A stretch of 64,000 nucleotides of DNA, taken from Paragordius varius (taxonomy: Eukaryota > Animalia > Nematomorpha). The notes under the pieces were generated by a model. The model was not told the DNA's origin. It ran no database searches and worked only from the letters and a program-made list of their open reading frames with translations. The stretch spans positions 8,308,001 to 8,372,000 of the forward strand of contig OZ176056.1 of the NCBI GenBank assembly GCA_964247055.1, in the 5' to 3' direction. The first letter of the stretch is position 1, and each line of letters starts with the position of its first letter. Made by a program: the position numbers and the translations under genes. Shown here piece by piece: positions 1 through 64,000 of this stretch.

Positions 1-1250
1 GTTTGCATCATACCTAAAAACAGTAAAGTACGCTTCAACAAAATTTTGTTGAAAATTAAATTTTAAAAAGTATGAATTTGCAAAAATATTTTTTTTATGT
101 CAAAATATAGTATGTTTAAATTTTTTATAACGCGATCCCAGCATTTACGTTTATTTTAAGAAAAACCCATTTTAGAAGAGCGTTTGGGAATTATGGAGCC
201 CACATCTAAGAATCCTAAAAATATTGTTGTGCTTTTGTGTGTAGTTTATGATATATTTTCGTGATGTTTTTGGAATGAAGCCTCTAGCTACAAAAAAAAC
301 ATATTAAAATCTCAAATTTTGCCATTTTTTGATAGGGAGAACTTACCACAAAAGTGTATGTAACTTTCTTAAATCATTGGTAAAGGGCAAAACCAAAAGC
401 ACTCATGATATTTTGAATCATTGGAATTTTTGTACCTATCGATTTTTGACGCAGTATTCGAAAACCAAAAATTTAAGAATCATTTTTAAGGTATTTATTT
501 AAAAAAATTCTTCTGTTATTACTACTCTTTCAATTTTTTTTTACAAATTATAACATAAATTCTCAAATATGATATTTCCGATTGCTTTTTATAAATTAAT
601 TTTGTTTTTAATTTTATTCGAAAAGAAAAATGATTTTATTTTACATATTTTTTCAAAAAAGTGGCCATAATCAAAATTAAAAATTGCTAATAACAAATCT
701 AGATATTTAAACCTTAACATTCAAAGTAAATAAACTCTGGAGTACATTTAATTTTCATAAACCATATTTTTTAGCCTTAAAAAATCCAGTAAGACAGCCG
801 AAACTCCGAAAAATATAAAAACATTATATATACTAATTCAGATAATTAATCAACATAAAAGATACCATTTTAAAATATTTTAATTTTGTAAACCCAAATA
901 TCAGTAAAATCAAGTTATATAGTAAAATTAATTATATTTATTATAGGGCAGTATCAAAGATGGTCAGTTATTGATGAGATGCTTTTCATATAAAAAAAAA
1001 CAATAAATTATAACAGATGGGTTAGTATATAGGTTATAAAACAGGTTAATTAACTTTTATTACAATACTTTATGGATATTTTTATAAAATGCATATTTTC
1101 CAACATACTTTAAACCAAAATATATTAAACAATTTCATTATGTGATTGTAGAGTTGGAATTTTACTATTGGAAATGCTAGAAAAATGCTCCGTTAAATTG
1201 TTTTTTTCAATAAAATCCCTCTTAAAAAGGCAAAAAATATTGATAGGAAT

Positions 1251-1774
1251 TCAATAGTGTGGATATTCTAACCAACGTAAACGCTGTTCCTCAATCTGTG
1301 ATGAAAGCCGTAAGGATAAAAAGATTGCCAGGAGCTGAAAAACAAAAATAAAAAAAATGTTAAAAAAACTAAACAATTTAAATAAAGGCATAACAAAAAA
1401 AATTTCATTTAGCATAAATGGATCAATTATTACACAAGTGCAAAAAAATTTGAAATATAAGGTAAATTTAAGAGAAATATTGAAAATTTTTTATATTGGA
1501 ATTATAAAAATGTATTAATCCTGCCTATAAAATACTAAAATATAAAGTTAATTACTTTAGTAACACTCAAAAAACTAATAAAAAAATTATTTGAAAATTA
1601 TGTAAAAACTAAATATTTTCATAAACCAATGGTATAAGAATTGCTAAAACGACAGTCCCCAACGTAACGGCATGTTCTTCGATCCATTTGGATATGGCTT
1701 TCAAACAACCCGCAGTAAATATTTTATCCTTAATTTCAGTTTCCTATTAAAAAGTGAAATGAAAAGGAATTTTT

Positions 1775-1818
<44 letters not shown>

Positions 1819-4800
1819 TTTGTACTTCAAGAGTGTCCTTGAACAGTTCAGTTGGTCCTTGAACAGTTCAAGTTGGTCCTTTGACTTTTTTGTTTTGTTT
1901 TTAACTTTTATCAATCAAATCGTAAATAATTATCTATTTTATTGTTTTTAACCGTATTTCTATTATTTAACATAAATTTTAAATCGATATCAACTTTTAA
2001 TCTTTGAGAAACCGTATATCTTTATCAATTTCTTAAAATAATTTTGGATATTCATAAGGTTTTAACACGAAATGAAAAAATATATAAGTTTTCTGGGTTA
2101 TTAATTAAAATTTTTCATTAAAAACATTTAAAAGTCAATAATTTTGTTCAATAGTAAAAAAATAGTTTGAAACACAAAGTGGTTTTTAAATAAAAAATTT
2201 TATTTTAAATGAATAAATAAATATATAATAAATAAAGAAAATTAGGTTAATAAATAATAAGATAAAAAAACAAATGCAAAAATTATGGTTAAATCAAAAT
2301 TTATAAATTTTAAATACCAACTTGAAGTGTTCAAGGACCAACTTGAAATGTTCAAAGACCAACTTGAAGTGTTCAAGGACACTCTTGAAGTGCAAATGGT
2401 ATATATAAATTATTTAATAAAACGACATTGTTAGTTTTAAATAAAAAAAGGACGAAATTATCAGATAAAAGCATGAAAAGGCGGGAAAAATTATTTTTAT
2501 TTAAAATTAACACCTTGATTTTATCAATTAGCTAAAATTATAAAATAATTTTAGAGTTATTTAACTAAATAAGTAAAGAGCATTAATTGTAACTTTTAAG
2601 CAGCAAAAGTAACTATTTTGACTTTTATGGTTTTTATAAAATCACATTTTAACAAAAGGAGATAAGTTTTAAACATTGCTGGTTTTTTGTTTCATGTAAA
2701 GGGTTAAAGGATTATTGGTATTTAACAACATAAAATATACCATTTACAATACAAATTTAGCCTTAAAAAATTTAAATTCACCCTAAAAAATTATGCGTTT
2801 TCAAACTAATATAACTTATCATTAATTATAATATTCTAAAACATAATTTCATTTTTTTAAAATAATTTTGGCAATTTTTATTGTTGTAAAATACATAATT
2901 TAATTTAGGGCAAATTTAAATTGTACAAAGATGAATTCAAATTGTTAAAAGAGAAATTTACACTGTAAAGGGTATAATTTAAACTAAATATTAGTTTAGT
3001 AAAAACATGCACTTTTAACAAAAATATTCAAGGTTCTTTATATAATCAAAGGGGCAATACACTAAAAGTTAAAAGGCAAATATTTTTAGAAAACATAACT
3101 AAGTTTACGAAATTTAATTATTAATAATATAGTTGTTTATGTGGTAATTAAGGTTAGAATTTGTATTTTTTGATAAAAATATTTGTTTCAGCCTTGACGT
3201 TTTGTTTATATATTTTAATTTTTAAAGTTATGATTAATAAGAAAAATTATAAAAAAACTTATGATTAATATTTTTGAGATAAAAAATAATTTTACAAAAT
3301 AATATATTTATAATACCAAAAATATTAATTTATTACAAAATATATAATTAAAATCATATTAAATTTTTTCAAAATTATTCAAGCATACAAAATTGTTAAT
3401 TATAAATAAGGAAATGCTAGAATTATCCTATTATAAATATATTATATTTATTTAAAAAGTTTTTGAACAATGTATAAATAAATATAATTACTGTTTTGTC
3501 AACCGTATGAAATCCGCACATAACATTAAACATTTCTCCCTATTTTTATAAAAAAAATTTTAAACAAAAAACAATTTAAGAATATTAAAAAATAAAAATA
3601 ATTTTTTGAATTTATGTATTAAAACGATTTAAAAACACAAAATAAACCATAAAAACTAAATTATACGGACAAAACATAAAAATAAATATGAACAAATAAA
3701 TATTTTTTTCTAAGAGATCTATCTTGAATTTTTTTAATATAAGTCATTATTTTTTAAACTGCAAAGTATGAATATATATTTTAAATAACGATTAATTAAA
3801 TAATTTTTAAAGAATTAACCAAGGTTTTAAAAAATGGTTGTCTTTTGAAAAAAATTTCTTTATATTTGTCCTTATATTTGTCCGTATAATCTAAATTTTT
3901 TACAGCTTATGTATTTATTTTATACCTAGTTTTAAATAAAAATTTCTCTAAAACAAAACAAAAAAAAACATATAAAAAACACAACTAAACATTTAAATGA
4001 TACCAATTTACTGGGACCAAAATAAAATATATACCATTTACAGTTCAATTTCACCCTTAAACAATACAAATTCACCCTTGAACAATTCAAATTCACCCTT
4101 GAACAATTCAAATTCACCCTACCCCTGAACAATACAAATTCACCCTACCCTTGAACAATACAAATTCACCCTTGAACAATTCAAATTCACCCTCGAACAA
4201 TTCAAATTCACCCTCAAATAGAATATATGTTTTTTAAGATTGAAATTACCTATATTTTATATATTTTTAAAAAATAAAAATTCTATTTTAAGTTAAAATA
4301 ATACTGAAAAAATAATAAACTATACCATAAACATATATTTTATATTAATAATGAAATATATTAGTTCGAAAACACATAATTTATTTTTAAGGTGAATTTG
4401 AACTGTAAATGGTATATTAAACTTTTTTTTTGAAAAAACTTAAAACTTTTTTTTAGTTTTATAGAAAAAAAAACTTTTTTTTACCATTTTCCTTTTACAA
4501 CAAGAGGATGGAACGCCGCATTGTTCAACGCTCAAGTTATCAGGCGTGCAATTAAAGTAAGGATTTAAAGACCAATCTCGGAATCCATTAGTACCCACTC
4601 CACAGCATTCAAACTATAAAAAATATAAATATTTCTTTTTTTTGCCCGATAAAATTTTATTTTGTTAAAATTTTTAAGATGTCTAATAAGTTATAAATAT
4701 TTAGGTTTCTTTTGTTTAAATCAAAATGTTGGATATATTTAAATTTAACTAATTTTAAGAGAATTCAAAATTTTTTTGGTTTTATCAATTGAGATTGACT

Positions 4801-5661
4801 TTTAAATCGACTCTTTAAAACATTAAGATAAAAAAGCAATGATAAATTCATACATACTTTTTAAAATATTCGATATTGCAAATTAATATTTAATAAATTA
4901 TATTTATATATCTTTTGTTTTAACTTACAATGTATATCAAAAATGTTGGATATAATTCAAACAAATTTTACAAGAATTCAAAATATTTTTTTTGGTTTTA
5001 TCAATTAAACATCACCTTTAAATCGACTCTTTAACATTAAATTTGAAAAGGCAATAATAAACTCATACATACTTTTTAATTTATTCGATATTGCAAATCA
5101 TGTTAATAAAATCGTAACATTTTATTGAATAATTAATAGGGCATATAACTTTATTGTTTGTTTGACAATAAAAAAATTCTTTAAAAAAATCCTTAAAAAT
5201 TACTCTGATTAAACACACAATTTAAATTTAGCCAAGAATACTTTATTTGTCCTTAACAATGGAGTATGGGCTAAAAATTAATTTGTATTAAGGGTAGGGC
5301 ATTAAAAATTTAACTTTGAGTTTACCGTGTAAATAAGAAAAACAAACACATAGAATTTTAAAAAATAATTACAGTAAAAACTGAAATTATACGGACAAAA
5401 CGTTAAAATAAAATGACAAATATTCTTTTTCGAAAGGACAAACATACTTTTAAAATTTAGATTTATATCAATATAAACATTCATTGTTTTAAATGGCAAA
5501 GTGTGAAATATAGATATATAATACTAACACAATCAATTCTATATTTTACAATTTTGTAACTAAATATCTTATATGGGAAACATTTAGGTTTTTAAAAGTC
5601 TGATTGTCTTTTAGAAAAAATATTTGTCTTTATATTTTTACGTTTTGTCCGTATAATTTAA

Positions 5662-5705
<44 letters not shown>

Positions 5706-8215
5706 AAAATTAATCCAATAAAACCAAGTTTCTAGATTACAAAATAATATATCTTATAAATTGTATTAAAAAGAAAATAAAATTGGCATTTCAAAATAAA
5801 TATAGAGCTAAAAATTATAAATATTTCATAATCAAACATTAAATTAATTAAATGATTTAACATATAATAAAAATTCAAAAAACTATCCCATTAACAAACA
5901 TACAAAAAACTAAATTTCAATAAATTAACAATAAATTAAGTAACAATTCAAATTACCCGCTCAACAAATAACAAATTTACCCTAAAAATAAAATATGTGT
6001 ATTCTAGGGGCTAATATAATAACTCATCATTAATATAAGAAATATTGCTTTATGGCATAGTTTATACTATCATATTTTTCTGTATTCACTTTAATTTAAA
6101 CTGAAATATTACTTTTTTGTATGAACATATACCAAATATAGGTAAATTTTGACAGATATATAAAAACACAAAAATGTTTTAAGGGTATTAATTAAAAAAA
6201 TTTAAAGAATTTGACGAGTTAATCGTATAAAAAACCTAAAAAAAGCTTAAAAAAGCTTAAAAAAAGTTTCAAAAAAGGCTACAAAAACTTACTTTAATTT
6301 GAATCGTATCAATCAAGTTTCGTAAATCATCATCTTCTCGGTACCGTTGTATGGCCTTGAGCAAAATTTCATGGGGCGTTTGAACGATTCGCATCTTAGG
6401 ATCCGAGGAATAAAACGAAAAAAAGACAAGACCACCCAACACAAGCAGTAACACGAAAAGGGCAAAAAGTGTATAAGCAAACTAAAGAGCATTAATATAT
6501 ACAATTTCCTTTATTTTATCAAAAAATTTTATTTTTATTTTTTTCGTTAAATGGGTATAAATATTTGGGCAAAATTTTAATATATACATACCATTTACAG
6601 TCATGTATCCTTTATTTTATCAAATTTTATTTTTATTTTTTTTCGTTAAATGGGTAGAAATATTTGGTCGAAATTTCAATATATACCATTTACAGTCATA
6701 TATCCTTTATTTTATCAAAAAATGATTTATTTTTATTTTTTTTTCGTTAAATGGCAGGGGGGTATAAATATTTGGTCGAAATTTCAATTTATATACATTA
6801 CAGTCATGTATCCTTTATTTTATCAAAAAATGATTTATTATTATTATTTTTCATTAAATGGCAGGGGAGTAAAAATATTTGGTAAAGAATGGAGAAAACA
6901 AAATCTCTATGGTAATTTTTATACTACTTTGATGAATATGATATTGTTAATAATACCATAGAGCTCTGGTTTTTTCCATTCTTTACCAAATATTTATACC
7001 CCCATTTAACAAAAATAAATAATTTTTTTTTTGAAAAAATAAAGGATACATGACTGTATATATCTATATATTGAAAAAAATTTCAATATATTCGTTTACA
7101 CTATATGTCAATATATATTATATAAAATTGTGCAGATATATATGGAACATGCAACTTTTAAGGCTTATTAAATACTAAAACCATTATCAATGATCAGTTA
7201 TTTGTCAAAAAAACTTAACGGCTTATTTGTCAAAAAACTTATCTTAAAGAAAAAAAAAGGGGGGGGGTCATATATTTTACAGCAAAAATTCAAGAGATAT
7301 ATAGGCAAAAAAGGCAAATATTTTTTAAAGACAAAATTATACTTCCTTAATTTTTCCTATTATATATATATTGTATGTTTGTCAAAAAATATATAGTTCT
7401 ATACTATCTTCTTAATTTTTGCAATACAATTCACCGGTATGATAAAAGTAGATTATACATGGTTTCTATGGTAAAAAGCGAAAATTTCCAAACAAAACGT
7501 ATGGTTGTTTTTCTAGGAAACAAATATACCTTTAACTGGTGTGATTTAAAAAATTTAAATTTTGGATTTAATTATGTAAAATCCTTACACTTTTGAGCAT
7601 ACAAATATTTTCACGGAGTGATCCTAAACACCCCAGGAAAGTGAGAATGAATACGAAAGAGCCGGCAATCATAAGAAGTATGGCTGGGTCATACAGTATA
7701 TCCAAGGCATCTCGTAAAATCTTTTCTTTCTCAATGAAAGCGTATAAACCAATTGCGGCAAATATGCACCCACATAACTAAATTATAAGACGAGAACCAA
7801 TAAGAGATTAATGTAAATATTTAATGTTGATATAACTAAAAAACTAAGTACATAAAAATTAAGTATGCGATCAATATTTAGAAATCAAAACGGACAGGAT
7901 ATATAAATTATATGCATCTTTCTAGTTGAGTAGTTAAGACAAAAAGACTTATAGAACAGATAATAAGTTTTTTTGTCTTAACTACTCAACTTTATCTAAA
8001 TAATTAAAACGTAATATAAACCTTTTTAAAAATATAAGAAAAAATTCTAAAAAAGTATCAAGATACCCAAAACATAAAGTTGAAAAAGAAAAGCGTGTAT
8101 TTGACACATTTGCTGATAGGATTGTATGAATAATATGTGTTTGGACGTTGCTTTTGAAAATAATTTTATGCGATAATACTTGTCTATATTTGTTATATCT
8201 GGAATTTCTAACCAT
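1251..8215 (-). CDS. Tetraspanin of the TspanC8 subgroup (TSPAN5/14/17/33-like), 291 aa, 8 exons
   Basis: Exons (minus): 8180-8215, 8067-8150, 7589-7777, 6293-6481, 4485-4613, 3492-3539, 1627-1743, 1251-1334. All have GT-AG ends and join into one 876-nt frame. Translation contains CVKYTLFFFNFMFW, GCLGSLRENICML, YREDDDLRNLID, CCG, YFNC, CGVPSSCC, MCG and GC, i.e. 8 Cys in the large loop, plus four hydrophobic segments. Confidence 0.95.
1779..1816. repeat. (TA)n microsatellite, representative
   Basis: Pure TA tract. Others at about 5668-5698, 8807-8845, 28841-28868, 36408-36430 and 42777-42809. Confidence 0.95.
1813..2404. mobile_element. MITE family E: TA(C/T)CATTTG termini, 21-bp subterminal repeats (CTTGAACACTTCAAGTTGGTC)
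   Basis: Long inverted ends with repeated subunits. Abuts a (TA)n tract. Lies in a tetraspanin intron. Confidence 0.8.
2736..2976. mobile_element. MITE family A copy (degenerate)
   Basis: TATACCATTTACA...TGTAAAGGGTATA ends and AAATTCACCC subunits. Confidence 0.65.
4030..4417. mobile_element. MITE family A copy with expanded 21-bp array
   Basis: TATACCATTTACAGTTCAA...TTGAACTGTAAATGGTATA ends and about 8 CAATTCAAATTCACCCTTGAA-like units on the left arm. Confidence 0.9.
6510..7058. mobile_element. MITE family D (TA|CAGTCATGTATCC...GGATACATGACTG|TA) with tandemly amplified ~100-bp left arm
   Basis: TACAGTCATGTATCC-like sequence recurs at about 6597, 6690 and 6800. Central inverted repeat around CTCTATGGTA/TACCATAGAG. 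Second copy at about 53511-53834. Confidence 0.75.
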
Positions 8216-8311
8216 CAAATCCAATCTTCTTAAAGAATTAGGTCAGCCCTTATGCATGCATTCATTTCAAAACATATTTTTTTGAAATTTTAGTTGTTTT
8301 AAAAAACGTGG
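8216..8311. promoter_or_regulatory. Putative bidirectional promoter / 5' leader region, tetraspanin-ERGIC1
   Basis: Only 96 bp separate the two divergent ATGs. Contains the palindrome ATGCATGCAT (8252-8261). Confidence 0.6.
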
Positions 8312-8804
8312 ATGAATTTAAGGAGGTAACAATTAAAAGTAACTTTCAAGGTGTGATTTATATCGAAAAGTCCCAAAAGACTTAACTCAGGCAACTTATA
8401 CTGGTGCTATCATATCTATATGTTGCATATTATTTATTTCATACTTATTTATATCGGAACTAATATCTTTTCTAACTACTGATATGTATACCAATCATGT
8501 AATTTACATTTTAGAGAAAGTCAAATTTATGTCGATAATCCAGTAGATGATGAAAAAATAAAAGTGTTTTTAAACATATCCCTCCCCAAAATGAAATGTG
8601 AATGTAATAATTTTGATTATCTCCTATTTTATTTTATATTTTTTTAATTTTGGTTCAGATGTTGGTCTAGATATAATGGATAATAAAGGAAGGCATGAGG
8701 TAGGTTACGTAGAGAATACAATTAAAAATCCGATTGGAAATCAAGGTCAAGGTTGCAATCTCGAATTAAAATTTTCCATTAATAAGGTATATTAATTTTG
8801 AATT

Positions 8805-8847
<43 letters not shown>

Positions 8848-11800
8848 GTATCTATATTCCGTTATATTAAGGTTTTTTATTTAAAATGTAATTTTGTGTT
8901 AAAAATGGCAAATATATTTTTTAAAGCATTTTGATGTGAATTACAATATAACTAACTATTCGGTAAAAATTTATGTCATAAAATTATAAAAAAATATCAA
9001 AAAATACTTAAAAGTTTATTACCAAATATAATTTATACGTACATCTTATTTAAGATTGGGTTACAATAACCTCTCCTTGATACACAAATTTTCATGATTT
9101 AAAACAGTTTTTTTTATAAATTTCTATAAATAATCTTTATATTTATAGTATTTCTACAATTATATAAAAAAAAATTTTGTCTATGAAATAAATTGAAAAA
9201 ATAGTCAAATTTTTTGAATTTTATAAATATCTTTTGCGAATTATTCAAGATTCCAGGAAACTTCCATATATCAACTCATGCTAGTCAAGCACCACCAGAA
9301 ACTGTTAATATGCAACATATTATTCACTCTTTAACATTCGGCGATGATTTTCCGGTAATTACAAAGTTTATCAAATAAAAAAATGCTAAGTATATTTAGT
9401 TTATTCAGTAAAGATTGAAATTATAATCGAAAAAAACGTAAAAATAATTGGTAATTATTTTTTTATAAAATAACCCTAACTTGATATTTTATAACTCATA
9501 ACTTATTGATTTGAGTTTAAGAATAACGAAAAACCATATACAGTATGCATACACGGGAGTGTATTTGAAAAAAAGAAAGGAAATGATTGTTTATTCAACA
9601 TTTTATTATTTTTTTCCATACACTACTGTGGTGTAGGGCAAATTGCCCTCCTACTATAGTTTGTGAAATAAGCAACCTTAAATGTTACTGTAAATTGTTG
9701 GTAATTATTTCAAAATCCAAATCCAAATTATAAATGTCATAAAAAACCAAAGATAATAAAATTTTTGCTTTAGTGTTTTTAGTTTTGTCCTTTATAATTT
9801 ATTTTTACTGTAATTCATATATATACCATTTACAGTTCAAATTTACCCTTGAACAATTCAAATTCACCCTCGAACAATCTAAATTCACCCTAAAAATAAA
9901 TTATGTATTTTTGAACTAATATATAATTCATTATTGATATGAAATATATTTTTATGGTATAATTTATTATTATTTCAGTATTATTTTAATTTAAAACAAA
10001 GTTTTTATTTTTGAAAAATATATAAAATATAGGTAATTTTTAATCTTAAAAAACATATATTTTATTTGAGGGTGGATTTGAATTGTTCGAGGGTGAGTTT
10101 GAATTGTAAATGGTATATTTGTCAAAATTTGGAATAGAATATGCATTTTAATGGTTGCTTATTTTACGTTTTATATAGTAGGGGGCAATTTGCAACACAA
10201 CAGTAGTGTATGGAAAAAAATAACAAAATGTTGAATAATCATGATTTCCTTTGCTATTTTCCATACATTCCTGTCCTGTGTGTTGCGAATTGCCATACTA
10301 TAGTGTTAAATAAGCACAATCAGTAAAATACATCCTGTATAATTGGTTTTCATGAATATTTTATATTATATAATAAATGAGGAAATATTTAGTTTAGAAA
10401 TAGATTTCAATAAAAATTGAAATTATAACAAAATGTAAATAATATCTAAACCATTTATTTAATCTTGGATATTATATTTTTTAGTTAAATTATTACGATT
10501 TTAATTCACACAATTAAATTTGTTACCATTTACATTTTATCTATTTAACTGCAAATATTATATTTATAAATCGCAGTTAAGAAAATATGGTTAGGTTGTC
10601 TTTACAAAAAAATATTTATTTTAGTATTTTCAGGATGACCGACCCTTAATAAAAATTTTATTTAAAAAAACTTTTGTGTTTTGATATATACCATTAACAC
10701 TTCATAATTCACCCTTTAATTATTTAAATTCACCCTAAAATAAATAAATATTGTGATTTTTAAAATTAAAAATTACCTGTATTTCTGTATATTTTTAAGG
10801 AATGATATTTTGTTTAAAATGAAAATACTGAAAAATAAATAAACTAAGCCATAAAGATATATTTCATATTAATGAGAAAATACATAATTTATTTTTAGGG
10901 TAAATTTGAATTGTTCAAGGGTGAATTTGAATCGTAAATGGTATATAACATTGTCAAGGCGTATCTTATTAATAATGTGATTAAAATTTCGTAAGATTAA
11001 TTATTACACTATATTCAAAAAATTTGTTCAATAGTCGAAAATAAAAACAAAATTAATGTAAAAGAAAATGAAAATTATTAATACGAAAAAATTTTTTAAT
11101 TAATTTTTACTTTGTAATTTATTATATTTTAGCATCATGCGGTCCAAGCCCATTCCAAAGCATTGGTTAATGTTGAAAAACCCGAAGGAGGTATAAAAAT
11201 CATACGGACCCTAAAAACGATTAATTTTGTTTGATTTAATCCTGGGAATTAATATAAATAATTTATAACTCAATAAATATTAAGCACCAATATGTTTTAA
11301 GAGCGTTTTTCAAAGGTTTTTTTTACTAGTCTAAATGGAGAAAAAATGTTAAAATATAAATTTTTATTACAGTTTTTTTTGGAAATAATCCAACATAATC
11401 ATACATATTTAAATTTTATATATATACCAGTTACAATTCAAATTCACCCTTAAACAATTCAAATTCACCCTCAAAATAAAATAAATTGTGTTCCCGGGAT
11501 ATTATAACTCATTAATATGAATATATCTTAATGTCGTATAGTTTATTATTTTTTCGATATTATATAGTATTAATTTTAAAAAAAAATTTATTTTATAAAA
11601 TTATAAAAAAATGTAAGTAATTTTTAATTTTAAAAAACACTTAATATATTTTAGAGTTTGAATTGTTCAAGGTAGAATTTAAATTGTTCAAGGGAGAATT
11701 TGAATTGTTCAGGGAGAACATGAACTCTAAAAGGTATATCAATCACAAAAATTTATATATTTATATAAATATTTTTTAGAAATAGGTAAGTTTTTCATTG

Positions 11801-14800
11801 ATGCATCATTTTTTATTTAATTTTATAAAATAATTATTTATTTAATTAATAAAAAAATTTTTTTGGTTTAGGATTTGAATCCCATGATTATGTGTTAAAA
11901 CTCGTACCCACTACATATCAAACCAAGGATGGAACCATTATAAATAGTTATCATTATACCCAGGCTTATAAGGTAAAATAATGGAATATTACTCAAAAAA
12001 GTAGATATAATTTTAAATTTTTTAAGTTTTTTTACTTACTTTATATTCTGTAATGTGGTTTTATAACTAAATATACCATTTACAGTTCAAATTCACCCCC
12101 TTGAACAATTCAAATTTACCCTAAAAATAAATTATGTGTTTTCAAACTAATATAACTCACATTATTATTAATATGAAATATATCTTTATGGCATAGTTTA
12201 TTATTGTTTAGTATTATTTAAAATCAAATCTTTTATTTTTAAAAATATATAAAAATATAGGTTATTTTTCATCTTAAAAACCACATAATTTATTTGAGGG
12301 TGAATTTGAATTGTAAATGGTATATCGATCATAAATACTTTTTAAACTGATAATACTGTGTTTTTCTAACTTTAACCAAATCCTTAGTTTTTAAGGCTAT
12401 ATAATTAATCGAAATTTAGTAAATTTTATAAACATTTTTAAATTTTTTAGCAGGTGTATTAATTTTTCCCATAGATTTTTTAAATTTGATCAATATATTG
12501 AGGTTGTATGGTTTTATCCCTGAAGACGATATAATAATTATATCGAAAATATATTTTGGGAATTTTATTCGGCGATATTTAAATTTTTACCCAATTGAAC
12601 AGAAATTTTTTATAGATTTAATAAAATATAAAAAAGGCAATTTTTGTTAATTTTTTACCCAAATATCTGTAGGATAGTACACACTAAAAAGTCGAATTAT
12701 ACTAAGGACAAAACGTTAAATTATAACGACAAATATTATTTTTTAATATACCATATACAATTCAAGTTCATCTTAAACAAATTCCATTCACCCTTAAACA
12801 ATTCAAATTCACCCTCAAATAAAATATATGTTTTTTAAGATTAAAAATTACCTATTTTTTATATATTTTTAAAAAATAAAAATTTTGTTTTAAATTAACC
12901 AAAAAAATAATAAACTATGCCATAAAGATATATTTCATATTAAAAATAAGTTATATTAGTTCAAAAAGACATAATTTATTTTTAGGGTGAATGTGAATTG
13001 TTTAAGGAATTTGATTTGTTCGAGGGTGAATTTGAATTTTTTTAAGGGTGAATTTGAACTGTAAATGGTATATTACAAATACTTTTTAAACCTAATATAT
13101 AATTGATATTGTTATACATCTTTATTTCATACTTTGCAATTTTTAACACAATGATTTATTCACATAATTAACAAAAAAAACAAAATTAAAAATTTTTTAA
13201 GAAAAATATTTGTCTTTACATTTATATACGTATTTTGTCCGTATAATTCCTTATTTGCATTTTTAAGCCGATGGATGAATAAAATTGTTTAGGAAAAAAA
13301 TAAATTATATTTTAATTTTTATTACATCAATCAAATCCAAAAAAAGATTTTTTTTTGAAAATTCAATTTTTTCTTATTATGCTATGTTTTGAATGATAGA
13401 AATTTTTAATGATTGGACCTACTGGGCCCGTCACACCCGCTATATGGTTTAATTATGACCTTAATCCATTCACGGTTAAATATGTTGAACGATCTAAACC
13501 AATCTACCATTTTATAACTACGGTAAGACATTTTTTTATACCCTCTTTTAAAAACTATATAAACGACAGAAATCTTTATTTTTCGAAACCTTGATTTTTT
13601 TTTATTGTAACTTATATTTAATTATACGGTAAAAATTACATTTATATTGGAGGAAAAACTTCTAAACTTAAAAAAACAAATATTTACTTAAGTGAGAAAG
13701 CAAAATATTAATATGCCATTAACAATTCAAAAATTCACCCTTAAACAATTCAAATTTACCCTCGAACAATTCGAATCCACCTTCAAATAAAATGTTTTTT
13801 AAGATTACCCATATTTTTATATATCTAAAAAGATAAAAATTTTGGTTTAAATTAAAATAATACCGAAAAAAATGAAAACTATGACATAAAGATATATGTC
13901 TTAATAATGAGTTATATTAGTTCGAAAACACAAATTATTTTTAGGGTGAATTTGAATTATTTAAGGATAAATTTGAACTGTTAATGGTATATACCTGGTT
14001 ATCGTTTCTGGTCGCAAAATAAGTTATGGAGATTTAGATTAATAACACACTTTAATAATTTAATTTTTTAAAGCATATAAAAAAATATAGTTATCATATA
14101 TATTCATTTTTAATTATTTACTTTTTATATTTAAATTGTTAGTAATTTTTCATAACCTTGGGTCACTCATTATCTTTAATTGAAAAAATATTCCATTTAC
14201 AATTCAAATTCATCCTTGATCGAATTCACCCTTGAACAGTTCAAATTCACCCTAAAACTAAATTATGTGTTTTCAGGCTTATATAACTCATCATTAATAA
14301 GAAACATATATTTTTATGGCATAGTTTATTATTTTTTAGTATTATAATTTGAATTGTAATATCATTTTTTAAGAATATAAAAAATATAGGTAATTTTTAT
14401 TCTTAAAAAACACATAATTTATTTTAGGGTGAATTTGAATTGCTCAAGGGTAAATTTGAATTGTTTATTGAACTGTAAATAGTATATGTATGTATTCACT
14501 AGCCTTTTATAAGATTTTTGAAGAAAAAAAATATGTTTAAATTGATTTTTCATTTTCTGCTGCTAAATATTTTTATTTTTCCGCGCAATCACTTGTTATC
14601 CATATAACATAAAAAATTTTAACTATGAACTATTTTTTTAAAAAAATTATCCATCTAAAAATAGATTGTATTTTTTTATTAATTTTTAAAAAAATTGATT
14701 GTAATTGTATTTTGAATCAATCATTTCCGACTTATAAAGCATAAACTTATTTCAATCAATCTCATATAAATCACTTTATCTTAAAATTTTATCAATATAC

Positions 14801-15278
14801 CATTTAGAGTTGAAATTCACCCTTGATCAATTCAAATTCACCCTACACAAATTATGCGTATTTTAAGATTAAAAATACCTTTATTTTTTGATATTTTTAA
14901 ATTATCAAATTCTGTTTAAAATTAATATAATGCTAAAAAAATAATAAACTATGTCGTAAAAATATATTTCATATTAATGATGAGTTATGCTAGATTGAAA
15001 AGACATAATATATTTTTAGGGCTAATTTGAATTTTTTAAGGGTTAATTTGTATTGTTTAAGGGTCAATTTTAATTGTTTTAAGGATGAATTTGAATTGTT
15101 AATGGTCTATTTAAAATTAAATTCAGTAAATATTATTATTATAACAATATATTAATATTTGCATATATAGGTTTGTGCAATCATTGGTGGAGTATTTACA
15201 GTAGCAGGCCTCATAGATTCCTTCATTTTTAACACGTCAGAAATGTTTAGGAAAATGCAACTCAATAAGCTCATATAA
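8312..15278 (+). CDS. ERGIC1: ER-Golgi intermediate compartment protein 1 (ERGIC-32), 286 aa, 9 exons
   Basis: Exons: 8312-8325, 8351-8485, 8515-8603, 8659-8786, 9250-9354, 11133-11190, 11872-11972, 13400-13522, 15171-15278 (861 nt, frame consistent). Motifs DLYRKVPKDLTQATYTGAIISICC, VGLDIMDNKGRHEVG, PGNFHISTH, SHDYVLKLVPT, PAIWFNYDL and CAIIGGVFTVAGLIDS match ERGIC1. Confidence 0.95.
9821..15110. mobile_element. Cluster of eight MITE family A copies in ERGIC1 introns 5-8
   Basis: Approximate copies 9821-10118, 10686-10946, 11421-11739, 12071-12325, 12746-13073, 13711-13992, 14188-14487, 14795-15110. Same TIRs and shared ~180-bp core, in both orientations. Confidence 0.9.
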
Positions 15279-15689
15279 CGAAGTGAAATTGTGATATCAC
15301 CGCAAGGGATCATTCATTATTAAATTCTTTTGCATTTTATGTGCTTTGCAAAAATTATAATACATTATAGACAATCGATTTTTCATGTACAATTTTAGCC
15401 AAATCAATTGGGTAATAGTTAAAGGGATGTTTTTTTTTCATATTTAAACAAGGACCAAATTTTTTTTGAATATTTTAAACATACTTTTATACTTATGGAA
15501 CGAACGCAAATCAACATAATAAATGTAAATAAACGCGTAATTATATGATTTATTTGTACAATAAATAAGGGAGCTATATAAATAATTTTTTCAATGAGTT
15601 AATTGTGTGCGTTTATAGTCTTTAAATTTATTGTCAAAATCAATCTCAAATAACATAATCTCTCTCTCCCCCCACCCTTTTTATATACT

Positions 15690-17510
15690 TTAAAACAATA
15701 TTTTTGTCATGTAGGGGCCTTCAAGTTCATAACCCAATTTACGGTAATAAGCCCGTGTCCCTACACCCGAAATAACGGCAATTTTGTTGGAGCCATGTTC
15801 GCTTTTTGCGATTCGTTCAGCTTCTTCCATAAGCAAAGTTCCTATGCCTTGGTGCTGAAATTTGGTCGGGTCTTTGGCCTGCAAGGGTACAACACTCCCA
15901 TAAACATGTAATTCCCGTACGATGCTAACTCGATCGAGTGGATAAGTAGGAGTAATAATGTGAGCGCTGTGAACGTTAGTATTAGCAAAAGTAGAAGCAT
16001 TATGATTGGCTTTAAGCTCTGGTCTGTATGCAGTAACTGGATTACATTGCCGTAACCTTAGTAATCCTATCAAAGTGTCAGTTGAGGTATCCTCATACGA
16101 TAAAAATGTTTCCCATCCCTCATTACCCACGTAGTCTCGGCGAACGAGTTCAATTTCATTTTGTTGAGCGGCATTATTTGTTGTAGTAGGGGATGATGTC
16201 ATATCCTGAATTATTAGGGCACCACTTTTATTTTCTGCATTATATTTATTGCAATTTTTTTCCTTTTCCTTATTGGCATGAATATGTCGGATTCCAGCTT
16301 CACGAGTTCTCACATCTCTGCATGTTAAACCGAGCTCTTTCATACGAGCCAAACAATGTTCCCGTAAATTCCCAGATTCGACAGCCGAGGAGGAAACGAG
16401 GGGCATGGGTATGTCTCTTTGTACACGATAAACTCGTACCCAAGGTGGTATTAGCGCTAAAATTTTGGATACCAAATCAATGAGTACACTGGGTGGGTAA
16501 CTTTTATACCGTCCCGTTTTCCATAATTCATATAATCCGGTACCGCGAATAACGAGCGTAGGATAAATTTTAAGGCCATCGGGCCTAAAGCTGGGATCCT
16601 CAAACAGTTGAATGAATTGCGACAAGTCACGTCGATACCCCATGTTAGGAAGGTCGGGCATCATATGCGTCACAACTTTGTAACCGGCTTCCTTGGCCAA
16701 CACAAACGTTTGACATGTGGCAGAAACTGTGTGCCCACGATTCGTGTCTAAGGCAATGTCTTCGTAAACACTTTGAACTCCAATCTCCAAACGGGTGCAT
16801 CCATAACTCAGCATATCATTTATGTGCCGTTCATAACAGTAATCGGGACGTGTTTCAATCGTTATACCGATACATTTCATGCGTGAGCGTTCAGACATGA
16901 GGACGGCTTCGCGGACCGAATTACTCCGAGCCCCGGAAAGTGCATCATGCAAGTTACGGATAAAAAAATCGCGATAATCTTCGGGAAGTGACATGAATGT
17001 CCCACCCATAATTATATATTCAATCTTTTCCACATCGTGTCCCAGTTGTTGTAATTGAGAAATCCGATGACGCGCTTGAATATAGGGATCATAACGTGCT
17101 CGTATAGCACGCATTGAAGTAGGTTCATACCCCGTGTAAGATTGTGTCGAATATTCGAAATCTGAATCGGGTCCGCCCGGGCAGTAAACACAAACGTTTC
17201 CAGTAGTTGCTATGTGAGGACATCTATGCGGTTTACACATGACTGCGACAACAGCAATTCCACTTGCTGTACGGACCGGTTTAGCCTTCAAAACAGGAAT
17301 GAGAATGCTTTTGGATTCATTTGGAATGGCATTTATTATATCAAACAGTTTGGGTTGATTTGAGAGTTTATATTTGTTTGATGAAGCAGATTTAATTTTC
17401 GTAAGGTTAAATGTTTTACCCGATTGAACATGGGATAAAACAGTTTTAATAATGTCACCAACGCACAAGGAATAGTTTTTATGATTAAGCGTGTCGGTAT
17501 CGATAGTCAT
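15690..17510 (-). CDS. ELP3: Elongator complex protein 3 (radical SAM + KAT domains), 606 aa, single exon
   Basis: Long ORF with [22 protein letters not shown] (Fe-S cysteines), [31 protein letters not shown] and [15 protein letters not shown]. Confidence 0.99.
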
Positions 17511-20500
17511 AATGTGTAGAACAATAAAGGATTACATATGACATATTAAAATTGTTGTAAAACAATATGCAAATATTTAAAATTGTACACAAAAAATACC
17601 TACAGCCAAGCTTATAGGAATGCAATTTATTGTATAATTTATATTGTGTCTTTAATATTTATAATAATAAAGAAAGGTGTTGGCTGCAAACGCTTGAGGA
17701 GGAATGAGTTCAGTCCAAATCTAAAGTGAAAATAATTTAGTCATTTATAAATAGGCTTACAATAATTATAATATATGATCTCTAACATGATTAAATTACA
17801 TAGATAAATATTATTAAGAAACACTTAAAGCCTTTTTATTACAGTTTCGATCATGCGTCAATGTAATATGCTTTAACGAAATTTTGATATAAATGGATTT
17901 TAAATAATATTCATTTTTGTAAAAAATTGATATCAAAGTTTAGCACACATTTATAATATTTATCGCTTCTCGGAATATATCGTAAAAGGGCAAATTTATA
18001 AGTTTAGAGCCCATATCTAAATATTAATATTTTGTAAAATTGTTATTTGGTTTCAATTTGTAATAAATTTTATATTTAAGTGAAATTTAATAAAAAAAAT
18101 TTAACATGAAAAACTATTTCCGCGATGACATATTGGGGCAGTGCTCAATCCAGTATATAAACCACTGTTCTGGAAGTTATTTGGATAGAATATAATCCAT
18201 GTTCCTCTGTATGAGAATAGGCTATTTACAGTTTTGTAATAAGGTTAATGAACAGCAGCTCAAAACATATTAGACTAAATTGAAATATCAAAATATTTTT
18301 AGTGGTAAAAAGCAACTTTACCAAAGTATTTTTATTTACATTATTTAACCCTCTTATATATATATATTTATTTGCCTACACTTCGTCAAAATTGGAATTA
18401 TTAAATTATAACCGATAAAATATAATATACCGTTCACGAAAAATATGGTGAAATATATATTTTTCGGGAGATAAATGTATCAGGATTATCATAAGGCTTC
18501 TGGGTTTAAACCTCACGAATGTAAAAAAGTTATTTTGAGAAATGGGAAAATTGCGCACATTTTTTTGAATTAAATTTTTTTTTCGTAAAAGCTAAAGGCT
18601 TCTTTCCAAAAAAATATTAAATATATTTTTAAACTACCTATGAAAAACAAAACAATAATATTAAATACTCAATATTTTACTGGGCGCTCTGAAAGTGACT
18701 TAAAAAATAAACGAAAAAATACCCGGATAACCGGAAATATTTTAATAAAATATGCTAAATTTGACATCAAAAGAAATTTTTTCAAAAAATTTATACTATT
18801 TAATAAAATTTAATTTTTAGCAAAATTTTGTTTAAGCTTATTTCTCTTAGACATGATGGAAACGGTAAAAATTAAGATATCATAAATTCTTTTTATATAA
18901 TTTTATGATGTTGAATATTTCTATTCAGATTATTTAAAAAATTTGTTCTCTTTCAAAATTAAGTGTAATATTATAAAAAAACTAATTTATATTAAATAGA
19001 TTTGTAAATTATTTAATCAAAATTTTCAGGTGATAGAAATGTTCAGCATAATATATAGAAAAGTGATTTTATATCCAAAATCCTTTTTGTAGCGTTATAT
19101 CATACCTAATAGAATGAATGAAGTACGGTTCTAAATTTTGCCAAAAATTAAACTGTGAGAAGTAAGCATAGAAATATTTTTTTGATGTGAAAATTTGGCA
19201 TATAAAAAATCTTAACACTCTATTCCGGAATTTTTGCGTTTTTTTTAAAAAATGGGACTTTTGGAGCCCATAACTAGAATTAAAATATTTTAAAGATTTT
19301 GTTTCGCTTTTCATAGTCACTTTGTGCTATATTATATTATTTGGGTTGAAGTATTTAGTTTTCAATGTACTTTCATATAATTAACAGTTGGCAGAAGAGT
19401 GTCAATGTTTTTTTATCCCTCATAAGTGTCAAAACCAAAAGCACCATGTTAATCCTAAAATATTATAAATATTTTACTGGATATTTTATATCCCTACCAT
19501 CATAACGCATATTTTAATTAATAAAAATATATATCAGTATTTTTGCTTTTGATTTTCAACACATATTAAAAATCGTTAAATTACCGCTTCTAATTTAAAT
19601 TTTTTGTGAAAGCTAGATTGTATGATTAGAGTATGCTTTTAAATGGTTGCTTATTTCACACTTGATTAGGGCAATTTGGAACACAGTAGTTTATGGAAAA
19701 AAGAAATAAAATGATGTTTATTTAACATTTTGTTGTTTTCTCTCTACTCTACGGTGTTATGTATTGCCATACTATAGCGTAAAATAAGCAACCATTAAAA
19801 TTCATTTGATTAAAATTAAATATTTTTAAAAATATGGAAAAATTTGATATCATTGCAAATTTTGCACTTATTACATTAATGCACCCACATATAAAAAAAG
19901 GATAAGTAAAAAAACTTAACATAACATATTTAATTAATAAACCTTGAAGAAATTTAGTCCGTAAAGCACATAAACCATTTTTTTATATCAATCTTAAATT
20001 TAAACAAATATTTAGTTTAATTTTAGCGTAATCAATTTAAACTATATTTTTTAACAATGTATAAAAATAAAAATGGCCCCCAAGAAGTTTGATATGGAAT
20101 TTTTTTCTAATTTTTTTTAGATATTTTGGCATTCATATAATTTTTATTATAAGAGAAGCTTGATAGATACACCAATCTAAATCGAAAAACTCTAGAAGTT
20201 ACAAAACCGATTAATCTTCAAATTTATTTTAATGACCAAAACAACTTGTAAAATAGTAGCCTATGTATCATTTAATATCTGGCGTATAACTGCCCCAATA
20301 AACTTGGCGCACAAAATATCAAAATGTACTAAATAGTTAAATATATTTAGTTCATTTCAAGATGGTATGGGACCCTAAAAAATAAACACAAAAAGTCAAA
20401 AATAAAAAACATATATTTATAAAAACATAGATCGTCTATAAATTTTATGAGAATTTTCAAAATATAATTGATTTGAGGTTACCGTAATTGAAATTTTATC

Positions 20501-21858
20501 TTGAAACTTATGTTACATAAATGACTAAGGATTAATATGTGGTTGTATTTCATTTTTTTACATTTTGTCCTTATGTATTATGTCTTATTGTACTAACATT
20601 TATAGAATATTTTTGGCAAATCATGAAATTCGTATTTAATACGTAATTTTCAAACTTTTCGCAGTCTGCCTAAATTCGAAGGGGTGCATAATGTACGAAC
20701 TTGATCTACATATTTATATTAACACCACCCCCCTTCCCCCAAATACCAATTTGACTCAATTCGTCCTCTATCGACTTAACCGATAACTACAAATATTTAG
20801 CTTCAGTAATATTTCATCTGACGGCACTTCAGATCCCGACACGGCTTGCTTTAGGGCGTGTTACTATAAGCGAGCTGGTCAGAATTTGGAACTCTTTGGT
20901 AATAAGAGCTTCAACCAAAGTAGCCATTCTAAAAGCTTTGTTAGGACACTGACAAAGCCCGCATCAACTTTTTTCAAATGTGGTGCTTCGAAAATTTTTT
21001 TTTGGGTATTTCCTGGAAATCATACATATCCAATTCTCGTATATAATTAACTTCCTTAAACCAGAATTTACATAAAGATTTGATGTTCTACAAGCAACTA
21101 ATTTATTTGGGCACATCCTTATATCTGATTCCTTCCTTGGAAGAAAAACACTCTCCTTGGATTGGTCGGACTCGCCAAGGATGCCGCCCCAAAAAAGGGT
21201 TTCTCGATATCGTTAAATCAGTTACTAACCTAACCCTCTCTTAAATATTCAAAAATCACAAGATCGTCTAAAATGGAGGAAAACACTTATTTATGAGAAA
21301 AAGAATCGCTACGCAATAGCTTCTAACAAAAACACGAGCAAAATTTCGGCAGTTTTTGTTTAATTCAAGATACATCCATTTAAAAGAGTTTTTAAATTAA
21401 AAAATTTGAAGTGCAGATCTCAAATAATTTAATGCAACTAATGCTTATTCATTACTTTATCAAAATTTGGGTAAAAATTTTGGCTTATACTAAATAATAC
21501 ACTTATATTGTGGTATTTTAAAAACAACTACAAAATTTGGAATAATATTATTAAACCAACGCTTTTTGAGTATCATTATATAATTTTTTTAAAGTGTGCT
21601 CGCGACTCTTATGGGTATCAGTCCACAGTTAATTTTACTTTGAGAATACACATAGAAAGGTTGTTAAACAATTTTAAGAAAATAGAATTTGGTTAAGAAA
21701 TTTTTTTGAAATAATTTTTTATAGTATATTAATCAAAAATCTATCCATACTATACTTGATTTACATGATTTTAGAATTCAAACCATATCAAATCAAATCA
21801 AATTTAATAAATAATATATCCATGTAATGCGTTACATTTATTTCAGGATTTTTATCGT

Positions 21859-22290
21859 TTATGTTTCACATATTGGATAATAGAAAGGGATATTGCTTAT
21901 CAGAAAAATTGTATTATCTGAAGAAATTATTAGTTGAATTAAGCCCAAAGGCCAATAATTGAATACATGCGTGTAGGCGTTTACTGATCCATCGATTAAA
22001 TCCTTAATAAAATTAGAGGCAACAGTTGTTGTTTGTGCGGTCTCATTTTGCAGGGAAAAATAGCTAACTTCACCATCACAATAATAGGAAATTTTTGTAT
22101 TATTGACCCATTCTACTTTATCGGGAAAGATAACGTTTTTACTACATGTAGTATTCATTGACGATGTATTATGGGTTTTGACAGGCATACATGAAAATGA
22201 CATGATTAGACAATGTAAGACCAAAAATCCAATAACCACCATTTTGGAAGCGAGAATTGAATGTTTTTGTGTTAAGGTTGAAAGATTCAT
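21859..22290 (-). CDS. Orphan 143-aa protein with N-terminal hydrophobic segment, probably a secreted or membrane glycoprotein
   Basis: Uninterrupted ATG-to-stop ORF in very AT-rich DNA. Hydrophobic stretch MVVIGFLVLHCLIMSFSC, several N-x-S/T sequons (NTS, NTT, NNT, NET). A paralogous N-terminus lies at 25532. Confidence 0.6.
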   Translation of the reverse strand: MNLSTLTQKHSILASKMVVIGFLVLHCLIMSFSCMPVKTHNTSSMNTTCSKNVIFPDKVEWVNNTKISYYCDGEVSYFSLQNETAQTTTVASNFIKDLIDGSVNAYTHVFNYWPLGLIQLIISSDNTIFLISNIPFYYPICET

Positions 22291-25200
22291 GATAATGTTT
22301 AGTTACAAAGTATGTATGGGCAAAAAAAATTAATTAATGTACACCTTATAAAAAGTTAACACTTATATACATAAGAGATGATGAAATTTTTTTACCCCAA
22401 TGATATCGACTAGAGTTAAATGTATTTAACTTATTTAGAATTTCTAACAAAACGAATATAAAAAAACATTTACACGTTGCTGCTTTCTCAGAAATACAAT
22501 AGTATATAACTTGTTTTTTAGTTTTTAGGCAGGTATACTTATCTAAATACAAATATTTGCTGATATCGAAGTAGACTATATTATCAAAATATATCAGACT
22601 TATGTTATCAATATTAACTAATTTCGATATCAGGTAAACACTTTTATTTGCATAATATGTTGTAACAAAAAATTTTAGATGAATTAAAAATAGAAGAAAT
22701 AATTTGTTTTCTAAGATTATTTCAGTAATTTTAGTTCGAATAAAAACAAAAATTGATGGAAATGCGCATCAGCTAAAACTTATAAAAAATAATTTTTTTC
22801 CCATTTTAAATTCAGATTAAAACGTTTAATTATTTTGTGATTAATAATCCAATATATCGTGTAAAAAAGAGTATTGCACCATATATAATACCAATATAAA
22901 AGTTTCGTGCCTTATTACATATGTAGATTTTTATAGTAAAAATATAAAAATTAATAAATAACTCATGGCCATTGAAAAGCACTTTGTACCCGCGGCCCAT
23001 AGGCCGCAGTTTGAATATCACTAATTTAAATCGTAGATTTAGTAAAAAAAAATAAGTTAAAAACTTTCAAAATAGATCATAAGGCTTTTATTATAATTAT
23101 AAGAATTCGTTATACTTTTTTTCAATCCAACTCAATATTATTTTCAGTAAAAAAATAGAATTTTAATCGCAACATTTTTTTGAATTCAACACGTTTCAAT
23201 TTCTAACTTTTCAAACAAATTGTTGATTTTTTTTAAACCAAACAAATTTGACAGTCTTTGATCAAAATTAGTCTACGTCAATCTGTACTCCATAATTACA
23301 CTAATATGAAGATTTAAAGAGTTAGTATGTTCCCTTAATCTGATATATGAATATTTATTGTTTGGAATACTAGTATATTTTTCTCAATAAAATTTTGGGC
23401 CAAATTTATCAATGTTATTTGAAAGCAAAAAACCCATATAAGACTTTTGCTCGATATTTGGTGCAAATGACTTTACATAATCAATTTCAAGCCTTAAAAG
23501 CAAAGGGATATTCTGATATTTTAATCAAAATGTTTATAATTTATCAACATATTTTTTACCCTATATTAATAGACGCACAATAATTTTATTAATGTATACT
23601 ACGCGCCATAAAATACAGTAACGCATGGTAATCAATAATAAATGGTTCAAATCACAAACATAAGTTTCAACTTAAGTTTGGGCAAAGCGATCTGAAAATT
23701 AAATATCTTAAAATTATCCAAAATATATTCACTTTAGTAGAAATGTTTCTTTATTTTTATGCACATGCTCCAAAAATCTTTTATTAAAATTGTATTCCCA
23801 AATTTTTTCGCCTTAATTTTTTTAATCACTTAATACAGGAAATGTTATTAAGGTTAGAAAATGCAAATAATTAACTTAAGAAAGATTTTTAATTATATTT
23901 TACCATACACTTGAGAGAGACGTACAAAATCAGCAATTTAATCCGATCGTGTTTTGGAGTTGGCCCAACTTTAGAAATTATTTCATCGTGTACAATAAAA
24001 ATAAAAATAAGTGTTATTTATGGACAAACTTTTAAATATATACCTTCTGCTCTACTGTTAATTCCTAAAATATTTTAAGGTTGTGTTAACGATTTATCCA
24101 CCGCACAAAATTCAATCGTTATGTTTTTAAAGAATATTTTTTCAAGCAAACGCGATTTTTAAGCAAAAACAGCAATTTTTTAAAACGCAACAACAATGTA
24201 AAGACAACCTAAAAACATTGCGTTTGGATAAGTTGCGTTTGCTTAATATAATATTGCCTTTGCCTAAAAAAATGTTTCGTTTGGATAGAGTAATGTTGTA
24301 TTTGTTTATACAAATGTCGCGTTTTGTATAAATGTTGCTTTAGACTAAAAAAATGATATACCATAAGGCTATACTTTATCCAATATATAATCTATAAAAA
24401 TCTTGCGATTTTAAGCGGGTTCTTGAATGACATAAAATAAAGCTAAAACTCGCATGTTGGCATCGAATTCGAATTTAATCGACTTATTTTTATGCGTTAA
24501 AGGATTAATTTTATTTATCATTTACAATAACAAATTTTCATTGCTGCTTTGATAATTAATGGTTTTCTTCTAGTTATTTTTTTTGAATTTTTAAACACTA
24601 TTTAACGCACTTTCGCGTATCGAGAAAAGCATATTTAACATGTCTTATTCAAAGTTTACCCAATACATGACATTAAACATATGGATGGCTTATATAAAAA
24701 GTAATTTTTATCGCTATTCGATCCAACGATAGCGTATTATTAAAACATCCAACATATATAATTTGGTATAATTCAATGAATGAAAAAGAGCTATGAACGT
24801 AGTTATAGATTTAGGTATTTATATGCCCAAAAACCGTCATCAATAAATGGCAACATACCTATCAATCACAATTGTGATCCATAAGCTATGAAACTTATGT
24901 CACTGAAAGATTTTCTAAATGAAATTTTTAATACTTTGGGTATTAATATCACACTTATAATCTTTTCATTGAATTATCAATACTTAATGGTATTCCATTT
25001 TAATATAAAAAAACCTAAATAATTTTTAGCTGACTCATTTTGCTTTAGTATATGTTGTTATTAGACTTAATATTGATGATAAACTGCAAATAAGGAAAAC
25101 GTACCAGTTTGTACTTATCGACAATATTTCGGTTTATATTTTATTTGCTTACATCATATGCTAAAATATTTACGCGATTAAAAATGTAAATATTGATGAC

Positions 25201-25531
25201 AAAATGCCTTAAATTATCGCATCTACCTCGTTATTACAAAATATTTGCATTTGTAGACTAGATAAGTATACCTGCCTAAATACAATACACTAGTATATAC
25301 TATTGTAATTCTGAGAAAACAAACAACGTGTTGATATTTTTTGTATTCTTTTCTATACATATAGCTGGAAAACCTAAATAATCTAAATAATTGAACCCTA
25401 GTAATTAGAAAATCACTTGCGTAAAATAATTTCATCATCTTTTGTCTATATAAGGGCTAACTTTTCAATAGGTGTTCATTAACAAATTTTTTTTACCCTT
25501 GCATATACTTTCGTTTGGCAAAAATTTTATC

Positions 25532-25720
25532 ATGATGAATTCTAAACTTTTTACTTCAACTCAAAAACGTTCCATTATCTCTACCAGAATGGTGCTTATC
25601 GGATTTATGGTCTTACATTGTCTTATCATGGCCTTTTCCTGTATGCTATTTTTTGTGACAGGCAATGATTACACTAGACAACAAATTTTTCTGCCACTCG
25701 AGTTTTTTTGCATTTTTTGA
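25532..25720 (+). pseudogene. Truncated inverted paralogue of the 143-aa ORF (62 aa)
   Basis: MMNSKLFTSTQKRSIISTRMVLIGFMVLHCLIMAFSCM aligns with MNLSTLTQKHSILASKMVVIGFLVLHCLIMSFSCM, then the sequences diverge and this copy stops early. About 250 bp of upstream DNA is also homologous. Confidence 0.55.
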
Positions 25721-28276
25721 TATTTAATATCATTTTAACAGTAAATCTGAAATAAAAATTATAACTCGTTTGAAGAATTTTGTATAATTTCATTTTTTGA
25801 ATTATGCGCCCTCTTTATAAAAATTTTACTAAAAAATGTTTTTTTCTTTGAAAATATACAAGTAATGCCCATTTGCAATATATCGTCCGAAAGATTATTA
25901 AAAACTCTATAAAATGTATACTAATATGTATTACATCGACAGTTAATATTGGACACAAAGAGCGACAAACGCGCGAAGCGAGAGCATTTTTTTAATTATT
26001 ATATTTTTAAAACTAATGCATGAAAATAGCTCAAACTTTGTTTAGATGGAGATGAATGTCCAAAAAAGATAACACAAAGATTTTCTTAATTAAAACATTT
26101 TTGATTGCTTTTATGCTACTCAAAACAGCCATTTTCAAGTTTTTTGTTTTTTAAAATTTACCATCTCATCAATATTAATTTATTTTCTTTACAAGGCTGA
26201 TAATTACGAAAATTTAAAGATAAAAACAAAGTTTAAGGTATTTTTGATCTTTTATAGCCATTATGGAATAAATTTACAGTTATACCTATGCCTTTTAGTA
26301 TCCACTAGGTAAAATATTTATGATAATAATAATTTTTATTAAAAAAGCAAACCAAAAGCTTTTCCAAACATTTTTTTAAATTAAATACTAATATAACCCT
26401 AATAATTATATTAAAATAATTTATATGATATTCAAATTAGTTTGTCTGCGAAAATTCTTGACTTATTTAAGGATTGAAAATTTTAACCATTTATATCCAA
26501 AATAACTTTTACATCCGATGGATTTAAATGGCTTACTACCATTTAAAAGATGCAGTTTTTTGCGCTCTTTCGAATGATATAAAATACATGGCTTCATATC
26601 AAAAACTTTAAATTTTCGAAATTTAGAGTTTAATGTTAAATCGGGGCCAAAAATTATCGATAAACTCTAATATAAAAAAATTCTTCCATGTAAGACCAAT
26701 TTTCTTTTCAGATATACTAATTATGTACTTTAATGAATTAAATTTTAAATTTACAAGAATGGCAGTTAAAAAAAGTTAAAATTTGTTGTCTAGTGTTATG
26801 TTGCGAACAATAATACACTGCCAATGAATAAAAATGAAAATAATTCTTCCAAAGCCCGACCTTATGAAATGTCAGGATTACTTACCATAATGGTTCAGGG
26901 GAAGAGACCGGAACAGATATTCCAAAATTAAATGAAATATATAAATATCCATATCTTGATATATGGATTGTTTCTAAACTAGTTAGCGATATGACCATTC
27001 CTACTTAGGATTAAATGTTCTAAAAGAAATGGACTGACTCTAACTAATAATTTCTGTTGATAATAAAATATTTTCTTAAAGCACAAGTTTTATATATTAA
27101 TTAATCCATTTTAATCGAAACTGTGTATGTTAAATAACGCATAAACATCTTGAAATAAATTTGACGCATATATGAATATTTTATTTTTTAACACTTAATT
27201 ATTGGGTTTGGATATATAATAAATTAATCTTACAAAATATCAAAAGTTATTACACTAAATTTCTTAATCCAAATTTTTATGTTTGTAAAATCATAGAACT
27301 AACAGAGTATTGAATAAATTTTGATTCTGATTTGATCATATTGGAATATCCCCATACATTATTAAAAAAATATTGGGATCTCATTATTAGGATTTACGAG
27401 TAATTTAAATAGATTAATGGAAATTTTAATGTAATTGGTTGAGGGAAAACTTTATTATTTTATTTTTGTTAAAAGTAAAAAACATTAAACCAAAATATAA
27501 AAATTATTATAAAAAGTTATATTGATTTAAAATTGTTTTGAGATGTACAAATTATTTGAAACTATTGACACCGCTTTGATTGGGTGACTAATCATCTTGA
27601 TATAAATATAAACTGCCGAGATTTCGTGCGCTATGATATATTTATATTGGCCAATTCTATTAGAGGATATGATTTAAAATAAATTTTGTCCCTAATAAAA
27701 GAAACAAATTTAATGTTGTAAGATTAGAAAAATATTCAATTTAAACCAATTGTCGCTTTTTACCTATATGCTACTGTTTTGCAAATCGGCCGAATAGAAT
27801 GTGAATTAGCCAACACGATAGGGGTTGTAAAAATGCGCCCCTTTGAGATATTTTATATGTCTGCGAAAAGGTTGGAAAATTACCATATAATACAAATCAA
27901 AAATTATTTTGTTTCCAAAACGTTACCACAGTTAAAAATAAAATTAAGAACTAAAAGACAATATTTTTAACAATAGATGACCATATGTAATTGATTTTTT
28001 CAATGCACTATATTACAAAATAAATTTTTAAGGTTAATTTAAAACAGACTAAAATATATATTGTTTAACGATTGTTATCGTTATCATGAAAGCTATATAG
28101 AAAAATCAACGGTTAAAAAAGTTTGGCTATCTTTTCTAAAGACATTTAAAAAAAATTTCAAAACTAGTTTTTCCAAATTTTCGCACTAAAGTAGCAATCC
28201 AAATAATATTTATGTCGTGGGTGAGGAAATTTTTATTAAATTTCTAGTAAAAAAACTCTATATGCCCATATATTAT

Positions 28277-28657
28277 ATATACCATTTACAATTCAAATTC
28301 CAACAATTTAATTCACCCTTGAACAATTCAAATTAACCCTTAAACTATTGAAATTCACCCTTGAACAATTCAAATTCACCCTAAAAATAAATTATGTGTT
28401 TCCAGGCTAATATAACTCATTAATATAAAATATATTCTTATGGCATAATCTATCGGTATTATATTAATTTTAAACAAAATTTTATTTCAGATAAATATGA
28501 AAAAATATACTTGATTTTTAATTTTTAAGAACACAATTTATTTTAGGGTGATTTGAATTGTTTAAGGGTAAATTTGAATTGTTCAAGGGTGAATTTAAAT
28601 TGTTTAAGGGTGAATATGAATTGTTCAAGGGTGAATTTGAACTGTAAATGGTATATA
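28277..28657. mobile_element. MITE family A copy
   Basis: TATACCATTTACA...TGTAAATGGTATA ends with 21-bp arrays on both arms. Confidence 0.9.
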
Positions 28658-28837
28658 TGCCATGTGGTATATTTTGAGTCTAAAAAGCGACATACGAATC
28701 CATTTGTGTTAGGTACCCCTGCTTTAGATTATATAAGATAATTTATTTTAGCTACCATGCCTAAAATAAATATTGGATACATTCTGTAGAGACATTACAC
28801 AGTATACAAAATCAGGGGGATAAAAAATATCCTGATG

Positions 28838-28871
<34 letters not shown>

Positions 28872-31317
28872 CAGGAAAATGTAATCATGATGCTTTTTAC
28901 CCTTACAAGTGATTGAAAGTAATATATACTACTCTGATAAGTTCTTCATATGGTAAAATGGCTAGATTTTCTCGAATTTCGTTTAATAAAATATAATTGA
29001 AGTTTAAATGATATCATAAACTACATAGAAAAAGCAAATAAATACTTAAAGGTTAGATGCTGGATCCGAAAGTCTCATATTTTTGGACCGGTCTAAAATT
29101 GGCACGTTCTCTTATAATAAAGGCGAAAAGGTCAAGATTGCATAAAAAAATTTTTAAATGTAAAATCGAAAGCGTATTTTCCGAAAAAATAGATATTTTG
29201 CTTAAAAATCTATGTACAGAGCAATATTTTGGTAAAGCGAGTTTTATTTAATTTTAAAGATGGTTAGAACGGTATACACTTTAAGACATTGTATAAGCAC
29301 TTTTTTTAAAAAAATTTGATGGTGTTGATTTTAATTTTAAAATTTGGGTGGATTTTGTAAACAACATAATGTTAATTTAATATTTTCAAAACTCTGTGAT
29401 AGATATGTTTGGCATCATCAAATTATATAGAAAAGGTGATTTTATAATAGCTTAAAGCACTTTTATTTTATAATAATGCCAAAATGGTATGAAGTACTCT
29501 TTTTGCTAAAATTTTCTTAAAAATTAAATTTTTGAACGTATGGATGTTTGAAAACATATGTTTTTATGCCATAACTTAGCATATATTAAAAAACTTATCT
29601 CAAAATCACCGAATTTCTGTGTTTATCAATTGAAATTTTGAAAAATATTTTGTATACATGCAAGTAAATTGATTTGTTTGTGGATATAAGCCCAAGGAGG
29701 TTTAATGTAATTTTAACATACGGAGGCTTTATACATACTGGTGTGGCTTTAGAATGGAGTTTCAAATTACCATATATAACTATGCCGGCCGTCTTCAAGA
29801 TTGAGTCTAGGATTGCTTAATCTCTGTAACTTACGTATCCGGTGCTTATTGTGGTGAGCTATGTTAGCGATGTTAAGTTAAGCGTTCTTAATCTCCCAAG
29901 TATGTGTTTGTTAAACAGAATCCGCAACGTTATAAAGACTACTACAGTTGTTTTTAGATATTGCATTAAACCTCCCAAGACTAACAAACACTAATAAATA
30001 AATTGATTCTGCATTAATGCGATATAATGAAAATGACTTTTTATATTGTCACATATTTCTTAGTTCTTTACCTCAGAAAAATTGTTTTGCGTTTTATCTA
30101 TATAGTATATCATAATATATTTAATGATATTTTTTGGAATAATGCATTTAGCGAACCCAAAATATTTTATCAAATTTTCGTAAACTTTGCTACTTTCCGA
30201 TATCGAGCAATTATCACAAAAGTGTAAATAACTCTTTTATAAATTTTGTATAATTTGAATATCCGCTTGTCTTGTTCAAATGTTAATTAAATATTAAATA
30301 AATTTACCAATCTTGCAAAGTCCGAGTTTCTGTCACATAACCGAGTGATAGTTTTTTTAGAGATTATTACATTAAAAAGTTAGGATTTTTTATCGTTGAT
30401 TATCTTTGAGTTATGATAAAATTAAAGCTTTATGTTCGGAAAAAATACTATTTTTTAACGCTTGTTTTCCGTAAAGCAGAGGTATACAATCATTGCCAAT
30501 TAAAATGAATCATTCATAAAGATTTAAAAAATATCAATTTTACTAAGATTTTATGACCATTGATTTCAAATTGTGGATGTGCATTTATTTAGTAATTTTA
30601 AAATTTGGGCAGGGTATTGGACACCCCTGCCGTATATTTGCATTGGGATTTAGTACATTCTAAGCTATTTATAAAAAAATATTTTGATAATGCACCTTTT
30701 ATACTTTTGTGGGCTTTAATTGTAACACCCTTTTTGACCCCTTGACATAGATATTTGAAGTCGTTTGGTAAAAAGCGACCCTTGGGACACGTTTGGGATT
30801 AATTGGAAAATAATTTAAAAAAAATTATTTTTAACACGTTGTTACATTCGCTTAAAAATTCAATGTTTTTCACCTAAATAATTGGAAATTAAAGTCTTAT
30901 AAGTTTGAATTTAAAAAACCTCAAACATAATATTTTATTGGCCAATTATATCAAGGGCTAATTTTATCGTTCTATTCAAATATGTTTAAAAAACAATAAT
31001 ATATTAAGGGTAATTTGTAATTTTCGAAAAATTCCTTTCATTTCTTTTGTAATTTACTTAAATATTTATAATAATAATAATATATTTATTGTACATCATA
31101 TAACATGGTATATTAAATAAAATTTATACAAAAAATTTTAGGAGGCGACACAATTATTGCGACATACAACTTCTATTTAAGCTCATATGTAGTTTGAATC
31201 AAAATAATTAAGATAATTCATATTTTCGATCATACCTTTAAATATTAAAATTATATAAAGACAAAATAAAACTTATCATGAGAATTTGAATTGATCAAAT
31301 TATATAGAGTATTCATT

Positions 31318-31487
31318 TTAATGGTTGCTTATTTCACTTTATAATTAGGCAATTTGCAACACAACAGTGGGGTATGGAAAAAAACAATACTAAATGTTGA
31401 ATAAACATTAATTCCTTTCTTTTTTCCATACACTACTGTAGTGTATTACAAATCGCCCTATAATAGTGTGAAATAAGCAACCATTAA
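31318..31487. mobile_element. MITE family C (TTAA|TGGTTGCTTATTTCAC...GTGAAATAAGCAACCA|TTAA), representative copy
   Basis: Almost fully palindromic ~170-bp element. Other copies at about 10148-10318, 19643-19798 and a partial one at 9540-9680. Confidence 0.8.
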
Positions 31488-31713
31488 AATGTATATACTG
31501 TATTTAATAAATTTAATAATATAATAAATTAATTAGAAAAAAGCATATTATTAAATCTTTTAGTTTTTTGTACGTTTTTTGTCTTTATATAATTTTAATT
31601 TTTTACTGTATAACATTGAGTGTTCGAACGAAAAAAATGCTTTTTTTTCAATTGTTTGCAAAAAAATGTGTGTACTGATAAAATACTGTTAATTTCTTGC
31701 ATAACAATTATAT

Positions 31714-33893
31714 TTAATGGATGCTGGTTAAATTTTCTTTACTATTTACATCGTTTAATGTATTATTATAATTATTGATATTTTTGTTGTAATTGGTTTT
31801 TTCATCACCATTTTGCATATCATTGTTGGATTGTTCAGGGTATGTTAGGGAGTATATTGATATTTCAAGCTAGAATATTGAATAAAATAATAAATGTGAT
31901 ATAAATATATTTCTAATAAACTCTCAATTATCTTTTGGAATAGTTTTATATCCCAACGTGTTAAAATTTAAATATTTTAAAAAAATTTAAGTTATTAAGA
32001 CGATTTTAATAAATATGCTTCATTAGAGTTTTGGCATTATAAATTTTTTTAAAAAATTTTAAAATAGTAAAAAAATCTTCATCTTAAACTCTTTTTGCCG
32101 CCATTTTTTACTTAATTTTTTTTAAAATCGCTATTGCAACAGACGATTAAATGTATATTATGGTTAGAAAATGTAAATAATTAGCCTTATAAAGCTTTCA
32201 TACTACATTTTACGATCAAAAACTTAATATATTTCGATTTTAATATCAGCTGTTCGTTTCAATCGTGTTTTGGGCGGAACTCTCTCAATTTTAAACTCTA
32301 AAAGTCACAAAACTGTAAAATTAAGCTTTATATTTGAGAAATGAAAAATTTTTGATAATTAAATTTTAACTAAATTAACTTTCAAAACTGTACTTTAATC
32401 TAAATGTGCTCAGGGATATAAAATTACCCCAAAAAGTAAACTAGGACAAAAAAGTGAAAAGGTATGTATCCTTAATATTAAACATATATGGTTTTTTATA
32501 GTTTAATTTTAAGGTTTTATAATTGACACACATAAGTAACAATTTAAGATATATATATAATTGAAAATAAAAACATATTCTTAAAACCATTTTTCATAAA
32601 ATCAAAAACAACCTATCTATAACATGAAAAATGATACCAGAATCAAATGAAAATTTATGTTCTTGGATCAGTTGTACTTAAATCGCGCGGGTATAAAAGT
32701 ACTTTTTTATAGCCCTAAAATAAGTATTAAATATTTTGCACTGTATTTATACAAAGTTAGTATAAATATTTGCAAATGTATCAAACAGTTATGAAATTGT
32801 TAACGGTATTATATGGGACATGACCCCTAATAAAGCAAGATATACATTTTTGGCAGATGTTTAAAATTTTTTGATAAGCACTTACTGTTTTAGATAATTT
32901 AATTCATGCTAAGTTTAGGTCTAATAAGATATTTAATTAATACGGACAAATGTAAAAAATTTAGAAGAAAAATAATTCTTTTTTTAAATTTTAAATTGTT
33001 TTTGGTCCACTCTAAGGGATCCAAAATAACCATTTTGTAGAAAGGGTTAATTCAAAAACTAGAACCTTATTTAAGAATCGAAAAAGTGAATGTTATCAAC
33101 ATTTGCTAATTAATTTATAAGCACTGGTAATTGCAAAATAAGAGGATCCACTGTATAAAAACAATCAATGAAAAAGTCAAAATGTAAAAATTTTATAATA
33201 AATATTCTTTTAAATAGCCATATTTTAAAAAACCTTAAAAAGATAACCTGAAAATAAAATTGTGAATATGTATATATTGAGTGTATCACAATTATACATC
33301 TCTATTTTTTGAACCGAAACTCATAGGTTGCAAAAAATTAAAATTTTAAAAAGTATGAATATTTAATATCACGTAATACATTAAAAAGTAATAACATAAA
33401 ACTTACCACACGGAGACCCTTTTCAAGAGGATCGGTGAGATAAAGTCCACGAGGCATATAGACTGAGTAATTTTGTTCTTGAATGTAAGATCGAATTTTC
33501 TTAAGATACTTTTTAAAAAGAAAAAAATATTAAAAAAAGAAATAATTTATCGTTATTCAGTTTTTGTGATGAAAATATATCATATATGCATAAAAAAGAG
33601 CAAACTTTTTCACAACGTGTATCCACACAAAGGTATGATAAATAAGCCGTCATACAACCGAGTAATCCTTCCAAAAATGTTTCACAATTACATTTATCAG
33701 CTTCTTTATACATTTCATTTAGAGTATTGATAGTGTTTATATACACATTGCGCTCAATCTATACAATAAAGTAACTTATTGGCAATACCCTATCTTCTAA
33801 TTCCTTGGGAAAATTGGTTGAAAATTTGCAAACGGTGCCTTCTTGATAATCTCTTTGAACATAGATATGATTCACTTTGAGAATTGGTTCCAT
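31714..33893 (-). CDS. GOLGA7: Golgin A7 / Erf4 (DHHC palmitoyltransferase cofactor), 171 aa, 4 exons
   Basis: Exons (minus): 33789-33893, 33606-33758, 33407-33508, 31714-31869 (516 nt). Translation IYVQRDYQEGTVCKFSTNFPKELEDRI...FLEGLLGCMTAYL...YIQEQN...[22 protein letters not shown] matches GOLGA7 as I recall it. Confidence 0.93.
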
Positions 33894-34003
33894 ATGGACA
33901 TTTTTCGTTGTCAGGTTTACCACATGTTTTTGGTTTAGTGGAAATTTTATAGGCTGCGAAAAAAATTGAATTGCAAAGTTTTGCGTTTCTACCGGTATAT
34001 TAT
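33894..34003. promoter_or_regulatory. Putative bidirectional promoter / 5' leader region, GOLGA7-Salvador
   Basis: Only 110 bp separate the two divergent ATGs. Confidence 0.6.
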
Positions 34004-34942
34004 ATGACTTCTTGGAAAAAGACTAAGCAAAAAACTGAAAATTTGATCGGAGTATACAGTAAAAAAACAACCAACACATCACTTAAACGCGATGACAATA
34101 ATACGGCATTCAGAGATTATAAAATTAAAAGTCGCGAAAATATTAATCAATTACACAATAACAACCACCATACAAAGTCGCAGCAAATAACTCCAACTAA
34201 TTTAACATCCACTTATTCAACAAAGGTTAAACCATCCTTTAAATCATACATTTATGATTTTTTAAAACGAAAAAAATCTATCGAACTTACCATTTCTGAT
34301 CCAAATCCTAATAATTCAAATCACTTGGCTATACTGCCCCATAAAAAACATTCTGTTACAGCACAAAACATTAAACCCAAAAATTTTGTCACCATAAACA
34401 ATAATTCTCCTGTGAATACTTCCCCTCTGGTTCCAGCAAATCCATTCTTGAATGCTAAAATCCCTGATTGGCTTATTACATATTCCACGTCCCTACCAAC
34501 AACACTTGAACCCAATTCTGAATTAAATTGGAACCGTTTTGAGATGGGTCAGTTGGAAACGTTTGAAGCTATACTTAAACGATTATTTATGCTGGAGCTA
34601 GAAAAAATTGTTATGAAATATGAAGCATTTCGCTTATGCCTAGCCCATAAACTTGAAGAATACATTTACAAACATAGGGCGGTAACATCAAATAAATGTT
34701 TTGTCACCCAATCATCACCTTACCACAAAACATCACAACAAATTGTGCCCAAAACTCAAGAACGATACAATGTTTCAAATATCTCTAATCTCATCTCAAT
34801 AGATTCTGGCATAAAAAATTCGGGGGCATTTAAATATTCTTTCCCGAATTTGAGGCAACAACATCAATATTATGTGTTAAATAAAAGTGATAAAAACTCA
34901 AACATATATTACTCACAAAATATGTATATATCCAATTTATAA
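34004..34942 (+). CDS. SAV1: Salvador (SAV1/WW45) homologue with SARAH domain but no WW domains, 312 aa, single exon
   Basis: From ATG 34004: MTSWKKTKQK..IGVYSKKT resembles the SAV1 N-terminus (MLSRKKTK..GKYVKKET). ANPFLNAKIPDWL and LNWNRFEMGQLETFEAILKRLFMLELEKIVMKYEAFRLCL match the SAV1 pre-SARAH segment and SARAH helix. Confidence 0.85.
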   Translation: MTSWKKTKQKTENLIGVYSKKTTNTSLKRDDNNTAFRDYKIKSRENINQLHNNNHHTKSQQITPTNLTSTYSTKVKPSFKSYIYDFLKRKKSIELTISDPNPNNSNHLAILPHKKHSVTAQNIKPKNFVTINNNSPVNTSPLVPANPFLNAKIPDWLITYSTSLPTTLEPNSELNWNRFEMGQLETFEAILKRLFMLELEKIVMKYEAFRLCLAHKLEEYIYKHRAVTSNKCFVTQSSPYHKTSQQIVPKTQERYNVSNISNLISIDSGIKNSGAFKYSFPNLRQQHQYYVLNKSDKNSNIYYSQNMYISNL

Positions 34943-36326
34943 TATATATATGACAGATATTTAATTTATATATATACATCAATAAATGAAATTTGACAAA
35001 TTATTTTTCAAATTTTGGATTACAAAATTTTGATGAACAACGGAAATAAGCACACAGAAAAAATATCCCGATAAAAATATATTCCTTTAAAACTTATACG
35101 GATTCTCTCGGTGTTTTTGGTTTTCGGTTTTGTGGGTCATTTAAGAAAACTGATTCATTTTTTTTCAATATATATACACAAGATTATCCTCTAAGAGAGT
35201 ATGCTAGAAAACGAGATTAAAATGCAAATTTAAATTTTACTAGAAATTTAAGTCAGGCCAAATTTTTTTTGAACCATTTAAGATATAATAAAAACCTCTT
35301 TTTTATAATACTATATAGCGGGGAAGTTTTTCATTTGAGAATTCGGATTTTAAAGATTCGTTAGTTAGCAGCAATTTTATTCGCATTAATAAAAAAATAC
35401 AAATGGCTCTAAAATATCACACCATATAAACGACACATAAAAAAGGTATACCATGCAGATCTGATGATTTATGAATGTCATTTATTCAATCTTCAACGTT
35501 ACAAGCGAAAGAGACTTCTATTGTCTTTATTGCATTAAAAGGGAATTTTTATATTTAAATTGTATCTATCTATATTGCTATGAATAAACGCATTTAAATA
35601 ATATAGATCTTTTTTAGGCATATCAATGGCATTTCTGGTGATTCAAATAAATTCAATTCTTTTATTTTTAACACTTCAATACATTTTCGTTTTTTCTCTG
35701 CGATGACATTTTGAGTTAATTTGTAACCACAGAGCATAAAATAATAATCACACTCTTCTGCTGTATTAAACAGACATAGAATTTGTTTTTTAACTTTTTA
35801 AAATAGCTTTCAAACATGATTAAAACAAACAGCTGATATAATAATAATTAAAAAAATTTGCTAGTAAATTGCAATTTGTTATTTTTTATCCATGAAATAC
35901 AGTTGTTTGAGTGCTTTACATATAATTTAAAAAGATATAGAGAAAAATGGGGTTATTTTTCAGATATTTTAATTTTAAATGTTTTCAAGGTATAAAATTA
36001 CCCCAAACGATTATGTAGTTTTAAGCTGGGTTTTAAAAATCGGTCCTGCGTGACGCATCCAATCAATTTTTTCAAATTTATATAAATATCTACTTCCTCA
36101 ACAAAGTTTCAATTTGAGTTTATTTGCCATATAGAACCATCCACATTTCTTTAAATATCTGCTTATTTATTTTAGTGACAACATATCTATTTTCTATTTA
36201 CTACATTTGATAACAGTAATTAATTTGAGCAATTTATTTAGGGATACTATATTCTATAAATGATGAGTGGTGCAATAAAACGATAATTTTTATAAATCAA
36301 AATCCTTCGTTGAAGTGAGCCTTGAA

Positions 36327-36403
36327 TTATCCAAAATTTGAGGACTCGGTTGGATTACAATCTAATTGACATATTCTATCATGACATTTAAATTGACAAG
36401 CTC
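36327..36403 (-). CDS. Candidate terminal exon of a small secreted four-cysteine peptide (ACQFKCHDRICQLDCNPTESSNFG*)
   Basis: Acceptor tatttag, open frame with C-x3-C-x4-C-x3-C, then stop. It joins in frame to either of two phase-1 signal-peptide-like exons (36663-36699 or 37183-37264). Confidence 0.4.
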
Positions 36404-37062
36404 CTAAATATATATATATATATATATATAGAAAAAATTTTAAATGCTTTTTAATATAAATATTATAAATAATTTGCAATTAAATTTTTTCTAAACTCTA
36501 AAATCAGAATTTGGGTTTTAATACGTTTTTTTATATTCTATTATATTAACTTCGTAATTTTGATAAACATAATTAAGCACTAAGCTTTTTTAAATAAAAT
36601 GTTTAATTGATCTTTTACGATAAATTAGTTATTCCTAAATGAGGAATTGTACACGTGGACACCAATAACTAAAATAATAAAAACTACACAATTTTTCATT
36701 ATATTTTTGAGAGCCCTAACAGAACGAACCTTTTCATATTCAAAAGATAAGATTTAATACTACTTTCTTTAAAAAATATAAATTGTAAATTGTGGTTTTA
36801 AATTACCCCCAAATAACGCTATAAAAATTAAAAGAGTCGCTTTGAGTTTATATAAAACAAAATATTATCATTTATTTACTTTTTATAGAATACCAATATG
36901 TTATATTTATTATATAATTTCATAGGTTTGTAGGTATTATGTAATTTTAAGAGAAAAAAAGGAATTTAATTAATTTCATCTTTCCAATATCTGTTAAATA
37001 TTATATATTATAAATTAATTAAACTATTAAAAAATTTATATATTTTTTTTATAAAAAAAGCG

Positions 37063-37264
37063 TTATGGTGTGGATATATGCCCATGTTTTCCCCACTCAG
37101 GTCCTTATGTAAAGTTTTTTAAAGAAAGGGTTTATAATTTTTAAATATAGCATTTATAAAATAAAAATAAAACATTATTTACTTAGGAAAAAGGATGTTG
37201 CCAGTTCCACCAAAATTCCCATAGCGATAAAAATAAAAGTTAAAAGATAATTTTGGAATTCCAT
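37063..37264 (-). CDS. Candidate small secreted peptide gene (exons 37183-37264 + 37063-37103, 40 aa)
   Basis: ATG plus hydrophobic exon MEFQNYLLTFIFIAMGILVELATSFFL, GTAAAT donor, 79-nt intron, in-frame exon RPEWGKHGHISTP*. Confidence 0.25.
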
Positions 37265-39863
37265 TTTAAAAATGTTGGATAGACGCAAGAAAGGTTTTTC
37301 AGACAGAATTTGTTTAAAAACCCAAGTTGACACAATTAACAAGACACATTTTTAGGCCAACAAGTTTGGAATAGTGTGTGAAATGCTGTAATCATCTAAA
37401 CAAATAAAAACGTTTCAAAATTTCAACAAGCTAGTAATTGATATGTAGGGTACTAGGTAATTTGAAATATTATATAGCATTTTAACGATTTTAACGTTAA
37501 TATAAATACTAGGGTTTTGGTAGTGTTTATGACAAACTAAATTTTAAACGAAGCGAGGGTTATTCGACAATTCGATGGGTTGAAATCCACATAAAAGTGG
37601 AATACGCAAGCCAAATGCGCCAACTGCTAAAAATTGCGATATTTAAAAATCTAACAATAATTAAAAAATTGTCACATTTTGTTAAAAAAATTAATTCAAC
37701 GGAAACTTAAGCCAATATGTATAATTTTTGCCCCAAATATTACATACATTGTCAATTACAAATGCCCTACATGCACGTTAATGAGAAATAATATAAAAAA
37801 TAAAACAACCACAATCCTCATATATAATCATTTAATCCGATATTTTTAGAAATTGATAAATATATCTTTTTTATTTAATTTAAAATAAGGATTTAAAAAT
37901 TTATAAAATAAAAAAATAAACCAAGCTTTTCGGACATATGCATATATCATTTATATAATTGTAATTATTTATTTCTAATACTATATATAAAAAGATAACA
38001 TTTTGAGGCGTGCAATATTTGCAGAAAGTTTAACAAATCAACTGTTTGGCGCATTTTGCCTTCTTTTATGGCGTATGTTCTAAAAATTTTTAACTATGAT
38101 ATATTCCATTTATCATATAAAACTACTAAAAACAGGAAAAGGACCATTTCAAACCAATAGAGTAAACTGATTAAAGCACGATAACGAAAACTAAATTTCC
38201 TAAAAGGTCTTTGTACTTTTTTTTAAAACAATAAGAAAAAAAAGAATTTTACAAAAATAAAATTTTAGTAAAAATTGAAAGGAATTATTTTAAACCAATA
38301 GAGTAAACTGATTAAAACACGATAGCATATATTTAAGCAGTTTAGAGTAAAATATACTTTACAAAAGCATTGTTTAATTTATTAAGCAATAATTTTTATT
38401 AGTTAAAGTAATGCTGTATGATTATATTTACAAACTACCAAAATATTTCTCAAATGACATCTTTTACCAATTGATTACATTTAAAAAGTAATCAATAACA
38501 TTGGAATTTAAATTAATAATACGGCTATGATTACAGAAATAAAAAAAATATTTGGAGATATTAAATCACTTTTTTTGTGGCAATATTTATACCATTTAAT
38601 CTTTTGTGAAAAGCTGAATCAAATTTTATAAAATATATTTGGACTTATATACTCGTTTTGTGTTGCAAAATATAAAAATCGAGATGTAATTTAATATGAT
38701 CGATTTTACAGTAAAAATTCATTATGCAGACATAATGTATACATATAATGACAATTTTTTTGTAAAAGACATTATTTTTAAACCTTAATTTATCCTATAA
38801 AAAGCATTTTATTAAAATAATTACACAATTGATTGTGTTACCAATTTACACTTTTATAATTTATAGTTTCAAACAAGTTATATTCAAAAAAGATTAATAA
38901 AGTATAGTTGTCTTTAAAAAAAAAATTGTCATTATATTTTCACTTTATGTCCGTATAATTTCAATTTTTACTGTACATTCTAACTTTGTGTTCAGTTTAT
39001 ATAATAAAACTGCGTTTACAAATAAAATCTTAAAATGTATATATCATTTCTAAGTTTATTATCAATAACAATTTTTACTATGAGGATGAGTATATGTCTT
39101 CTTTTAGAATTTGAAAAAATTGTTAAACCTTTTGTCATAAATAATACACCATATTTAAAATTAAATGGGCTAAAATTAATTGCATTAATTTTTTTCAGAG
39201 TATCTAACCTCCACCTATTCAAAAATTATAAAATCAAGAAATTTTAAAATATAAGTTATGAGAGAATTCAATATAAACTTGAAGTCAAAAATTAACTATT
39301 GAGACAAAAAGAGCATCAAAGTTATTACTGGCCATAATATTCATTTTTTTTAAAAAAAACCCTAGAGATTTAAGGGACCCACATGGCTTCATTTATATTT
39401 ATAACGACTCAATGATTTCCAACAACCATACTGGTTTAAAACTTTATTGGTGAACGGTCCACGGGTTACCGTTTTTAAAATCTGATTTTTTGATTTTATT
39501 ATGACTTAGCTTTAAAGTTTAGATGTAAAATGTTTGTAGGTTTGACATTTATTTTTCATCAATAATCTGAAAGGGTTTATATTTCTTCTCTACGTTGTGA
39601 AAAAATTAGTATTTTGGTTTTATAACGTATATGCCCTATAAATAGGCATTTATGTTTTGCAAATGTTTATAGACTATTTTTGTTTAAATTAAATATCTTG
39701 TTTTGATAGATGAAACCACTAGTAACCAGTTCAACAAGACTAATTTAAATATGAATGTTTTTTAGATACTAAGGCTAAATATAACCTAAGATATTATTAA
39801 AACCAGTTAGACATTTTTTAAATTTAATAATTTTATTTTCTTAATTTAGTTCAAATTTTTACC

Positions 39864-42771
39864 ATGTTTTTATTGATTACATTCTGCATTTGTTGTGTAA
39901 CGATGATGGGATCATCAAGTTTAATATTAATTTGGCTAAAATATAATTTCCTTTTTTAATCAAATTTTTTTATTGTATAGCGGAATACGGGTCAGGCCAA
40001 AAAAATGGTATTTTATTTTGTCATACTTTACGTTTAAATAAAATTAAATTTTGAATATTAAAAATATAAAAATAGTTTAGGTTTGTTTAATTGTACATTT
40101 GTAATAAAAAATATACAGTGAAAAAATTATACGGACAAAACGCAAAAATATAAAGACAGGCATTTTTTTTAAAAAACAACCAATTTTTAAAACTTGATTT
40201 TTTTGAATATAACCTATCTTTTTGGCTCGCAAATTAAAAAATATAGATATATATTTGAAAATTGTAATCATATATTTTATGTAGAAAATTGGAAGTTATT
40301 CTTCAAAAAAATTGTCTTTATTTTACGTTTTGTCCGTATAAATTCAATTTTTACTGTATTATCAACTTGTTCGGTATCGGAGGCGAAAATTTTAAGCTTA
40401 GAAACATAATATTATTATATAATTTGTATACATAAATACTGATTAACCAATTCAACTTGATTATGATAGAAATACATCATCATGATATTAAACCAAATTT
40501 AAAATTATATGCTCTATGGTCTTTTAAGGCGCATTTTAATAAAACAATATGGTTAATAAATGGTTATTCCAAATTTTTTACCGAAACTAATTATAAATAG
40601 TTAAAAAAATGCCATATGAAATATCAAAATTGATATATTTAAGTTTGGCATTTAATATATTTTTATAATTAATTCTTAATGGGATTTTATAAAAAGCAAT
40701 TCCAGCATTCACAAAACTTGTAAACTTTTCTTAAAAAACCTTATAAGGTATTATCTCATAAATATTCAATGATCAAGTGTTAAAAAAGCATGATGTATCT
40801 TTTTGCTAAACGTCATTATTCGGAAAATCAAGTCATTATCAATACATATTTTATATCAAATAATTTAAAATGATCTATTAAAGAACAAACTATTTCATAT
40901 TCTGACTTTGAAAAACTTCATAATTTTTATATCTATAATTACCCAATATCGAAAATTTTTAGAGACAAGGAAACAATGTTATGATTTTATGTTAGAAGAA
41001 TGCTCCAAAATTCCACGAAAGATTGAAATAACAACAGATCAATCCAAAACTCGCAGTCAGTTGGAAATAGTTTTAGGTTAAAAGCTAAAAGTTTATTCAG
41101 AAATAATTTAACTATCTAATCTACTATGAAATCAAATTCTAAACATTTTTTGATTAAGAAAACCGAAACAATGAAACAGTTAGAATGGTGGAGGAAATAT
41201 ATGGAGCTGTTGATGCATACTTTGTCAACCAAATGACAAAATTGTATAAATCTTGTCTAAATTATCACAATACGCTTCCAAATAAAACGAGAGAACAATT
41301 GTATTTGGAATTGAGATCTGCCATGCAACAGAAATTTCAAACTGGCTTATATACCAAAATTAACAATAGTAATACGTATGCTAGAGAAACAGTCTTGAGC
41401 TCATTGAAAAATTTGTTGGTTAAGTCTGATGTCACTTTTCCCCTGTTGTATAGGTTTGAATACGATGAAAGGTATAGATAATTACAGTAAAAATTGAAAT
41501 TATACGGACAAAGCGTTAATTTATAAAGACAAATGTTTTTTTCTAACATACAACCATACTTTTTAGGGCTTAAATTTATTAAATCATTTTTTAATATATT
41601 ACAAAGTATAAAATGGAGATATATAAAGTTAATAATGTTTTTATATAAGAAAAATAGAATTAGTATGGTTATTTTTCTTCCGTAAAAAAATATTTGTCTT
41701 TATATTTTGTTTTGCTTCGTATCATTTTAAATTAAATACGAAATATTTAATGTATTTTCAGAATTAGATTTAGATTGAAAAGGAAAAGTTTTTAGAATCC
41801 GAAAAAATTTAGAAGTTATAAGCGGAAAAAATCTATATATATAAGATGCGCAAACAATATCCTCCTTTTTTCATTTTTGTTTCTTATAAATAGTTTTGAG
41901 ACGGCTATATCGATTAAAAGTATTTTGTCTACAATTTATAATCGATTGTTAATTATAGTTTCGGATTTAAAAAACTCCTCTAATTTGTAAATATCAATAT
42001 GGGTAATACAGGAGAAATGGCTGATTTTCAAGCTTTTCATAATTAGTTTTTTTGGTTTATTTTAACCGTCTATTATAAAAATCAAACCTATATATAGTAA
42101 AATTTTATTATTATTCTTTGTTGATATTAGAACTGAGAAGCTTAACATTACAGATATATTGTTGAGAACCGTGAAAGCTGATCAAAAGTTTCTTGGAAAT
42201 CGAAAAATCATGTTTCTAAAATTGTACACTGATATCCTGGGGGGTAATCCCTTACACAAAAGTGTTATGAGTCAAATGTTTGATGAATATTATCAACCGC
42301 AATAGGTCTGTACCATTGGATTTTTATCTCTAACAGTAAATTAACATATTATTTAACGGTAGTTTTTATTCAGATTTTTTTACTAAATGATTTATGTATT
42401 CTACAAATTTTATGAAAAGGGGAAGGATATGAGAAAAATAAGGTGATATGCCAAATCAGGGGTGTCTTTTTACGGGGGACACCGTTAGAAATTTGAATAT
42501 TTTAAAGAAGCCAAATTTTTATTTGGGCTTACATTTATATATCAAAAATTAAATTTATACTTTAGAGTCCGTATAATGAAACATCTATCGAACGAATACA
42601 GGAAATATTTCAAGTACCTAACTCTTATATTCAATATTAATAATTACTTTTTATTATTTTCATGTTAATTTTTTTATTTAGGCAATATTAAAATTTTGAT
42701 GAGATACCCTCTAAAATAAAAAAAGATTTTATATTTTTGAAATGTAAATTGAGACAAACACACTTTTTTAA

Positions 42772-42811
<40 letters not shown>

Positions 42812-45800
42812 AAAAAAATTAAATTTTTATGTTTTGTCTTAAAAATTTAATTTGTTTGTACCAATCAGGGTATAGATATCCGACAAATAATATGGGACAG
42901 AGGGAACTATTTGGGCTTAAATATGGAAAACGATCCTATCAACTTTCAAGCAATGAATATGTCTTACACTGAGTTTTTAGGTGGCTTTTTTCAAAAATAC
43001 ATGGCCAACTCCACGACCATTGGGTAGGTTTTTTAGAATTTCACAAAAAAATTAGTGCTAATATCTTAACTTTGAATTTTTCAAATAATTTTTTCCACGG
43101 GCCTTATTTGAAGTATTAAGGACATTAATAAATATTTCATAAAATTTAAATCATATTCTAATTTGGTTAAACTTAATCAAGTCAAGAAATGTTGATTTTA
43201 ATATTTAGGCATATAATAACAATTTTTTTGCCGATATCATAAGTCACGAAATGATGAGTGCTGCAAACACCCCTGATCATAAAAATTTAACTTATAAAAA
43301 TTTTTTTAACATAATTTTAGAAGATTGTATAATTAAAGTGTATAATAAAATGGTTATTTTATAATAATCTATGAAATAATCTCAAAATTATCACTAGGAA
43401 AAATAACACGAATAAATTGTTGCAATCTTTTAAACTGTCGTGGTCTAGTATAATCTATAAATCTTATGGTAATACTAAGATATAGTATGGCCAATTGGTA
43501 ATACATTACCGTATATTAAAACAAATTTTCTCCATAAAAAACACTTGATTACAACACATTCATTTTAGTCCGTCGATGTTTATCATTAAATATTTCGTAA
43601 AATATGGAAAAAATTATAACCATGGCAAAAGTTTGCACTTATATAACATTAATGAACCAAAATATAAAAACCAATTTAAAATACTTGATATTACTTATTA
43701 GGATTAAAACCTAAAGGTAAAAATTTAGCCAACATAACATGTGGGCATAAGCTAAATATAAAAATAATTCAAAATATACCACTTTTTCTGTTTATATCAA
43801 TGTTAAAATTAATTTCAATAAAAATACACTTAATTTTGGCTTTAAAACAAATAATCACGATATTTTGCAAATATTTTGTAAAATAAAATGGCGTCCAAGT
43901 CGTTTGATACGAAACCTTTCTTTTCAAAACTAAATTTATTTTGGTATTTTGGCGTATTTATATAAGGATAGAAGCATACACTTAATTGGACCCGTTTCTT
44001 TCTGTAGTTTTTAAATATATGAACATATGTATAGGGTATTCGAATACCCCAATTAAAATCGAGTGTAAACACTAATGTTGTAGGATAGAATTGTTTAATT
44101 TTACCAATGGTCAACATAAATGGCACACTTAAATTCCATTTATTTATAAAAGTAATAAGCCAGTGACTTCCATTTTTTTAATATATTTTTTGTTCCATAT
44201 CCATAAAAACTTAGATTTTTGCATGATTTCTTATACACGCTGACAGCTAATAATATAGCTGTCGACCTGTTACCAGAATACACTAATTCCCAACAAATGT
44301 TTGATCCAAGTTACAGATATTTCAGGAATCTGACGGTGAATGAAAAATGTATTTACACAATGATCTCAAATGATTTGTTAACCAACATTAAACATATGCA
44401 ATATCTGAACACTACCTCATTACAAATGGTATATACAGTTAAAACAATAAAAAGTTGGGTTTTCATATACATAATATATGTAAGAAGACAAAAATTAAAA
44501 GACAACCAAATCGTAAATCCAGGGCTTTTTAGCAGGAACTTGGTTTTTTGTTGGGTAACTACAATATTTTAGTAACGCCATTGGTTTAAATTTTAAATTT
44601 TTAGAAGTCAGCCCCGTTCCAGTTTTACCTGCAAAATAATTTGTTTTTTAGTTTAAATTATGTAAATTTGATTATATGATATCATTTTCTCTTAAATATC
44701 TGTCATAATTTAAATTTTTTTGATTAAATACTATTTTATGAAAAATTGATCTTAAGAGCATAACATTTATATATATCTCGTATCCGTTTGAAATCGAATT
44801 ACTATGGTGACTTTATGGCACCTACTTTTAACCCACAATAGAACCACAGACATGATTCTTTACGTAGATTTTATAATACTATAGCTTTAGAACATTTAGC
44901 TTATAAATTGATGAAATAAACTCCTGGTAAAAACTCGTAAACTTTAAAGTCTTATAGCTTAGGAAAAGGAAAAATATGATAAATCTGTCCAGTTTAAGCC
45001 TTCTTATATTTTTTTGGCTCTCCTAAAATAAAAAGTTTTTATTTTAAATATTTTCTGAATCAAAACCATACTACATTAACCCTTTAGGGAAAAAACGAGC
45101 CACACAATATATTGATGATAATCCAACCGTAGCCCACAGGCTGCATGAGGCACTCAAATAATGATTTTCCAAAAATAAAAAAATTACTCATATAAGGTTA
45201 CAAGCGAAACATCTTGTAGCTTTAACTATATAATGAAGAATATTTTGATTTTATTTTTATTATTATAATATAAATACTATAAAAGATTATTTAATGAAAA
45301 GTCGGGCTATTAAAATTGAACCAAATCCTGATAAAGGAAGGCCAGAACCGTTAATTTTTAAGGCCCTGACACCGTTTCGGTTTTACAAAACTTTCGGAGC
45401 TACCCGGGTTTTTATTTATTAATTTTAAGGAACCAGACTGATTCGAGTTTTAATGGTCTAAAAGCCACTTTTTGTAAAGCGGCTATTTCGAAGCTCTGGT
45501 AAAAATTAAAAGACAAATATTTTTCAAAAAAACAATTGTTATAATCTGTTTTAATTTGTAACTCATGATATTTTGGGAATAGAGATGTCAGTTTGTTAAT
45601 ACACTTATTATTTATTTATTTTGAATATTGTTAAATAGTTTATGTGGAAAAAATCAAGTTTAAAACAAGATGAGTGGATGCCTTATTAAAATTTGTGTTT
45701 TAGTTTTTACATTATTTTTGTATGTCGATTGATTCCCCATTAATGAATATATTGGATTTTATAATATAGCTAAGAAAATTAGGACTGAGCTAATTGGAAA

Positions 45801-48010
45801 CGGGAGTCTTGTAGGTTATAACCCTAAACTTGGAGGTCTGCGGGTATTTAAAAAAAATTTATAAAATTTTTTATTAATTTTTAAAGTAATAATTTTCTTT
45901 TTTATAATAGTACATTGATTTTTACGACTATCTCCTTAAACATGTGCCGGTAAGAAACATTTTATTTAATAATATATTTTTTCCATATATTTTTGGGAGC
46001 GATGATTTTTCAATATATTTATGTTTTTAGTTGGAATATACGGACAATTTCCATCAAAATTTGTTGCAAATAGAGTTTAGCGGAATACATATCTTTGATT
46101 CCAATTATGTCAGGTATTAGTTTTTAAATATAAACCATCAATTATTATAAAAACTGGGTAAAAGATTGGTTTTGGAAAATTTTTATCAAAATTTTAGCAT
46201 TGAAGGCCCAAAATAATCAAAGGATAGCACAAAAGTGGGAATAATAAGAAAATCGTTTCGTATTACCCTTTTTTTGCTTCAAAAATAAGGGTTGTAGAAG
46301 AAATGGTGTTAGTTCTGGAATTTACTAAATAATATTTTAATTTTTTTTATTTAAAATTTTTTTCGCATACTCTAAATTAACAAAATAAAATACTAAACAA
46401 AAGCATTTAAATGGGTAAAATTCAACTGAAAATATAAATTTAATAAAAATATTTTGAGGGCAGGGGGATTTTTTAAATCCGCTGTTTACAATTTTAATAG
46501 CTTCCAAAATCGATTTATTATGATTCCAAGGCGGTTTTTTGGTTTCCGCTAAAAACGTTGCTGGTTTAGTTTGTCCTTAAAACAAAAATATGTATTAATT
46601 TTTGTCTATAAGATAATTGCTTCATATATAGCCAAGAAATTTATAAAACATTTGCTCTTTAATTAAATTTTTATAAAATTAATAATTCACCTTTCTTCTG
46701 TTAAAATAGGTATCGAGGGCCACGATTTACTCCGAAAATTCTAAGCAATAAACTTATGTAAGAACAGAATAAAAATTGTAATTATACGGACAATACATGT
46801 TACTATAAAGAGAAATATTTTTTTTCCTAAAAGACAACCATAATTTTTGATCTTAATAATTTCATTTAAATATAAATTATTGTTTAAAATCGCAAAGTAT
46901 GAAAATGGCTGGTATAATGGTGAAAAACAATTAATCATATATTTTACAATTGTGTAATAATAGAAATTAGGATTAAAACAGTATGGTTGGGTTGTCTATC
47001 GAAAAAAAAATGTTGTCTGTCTTTCTAAATATTTTTACGTTTTGTCCGTATAGTTTCAGTTTTTACTGTCCGTATATATAAATATATGATGATAGGAATT
47101 ACATTCGTACTGGAGTAGATGTCTTCCAAAGAATGGGTGGGTATTTTTTGAGTTTTTTTGCTTTTATAATTTTTAGTTAGCTAAATTGAAGTATTTTTAA
47201 GCAAAATTTTTAACTTTTTTTCTCATAAATATTTTAGATTTCTTTGAATGCCGTAATGAGACTATTCAAGGTTTTTTCCGTGTGCTATTCAGTGCAACGT
47301 TTAATCGCATATACGAGGTATTAACAACTATTACAATAAAACACAGAATATATAGTTAAAATTTAAATTTATATAATTATAATATATAAATTTAGATTTA
47401 AATGGCATAGCATGTGAATACTGCATTTTATATAAGGATTTTAAATTTATTTCGAGATAACGTTATAAAGTATGTTTTATTACCTTAGGACAAATAAATG
47501 CTAAAATGTTCCACTTGGACTTTTATTAATATTTGATTATAGAAAATTTTTTCTTTACATATCAGTCACTTCTGCAGTTTATCAGTAAAATTTATTTGAG
47601 ATCCCGTTTAAATGTAAATTATTTTTTAGTCAATTGACTTTTTTATTCTTATATCTAAGAATATTTTCTTATTAAAAAGTATTCAACGGCATAATGTTTG
47701 AAGAATATATATAGTAGATCATATATTTTATATTAATATTTTATTCAATAAAATTTAAAATGTAATTAAAATTTTGTTAAAGATATTAAATTTATTTATA
47801 TTATTAGATAAATTATCCTGGTTTAAGTATCGATCCAACCCGAGCACATATTGGAATCGAGGATTTCCAAGATTTTTTTAATGTATAATTTTATTTTCAA
47901 ATCATATTTTTTATAGAAAAAAAACGAAAACCAACCTTATTGCTAACTATGTTTTGTCATTTTAGACGTCATGCGGTGAAGGGAAATTCTCAAGGGCACG
48001 GAATTTGTAA
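39864..48010 (+). pseudogene. Secreted neprilysin(M13)-like gene, copy 1, with a premature stop and a frameshift
   Basis: Exons: 39864-39918, 39981-40007, 40963-41076, 41159-41471, 42131-42335, 42566-42613, 42869-43023, 44215-44428, 45770-45843, 45911-45949, 46031-46113, 46710-46757, 47096-47136, 47238-47317, 47808-47882, 47966-48010. Exon-for-exon colinear with copy 2. TAG at 42303-42305 where copy 2 has TAC. Exon 9 is 74 nt versus 75 nt. Confidence 0.8.
40114..40358. mobile_element. MITE family B, Tc1/mariner-type (TA|CAGT...ACTG|TA), representative copy
   Basis: TIR TACAGTAAAAATTGAAATTATACGGACAAAACGTAAAAATATAAAGACA. Other approximate copies: 3649-3905, 5370-5668, 12678-13230, 38708-38975, 41483-41726, 46775-47070, 54602-54850, 59669-59930, 59947-60188, 62880-63168. 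Confidence 0.85.
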
Positions 48011-51000
48011 ATATTTAATATACTATACATAATATGCTTTACGATCCCTAATGATTTTTAAATTATAACATGGTTTATAAACCAATATTCTGTTCAATAT
48101 GCTCTTGTCTGGTAATAAGCTCCTTAGTTTTTAAATTTAAATCTTTTAAAGTTGATATATATATATAACCTCAGTTTTAATATTTTCGAAAATCGTGGGA
48201 AAATATCAAACATTGTATATTATTGCTAAAAATATGATGTAAAATCAATTAAAATCAGTTAAAATTTTTCTAAAAAAAGTTATAAATGCGCATATTGAGT
48301 TTTAAATATATTATATTATTATTTAAGGGGATTTAAATATATTAATTATATAATATAAAATATTTTTATGTTCATAGAATTTTTACAGTGCTGGCCACGT
48401 CTTTGGAAGTTGCTGAGAGATGTAATTGCATTCCGAATGTTATTGAATATATACCGTGTAATTTAACTACCCATAAAAAATTTAATAATAAATGATTTAA
48501 ATAGCCATAATAGATATATTTGATTAAACCAAATAGTTTTACTTAAGCATTCGAGTCTTAAGTTAATTTTTTAATGTTATTGAACCATTTACCTTTAAAA
48601 TTTAGTTTTGTGATTAATTCTTGTTAAGATCAAAAATGTATATATTTGCTTAAGAAATTCGGTATATAAATTTATAGTTAATTATTTCATTAAACACTCC
48701 ATTACCTTTTGGGGCAGTTATAGCCCACAGCTATTTAAAAAGTAGTTAAAGTGTTTGGACCGAATTTTAAATACTTTCTTAGCCTTTGAAACGCATTATA
48801 CAAATTTTTTTAAAAAAATGTAAAATTGTAAAAAAAGTTTCATCTCCAACTTTTTGATACCATTTTTTTGCTATAAATTTTTTAAAATCGCCCAATGCAA
48901 CAAGCAATTAAATGCGCATCATGGTTAGAATATGTTAATAATTAACTTTAAAAAGTTAGTTGCGCTGTGTTTTCCCAAATTACTTCCACAAGGAAAGTGA
49001 ATAATATACATTTTTTTTATCAACTTTAATTATTAACTAATTTTTTTTATTTTACAGATATTTCTGTGATAGACAAACGGTTGAGAATAATTGTTTGAAA
49101 ATAAAACTACTTTATCTATAACTAAACAAAGGAGGTTTTATATTATTAGATCACATCTGAAATAAAAATTTAAAGTTTTTTAATTAAGGGTAGGAGCTGC
49201 ATTTCTGCCTTGATAAAATTATATGCTATCATCAAAAAGTGATATGGCATAAATTGAAATTACTCACAACACTTCCATTATCCACCACAAGTCGCAGTCG
49301 AATAATTACTAAAAGTTTTTTTGCACTTTAAAAGGAATATGAATCTAATATTTACTTTTTTAAAGACTTAACGGGTGAAATGGGCTATTAATTCCTATAA
49401 AGAGCACGTTTAAAATCTTATAAATAGAATCATAGAATTAGTTTTATAAACATTAAGAAAGATTTTATGGTTTATAAATAATTAAATAATCGAGTGAAAG
49501 TTTTTTTTTTCGATTACTCAAAACGAGTGAAGTTGCCAATTATCTCTAAAGAAAAGATTAAAATTTGTCTTAAAAATTTATGATGATAAATGCCAACCAT
49601 ACAATATTTATATTAGATTAAATAAATGATTTGAAATTTACAAAATTATTTTATTTCGAATGCAAATCTAATTTTCGTTGAAACTATGAATTTTAGATTA
49701 CAAAGCGGAAAAGGTTATAATATATCGCTATATCCAAATTCCTTCATCATAAGCACAGGTTTATGCATCGAATCTCTGGTATCAAGATCAAAAAAGTTAC
49801 GATGTTATGTTTTGTTTAGGGTTATCGTTTTTATTTTACAAATATTCTCTTATATATATCCACTGAATATCTATATGCAATCATATTTAATATTATACTT
49901 AATATACGGGTCCGAAACCTATTGAGGTGCAATGAAAATTTTATTTGATGGCTTATTTGCGTTCATTTTCAGGAACATTCTAATATGTTGTAACAATTTT
50001 TATGAGTTAAAATAAGTCGGCAACTTGCCTTTTATAAAATTAGATTTTCAAAAAATGATGATTTTGTTTTCCTGTGCAAAAGGATATTGATTATTATGAA
50101 CTATTTCGTTATGAGAGAAGTGTATTCTAAATAGCGAAAGCCATGCTTCTTATAGAATATATAAATCTATATATTATCAAAGTTTTTTTGGATTCCTTTT
50201 ATGTTTTGAAACATAATAAAAAGTCCTCTAAGTTTTCATTTTGTGATAAAATTTTGAATTAACTAGATAATAAACTATTGTTTTGACTACAATATTATAA
50301 TTGTTTTTGAATTTATACATACGTCCAAAAGGCTAAACAAAGCATATTTTTACATTAACTACTAAAAATATCCATCAAGATATTTAAGATTTCATCTGCG
50401 TACATGGTTTATATAACACATGAGGCCTGTTCATAAAAAAGATTATGTTTAACAAAACAAAATTTTGAAAGTTGAAATCTGGTAATTTTTTAATAATGAT
50501 ATACATATTAGTGATAATAACTTTCTTATATCTCATAAGAGCCCCCTACCATGATAATCCTGACACATGATCCTATCAGAAATTATAAATTTCATTATTA
50601 TAAGGAATTAATATTTTCTTTGATATAAAGAATCAAACTTATTATAACGTTTCATAGGATGTTAATTTTTTTAATACATAAAATAGAGGAGAGAATATAA
50701 AGAATTGATATTTATTTGTTATGTGTGGGTGTTGTGTGTGTTTATTAGCCAATAAAAATATCTCAATTTTTATATGCAAAAAATAATAAAACTGGATACA
50801 AATTAAAGTTCAAAAAAATTATTATTACCTAATGAGTTAGAAAACGTATGAAAGTGTTATTTTTTCACACGAAAAAAAAGTTTATATCGATATCACATGC
50901 CATATATAAGAAATTTTATTCAATATGTTACGGTAATAACATTTCGATATTTTTTGTTTGATAATACATAGATTGATCCTTAAAGCAAATTTTTATTTTA

Positions 51001-52841
51001 AACATAAATTATTTTTGCGAGAGCCCGTAGTTAGAGAGCAATTAACATTAATCATGCGGAAGAATAGCAGCTACTGCGCTAATGGTTCATAAGTGATTGG
51101 ACCAAAAATTAATTTTATGTATGATTCAAGCAGAGAAAAAAATATTATTCAATTAAAAATAGGCCAATCTTAGTTTTTTAATGCAAACCATTTTTACAAA
51201 TTGGGGTTATTTTTAACAGATAGTATTATATCATATTCTCAAATAACATTTTTGTATAAATAAAAGGTAATTAATTATTTTATATTATAAAAAAGTAAAA
51301 AAAAATTAATTTCAAAAATCAGTACAAAAGTCAGCGCAGGACAGGCGCAAACAACACACTGTGCCAAAAACATATCTGGTCAAATTATTGACGTAATATT
51401 GATAAAGATTCAAAAGCTTTCAGAATTCCAAACAAATAATGTAGAATGATTGAACTTAAGCACATATTTCACGGTCATGTAAGTTCTTAGCAATAATAAT
51501 TATAAAGTAGGTAGTTTAAAGGCGCACATAATAATCACCATGGTTTTATTTTCCAATGAATTTTTTCGCCACTTGGCAATGCATTTTTGCAGATTATCAA
51601 CAATAACCCCCTTATTCACTAAAGAGTATTGGAAGAAATTTAAAAATAACGGCTATAATTGCAGAGTAAATGATATAAATGTTAATAAAATCGATTTTAA
51701 AATATAGTAAACTTGGCATAAACTTTTTGTCCGCGGTGACATGTTAGCTTAATATAGAGCTTAATCTTGTAGTAAACTATACTGTTTTGAAAAACAAATA
51801 TAAATCTTATATTAAAAATTGGCTTGTAAATCATACCCTTTTTACTTTTTAGAGTCTAATGGGACTATTCCAAATAAATAACCAGCTTTTAAAATTATTT
51901 AATTTTAATATTTTGATGGTATAAAGTAAGCTTATTTAAGTTAATTATTTACATTGCCCAATCATAAGAAACATTTATTTGCTTATTTAACGATTTAAAA
52001 ATATTTAAAAAAAATAATTGCGCCAAGTTTGAGATGAATATTTTCACAATTTTACATTGTAAAAATTTGGAAACATGCGCTTTGGAGTTAAAGCAAATAT
52101 ATTTTAAAATTTAAACTCTTACTTTATATAATTTTTAGATATCAAATAACTAATCACTCTTTTTATTGTCTTAAAATGTCATAAACTCTTAATATAAAAA
52201 TAATTTATTATTGTACTATATTATAGCCAAAATAATTTAATATTTAAATATCGCTCATTAATTTCATCCATAAAAAATATTTTTTGAGTTTTTAAAAAGT
52301 TTAACTCTTTTTTATTTAAAATAAATTTTATCCCTTTTATACTCTTTTCTTATTTATATATATATTTATATCATTGCAAAAAATTATTATACCTGTTTTA
52401 CAGACGGTTAGCTGTCTAATAAAAATTGTTTCTCTAAATTGGTTAGGACCTATAATTGAAAATTAATTTCCACTCAAATTTTAACCATTATATATAAAAT
52501 AAAATAAAAAATCATTCAAAAAACCAAATAGTGTGATTTCAGAGTGGATTAGGGGTACCAACCTGGACTCAGGTTTGAATTACTAACAATTAATTTTATT
52601 AGTATTGTAATCAACCCTATAAATAGGTATGTTATATCAAAGTGTTTAAACTAATTTTTAGTTTATAAATATAAATATCTCATAATAAATCGATATAAAT
52701 GAAACCACTAAAAACCAGCTCAACAGGGCTAATTATATAAGGAAAGGTTATTACCACACGCTAAATATAGCTTAGTATATCATTTACTAACCAATTGTTT
52801 TTTTTCATAATTTATTTTCGTAAATTTGCTAAATATTTATA

Positions 52842-55800
52842 ATGTTTGTGTTGGCTATAACCTATATTTATTGTGTAGTAGCGATCGGATTATCAAGTTT
52901 TAATAATTTTAGCTAAAATTTTATTTCATATTGTATAGCAGAAAACGACGGGTCAGGGGAAATAAACGGTATTTCACTTTGATATTTTTTTATAAAATAT
53001 TTTTTGTAAAAGATTAATATATAGGTTTATAGTAATTTTAAACATTACCCAGATAGCCAATTTCTTCATTGCTTCGCAGTGTACACATAAAATATCCTAA
53101 TATTATCTTTTATTCTAACCAAGATGCCTTTTGTATGATTCTTATGAACAGTTTTTTAAGTTATTATTCATGGTTTGCCCATGTTAAAAAATTACAAATT
53201 TGTGCCCATTTTTTAATATACTAACTTTTTTCACTAAAATCTCTATTAACAAATTTATAAAATAACACACGCCTTAAATTTTTTCGCTCCTCTAAAATTG
53301 GATAATATATTTTAAATTACGGCCAAAATAGTGTGTGGTGCGATAAAATTTTAATTCCATGCTGAAATTTGACATCAACCAAAATAGTTTAAAAAAAATG
53401 CCATATACTTTTTTAAAGTATAATTTTTAATTTTTGTAGACGCGTACTTACATTTTGCGCGGCTTTAAAAAATATGGTTTTAAAGGCCATATAAAAATAC
53501 TTTTTCTATATACAGTCATGTTTTATTTAATCAATAATTTATTTTCGTTCGTTAAATGGGTATAAATATTTGTTAAAGAATGGAAAAAACAAGAGCTTTA
53601 TGGTATTACAGTCATGTATCCATTATTTTATAAAAAATTTATTATTTTTTCGTTAAATGGGTATAAATATTTGGTAAAGAATGAGAAAAACAAGAGCTCT
53701 ATGGTATTAACAATATCATATTATCAAAAAGTATAAAAATTACCATAGAGCTCTTGTTTTTTTTTCAATCTTCAAATATTTATACCCATTTAACAAAAAA
53801 AAATAAATTTTTTAAATAAAGGATACATAACTGTGATGCAATTATACTTGACTTTTTTTATTGCTTCAGAATATTTTTTTGCTAAAAATTGTGTAAACGT
53901 TTGTAATTATGGCACAAATATGATTACGGATTTTTAAAAAATTTTGACATGATAAAAATTTTAGTATCATCAAATAATCCCAAATAATATACTGTTTTAC
54001 AACAACTTTATGTTAAAAATTGAATTTTAAAAAAAGTTTTTTTTTCAAAACTATTTTTAGTTGATATCAAAATTTAGTATGTAAATTAAATTTTTTATCA
54101 CGTAATCTTTTGCGTTTATTTTAAAAGAAAACATTTAAGGCGAAAAAATTTAGGATGTTGGCGCCCACATCTAATAAAATTTTTTTTTTAAAATATTGTT
54201 TGGCTTTTTTATCAGTTTATTATATGTATTTATAGTGATATTTTTGTTAAATACCAAAAACATTTATTTGTGTTGTGCCATATCGGCCAGTTTCCAAGTT
54301 ATAAAAGACATAATATTTTAGTAGGATTCGTTTATTTAAAGTTAGGAGCCAAAATCCATATAAAAACTCAAATGAGTTATTCAATTGATTTTATTTTATC
54401 TATAATTTTTAAAAAACGAAATCTATATTAATATACATTATTACTTGTTTGGAATAGAATAGAAGAGCATTGAGAATCACAAACAACTTTTTATACCCTA
54501 AGCTATTTACACCATTCCTAATTGAGTTTGACTTTATGTTATATCTGCTATCAAATAAAATGTTTCCTTGAGCAACAGTTTTAGCGAACCATCGAAATCA
54601 TATACAGTAAAAATTGAAATTATACGGACAAAACTTAAAAATATAAAAACTAATATTTTTTCTAAAAGACAACCATATTTTTTAAGTTTTGATTAAATTA
54701 AATTTAACTTATTGTTTTTGATTTCCAAAGTATAAAATAGAAATGTATATTGGTTATATAATCAATTATATATTTTAGGCTTGTTATTAAGTATATTACT
54801 AGGATTAATTTAGGCTTGAAAATATATTTGTCTTTTAGATTTGTTGTATAATTCTTGATAGAGCGACATTATATATCTATATATAAGCATTGACGCAATT
54901 CATATGAAAAACTAATTATGATAGATTTAATCATGGTTCAAGGTGTTTCCCGTATAAAAAAAGTGTTATTTAATTAACTCTTGAATATGATCTTATCTTT
55001 TGTCCAACCAGGCTTAACAGAACTGATGAATTTTGATTTTGAATGCGGCGCTTTAAACATGTAAAAATATTCGTGTACCATGATTAATACCCATTTAAAA
55101 TCTCATGCCTCTAAAATATAAACGCTAAAATTAATACTTGAAAATATGAAACGTATTATAGATAAATTTGTTAACTCGAGTTTATTGCTTTTCTTAAGCC
55201 TAAAATTTAACCAAACGCATTTTATAATTCGCCCTTGAATATAACTCCATCTATAAAAATGCGCCTCTTGATATACAATATAGTTTCAACAATAAGATAG
55301 GGAAATTTTGGTTTTATATAGTTATGTTTAATGCTTATCTTTATAATTATACAAACATAATGATTCTGTTTACATAAACTTATAAACTCCTACGATTAAG
55401 TTTTCATCAATACATAATATCGGATGCTCTTTTATTTATTACATTATTTCTTATATTATATTGTTTATGTTGGGTAGTTTTAACAACAAGGAAACAATGT
55501 TACGATTTTATGTTGGAAGAATGTTCCAGAATTCCACGTAAGATAGAAAATATAACGCATCAAGCTGAAACTCGCAGTCAGTTGGAAATAGTTTTAGGTA
55601 AAAATGAAAAGATATGTTTTATTATAAATATATATATATATTCTAAAATAAAAAAGTTAAATTGGTAAAATATTTTGCAATATAAAGAAAACCGGAACAA
55701 TGAAACAGTTAGAATGGTGGAGCAAATGTATGGAGCTGTTGATGCATACTTTGTCAACCAAATGACAAAGCTATATAAATCTTGTCAAATGTATTACAAT

Positions 55801-58800
55801 ACGCTCCCAAATAAAACGCAAGAACAGCTGTATTCAGAATTGAGATCTGCCATGCAACAGAAATTTCAAACGGGCTTATATACCAAAATAGTTAACAATA
55901 ATAGTACATATACTAGAGAAACAGTCTTGAGCTCCTTGAAAAATTTGTTGGTTAAATCTGATGTCCCTTTTCCCATGTTGTATAAGTTTGATTACGATGA
56001 AAGGTATTATGGTTGGTTTAATTTAACTGTTTTTATATATAAATGTATATGGGGAAAAATTATGAGGCAAATTTAAGAAATTATGTATATATAGTGAAAA
56101 ACTCTTCCTTTTTTCGTAACAGAATATGATTGCAAACCTCAAAATCACCCTTGAATCCTCCTGATCCTAAATTACAAATTATCCCTTAAAGATTTTATAT
56201 ACAACCATAGGAGTAAAATATTTTTGGAATTAAAAACTACTAGATATTTTTATATTTAAAACAAAACAAAAACTTTTCGTAAATTACATGAATATATAGA
56301 AGAAAAAATATGCTATAAAAAATATATACCATATCAAAAATAAGTTAGATATAATTTTTTTAGGGTTAATTAAAAATGATTAAAAGTAAATCGAGATACT
56401 TTGAGTGAATTTGAGGTGTTCAAGAATTTGAAATGGTATTTGGTTTCTAATATTTGCCCTACTCTTATTTAACGGGAGAAAATACTAATATTAGATCATT
56501 ATATTAAAAACAATACAATGTAATAACTTTTGATCGGAGTCTTTGAAATACGATTCTATTTTCCGATTATTGTAAATTTTGATATATTTGGGTGTTGACT
56601 GTAGCTAAGATCAGAATTTTTAGACGCTTTTTTTAGATTTTTCGGATTATAATCAGTATATAAAAATCGTCAAACTCACCATTGCAAGATTTTAAAGGGT
56701 CGCTAAAAATATTTATCTTACCCAAAAGCCCGCGCACGCATTTTTATATACCCAAAAATTTTAATACCTAATTGGCCATAAAAAAGCAGTTTTTGGAACC
56801 AAATGCGGGGTGTGGGTCGTTGTTAGAGTACCACCCTTGTAAAATCTATTTGGATACTACTGATTCTATATTAAAATTGATTTTATATAATAATATCCAT
56901 ATGATACATAGACGTCAAAAGCTTAACGTAACAGACATTTTATTGAGAATTGTGAGAGTTGATGAAAATTATCTGGGAAATGAAAAAATTATGTTTCTAA
57001 AAATGTACACTGATATTCTGGGGGGTAATCCAGCCCACAAAAGTGTCATGGGTCAAATGTTTGATGAATATTATAAACCTCAATACGTCTGCACCTATGG
57101 TTTTTTATCAAGAACGGTAAATTGCATTTCTTAACCACCTTAAAATAAATAGGTTTTTTCGAACAAAATATTAGCTACAACTGATTATTTTTGATGGTAA
57201 TTACCTAACAAAATATTGTAAATATAATATATTAAAGTTGTTTATATTTTGGTTAACCTAAAGTATTAAAACTCTAAAACGAAAAGGTTATATTATTAAA
57301 AGGGGCATGATGCAAGGATAATAATAGACAAATTTTGGCTTAGATATAGGGTTTCTATAGAAAAACTGAGTTTTGGTCTAATTAAAAATTATAATACACC
57401 ATTTACAATTCGGAATTAACTCTTAAACAAATAAAGTGCAGCCTAACGATTCAAATTCACCCCTAAAAAATATGTGTTTTTGAGCAAATATTACTCATTA
57501 TTAATGTCAAATAAATCGCTATGGCTCAGTTTATTGTATATTCACTTATATTTTAATTGCGAACAAAGTTTCCTTTTCATAAAATATATATAAAAATATA
57601 ATTAATTTTTAATCTTACAAAACCGTTAATTTATTGGGTGAATTTGAAGGGTTGAAGGTGAATTGGAATTGTTCGGGTGAATTCTAATAGTAAATGGTAT
57701 ATTAGTAGAATCAATCTTCTGTATTATAAAATCTAATTTATTATTAGAGTCCATATAACGAAACAACTATCGAACGGATACAGGAAATATTTCAAGTAAT
57801 AATATATACCTCTAAATATCAAAAATGTGTCTAGCAAATAATTTATAATTTATTTTGGATCAGAGCAATCTAAATTTTAAAATTATTATTAGAATTTAGC
57901 TAACAAAATTTTTATTTTTTTATTTTGTAAATAAAAGTTAAGAGATCAAACAAAAAATAATTTAAGGATAAAGTATTTCAAAGCCTTTGTTATTATGAAA
58001 CTATCATTTATTAGCTTACGACTAGAGCAAGAAAAAATTAAAATTATATTAACAACCTTGATTTTCCCTCATACTGTAAAATTACAATTTAAATTATATA
58101 ATTGAGTGTATTACCAATTATCATCTCAATTATTTTCCGTTTCGCAAATAGAAAAAAAACCTATTTAAAAAATAATGGCTGTTTTCAGAAAGAATTTTGT
58201 CCTGTAAAAATTATTTGTCTGTGCAATTTTTAAAAACACACATTCAATTTTTGTTATTCCGATCATACAAGATACGATCTATTAAAACGGAGTGCAAAAT
58301 TGCTTAATCTTATAATTATGCAGCATGTAATGTTAAGAATATTTTTTTCCATTTAACTAATATACTATTATATGTGAACATAGAGTAATATAGTTATATT
58401 TTCAAGCGTAGGTTTCCCTAAATTTTTTTCTTTTGAAAAAGGCGAACCAAGGTTGTCAACCCCTGTCTAAAGCATAATTTTCTTTTTTTTCTATAAAATT
58501 TTAATTAATTCCTAGGGTATTGATATTAGACAAATTATATGGGACAGAGGCGCTTATCTGGGACTTAACATGGAAAAAGATTCAATCAATTTTCAAGCAA
58601 TGAACATGACTTATACTGAGTTTTTGGGTCGATTTTTCCAGAAATATCTGGCAAACTCTACTATGATTGGGTAATTTTTTTACATAAATATTTTTCTGTT
58701 ACCTATATGTCAGCTTTCTTTGATTTAAACACGTTTTAAAACGAAATAGGCTAAAACAGGCGTTTGCACACAAATGGCTTCGCGGGCATAGATATTTAGG

Positions 58801-61800
58801 TTTTAAAATATGACCATAAGATGCAAACAGGCTATGTCATTTTTATAACATTCCACAAAATTTTTGAAAAATATTGATATCACTAAGATTTTTTAATATT
58901 TTTGCAAACGATTGATAACTAAATTTTTCGCGAGTCGCACAGAATGTCTTTAGAAATCTTAAAAAGTGCCATAAAAAAGTAGACTGTTGTTGTACTTAAA
59001 CTTAAGTAAAAAAAATTTAAAAAATGAAATTTTTAATGAAAAAAGTTATTAACAAAACAATATAATTAACAGAAATTTAACATACCTCTATCACCACCAT
59101 TGTGAGCTTTGATTAATAAATTATGTATGATAAGATACAGTTTTCACATTAATTAAGGCCTATTGACCTTTGTGAGTTAGGCAATTGGTATTACAGTAGC
59201 GTATGATTACAATAAATTTATTCATAGTTAAAAAACGATTTTTAAGTTGTGTTTAATTTTTACCAATTTGTTGTTTTGTTTTATTTTTAACCATATGCTA
59301 CAGTTTTTCCAATGTGGCGCCGCCATAATCTTTAATGACCAACTCAAATGTGCATACTAAACTTTTATTATTTTATAGACTTCCATTTTTTTATAAATTT
59401 TTTGTCTATAAAAACTTAGATTTTTGCATGATTTCTTATACACCCTGACAGCTAACAATATAGCTGTTGACCTGTTACCAGAATACACTAATCACCAACG
59501 AACTTTTGATCCTAGTTACAGATATTTCAGGAATCTGACGGTCAATAAAAAATGTATCCATATAATGACCTTAAATGATTTATTAATCAACATTAGACAT
59601 ATGCAATACCTTAACGCTACTTCACTACAAATGGTATATAACAGTTAAAACAAAAATATTGCGTTTTTTACAGTAAAAATTGAAATTATACGGACAAAAC
59701 GTAAAAATATAAAGACAAATATTTTTTTCAACCGTAATTTTCCTCTATTAGCTATTAAATTACGATTGTAAAATATAAAACTGATTGTGTTAGTAATGTA
59801 TTATCTTTATTTCACACTTTGCTAAATAATAAGTTATATTCAAAAACCAAGATTTAAAAAGTATGATTGTCTTTTAGTAAAAAATATATGTCTTTATATT
59901 TTTCATTGTATCTGTATAATCTCACTGTATTTATAAAATTATGTTTTACAGTAAAAAATAAAAGTATACAGAAATTTAAAACAAAAGACAAAAAGTTATT
60001 TTGCAAAAAAATATCATTTGGAATTCAAAATAGGTAATAGAAATGTTAGGTTGATACACACTTAATATATGATAAAATTGTATTTTAATAGTTTATATGG
60101 TAGAAACCAAGTTTTAAATAGTGTATTTGTCTCTGTAAAAAAACTTTGTCTTTTAGTGTTACATTTCTTTATAATTTCAGTTTATTTACCATTAATAATT
60201 GTTATATTACTAAATTTTATACTTGATATTACAGTTGAGGCATATTAGAGCGGAATTGATTGGAAACGGGAGTCTTGTAGGTTATAACCCTAAACTTGGA
60301 AGTCTAAGGGTATTTCAAATTTATTAAATATTTTTAAATTTTTAATCAATTATTAACTTATCCAATATTTTTATAGTACATAGATTTTTACGACTATCTG
60401 CTTAAACATGCACCGGTAAGAATAAACATTTTTAATATATTGTTCCATACAAATATTGGAATTTTATTATTATGTTTTCTAGCTGGAGTATACGGACAAT
60501 TTCCATCAAAATTTGTTGCAAATCGAATTTAGCGGAATTCACATTTTCGACTCCAATTATGTCAGGTATATTAGTTTTTAAGGCATAAATAGGGGGCAAA
60601 AACGTTCCTAGAACCGTTTTTGAGAGAATAGCAATAGCAACTATGAACCGGTAACATTGATCTGTGAGATTATTTGATCAGTAAATTAAGACATTTTTAA
60701 AACACGATGGAAAAAAATGGCAATATTAAGTAATTGCCTGTAAAATGTGCCTGAAAGTTTTTGAAAAATTGTTATGAACATTTATTTGCCTCTTTAGTAA
60801 AGATTTTGATAGGTTTATTAAAAAAATGGCAGAAATTGAGATAAGATTTTTTAAAATTTTTTGTATAATGCGCCCAAAGGGCTAAAGAAAGCATATTTTT
60901 AATATCGGTCTTAGAGAATTATAAATTGCTTTGTGTTGATATAAAACTATCTTAAAAAGTTATAGTGTGTCAATAGATTATTTTATGTTTGATAACGGTT
61001 ATAGATATCGGGGGCCACGGTTTTACCCAACGCTTTTAAACACCAAACTTGGGTAAGAATTTAATATAATATAAACTAAATCATAGGAATTACATACGTA
61101 CCGGAGTGGATGTATTTCAAAGAATGGGTGGGTATTTTCGAATTTTTTATTTCCAATTTTGGCTAAAATTGAAATGTTTTTGTTTAAATAAAACTTTTTT
61201 TTACTAAAAAATTAGATTTCTTTGAATGTCGTAACGATTCCATCCAAGATTTTTTTCGTGTGCTATTCAGTGCAACGTTCAATCGTATATATGAGGTAAA
61301 AAAATTAAAATAAAATTTCCGCATAAATGTTTTAAATTAGAAAATTTAAGTTTTATAGAAACTTGGAGTAAAATATACATTAAGCCAGGTCTATGAAAAA
61401 TATATGGAGTTTTATTGTTTTAATAACACTAGTCGACAAATTTGGACATTTTTAAGCACCACCACTAAAACTTTTTAAATTATGACTAATTTCAGTGTTT
61501 TAAAACCGAATTTGAAAAAAATTTTGATCCCGCCAATCAGAATTTTCAAATTTTATAGGTTTTTCAATTTTTCAAAAACAAGAGAAAATCGAGAGAAAAT
61601 AAAATATAACTTTATAATAAAATGTTATTATATTATAAACTTAATATCATTTAATAAAGCGTTTTAAACTCTATCTTTTGAATATAAATATGTCATTTAA
61701 ATATCAGAGAGAAAAAAATAGTACGGACTTAAACGTCAAAATTTAGTCTTTTTTTCAAGTGAATTTTTAACACATATAAAATTTTTTTAAAAAAATACTA

Positions 61801-63383
61801 AAAAAGGCATTCTATAGTTTAAACCTTCGGCTTTCAGATAGGCTAAATTTTCTTTGTTAGTTTTCGTTCTTTCGAGTACTTATTAGACTTTTTCTCTTGA
61901 GTTGGTTCTTATAAAAAATCCTTTATTTATACCTAGTGGTTATACCTTATTTTTTTTAAAATTATTGGTTGATTTGTATTTTGAATTTCAGATGGATGTT
62001 GTGTAGCCACTTTTAGTATAATTTACTGTTGTGGGGTTGGACCATTTGTATATACCTAATTTATATTCAATTTAATTGTAGAATTTATCTAATTTTATTC
62101 TGTAAATTGGTTAATTTGACATGTCAATTTGCCACGATTTTGCTTGCAAGTCTCTCTTATCGGACTTTACGATTACTTATTGTTATCTTTGCCATATCTG
62201 GCATAATTATAGGATCGCTTGGGGGATATGCAGAGCTTGTGCAGCCGCCCATATGTATCACACTATACATAAGCCCCTTTTAAATTTTTAACATTTTGGC
62301 TCTTAGCTTGTTTAGTATCTTATTTAATGCCTCGAATTTGTTATCCATGCATGGAATATCACTTGTATCGACTTGCTTGTTTGAATATTTAAACATATGT
62401 ACACGAGGAATGATTGTTATTTTTGAATTAAATGCAAATTTATAAAATAAATTTTGGAAAAATCCTATTGGTGGCCTCAATTTTCTTTTTTGTTTTGGCC
62501 TTTCCATGCCATTAGGTATCAGAAAATGCAAAAATAATGGGGTGGTGCAAAACCTTGTTGACCAGTGTAATGCAAATGCAAAAATGTAGATAATTGAGGG
62601 ATACAATAATTAACAATTAATATATTTCTTGATAATAATAAAGCTTCTTTTTGTAATTGCCATTCAAATTATCTTATTATATCAAATCTCATACAATTAT
62701 TAATTAAATAAATTTTATTTTATTATATATTAATAAGATATTCACATAAAGAAAGATAAAAATTATTTAACAACAAAAATTTTGAGCAAATTAACAACAA
62801 GCCTGAATCTTAGATCGTATATATTTAAATAATTTTTCATAAAAATTAAATAATTAGTGGCGCAGTATAAATATACTTATTAAAAGTAAAAACAGTAAGA
62901 ATTGTATACCAAAAAATAAAATTATAAAGACATGTATTTTTTCTAAAATACAACCATACTTTTTTATCTTTATTTTTTTTTAATGTAACACATTGTTTTA
63001 AACTCCAATTATAAAATAGATATATATATTAGTAATACAATCAATTACATATTTTACTATTGTTATTAAGTTTTTAATAGGTTAAATTAGGAATCGAAAA
63101 AGTATGGTTGTCTTTTGGAAAATTTTATATTTTTACGTTTTGTCTGTGCAAATTCTATTTTTACTGTATCATTAGTTAAATTATCCTGGTTCAAGTATTG
63201 ATCCAACCAGGGCCCACATTGGTATCCCCGATTTCGAAGATTATCTTAAGGTATATAATCAATTTTAAAATTTTATATAAATTTATTTTTTTAATATATA
63301 TATATATATTGAAAATAATTCATGTTTTGTAATTTTAGACGACATGCAGTGAAGGGAAAAACATACGTGCACGGAATTTGTAA
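52842..63383 (+). CDS. Secreted neprilysin(M13)-like pseudo-peptidase, copy 2, intact, 542 aa, 16 exons
   Basis: Exons: 52842-52896, 52939-52968, 55478-55597, 55688-56003, 56912-57116, 57748-57795, 58516-58670, 59420-59633, 60235-60309, 60377-60415, 60483-60565, 61005-61052, 61087-61127, 61216-61295, 63176-63250, 63339-63383 (1629 nt, no internal stop). Signal-peptide-like exon 1. M13-like motifs CYDFMLEEC (CxDFxxxxC), KLYKSC, PRFY..NY, QDFFRVLF, DP. No HExxH. The gene structure is well supported; the M13 call is by motif memory. Confidence 0.8.
53511..53834. mobile_element. MITE family D copy
   Basis: Same termini and internal AGAGCTCTATGGTA/TACCATAGAGCTCT inverted repeat as 6510-7058. Confidence 0.75.
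57395..57703. mobile_element. MITE family A copy (a more decayed one lies at about 56125-56440)
   Basis: CCATTTACA...GTAAATGGTATA ends and the family core sequence. Confidence 0.75.
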
Positions 63384-63620
63384 TTATATATACTGATGAT
63401 TAATATGTTTTTGTCTTGGTTATTATTCATTAGGAATAAAGGATAAAATCCATAAAAAATTATTACATTCATAGGTGTGTTTAAGGCAAAACTACGATAG
63501 GAAAATAATGAAAAAAACAAAGACTAAATCATTTTTTAATAAATTATTTTATAAATATTGAGATAGATATTAAATACAAATACTATTTAATTATAATAAC
63601 AGTTGTTAAAATCCGTAATA

Positions 63621-63934
63621 TATAATTTCATTTAATTCTATTTAATTTTAGGCTCACCCCTAGATAATTTTCAGTTTATTTTCAAATTTTCAGTTTAATT
63701 TTCATAAATTACATTAAATTTAATTTAAATTCGTATAACCAACTGCATTTATACCAAAATTACAAAGTTGGATATATATACGAAATCGATATGTGAAAAC
63801 CCCAAGTAGTCAAATAGTTGTGTCGTACTGATGAGTGCTAACAAGCACGAAACTAGTCTGCGATTACTATTGACGAAGGGTTTCACATATAGTTTATAAT
63901 TTCTATTTATAATTTCATTTAATTCTATTTAATT
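63621..63934 (+). mobile_element. Retrozyme / Penelope-pLTR-like 287-bp unit bounded by 27-bp direct repeats
   Basis: TATAATTTCATTTAATTCTATTTAATT occurs at 63621-63647 and 63908-63934 and encloses the hammerhead. Confidence 0.65.
63789..63890 (+). ncRNA. Type I hammerhead ribozyme with minimal stem III and long extended stem I
   Basis: CTGATGA (63828-34); stem II GTGCT-aaca-AGCAC (63835-48); GAAA (63849-52); C-ta-G-T-C with predicted cleavage after C63858. Stem I TCGTA/TGCGA is extended by GTCAAATAGT/ACTATTGAC and ATATGTGAAAACCCC/GGGTTTCACATAT. Confidence 0.92.
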
Positions 63935-64000
63935 ATCCTTTATCGTTATACGGATTTTAACAACTGTTATTACAAAACATAACCAATCCGTTAATTACCA

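What the first reader, a model, noticed from the sequence alone, without database searches (positions are those of the whole stretch)
34004..34942. Salvador homologue that has lost both WW domains
Seen: one continuous reading frame runs from a SAV1-like N-terminus (KKTK..GVYSKK) to ANP..IPDWL and the SARAH helix. There is no tryptophan at all in the intervening region (residues 5 to about 155), so WW exons cannot simply have been missed. Known: animal Salvador carries WW domain(s) here that bind PPxY partners such as Warts/LATS, while SARAH binds Hippo/MST. Inference: a rewired Hippo scaffold that can still bind Hippo, and possibly Merlin via the N-terminal motif, but not PPxY ligands. It also has an extra low-complexity C-terminal tail of about 90 aa.
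Basis: partly seen in the sequence, partly recalled or inferred. Interest (0 to 1): 0.75.

Follow-up and report, generated by a model that had tools for sequence, protein, structure and literature searches.

The report
Salvador gene without WW domains
This intron-less gene encodes a real Salvador (Hippo-pathway adaptor) that keeps its N-terminal motif and Hippo-binding SARAH helix but has lost both WW domains; a horsehair-worm relative shows the same loss, and jellyfish/Hydra and a mite lost them independently, so it is a natural deletion variant rather than a unique oddity.

Summary
Window 34004-34942 (+) is one 312-codon frame. It has a Salvador-type N-terminal motif, about 120 disordered residues with no tryptophan, a Salvador-type extended SARAH region (human SAV1 6ao5_B, E 3.8e-15) and an unconserved 83-residue tail. 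Pfam, a Salvador-specific WW1-WW2 profile and a six-frame scan of the window find no WW.

The only close relative is a Gordionus (Nematomorpha) protein, P0001. It has the same architecture and is also single-exon, so the loss is old and the gene has been kept. RASSF is excluded.

I could not test two things. A WW-bearing paralogue elsewhere in this genome is also open, although searches of public proteins found none from Gordionus.

Loss of WW from Salvador is not unique. Medusozoan Salvador lacks WW, including the cDNA-cloned Hydra SAV, and so does that of the mite Halotydeus. These are separate clades, and no paper I found comments on it.

Best reading: a minimal Salvador that pairs with Hippo through SARAH and keeps the N-terminal FERM-binding/phosphatase-inhibiting motif, but cannot bind PPxY partners or dimerise through WW2. 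It is a new variant of a known kind, of moderate interest.

The parts
34004..34942 (+). Complete single-exon coding sequence of the WW-less Salvador orthologue (312 aa plus stop)
   Evidence: Continuous ORF. The only close relative is Gordionus P0001, E 1.5e-21. ORF GC is 0.318 against 0.242 in the flanks, and the other forward frames are full of stops.
34004..34066 (+). N-terminal basic Salvador motif (residues 1-21, MTSWKKTK..GVYSKK). It corresponds to the FERM-binding motif / start of the phosphatase-inhibitory region of human SAV1.
   Evidence: Aligns with the N-termini of 60+ Salvador proteins and with Gordionus MNPWKKNK..GRYIKK. The function of the human region is taken from PMC5663475.
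34067..34423 (+). Linker of about 120 residues that stands where WW1-WW2 lie in canonical Salvador. It is disordered and low-complexity, with no Trp, no PPxY and no WW.
   Evidence: No Pfam hit. The WW1-WW2 HMM gives noise only. AF2 pLDDT is below 55 with no secondary structure. No PPxY.
34223..34285 (+). Short motif shared only with the Gordionus orthologue (residues 74-94, KPSFKSYIYDFLKRKK against KISFKAYFMDYIIRRKK); role unknown
   Evidence: Local alignment and a two-sequence HMM. Similarity across the whole linker is marginal: 21 of 500 shuffles reach it.
34424..34690 (+). Salvador-type extended SARAH region (residues 141-229): PLVPANP, two short helices (IPDWL..), then one long helix
   Evidence: 6ao5_B E 3.8e-15 and 6bn1_B 4e-5. 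The profile search returns Salvadors. AF2 helices at 155-162, 169-172 and 181-229, pLDDT 80-96. Foldseek top hit is 6bn1_B, TM 0.88 by target, rmsd 1.1 A.
34691..34939 (+). C-terminal low-complexity tail (residues 230-312), not conserved
   Evidence: AF2 pLDDT mostly below 50. No similarity to the Gordionus tail: 417 of 500 shuffles score as high.

Best explanation
This is the Salvador (Sav/SAV1) orthologue of a nematomorph-like, very AT-rich animal genome. It has been reduced to the two ends of the ancestral protein. The N-terminal basic motif is kept; in human SAV1 it binds Merlin-type FERM domains and starts the region that inhibits STRIPAK-PP2A. The extended SARAH region, which pairs with the SARAH helix of the Hippo/MST kinase, is also kept. 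The tandem WW domains between them were lost before this species and Gordionus diverged, and a disordered linker took their place.

Inferred mechanism: the protein still forms a 1:1 SARAH heterodimer with Hippo, competes with RASSF and brings its N-terminal motif to the kinase complex. It cannot dock PPxY partners such as Warts/LATS, and it cannot form the WW2-mediated Sav2-Hippo2 heterotetramer. Warts would then have to be recruited by other routes.

Shown: architecture, orthology, conservation in a second species, absence of WW. Inferred: all binding properties and expression.
For: - Salvador identity. Human SAV1 SARAH scores E 3.8e-15 and fly Sav 4e-5, against 0.04 for RASSF5. A profile of the SARAH region, run against 1.84 billion representatives, returns Salvador proteins: 130 at E<=1e-10. 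The best canonical one is Priapulus caudatus Salvador, P0002, which has two WW. The N-terminal motif aligns with the family. The AF2 model has the H0/H1 plus long-helix layout described for SAV1, and its best fold match is fly Salvador SARAH 6bn1_B.
- No WW. Pfam finds nothing. The Salvador-specific WW1-WW2 HMM finds nothing in the protein or in six frames of the window. There is no Trp between residues 5 and 155. AF2 shows no folded domain in the linker.
- Conserved and old. Gordionus P0001 (356 aa) has the same N-terminal motif, no WW and a SARAH region 61% identical, with only 38% identity in the main BLAST alignment. It is also single-exon, with no WW exon within 10 kb. The two are sisters in the SARAH tree.
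- Hippo interface. Seven human SAV1 residues abolish MST2 binding when mutated: E346, I350, Y357, R358, L361, L365, R368. Five are identical here (E198, I202, R210, L213, L217), one is conservative (F209) and one is changed (Y220), mapped on the alignment.
- Precedent that such proteins are used. Hydra SAV, cloned from cDNA and detected by in situ hybridisation (PMC8526868), also lacks WW.
Against: - No expression data.
- The rest of this genome could not be searched, so a WW-bearing paralogue or a separate WW-only gene is not excluded.
- In human cells WW2 and the other domains are all needed for MST2 activation (PMC5663475), so a WW-less Sav might work differently or weakly.
- The residue equivalent to R368 is Tyr.
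- The SARAH tree has 82 columns and most deep forks are unresolved.
- The presence of Hippo, Warts and Merlin in this genome was not checked.
Confidence: 0.7

Rival explanations
1. It is an old, functional retrogene or paralogue that coexists with a canonical WW-bearing Salvador elsewhere in the genome. It would act as a WW-less competitor for Hippo's SARAH domain, much as RASSF does.
For: The gene is single-exon in both species, whereas Salvador genes elsewhere usually have introns. The whole genome could not be searched. An earlier unchecked note reports a double-WW gene in this genome.
Against: The exhaustive profile search gave only one hit at E<=1e-30, Gordionus P0001. Every other listed hit with an AT-rich-type composition whose source I looked up, 14 of the 16 ranked just below P0001, comes from unnamed ENA, Logan or JGI assemblies or is the Hydra protein; two short fragments (P0101 aside, P0154 and P0089-type entries) were not all name-checked, and none looked up comes from the annotated Gordionus genome. 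A word search with an AT-rich canonical Salvador (P0126) listed no nematomorph protein among the 120 rows shown, out of 195 hits. Another conserved gene in the window, ELP3, is also intron-less, so lack of introns is not diagnostic. The full N-terminal motif is kept.
Confidence: 0.12
2. The WW module was not lost but split off. A separate gene would encode the WW pair and work in trans with this N-motif + SARAH protein (gene fission).
Against: Many unrelated conserved proteins have two WW domains (general knowledge; for example the splicing factor PRPF40 and WWOX). Nothing links that gene to Salvador. No Salvador-type WW lies within the window or within 10 kb of the Gordionus gene.
Confidence: 0.04
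3. It is a decaying or silent gene remnant (processed pseudogene) whose open frame has survived so far.
For: No RNA evidence. The linker and tail are low-complexity and fast-evolving. Nematomorph genomes have lost many conserved genes: BUSCO is 71.6% in Gordionus.
Against: A 312-codon frame in 24% GC DNA, where the other frames carry 17-37 stops, cannot persist without selection over the divergence seen (38% identity to Gordionus). Conservation is concentrated in the two functional ends: 61% identity in SARAH plus the N-terminal motif. That is the signature of purifying selection.
Confidence: 0.05
4. It is a RASSF-type or other SARAH protein and not Salvador.
For: Weak SARAH similarity to RASSF5, E 0.04-0.17.
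Against: The score to SAV1 is 13 orders of magnitude better. The pre-SARAH extension and the N-terminal motif are Salvador-specific. No RA or C1 domain. The best fold match is Salvador 6bn1_B.
Confidence: 0.01

Closest known systems
Human SAV1 (WW45) and Drosophila Salvador
   Same: N-terminal basic FERM-binding motif; extended SARAH region with the PANP..IPxWL lead-in; 5 of 7 MST2-contact residues identical.
   Different: No WW1 or WW2. It therefore has no PPxY docking site for Warts/LATS and no WW2 homodimerisation, both described for the human protein in PMC5663475. It is shorter in the middle, intron-less, and has an unconserved 83-aa tail.
Gordionus sp. (Nematomorpha) unnamed protein P0001, GCA_954871325.2
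   Same: Same architecture (N-motif, WW-less linker, SARAH, tail); single exon; 61% identity in SARAH; a shared mid-linker motif.
   Different: Only 38% identical in the main alignment. Linker and tail are not alignable. No shared neighbouring genes detected. The Gordionus gene lies inside an EnY2 gene model.
Medusozoan Salvador (Hydra vulgaris SAV UDP68766.1 = P0101/P0154; Hydractinia P0122; Sanderia P0085)
   Same: Salvador orthologues with the N-terminal motif and SARAH but no detectable WW. The Hydra gene is expressed and was cloned from cDNA (PMC8526868).
   Different: A separate, strongly supported clade, so the loss was independent. The linkers are longer (about 380-450 aa) and carry a conserved PPPY motif that the nematomorph proteins lack.
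Halotydeus destructor (mite) 'Protein salvador-like protein 1' P0038
   Same: Canonical N-terminus and SARAH, no WW. The gene spans 1355 bp for 414 aa and is tightly flanked by other genes, so there is no room for missed WW exons.
   Different: It belongs to a third clade, with relatives that keep degenerate WW domains. Its genome composition is ordinary (GC 0.44).
RASSF1-6 / dRASSF
   Same: A SARAH helix that pairs with Hippo/MST and no WW domains. Functionally, a WW-less Salvador may resemble a SARAH-only competitor.
   Different: No RA domain, much weaker SARAH similarity, and it has the Salvador-specific extension and N-terminal motif.

Membership tests
Salvador / SAV1 (WW45) | C-terminal SARAH domain of the Salvador type, with the N-terminal extension (H0/H1; PANP..IPxWL) | tested here: met
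   6ao5_B E 3.8e-15 and 6bn1_B 4e-5. The profile search returns Salvadors. AF2 helices at 155-162, 169-172 and 181-229. Foldseek top hit 6bn1_B, TM 0.88 by target.
Salvador / SAV1 (WW45) | Two tandem WW domains between the N-terminal region and SARAH (used as the identifying feature in PMC7035326) | tested here: not met
   Pfam finds nothing at E<=10. The Salvador WW1-WW2 HMM gives noise only. No Trp at residues 5-155. No WW exon in six frames of the window. No folded linker domain.
Salvador / SAV1 (WW45) | N-terminal basic motif (M-L-S-x-K-K ... G-K-Y-V-K-K), the FERM-binding motif region | tested here: met
   Aligns with 60+ family N-termini. The functional assignment comes from PMC5663475.
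Salvador / SAV1 (WW45) | Descent: groups with Salvador orthologues and not with other SARAH proteins | tested here: met
   All name-checked, and by motif nearly all, of the 150 best profile hits are Salvadors. It is sister to Gordionus P0001. The RASSF5 score is 13 orders of magnitude weaker. Deep tree forks are unresolved, and no RASSF/MST outgroup sequences were available for the tree.
Salvador / SAV1 (WW45) | Binds the Hippo/MST SARAH domain | not testable with these tools
   Indirect only: 5 of 7 critical contact residues are identical, 1 is conservative and 1 is changed.
Salvador / SAV1 (WW45) | Single copy per genome (no paralogues reported from fly to human, PMC7035326) | tested here: inconclusive
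   No second nematomorph hit in public proteins. The rest of this genome could not be searched.
RASSF | Ras-association (RA) domain upstream of SARAH | tested here: not met
   No Pfam family at E<=10.
Processed pseudogene / retrocopy | Disabled frame, no conservation, parent gene elsewhere | tested here: not met
   The frame is intact, and the same architecture is kept in Gordionus. Lack of introns is shared with ELP3 in this window. The existence of a parent gene was not testable.

The most novel reading that the evidence does not exclude
Salvador has shed its WW domains at least three times independently: in Nematomorpha, in Medusozoa and in an acariform mite. Each time it kept the N-terminal motif and SARAH. 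This would mean that the conserved, indispensable core of Salvador is 'N-terminal FERM-binding/PP2A-inhibiting motif tethered to Hippo by SARAH'. The textbook role of bridging Hippo to Warts through WW-PPxY contacts would then be an accessory that whole phyla do without. In medusozoans it may even be inverted, because their Salvador carries a PPPY motif instead of WW.
Probability: 0.3. Interest if true: 0.6.

Novelty: new variant of a known kind. Interest (0 to 1): 0.45.

Why it matters
Salvador is a core tumour-suppressor adaptor of the Hippo growth-control pathway. Its WW domains are part of its textbook definition ('WW45') and of its proposed mechanism: docking Warts/LATS and forming the Sav-Hippo heterotetramer. 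Natural orthologues that keep only the N-terminal motif and SARAH, maintained across divergent nematomorphs and arising independently in other lineages, are ready-made 'delta-WW' experiments. They allow a direct test of which Salvador functions are essential (STRIPAK antagonism and Hippo stabilisation against Warts scaffolding). They also allow a test of whether partners co-evolve: PPxY motifs of Warts, and WW domains of Yorkie, which an unchecked note says are also eroded here. In practice, surveys that identify Salvador by its WW domains will score it as lost in these phyla.

Tried and rejected
Expression, transcript ends and splicing are therefore untested.
2. Synteny with the Gordionus locus. 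tblastn of all L001 ORFs against the window found only the Salvador gene itself.
3. Taxonomic yardstick. The ELP3 search gave about 67% identity to spiders, birds and molluscs alike and listed no close relative, so it was uninformative.
4. A WW relic in the linker. The motif shared with Gordionus (residues 74-94) gives only noise-level hits (E>5), some of them on WW strands of other Salvadors. AF2 predicts no structure there. I rejected it as evidence of a relic.
5. Conservation of the C-terminal tail: none.
6. Very short introns inside the ORF, prompted by earlier notes of 22-24-nt introns in this genome. There are three GT..AG candidates of 18-32 nt. Two lie in conserved SARAH codons, and the third (34772-34802, in the tail) cannot be judged without RNA.
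7. AT-rich canonical Salvadors (P0126, P0037, P0021, P0142) were checked as possible nematomorph paralogues. They come from unnamed environmental or Logan assemblies with compact, gene-dense contigs. Their accessions differ from the three nematomorph transcriptomes named in the Gordionus preprint. Nothing ties them to Nematomorpha, but their organisms remain unknown.
8. The bacterial promoter/terminator scan is irrelevant for a eukaryotic locus.
9. Literature. No paper in the library combines Nematomorpha with Hippo or Salvador. None found states that a Salvador lacks WW.

Full report
**What is there**

Window 34004-34942 (+) is one open frame of 312 codons. The DNA around it is about 24% G+C. 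Stop codons are therefore frequent: the other two forward frames of the same stretch contain 17 and 37 stops. The ORF is richer in G+C (0.318) than its flanks (0.242). Only six ORFs of 110 aa or more exist in the whole 64 kb. The frame is not a chance product.

**Identity**

Pfam recognises nothing in the protein, even at E<=10. A sequence search of solved structures matches residues 141-219 as follows:

| Target | E-value |
|---|---|
| Human SAV1 SARAH fragment 6ao5_B | 3.8e-15 |
| Drosophila Salvador SARAH 6bn1_B | 4e-5 |
| RASSF5 SARAH | 0.04-0.17 |

The match includes the lead-in PLVPANPF..KIPDWL, which precedes the SARAH helix only in Salvador.

The first 21 residues (MTSWKKTK..GVYSKK) align with the N-termini of more than 60 Salvador proteins, consensus MLSxKK..G.GKYVKK. 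In human SAV1 this region holds the FERM-binding motif and begins the phosphatase-inhibitory domain (PMC5663475).

An AlphaFold2 model built on a 35-sequence alignment folds only residues of about 140-230. It shows two short helices (155-162 and 169-172) and one long helix (181-229) at pLDDT 80-96. This is the H0/H1-plus-coiled-coil layout described for SAV1. Its best structural match in the PDB is fly Salvador SARAH 6bn1_B, with TM 0.88 by target and rmsd 1.1 A over 69 columns. RASSF is excluded.

**Absence of WW**

- Tryptophans occur only at residues 4, 156 and 176.
- I built a 73-position HMM of the WW1-WW2 module from 68 canonical Salvador hits. It scores canonical proteins at 1e-36 to 1e-46 and gives only negative-score noise on this protein.
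- AF2 shows no cryptic folded domain in residues 22-140.
- The linker has no PPxY motif.

**Relatives and age of the loss**

The word search found a single homologue, P0001, an unnamed protein of Gordionus sp. (Nematomorpha). It is 356 aa long and begins MNPWKKNK..GRYIKK. Its only tryptophans are at 4, 212 and 229. It has no WW by Pfam or by my HMM. Its SARAH region is 61% identical to the window's, while identity in the main BLAST alignment is only 38%. Its gene is also a single exon, and no Salvador-type WW exon lies within 10 kb on either side.

A profile of the two SARAH regions was run against 1.84 billion representative proteins. It gave 270 hits at E<=1e-3 and 130 at E<=1e-10, but only P0001 at E<=1e-30. 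The best canonical hit, P0002, is Priapulus caudatus Salvador, which has two WW domains. The ecdysozoan ancestor therefore had them, and the nematomorph state is a loss.

The two WW-less proteins are sisters in a tree of the SARAH region, which is poorly resolved at 82 columns. Conservation is concentrated at the two functional ends. The linker is only marginally similar and the tails not at all. That pattern indicates purifying selection on a working gene, not a decaying copy.

Lack of introns is not a sign of a retrocopy here. The complete ELP3 gene in the same window (15690-17510, minus strand) is also one exon. The genome's G+C matches that reported for Gordionus (26.9%), whose BUSCO completeness of 71.6% reflects widespread gene loss in the phylum.

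**Is there a canonical copy elsewhere?**

I could not search the rest of this genome. Indirect evidence is negative.

- Among the 150 best profile hits, every one of the AT-rich-type hits whose source I looked up (14 of the 16 ranked just below P0001 by composition) comes from unnamed ENA, Logan or JGI assemblies or is the Hydra protein. None comes from the annotated Gordionus genome.
- A word search seeded with an AT-rich canonical Salvador (P0126) returned 195 hits and showed the best 120. No nematomorph protein was among the rows shown.
- The AT-rich canonical Salvadors (P0126, P0037, P0021, P0142) sit on compact, gene-dense contigs unlike this window. Their accessions differ from the nematomorph transcriptomes named in the Gordionus preprint. 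Their organisms are unknown.

I put a coexisting canonical paralogue at about 0.12. Two earlier notes (unchecked) report 22-24-nt introns in this genome, one of them in a 'conserved double-WW gene'. I therefore looked for very short introns in the ORF. Two of the three GT..AG candidates lie in conserved SARAH codons, and the third is in the tail. A fission of Salvador into a WW gene and this gene remains a remote possibility.

**Expression**

Not tested. 

**Precedents found on the way**

Of 103 profile hits of 240 aa or more, the ones without a WW module are:

- the two nematomorph proteins;
- a medusozoan group: Hydra vulgaris P0101/P0154 'SAV protein', Hydractinia P0122, the scyphozoan Sanderia P0085, and the unnamed P0090 and P0097;
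- the mite Halotydeus destructor, P0038.

The Hydra protein was cloned from cDNA and detected by in situ hybridisation. The paper lists only its SARAH domain and describes domain organisation as conserved (PMC8526868).

The medusozoan proteins form their own strongly supported clade (aLRT 99), and the mite falls in a third (aLRT 98). The losses are therefore independent. The medusozoan proteins carry a conserved PPPY motif in the linker, which the nematomorph proteins lack. The mite gene spans 1355 bp for 414 aa and is tightly flanked by other genes, so no WW exons were missed. All of these proteins keep the N-terminal motif and SARAH. I found no paper that points out a WW-less Salvador. One survey used 'two WW domains' as the criterion for identifying Salvador (PMC7035326).

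**Likely mechanism (inferred)**

Seven human SAV1 residues abolish MST2 binding when mutated: E346, I350, Y357, R358, L361, L365 and R368. On the alignment they map as follows:

| Human SAV1 | This protein | Status |
|---|---|---|
| E346 | E198 | identical |
| I350 | I202 | identical |
| Y357 | F209 | conservative |
| R358 | R210 | identical |
| L361 | L213 | identical |
| L365 | L217 | identical |
| R368 | Y220 | changed |

The protein should therefore still form a SARAH heterodimer with Hippo and compete with RASSF.

In the human protein, WW2 homodimerises to give a Sav2-MST2 heterotetramer, and the WW domains bind the PPxY motifs of LATS. The N-terminal 90 residues, FERM-binding motif included, bind and inhibit the PP2A core of STRIPAK. 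A WW-less Salvador would keep the last function and lose the first two. It would act as a tether that brings the N-terminal motif to Hippo, leaving Warts recruitment to other routes.

That would fit a general thinning of the WW-PPxY network, but I did not test it.

**Verdict**

- The functional consequences, expression and single-copy status remain open.
- The case is a new variant of a known protein family. The recurrence is itself the more interesting point.

Noticed in passing
P0101/P0154 (Hydra vulgaris), P0122 (Hydractinia), P0085 (Sanderia), P0090, P0097: Medusozoan Salvador orthologues have no WW domains. They share a conserved PPPY motif (NYRxPPPY) in a long linker. The Hydra paper that cloned the gene does not remark on this.
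   Followed up: partly
L002:4001-5355 (Halotydeus destructor, P0038): A mite Salvador with a canonical N-terminus and SARAH but no WW. The 1355-bp gene is tightly flanked by other genes. Its relatives in the same clade (P0116, P0127, P0137) keep degenerate WW domains.
   Followed up: partly
window 33759-33923 (-): An exon-like ORF with a GOLGA7/ERF4-family match (Pfam PF10256, E 1.2e-5, below the gathering score). It lies head-to-head with the Salvador start codon, about 80 bp away, which suggests a shared bidirectional promoter region.
   Followed up: partly
window 15690-17510 (-): A complete, intron-less ELP3 gene (606 aa; ELP3_N, radical SAM and GNAT domains). It sits in a local G+C peak (0.37) and is about 67% identical to ELP3 of very different bilaterians, with no close relative listed.
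   Followed up: partly
L001:9770-14075 (Gordionus): The Gordionus Salvador gene (10001-11071) lies inside the span of an annotated EnY2 gene model on the same strand. This is either a nested gene or a mis-joined model. No EnY2 was detected in the window.
   Followed up: no
ENA contigs of P0037 (no DNA held); P0286: In an unnamed AT-rich organism with compact, intron-poor contigs, two Salvador-like genes (321 aa and 302 aa, both with WW) lie in tandem about 800 bp apart. This would be a Salvador duplication, whereas no Salvador paralogues are reported from fly to human (PMC7035326).
   Followed up: no
I left them out of all later searches.
   Followed up: no
window 34772-34802 (+): A 31-nt GT..AG interval in the unconserved tail. 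If it is one of this genome's very short introns, the frame would shift and the tail would be shorter. RNA data are needed to decide.
   Followed up: no

Follow-up and report, generated by a model that had tools for sequence, protein, structure and literature searches.

A type I hammerhead ribozyme in a solo copy of an abundant, probably retrozyme-like repeat family of an AT-rich animal genome

Animals have been known since 1987 to carry repeats with hammerheads, whose life cycle as retrozymes has already been described. Type I hammerheads of animals typically combine a helix I of 6 bp and a helix II of 4 bp with a helix III of only 1-2 bp that carries a palindromic loop; single ribozymes of this kind are poor cleavers and dimers are good ones (PMC4209133, PMC7229834). 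Animal hammerheads occupy non-coding, low-GC repeats of 150-450 bp, and transcripts of tandem repeats are cut into monomers, which are circularised most efficiently by the tRNA ligase RtcB; the target duplications of animal retrozymes exceed the 4 bp of plant retrozymes (PMC7229834). In Penelope-like elements, the pseudo-LTRs carry hammerheads, and truncated copies prevail (PMC4209133, PMC8557442). Their insertions show target duplications of variable length and heavy 5' truncation, and they include partial tandems as well as inverted copies (PMC8557442). [quoted passage not shown]

Here we describe a hammerhead locus within a window of 64 kb (the whole stretch of DNA that was analysed; 24.8% G+C). 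In our view, the locus probably represents a single, near-full-length copy (63648-63904) of an abundant family of non-coding hammerhead retroelements, of the animal non-LTR retrozyme or Penelope-derived kind. The family would be a further case of these already described elements. With the non-LTR retrozymes (satellite 2 of newt and axolotl, repeats of coral and mussel; PMC7229834) it shares the canonical type I hammerhead whose helix III is short and palindromic, the strongly self-paired, low-GC, non-coding unit of a few hundred nucleotides, the very high copy number with signs of genomic tandem arrays (periods of ~206-232 nt in this family) and a probable target duplication that exceeds the 4 bp of plant retrozymes. 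The locus differs from them in that it is solo, contains one ribozyme and is known from the DNA sequence alone. Its helix I is, moreover, unusually long and forms a hairpin of ~100 nt, and the sequence of the unit has no retrievable match.

A hammerhead core follows the rule C3-U4-G5-A6-N7-G8-A9 and G12-A13-A14, with an A15.1-U16.1 pair and a cleavage triplet that ends in H17. The core of the ribozyme at 63817-63868 (+) was read directly and was also recovered by the Rfam family HH9, a custom covariance model and a descriptor. All invariant hammerhead positions are occupied (Rfam clan CL00010), and three helices surround the core with helix I open-ended, as in type I. The 5' strand of helix I (63822-63827) is followed by the core segment CUGAUGA (63828-63834), by a helix II of 5 bp (GUGCU at 63835-63839, AGCAC at 63844-63848, loop AACA), which can alternatively pair as 4 bp with the 6-nt loop UAACAA, and by the core segment GAAA (63849-63852). 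The segment CUAG (63853-63856) lies within the palindrome ACUAGU (63852-63857), which forms the minimal helix III, with A63852-U63857 and C63853-G63856 closing a loop of 2 nt. The cleavage triplet GUC (63856-63858) leads into the 3' strand of helix I (63859-63864; 6 bp in total, two of them G.U), and the predicted cut lies between C63858 and U63859. Helix I then continues into an internal loop with UAC on its 3' side. An earlier, sequence-only reading of this DNA had described a complete core with GUC at 63856-63858, a 5-bp stem II and a stem III shrunk to C-UA-G within ACUAGU, and direct reading confirmed these features throughout. Judged by its sequence, the ribozyme is intact and of the canonical animal type I design, and cleavage is predicted.

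Folding of 63785-63895 revealed two further helices that prolong helix I out to 63789/63890, in agreement with the ~100-nt stem I proposed earlier. The hammerhead is located at the tip of this ~100-nt hairpin (63789-63890, +), on which the depth of the family peaks. The fold energy of 63785-63895 is -35.5 kcal/mol (z = -4.86), and none of 200 shuffles was as stable. In the minimum-energy fold, part of the core pairs with the ACUAGU segment and gives an inactive alternative conformation, and cofolding of a dimer of the 52-nt ribozyme led to an extended duplex and not to a double hammerhead. According to the rule derived for animal hammerheads (PMC4209133, PMC7229834), helix III would be stable only as a dimer, the 6-bp ACUAGU helix being possible only between two ribozyme copies; such a helix III is an established variant (PMC4209133).

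The whole 64-kb window gave no match to Rfam at the gathering score. On a stretch of 601 nt, the best Rfam family was Hammerhead_HH9 (RF02275) with 26.7 bits (E = 2e-4; gathering score 52), in an alignment that spans the core and also takes in GUU and UACU, on the 5' and the 3' side of helix I, respectively. Both HH9 and the SINE-like Sm-alpha repeats of Schistosoma have the same layout of helix I with loop 1 (GUU...UAC) and of helix II with loop 2, and dispersed as well as tandem short non-coding copies are a likeness to this group, too. HH9, however, comprises conserved intronic single copies in amniotes, whereas the ribozyme described here belongs to a mass repeat, and unlike in Sm-alpha, frequent T-runs would argue against a Pol III transcript.

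A descriptor consisting of the core, a helix II of at least 4 bp and a helix I of at least 5 bp detected a single site in the window, whereas 300 shuffles that preserve dinucleotides contained none. The exact 31-mer of the ribozyme had no match in metagenome contigs, and patterns with its spacing of 12 N found none in viral contigs and prokaryotic genomes. A metagenome pattern with 13 N, one N longer than in this ribozyme, recovered 23 loci that carry other hammerheads of the ACUAGU type; these do not belong to this family and were used as comparators and as a training source for the covariance model. The model was built from 16 hammerheads of environmental contigs that share the GAAACUAGUC segment with the ACUAGU helix III; in this training set, 94.6% of the cells were paired compared to 63% in shuffles, and eight of ten pairs were changed on both sides. 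Applied to both strands of the 64 kb, it yielded exactly one match, at 63821-63865 (+), with 44.5 bits (rough E ~1e-10). By descriptor and model search of the window, the locus contains one ribozyme.

The repeat family was traced in contigs of public sequencing runs. In run X1, the depth, which was summed over contigs at 80% likeness and is not a copy number, rose over successive 54-nt bins of 63642-63911 from 65k to 186k, 356k, 502k and 624k, compared to 104-194 on the unique flank 63264-63479 between gene and element and 120-234 on a piece of the gene body. As gene-body and flank depth are similar, X1 behaves as genomic DNA. Run X7 showed a depth of ~2 on the flank and of up to 2,369 on the ribozyme. 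The summed depth indicates that the family probably comprises roughly thousands of copies. Contig joints in X1 and X7 that go back from 63861, 63885 and 63890, through linkers of 8-31 letters, to 63684-63687 imply head-to-tail arrays elsewhere with periods of ~206-232 nt and without the 30-nt repeat sequence that borders the unit in the window. Joints between opposite strands represent inverted arrangements elsewhere. The earlier claim that the locus is one unit of a ribozyme-bearing repeat family was thereby substantiated, with a depth of 10^5-6x10^5 in X1 against ~190 on the flank and with joints of both the tandem and the inverted kind.

Across the unit, the depth climbs from 5' to 3', and the ribozyme hairpin is the most repeated part. 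Such a gradient is compatible with 5' truncation in target-primed reverse transcription and just as well with several families that have only the ribozyme hairpin in common. The variants listed for the hairpin are all structure-preserving: 63860 G>A converts a U.G pair of helix I to U-A, and internal loops accommodate both a deletion of 3 nt at 63805 and an inserted A at 63875. None of the variants listed lies in the core, which is weak evidence. Sampled words of the sequence were found in none of the RNA runs listed.

The ribozyme-bearing unit (63648-63904, +) comprises 257 nt with 29% G+C. Its ends were derived from contig pieces of X5 and X6: in X5 (record 12) the match begins at 63649 and is preceded by 146 unrelated nt, while in X6 one record (23) covers 63665-63904 and another piece diverges 7 nt past 63904. 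The depth in X5 is 20-138 on the unit compared to 0-2 on the bins of the surrounding arms and repeats (63588-63641 and 63912-64000). Depth split and copy ends together show the unit to be an entity separate from its surroundings. Its 5' part contains an internal tandem duplication of 19 nt (63666-63703, +), a self-repeat whose copy number differs among family members; an X5 contig joint leads from 63701 back to 63666. No ORF of at least 45 aa is present in the unit except for one of 45 aa on the minus strand, for which a search for relatives found none. As a short, low-GC, non-coding sequence with a canonical type I hammerhead, the unit lies within the 150-450 bp of retrozymes. BLAST of the element against the 64-kb window revealed no second copy.

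A direct repeat of 30 nt (63618-63647 and 63905-63934, both +) borders the unit. Its copies are equal at 29 of 30 positions, 27 of them forming a perfect stretch, and have a period of 287; the perfect 27-bp repeat seen in the sequence-only reading was confirmed and widened. Since the repeat abuts the unit exactly on both sides, its two copies are most likely the left and right target-site duplications from the insertion of a single 257-nt unit. Alternatively, they could represent a 'tail' of the Penelope type or a partial tandem of very short length. With regard to the latter, the sequence-only reading had regarded the 287 bp as the unit of the family, so that the locus would be a partial tandem of 1.1 copies in which the 30-nt repeat, as start/3' end of the second copy, forms a miniature pseudo-LTR. 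The near-perfect repeat that directly adjoins the unit could be explained in this way, and partial tandems are usual in Penelope-like insertions (PMC8557442). However, other copies match only from 63649 on, with unrelated sequence upstream, and one of them diverges shortly beyond 63904; the tandem joints use linkers unlike the 30-nt repeat, and X5 contains the unit at a depth of only 0-1 for the bins of repeat and flank. As family members span 63649 to ~63904 and their tandem periods are shorter, a family unit of 287 nt is unlikely, and we retain the insertion of a 257-nt unit with target duplication.

The comparators provide a context for the next alternative. In each of the environmental contigs L003 and L004, two identical hammerheads of the ACUAGU type flank an RVT_1-positive ORF on the same strand (95-126 and 3199-3230 in L003, 3.1 kb apart; 80-111 and 3077-3108 in L004, ~3.1 kb apart), which is a Penelope-like layout. 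The environmental contigs L006, L011, L013, L017 and L018 contain hammerhead pairs at distances of ~490-630 nt, which is a retrozyme-like layout. Both known contexts of the ACUAGU ribozyme are therefore directly visible in public data, and the copy in the window belongs to the short non-coding context. The ACUAGU-type helix III is shared with Penelope-like elements (PMC4209133, PMC8557442) as well as with L003 and L004, and the probable target duplication, long and of variable length, the signs of 5' truncation and the tandem and inverted joints are further likenesses to these elements. The locus differs from them in that an RT/GIY-YIG ORF is missing at or near it, and in that many metazoan Penelope-like elements have a 'min-HHR' with a long helix II and a short helix I, which is not the case here. 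An autonomous Penelope ORF (telomerase-like RT with GIY-YIG endonuclease) was not found among the four ORFs of at least 130 aa in the window; three of these were scanned against Pfam, with ELP3 domains or no match as the result, and the only match of the fourth is a Salvador-like protein.

The unit could be imagined as a solo pseudo-LTR, namely the 3' tail that a 5'-truncated autonomous Penelope-like element has left, in which case a separate non-autonomous family would not exist. The increase in depth towards the 3' end, the hammerheads and prevailing truncation of Penelope pseudo-LTRs (PMC4209133, PMC8557442) and the reverse-transcriptase ORFs flanked by ribozymes in L003 and L004 are in line with this explanation. 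It is opposed by the 5' end at 63648/63649, which is common to a copy in another run and represents a defined end and not a random truncation, by the short tandem periods of ~206-232 nt, by the missing reverse-transcriptase ORF nearby and by the ribozyme itself, which is of the canonical retrozyme type and not the 'minimal' variant of Penelope, in which helix II is long (PMC4209133, PMC7229834). We consider a truncated Penelope tail as improbable as the 287-nt unit, and a non-autonomous family of its own as the better explanation.

Unit and direct repeats are in turn surrounded by an inverted repeat of 27 nt (63591-63617 and 63949-63975), which was absent from the sequence-only reading. The perfect part of the left arm (63599-63617) is preceded by TA (63597-63598), and that of the right arm (63949-63967) is followed by TA (63968-63969); the perfect 19-nt arm starts with ACAGTTG. 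If the unit and one copy of the direct repeat are subtracted, a perfect hairpin of 82 nt is left, consisting of TA, 19-nt arm, 44-nt loop, 19-nt arm and TA. Tc1/mariner-type MITEs have the same bilateral TA and a perfect 19-nt terminal inverted repeat starting with (A)CAGT. The arms differ from such elements in that their hairpin has only 82 nt without the insertion, in that a single copy is present in the window and in that the right boundary is uncertain. Based on these features, the outer arms look like a tiny TA-flanked MITE of the Tc1/mariner type, which would be part of the insertion target and not of the ribozyme unit. We also considered the arms as an inverted, 5'-truncated copy of the Penelope type and rejected this, as they lie beyond the direct repeat and do not accompany the unit where it occurs elsewhere. 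The 25 nt next to the right arm (63976-64000) are highly repeated, with a summed depth of 409k in X1, in contrast to the near-unique sequence on the left side of the arms. A further repeat therefore begins at 63976-64000 and runs past the end of the window.

The arms also allow for a reading in which the whole TA-flanked inverted-repeat block (63599-63967) is a cut-and-paste MITE that spreads as DNA with the ribozyme unit as cargo. This would account for the TA and the perfect 19-nt inverted repeat on both sides, and both X1 and X7 show a high repeat depth on the arms. Yet X5 contains the unit without the arms (depth 0 for the left arm), and in X6 the left arm has a depth of 2.8 compared to 23-75 for the unit. 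The direct repeat is, furthermore, positioned exactly between arms and unit, which is what an insertion into a prior 82-nt hairpin would produce, and a second copy of the arms is missing in the window. Mobilisation as DNA cargo is for these reasons very unlikely, and we adhere to a retroelement that landed in a MITE-like target.

Copies of the unit in X5 and X6, which are labelled as other organisms, differ by only 1-2 letters over 211-240 nt. In runs labelled as several organisms the unit is ~98-99% identical, while the unique neighbouring DNA has already diverged by ~5% in one of these runs and is missing from others. Within this unique flank, 63401-63551 is identical in a low-depth contig of X7 (organism D), and in X1 (organism A) 8 letters and 7 gap letters differ over 298 nt, so that the source of the window may be nearer to D than to A. 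It may be speculated from these sequence identities that a currently active ribozyme-circle retroelement passes from species to species, such as from a parasite to its hosts or back. If true, this would be an interspecies ribozyme element in a lineage whose nearest sequenced relative, a horsehair worm as judged from one weak protein match, reportedly lacks Penelope and SINE elements. We regard such a transfer as highly unlikely; the shared copies are more readily explained by traces of contamination or by close kinship among the coded organisms.

Upstream of the element, the window contains the last exon of an M13-like gene (63338-63383, +), which ends in the stop codon TAA (63381-63383) with TTCSEGKNIRARNL as the C-terminal end of the translation. 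The element starts 265 nt past this stop codon and the cleavage site follows 475 nt past it, on the same strand. From its location downstream of the stop on that strand, the sequence-only reading had derived the idea that the ribozyme could cut the 3' end of the M13-like transcript. A co-option for 3'-end processing is nevertheless barely conceivable. Two AATAAA signals (63435 and 63538) come before the element, the first only 52 nt past the stop codon and 210 nt ahead of the element. Poor cleavage is to be expected of a solo ribozyme whose helix III is minimal (PMC4209133, PMC7229834), and this copy has roughly thousands of near-identical counterparts. Most likely, the solo copy is a passive insertion without a role for the neighbouring gene.

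Several other features of this gene region were observed. An exon-sized ORF of the M13-like gene at 55675-56076 (+) had no Pfam match and leans weakly towards M2 (ACE-like) peptidases in a protein atlas (score 0.85), while the C-terminal exons of the gene look M13-like. For one exon, the atlas pointed weakly to M2 peptidases and rotifers. The last long intron contains a MITE-like sequence (62939-63122) with arms of 26 nt that are 92% complementary and 132 nt apart. Many X1 contigs skip variable inner parts of it, and its summed depth of 10^5-4x10^5 in this run implies a very high-copy family. The highest summed depth of the entire stretch, up to 756k in X1, was reached by a block at 62400-62615, which is also present in X5-X7, overlaps a 108-aa ORF on the minus strand (62280-62606) and contains no hammerhead core.

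Finally, a chance resemblance, i.e. an isolated dead motif as the scores under the Rfam gathering thresholds might suggest and as the sequence-only reading would have concluded from missing cleavage in a genome without related copies, is refuted for practical purposes by the empty shuffles, the 44.5-bit model match and the huge repeat family in the run contigs that is centred on the motif.

For the family as a whole, the following scenario may be proposed. A copy of the unit would have been inserted by target-primed reverse transcription into the loop of a small, TA-flanked, MITE-like inverted-repeat element, and this insertion would have created the 30-nt duplication (63618-63647 and 63905-63934). 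In transcripts of the arrays, adjacent ribozymes would pair via ACUAGU to form an active double hammerhead, in which each ribozyme cuts after its GUC. The long helix I could then hold the 5'-OH and 2',3'-cyclic-phosphate ends of the ~206-232-nt monomer together, the tRNA ligase RtcB would join these ends into a circle, and a Penelope-type reverse transcriptase would copy the RNA back into DNA. RNA of the solo locus could be cut once at most, and this only with a partner ribozyme in trans. As a circular RNA needs two cleavage sites and one ribozyme is present here, the locus cannot release a circle, and the candidate circular RNA element of the sequence-only reading is not supported for this copy by itself.

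Elsewhere in the window, two ORFs have recognisable relatives. An intron-less ORF of 606 aa (15690-17510, -) encodes the Elongator subunit ELP3 with radical SAM and GNAT domains. It is 59-68% identical to proteins of animals from many phyla and therefore says little about the taxon, and a closer relative is absent from the protein database. The Salvador-like ORF (33971-34942, +) has a single relative in the database, a protein of the horsehair worm Gordionus with 38% identity (E = 1.5e-21), which gives the sole hint at the taxon. The Gordionus genome has 26.9% G+C and is rich in DNA transposons, and its automated annotation reported no SINE and no Penelope (10.1101/2023.06.26.546503).

The locus itself is a clean solo insertion with a probable long target duplication and by itself of little weight. 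It fits the proposal that animal retrozymes are mobilised by target-primed reverse transcription of the Penelope type, beyond the rolling-circle copying of circles alone. For the annotation of this region, we suggest masking 63591-63975 as nested repeats and assigning to them no function for the M13-like gene. In a broader context, an AT-rich animal genome holds a very large family of ribozyme repeats, of a kind that automated repeat annotation tends to overlook. If the window belongs near Gordionus in the animal tree, the ribozyme family would represent a repeat class that such pipelines miss.
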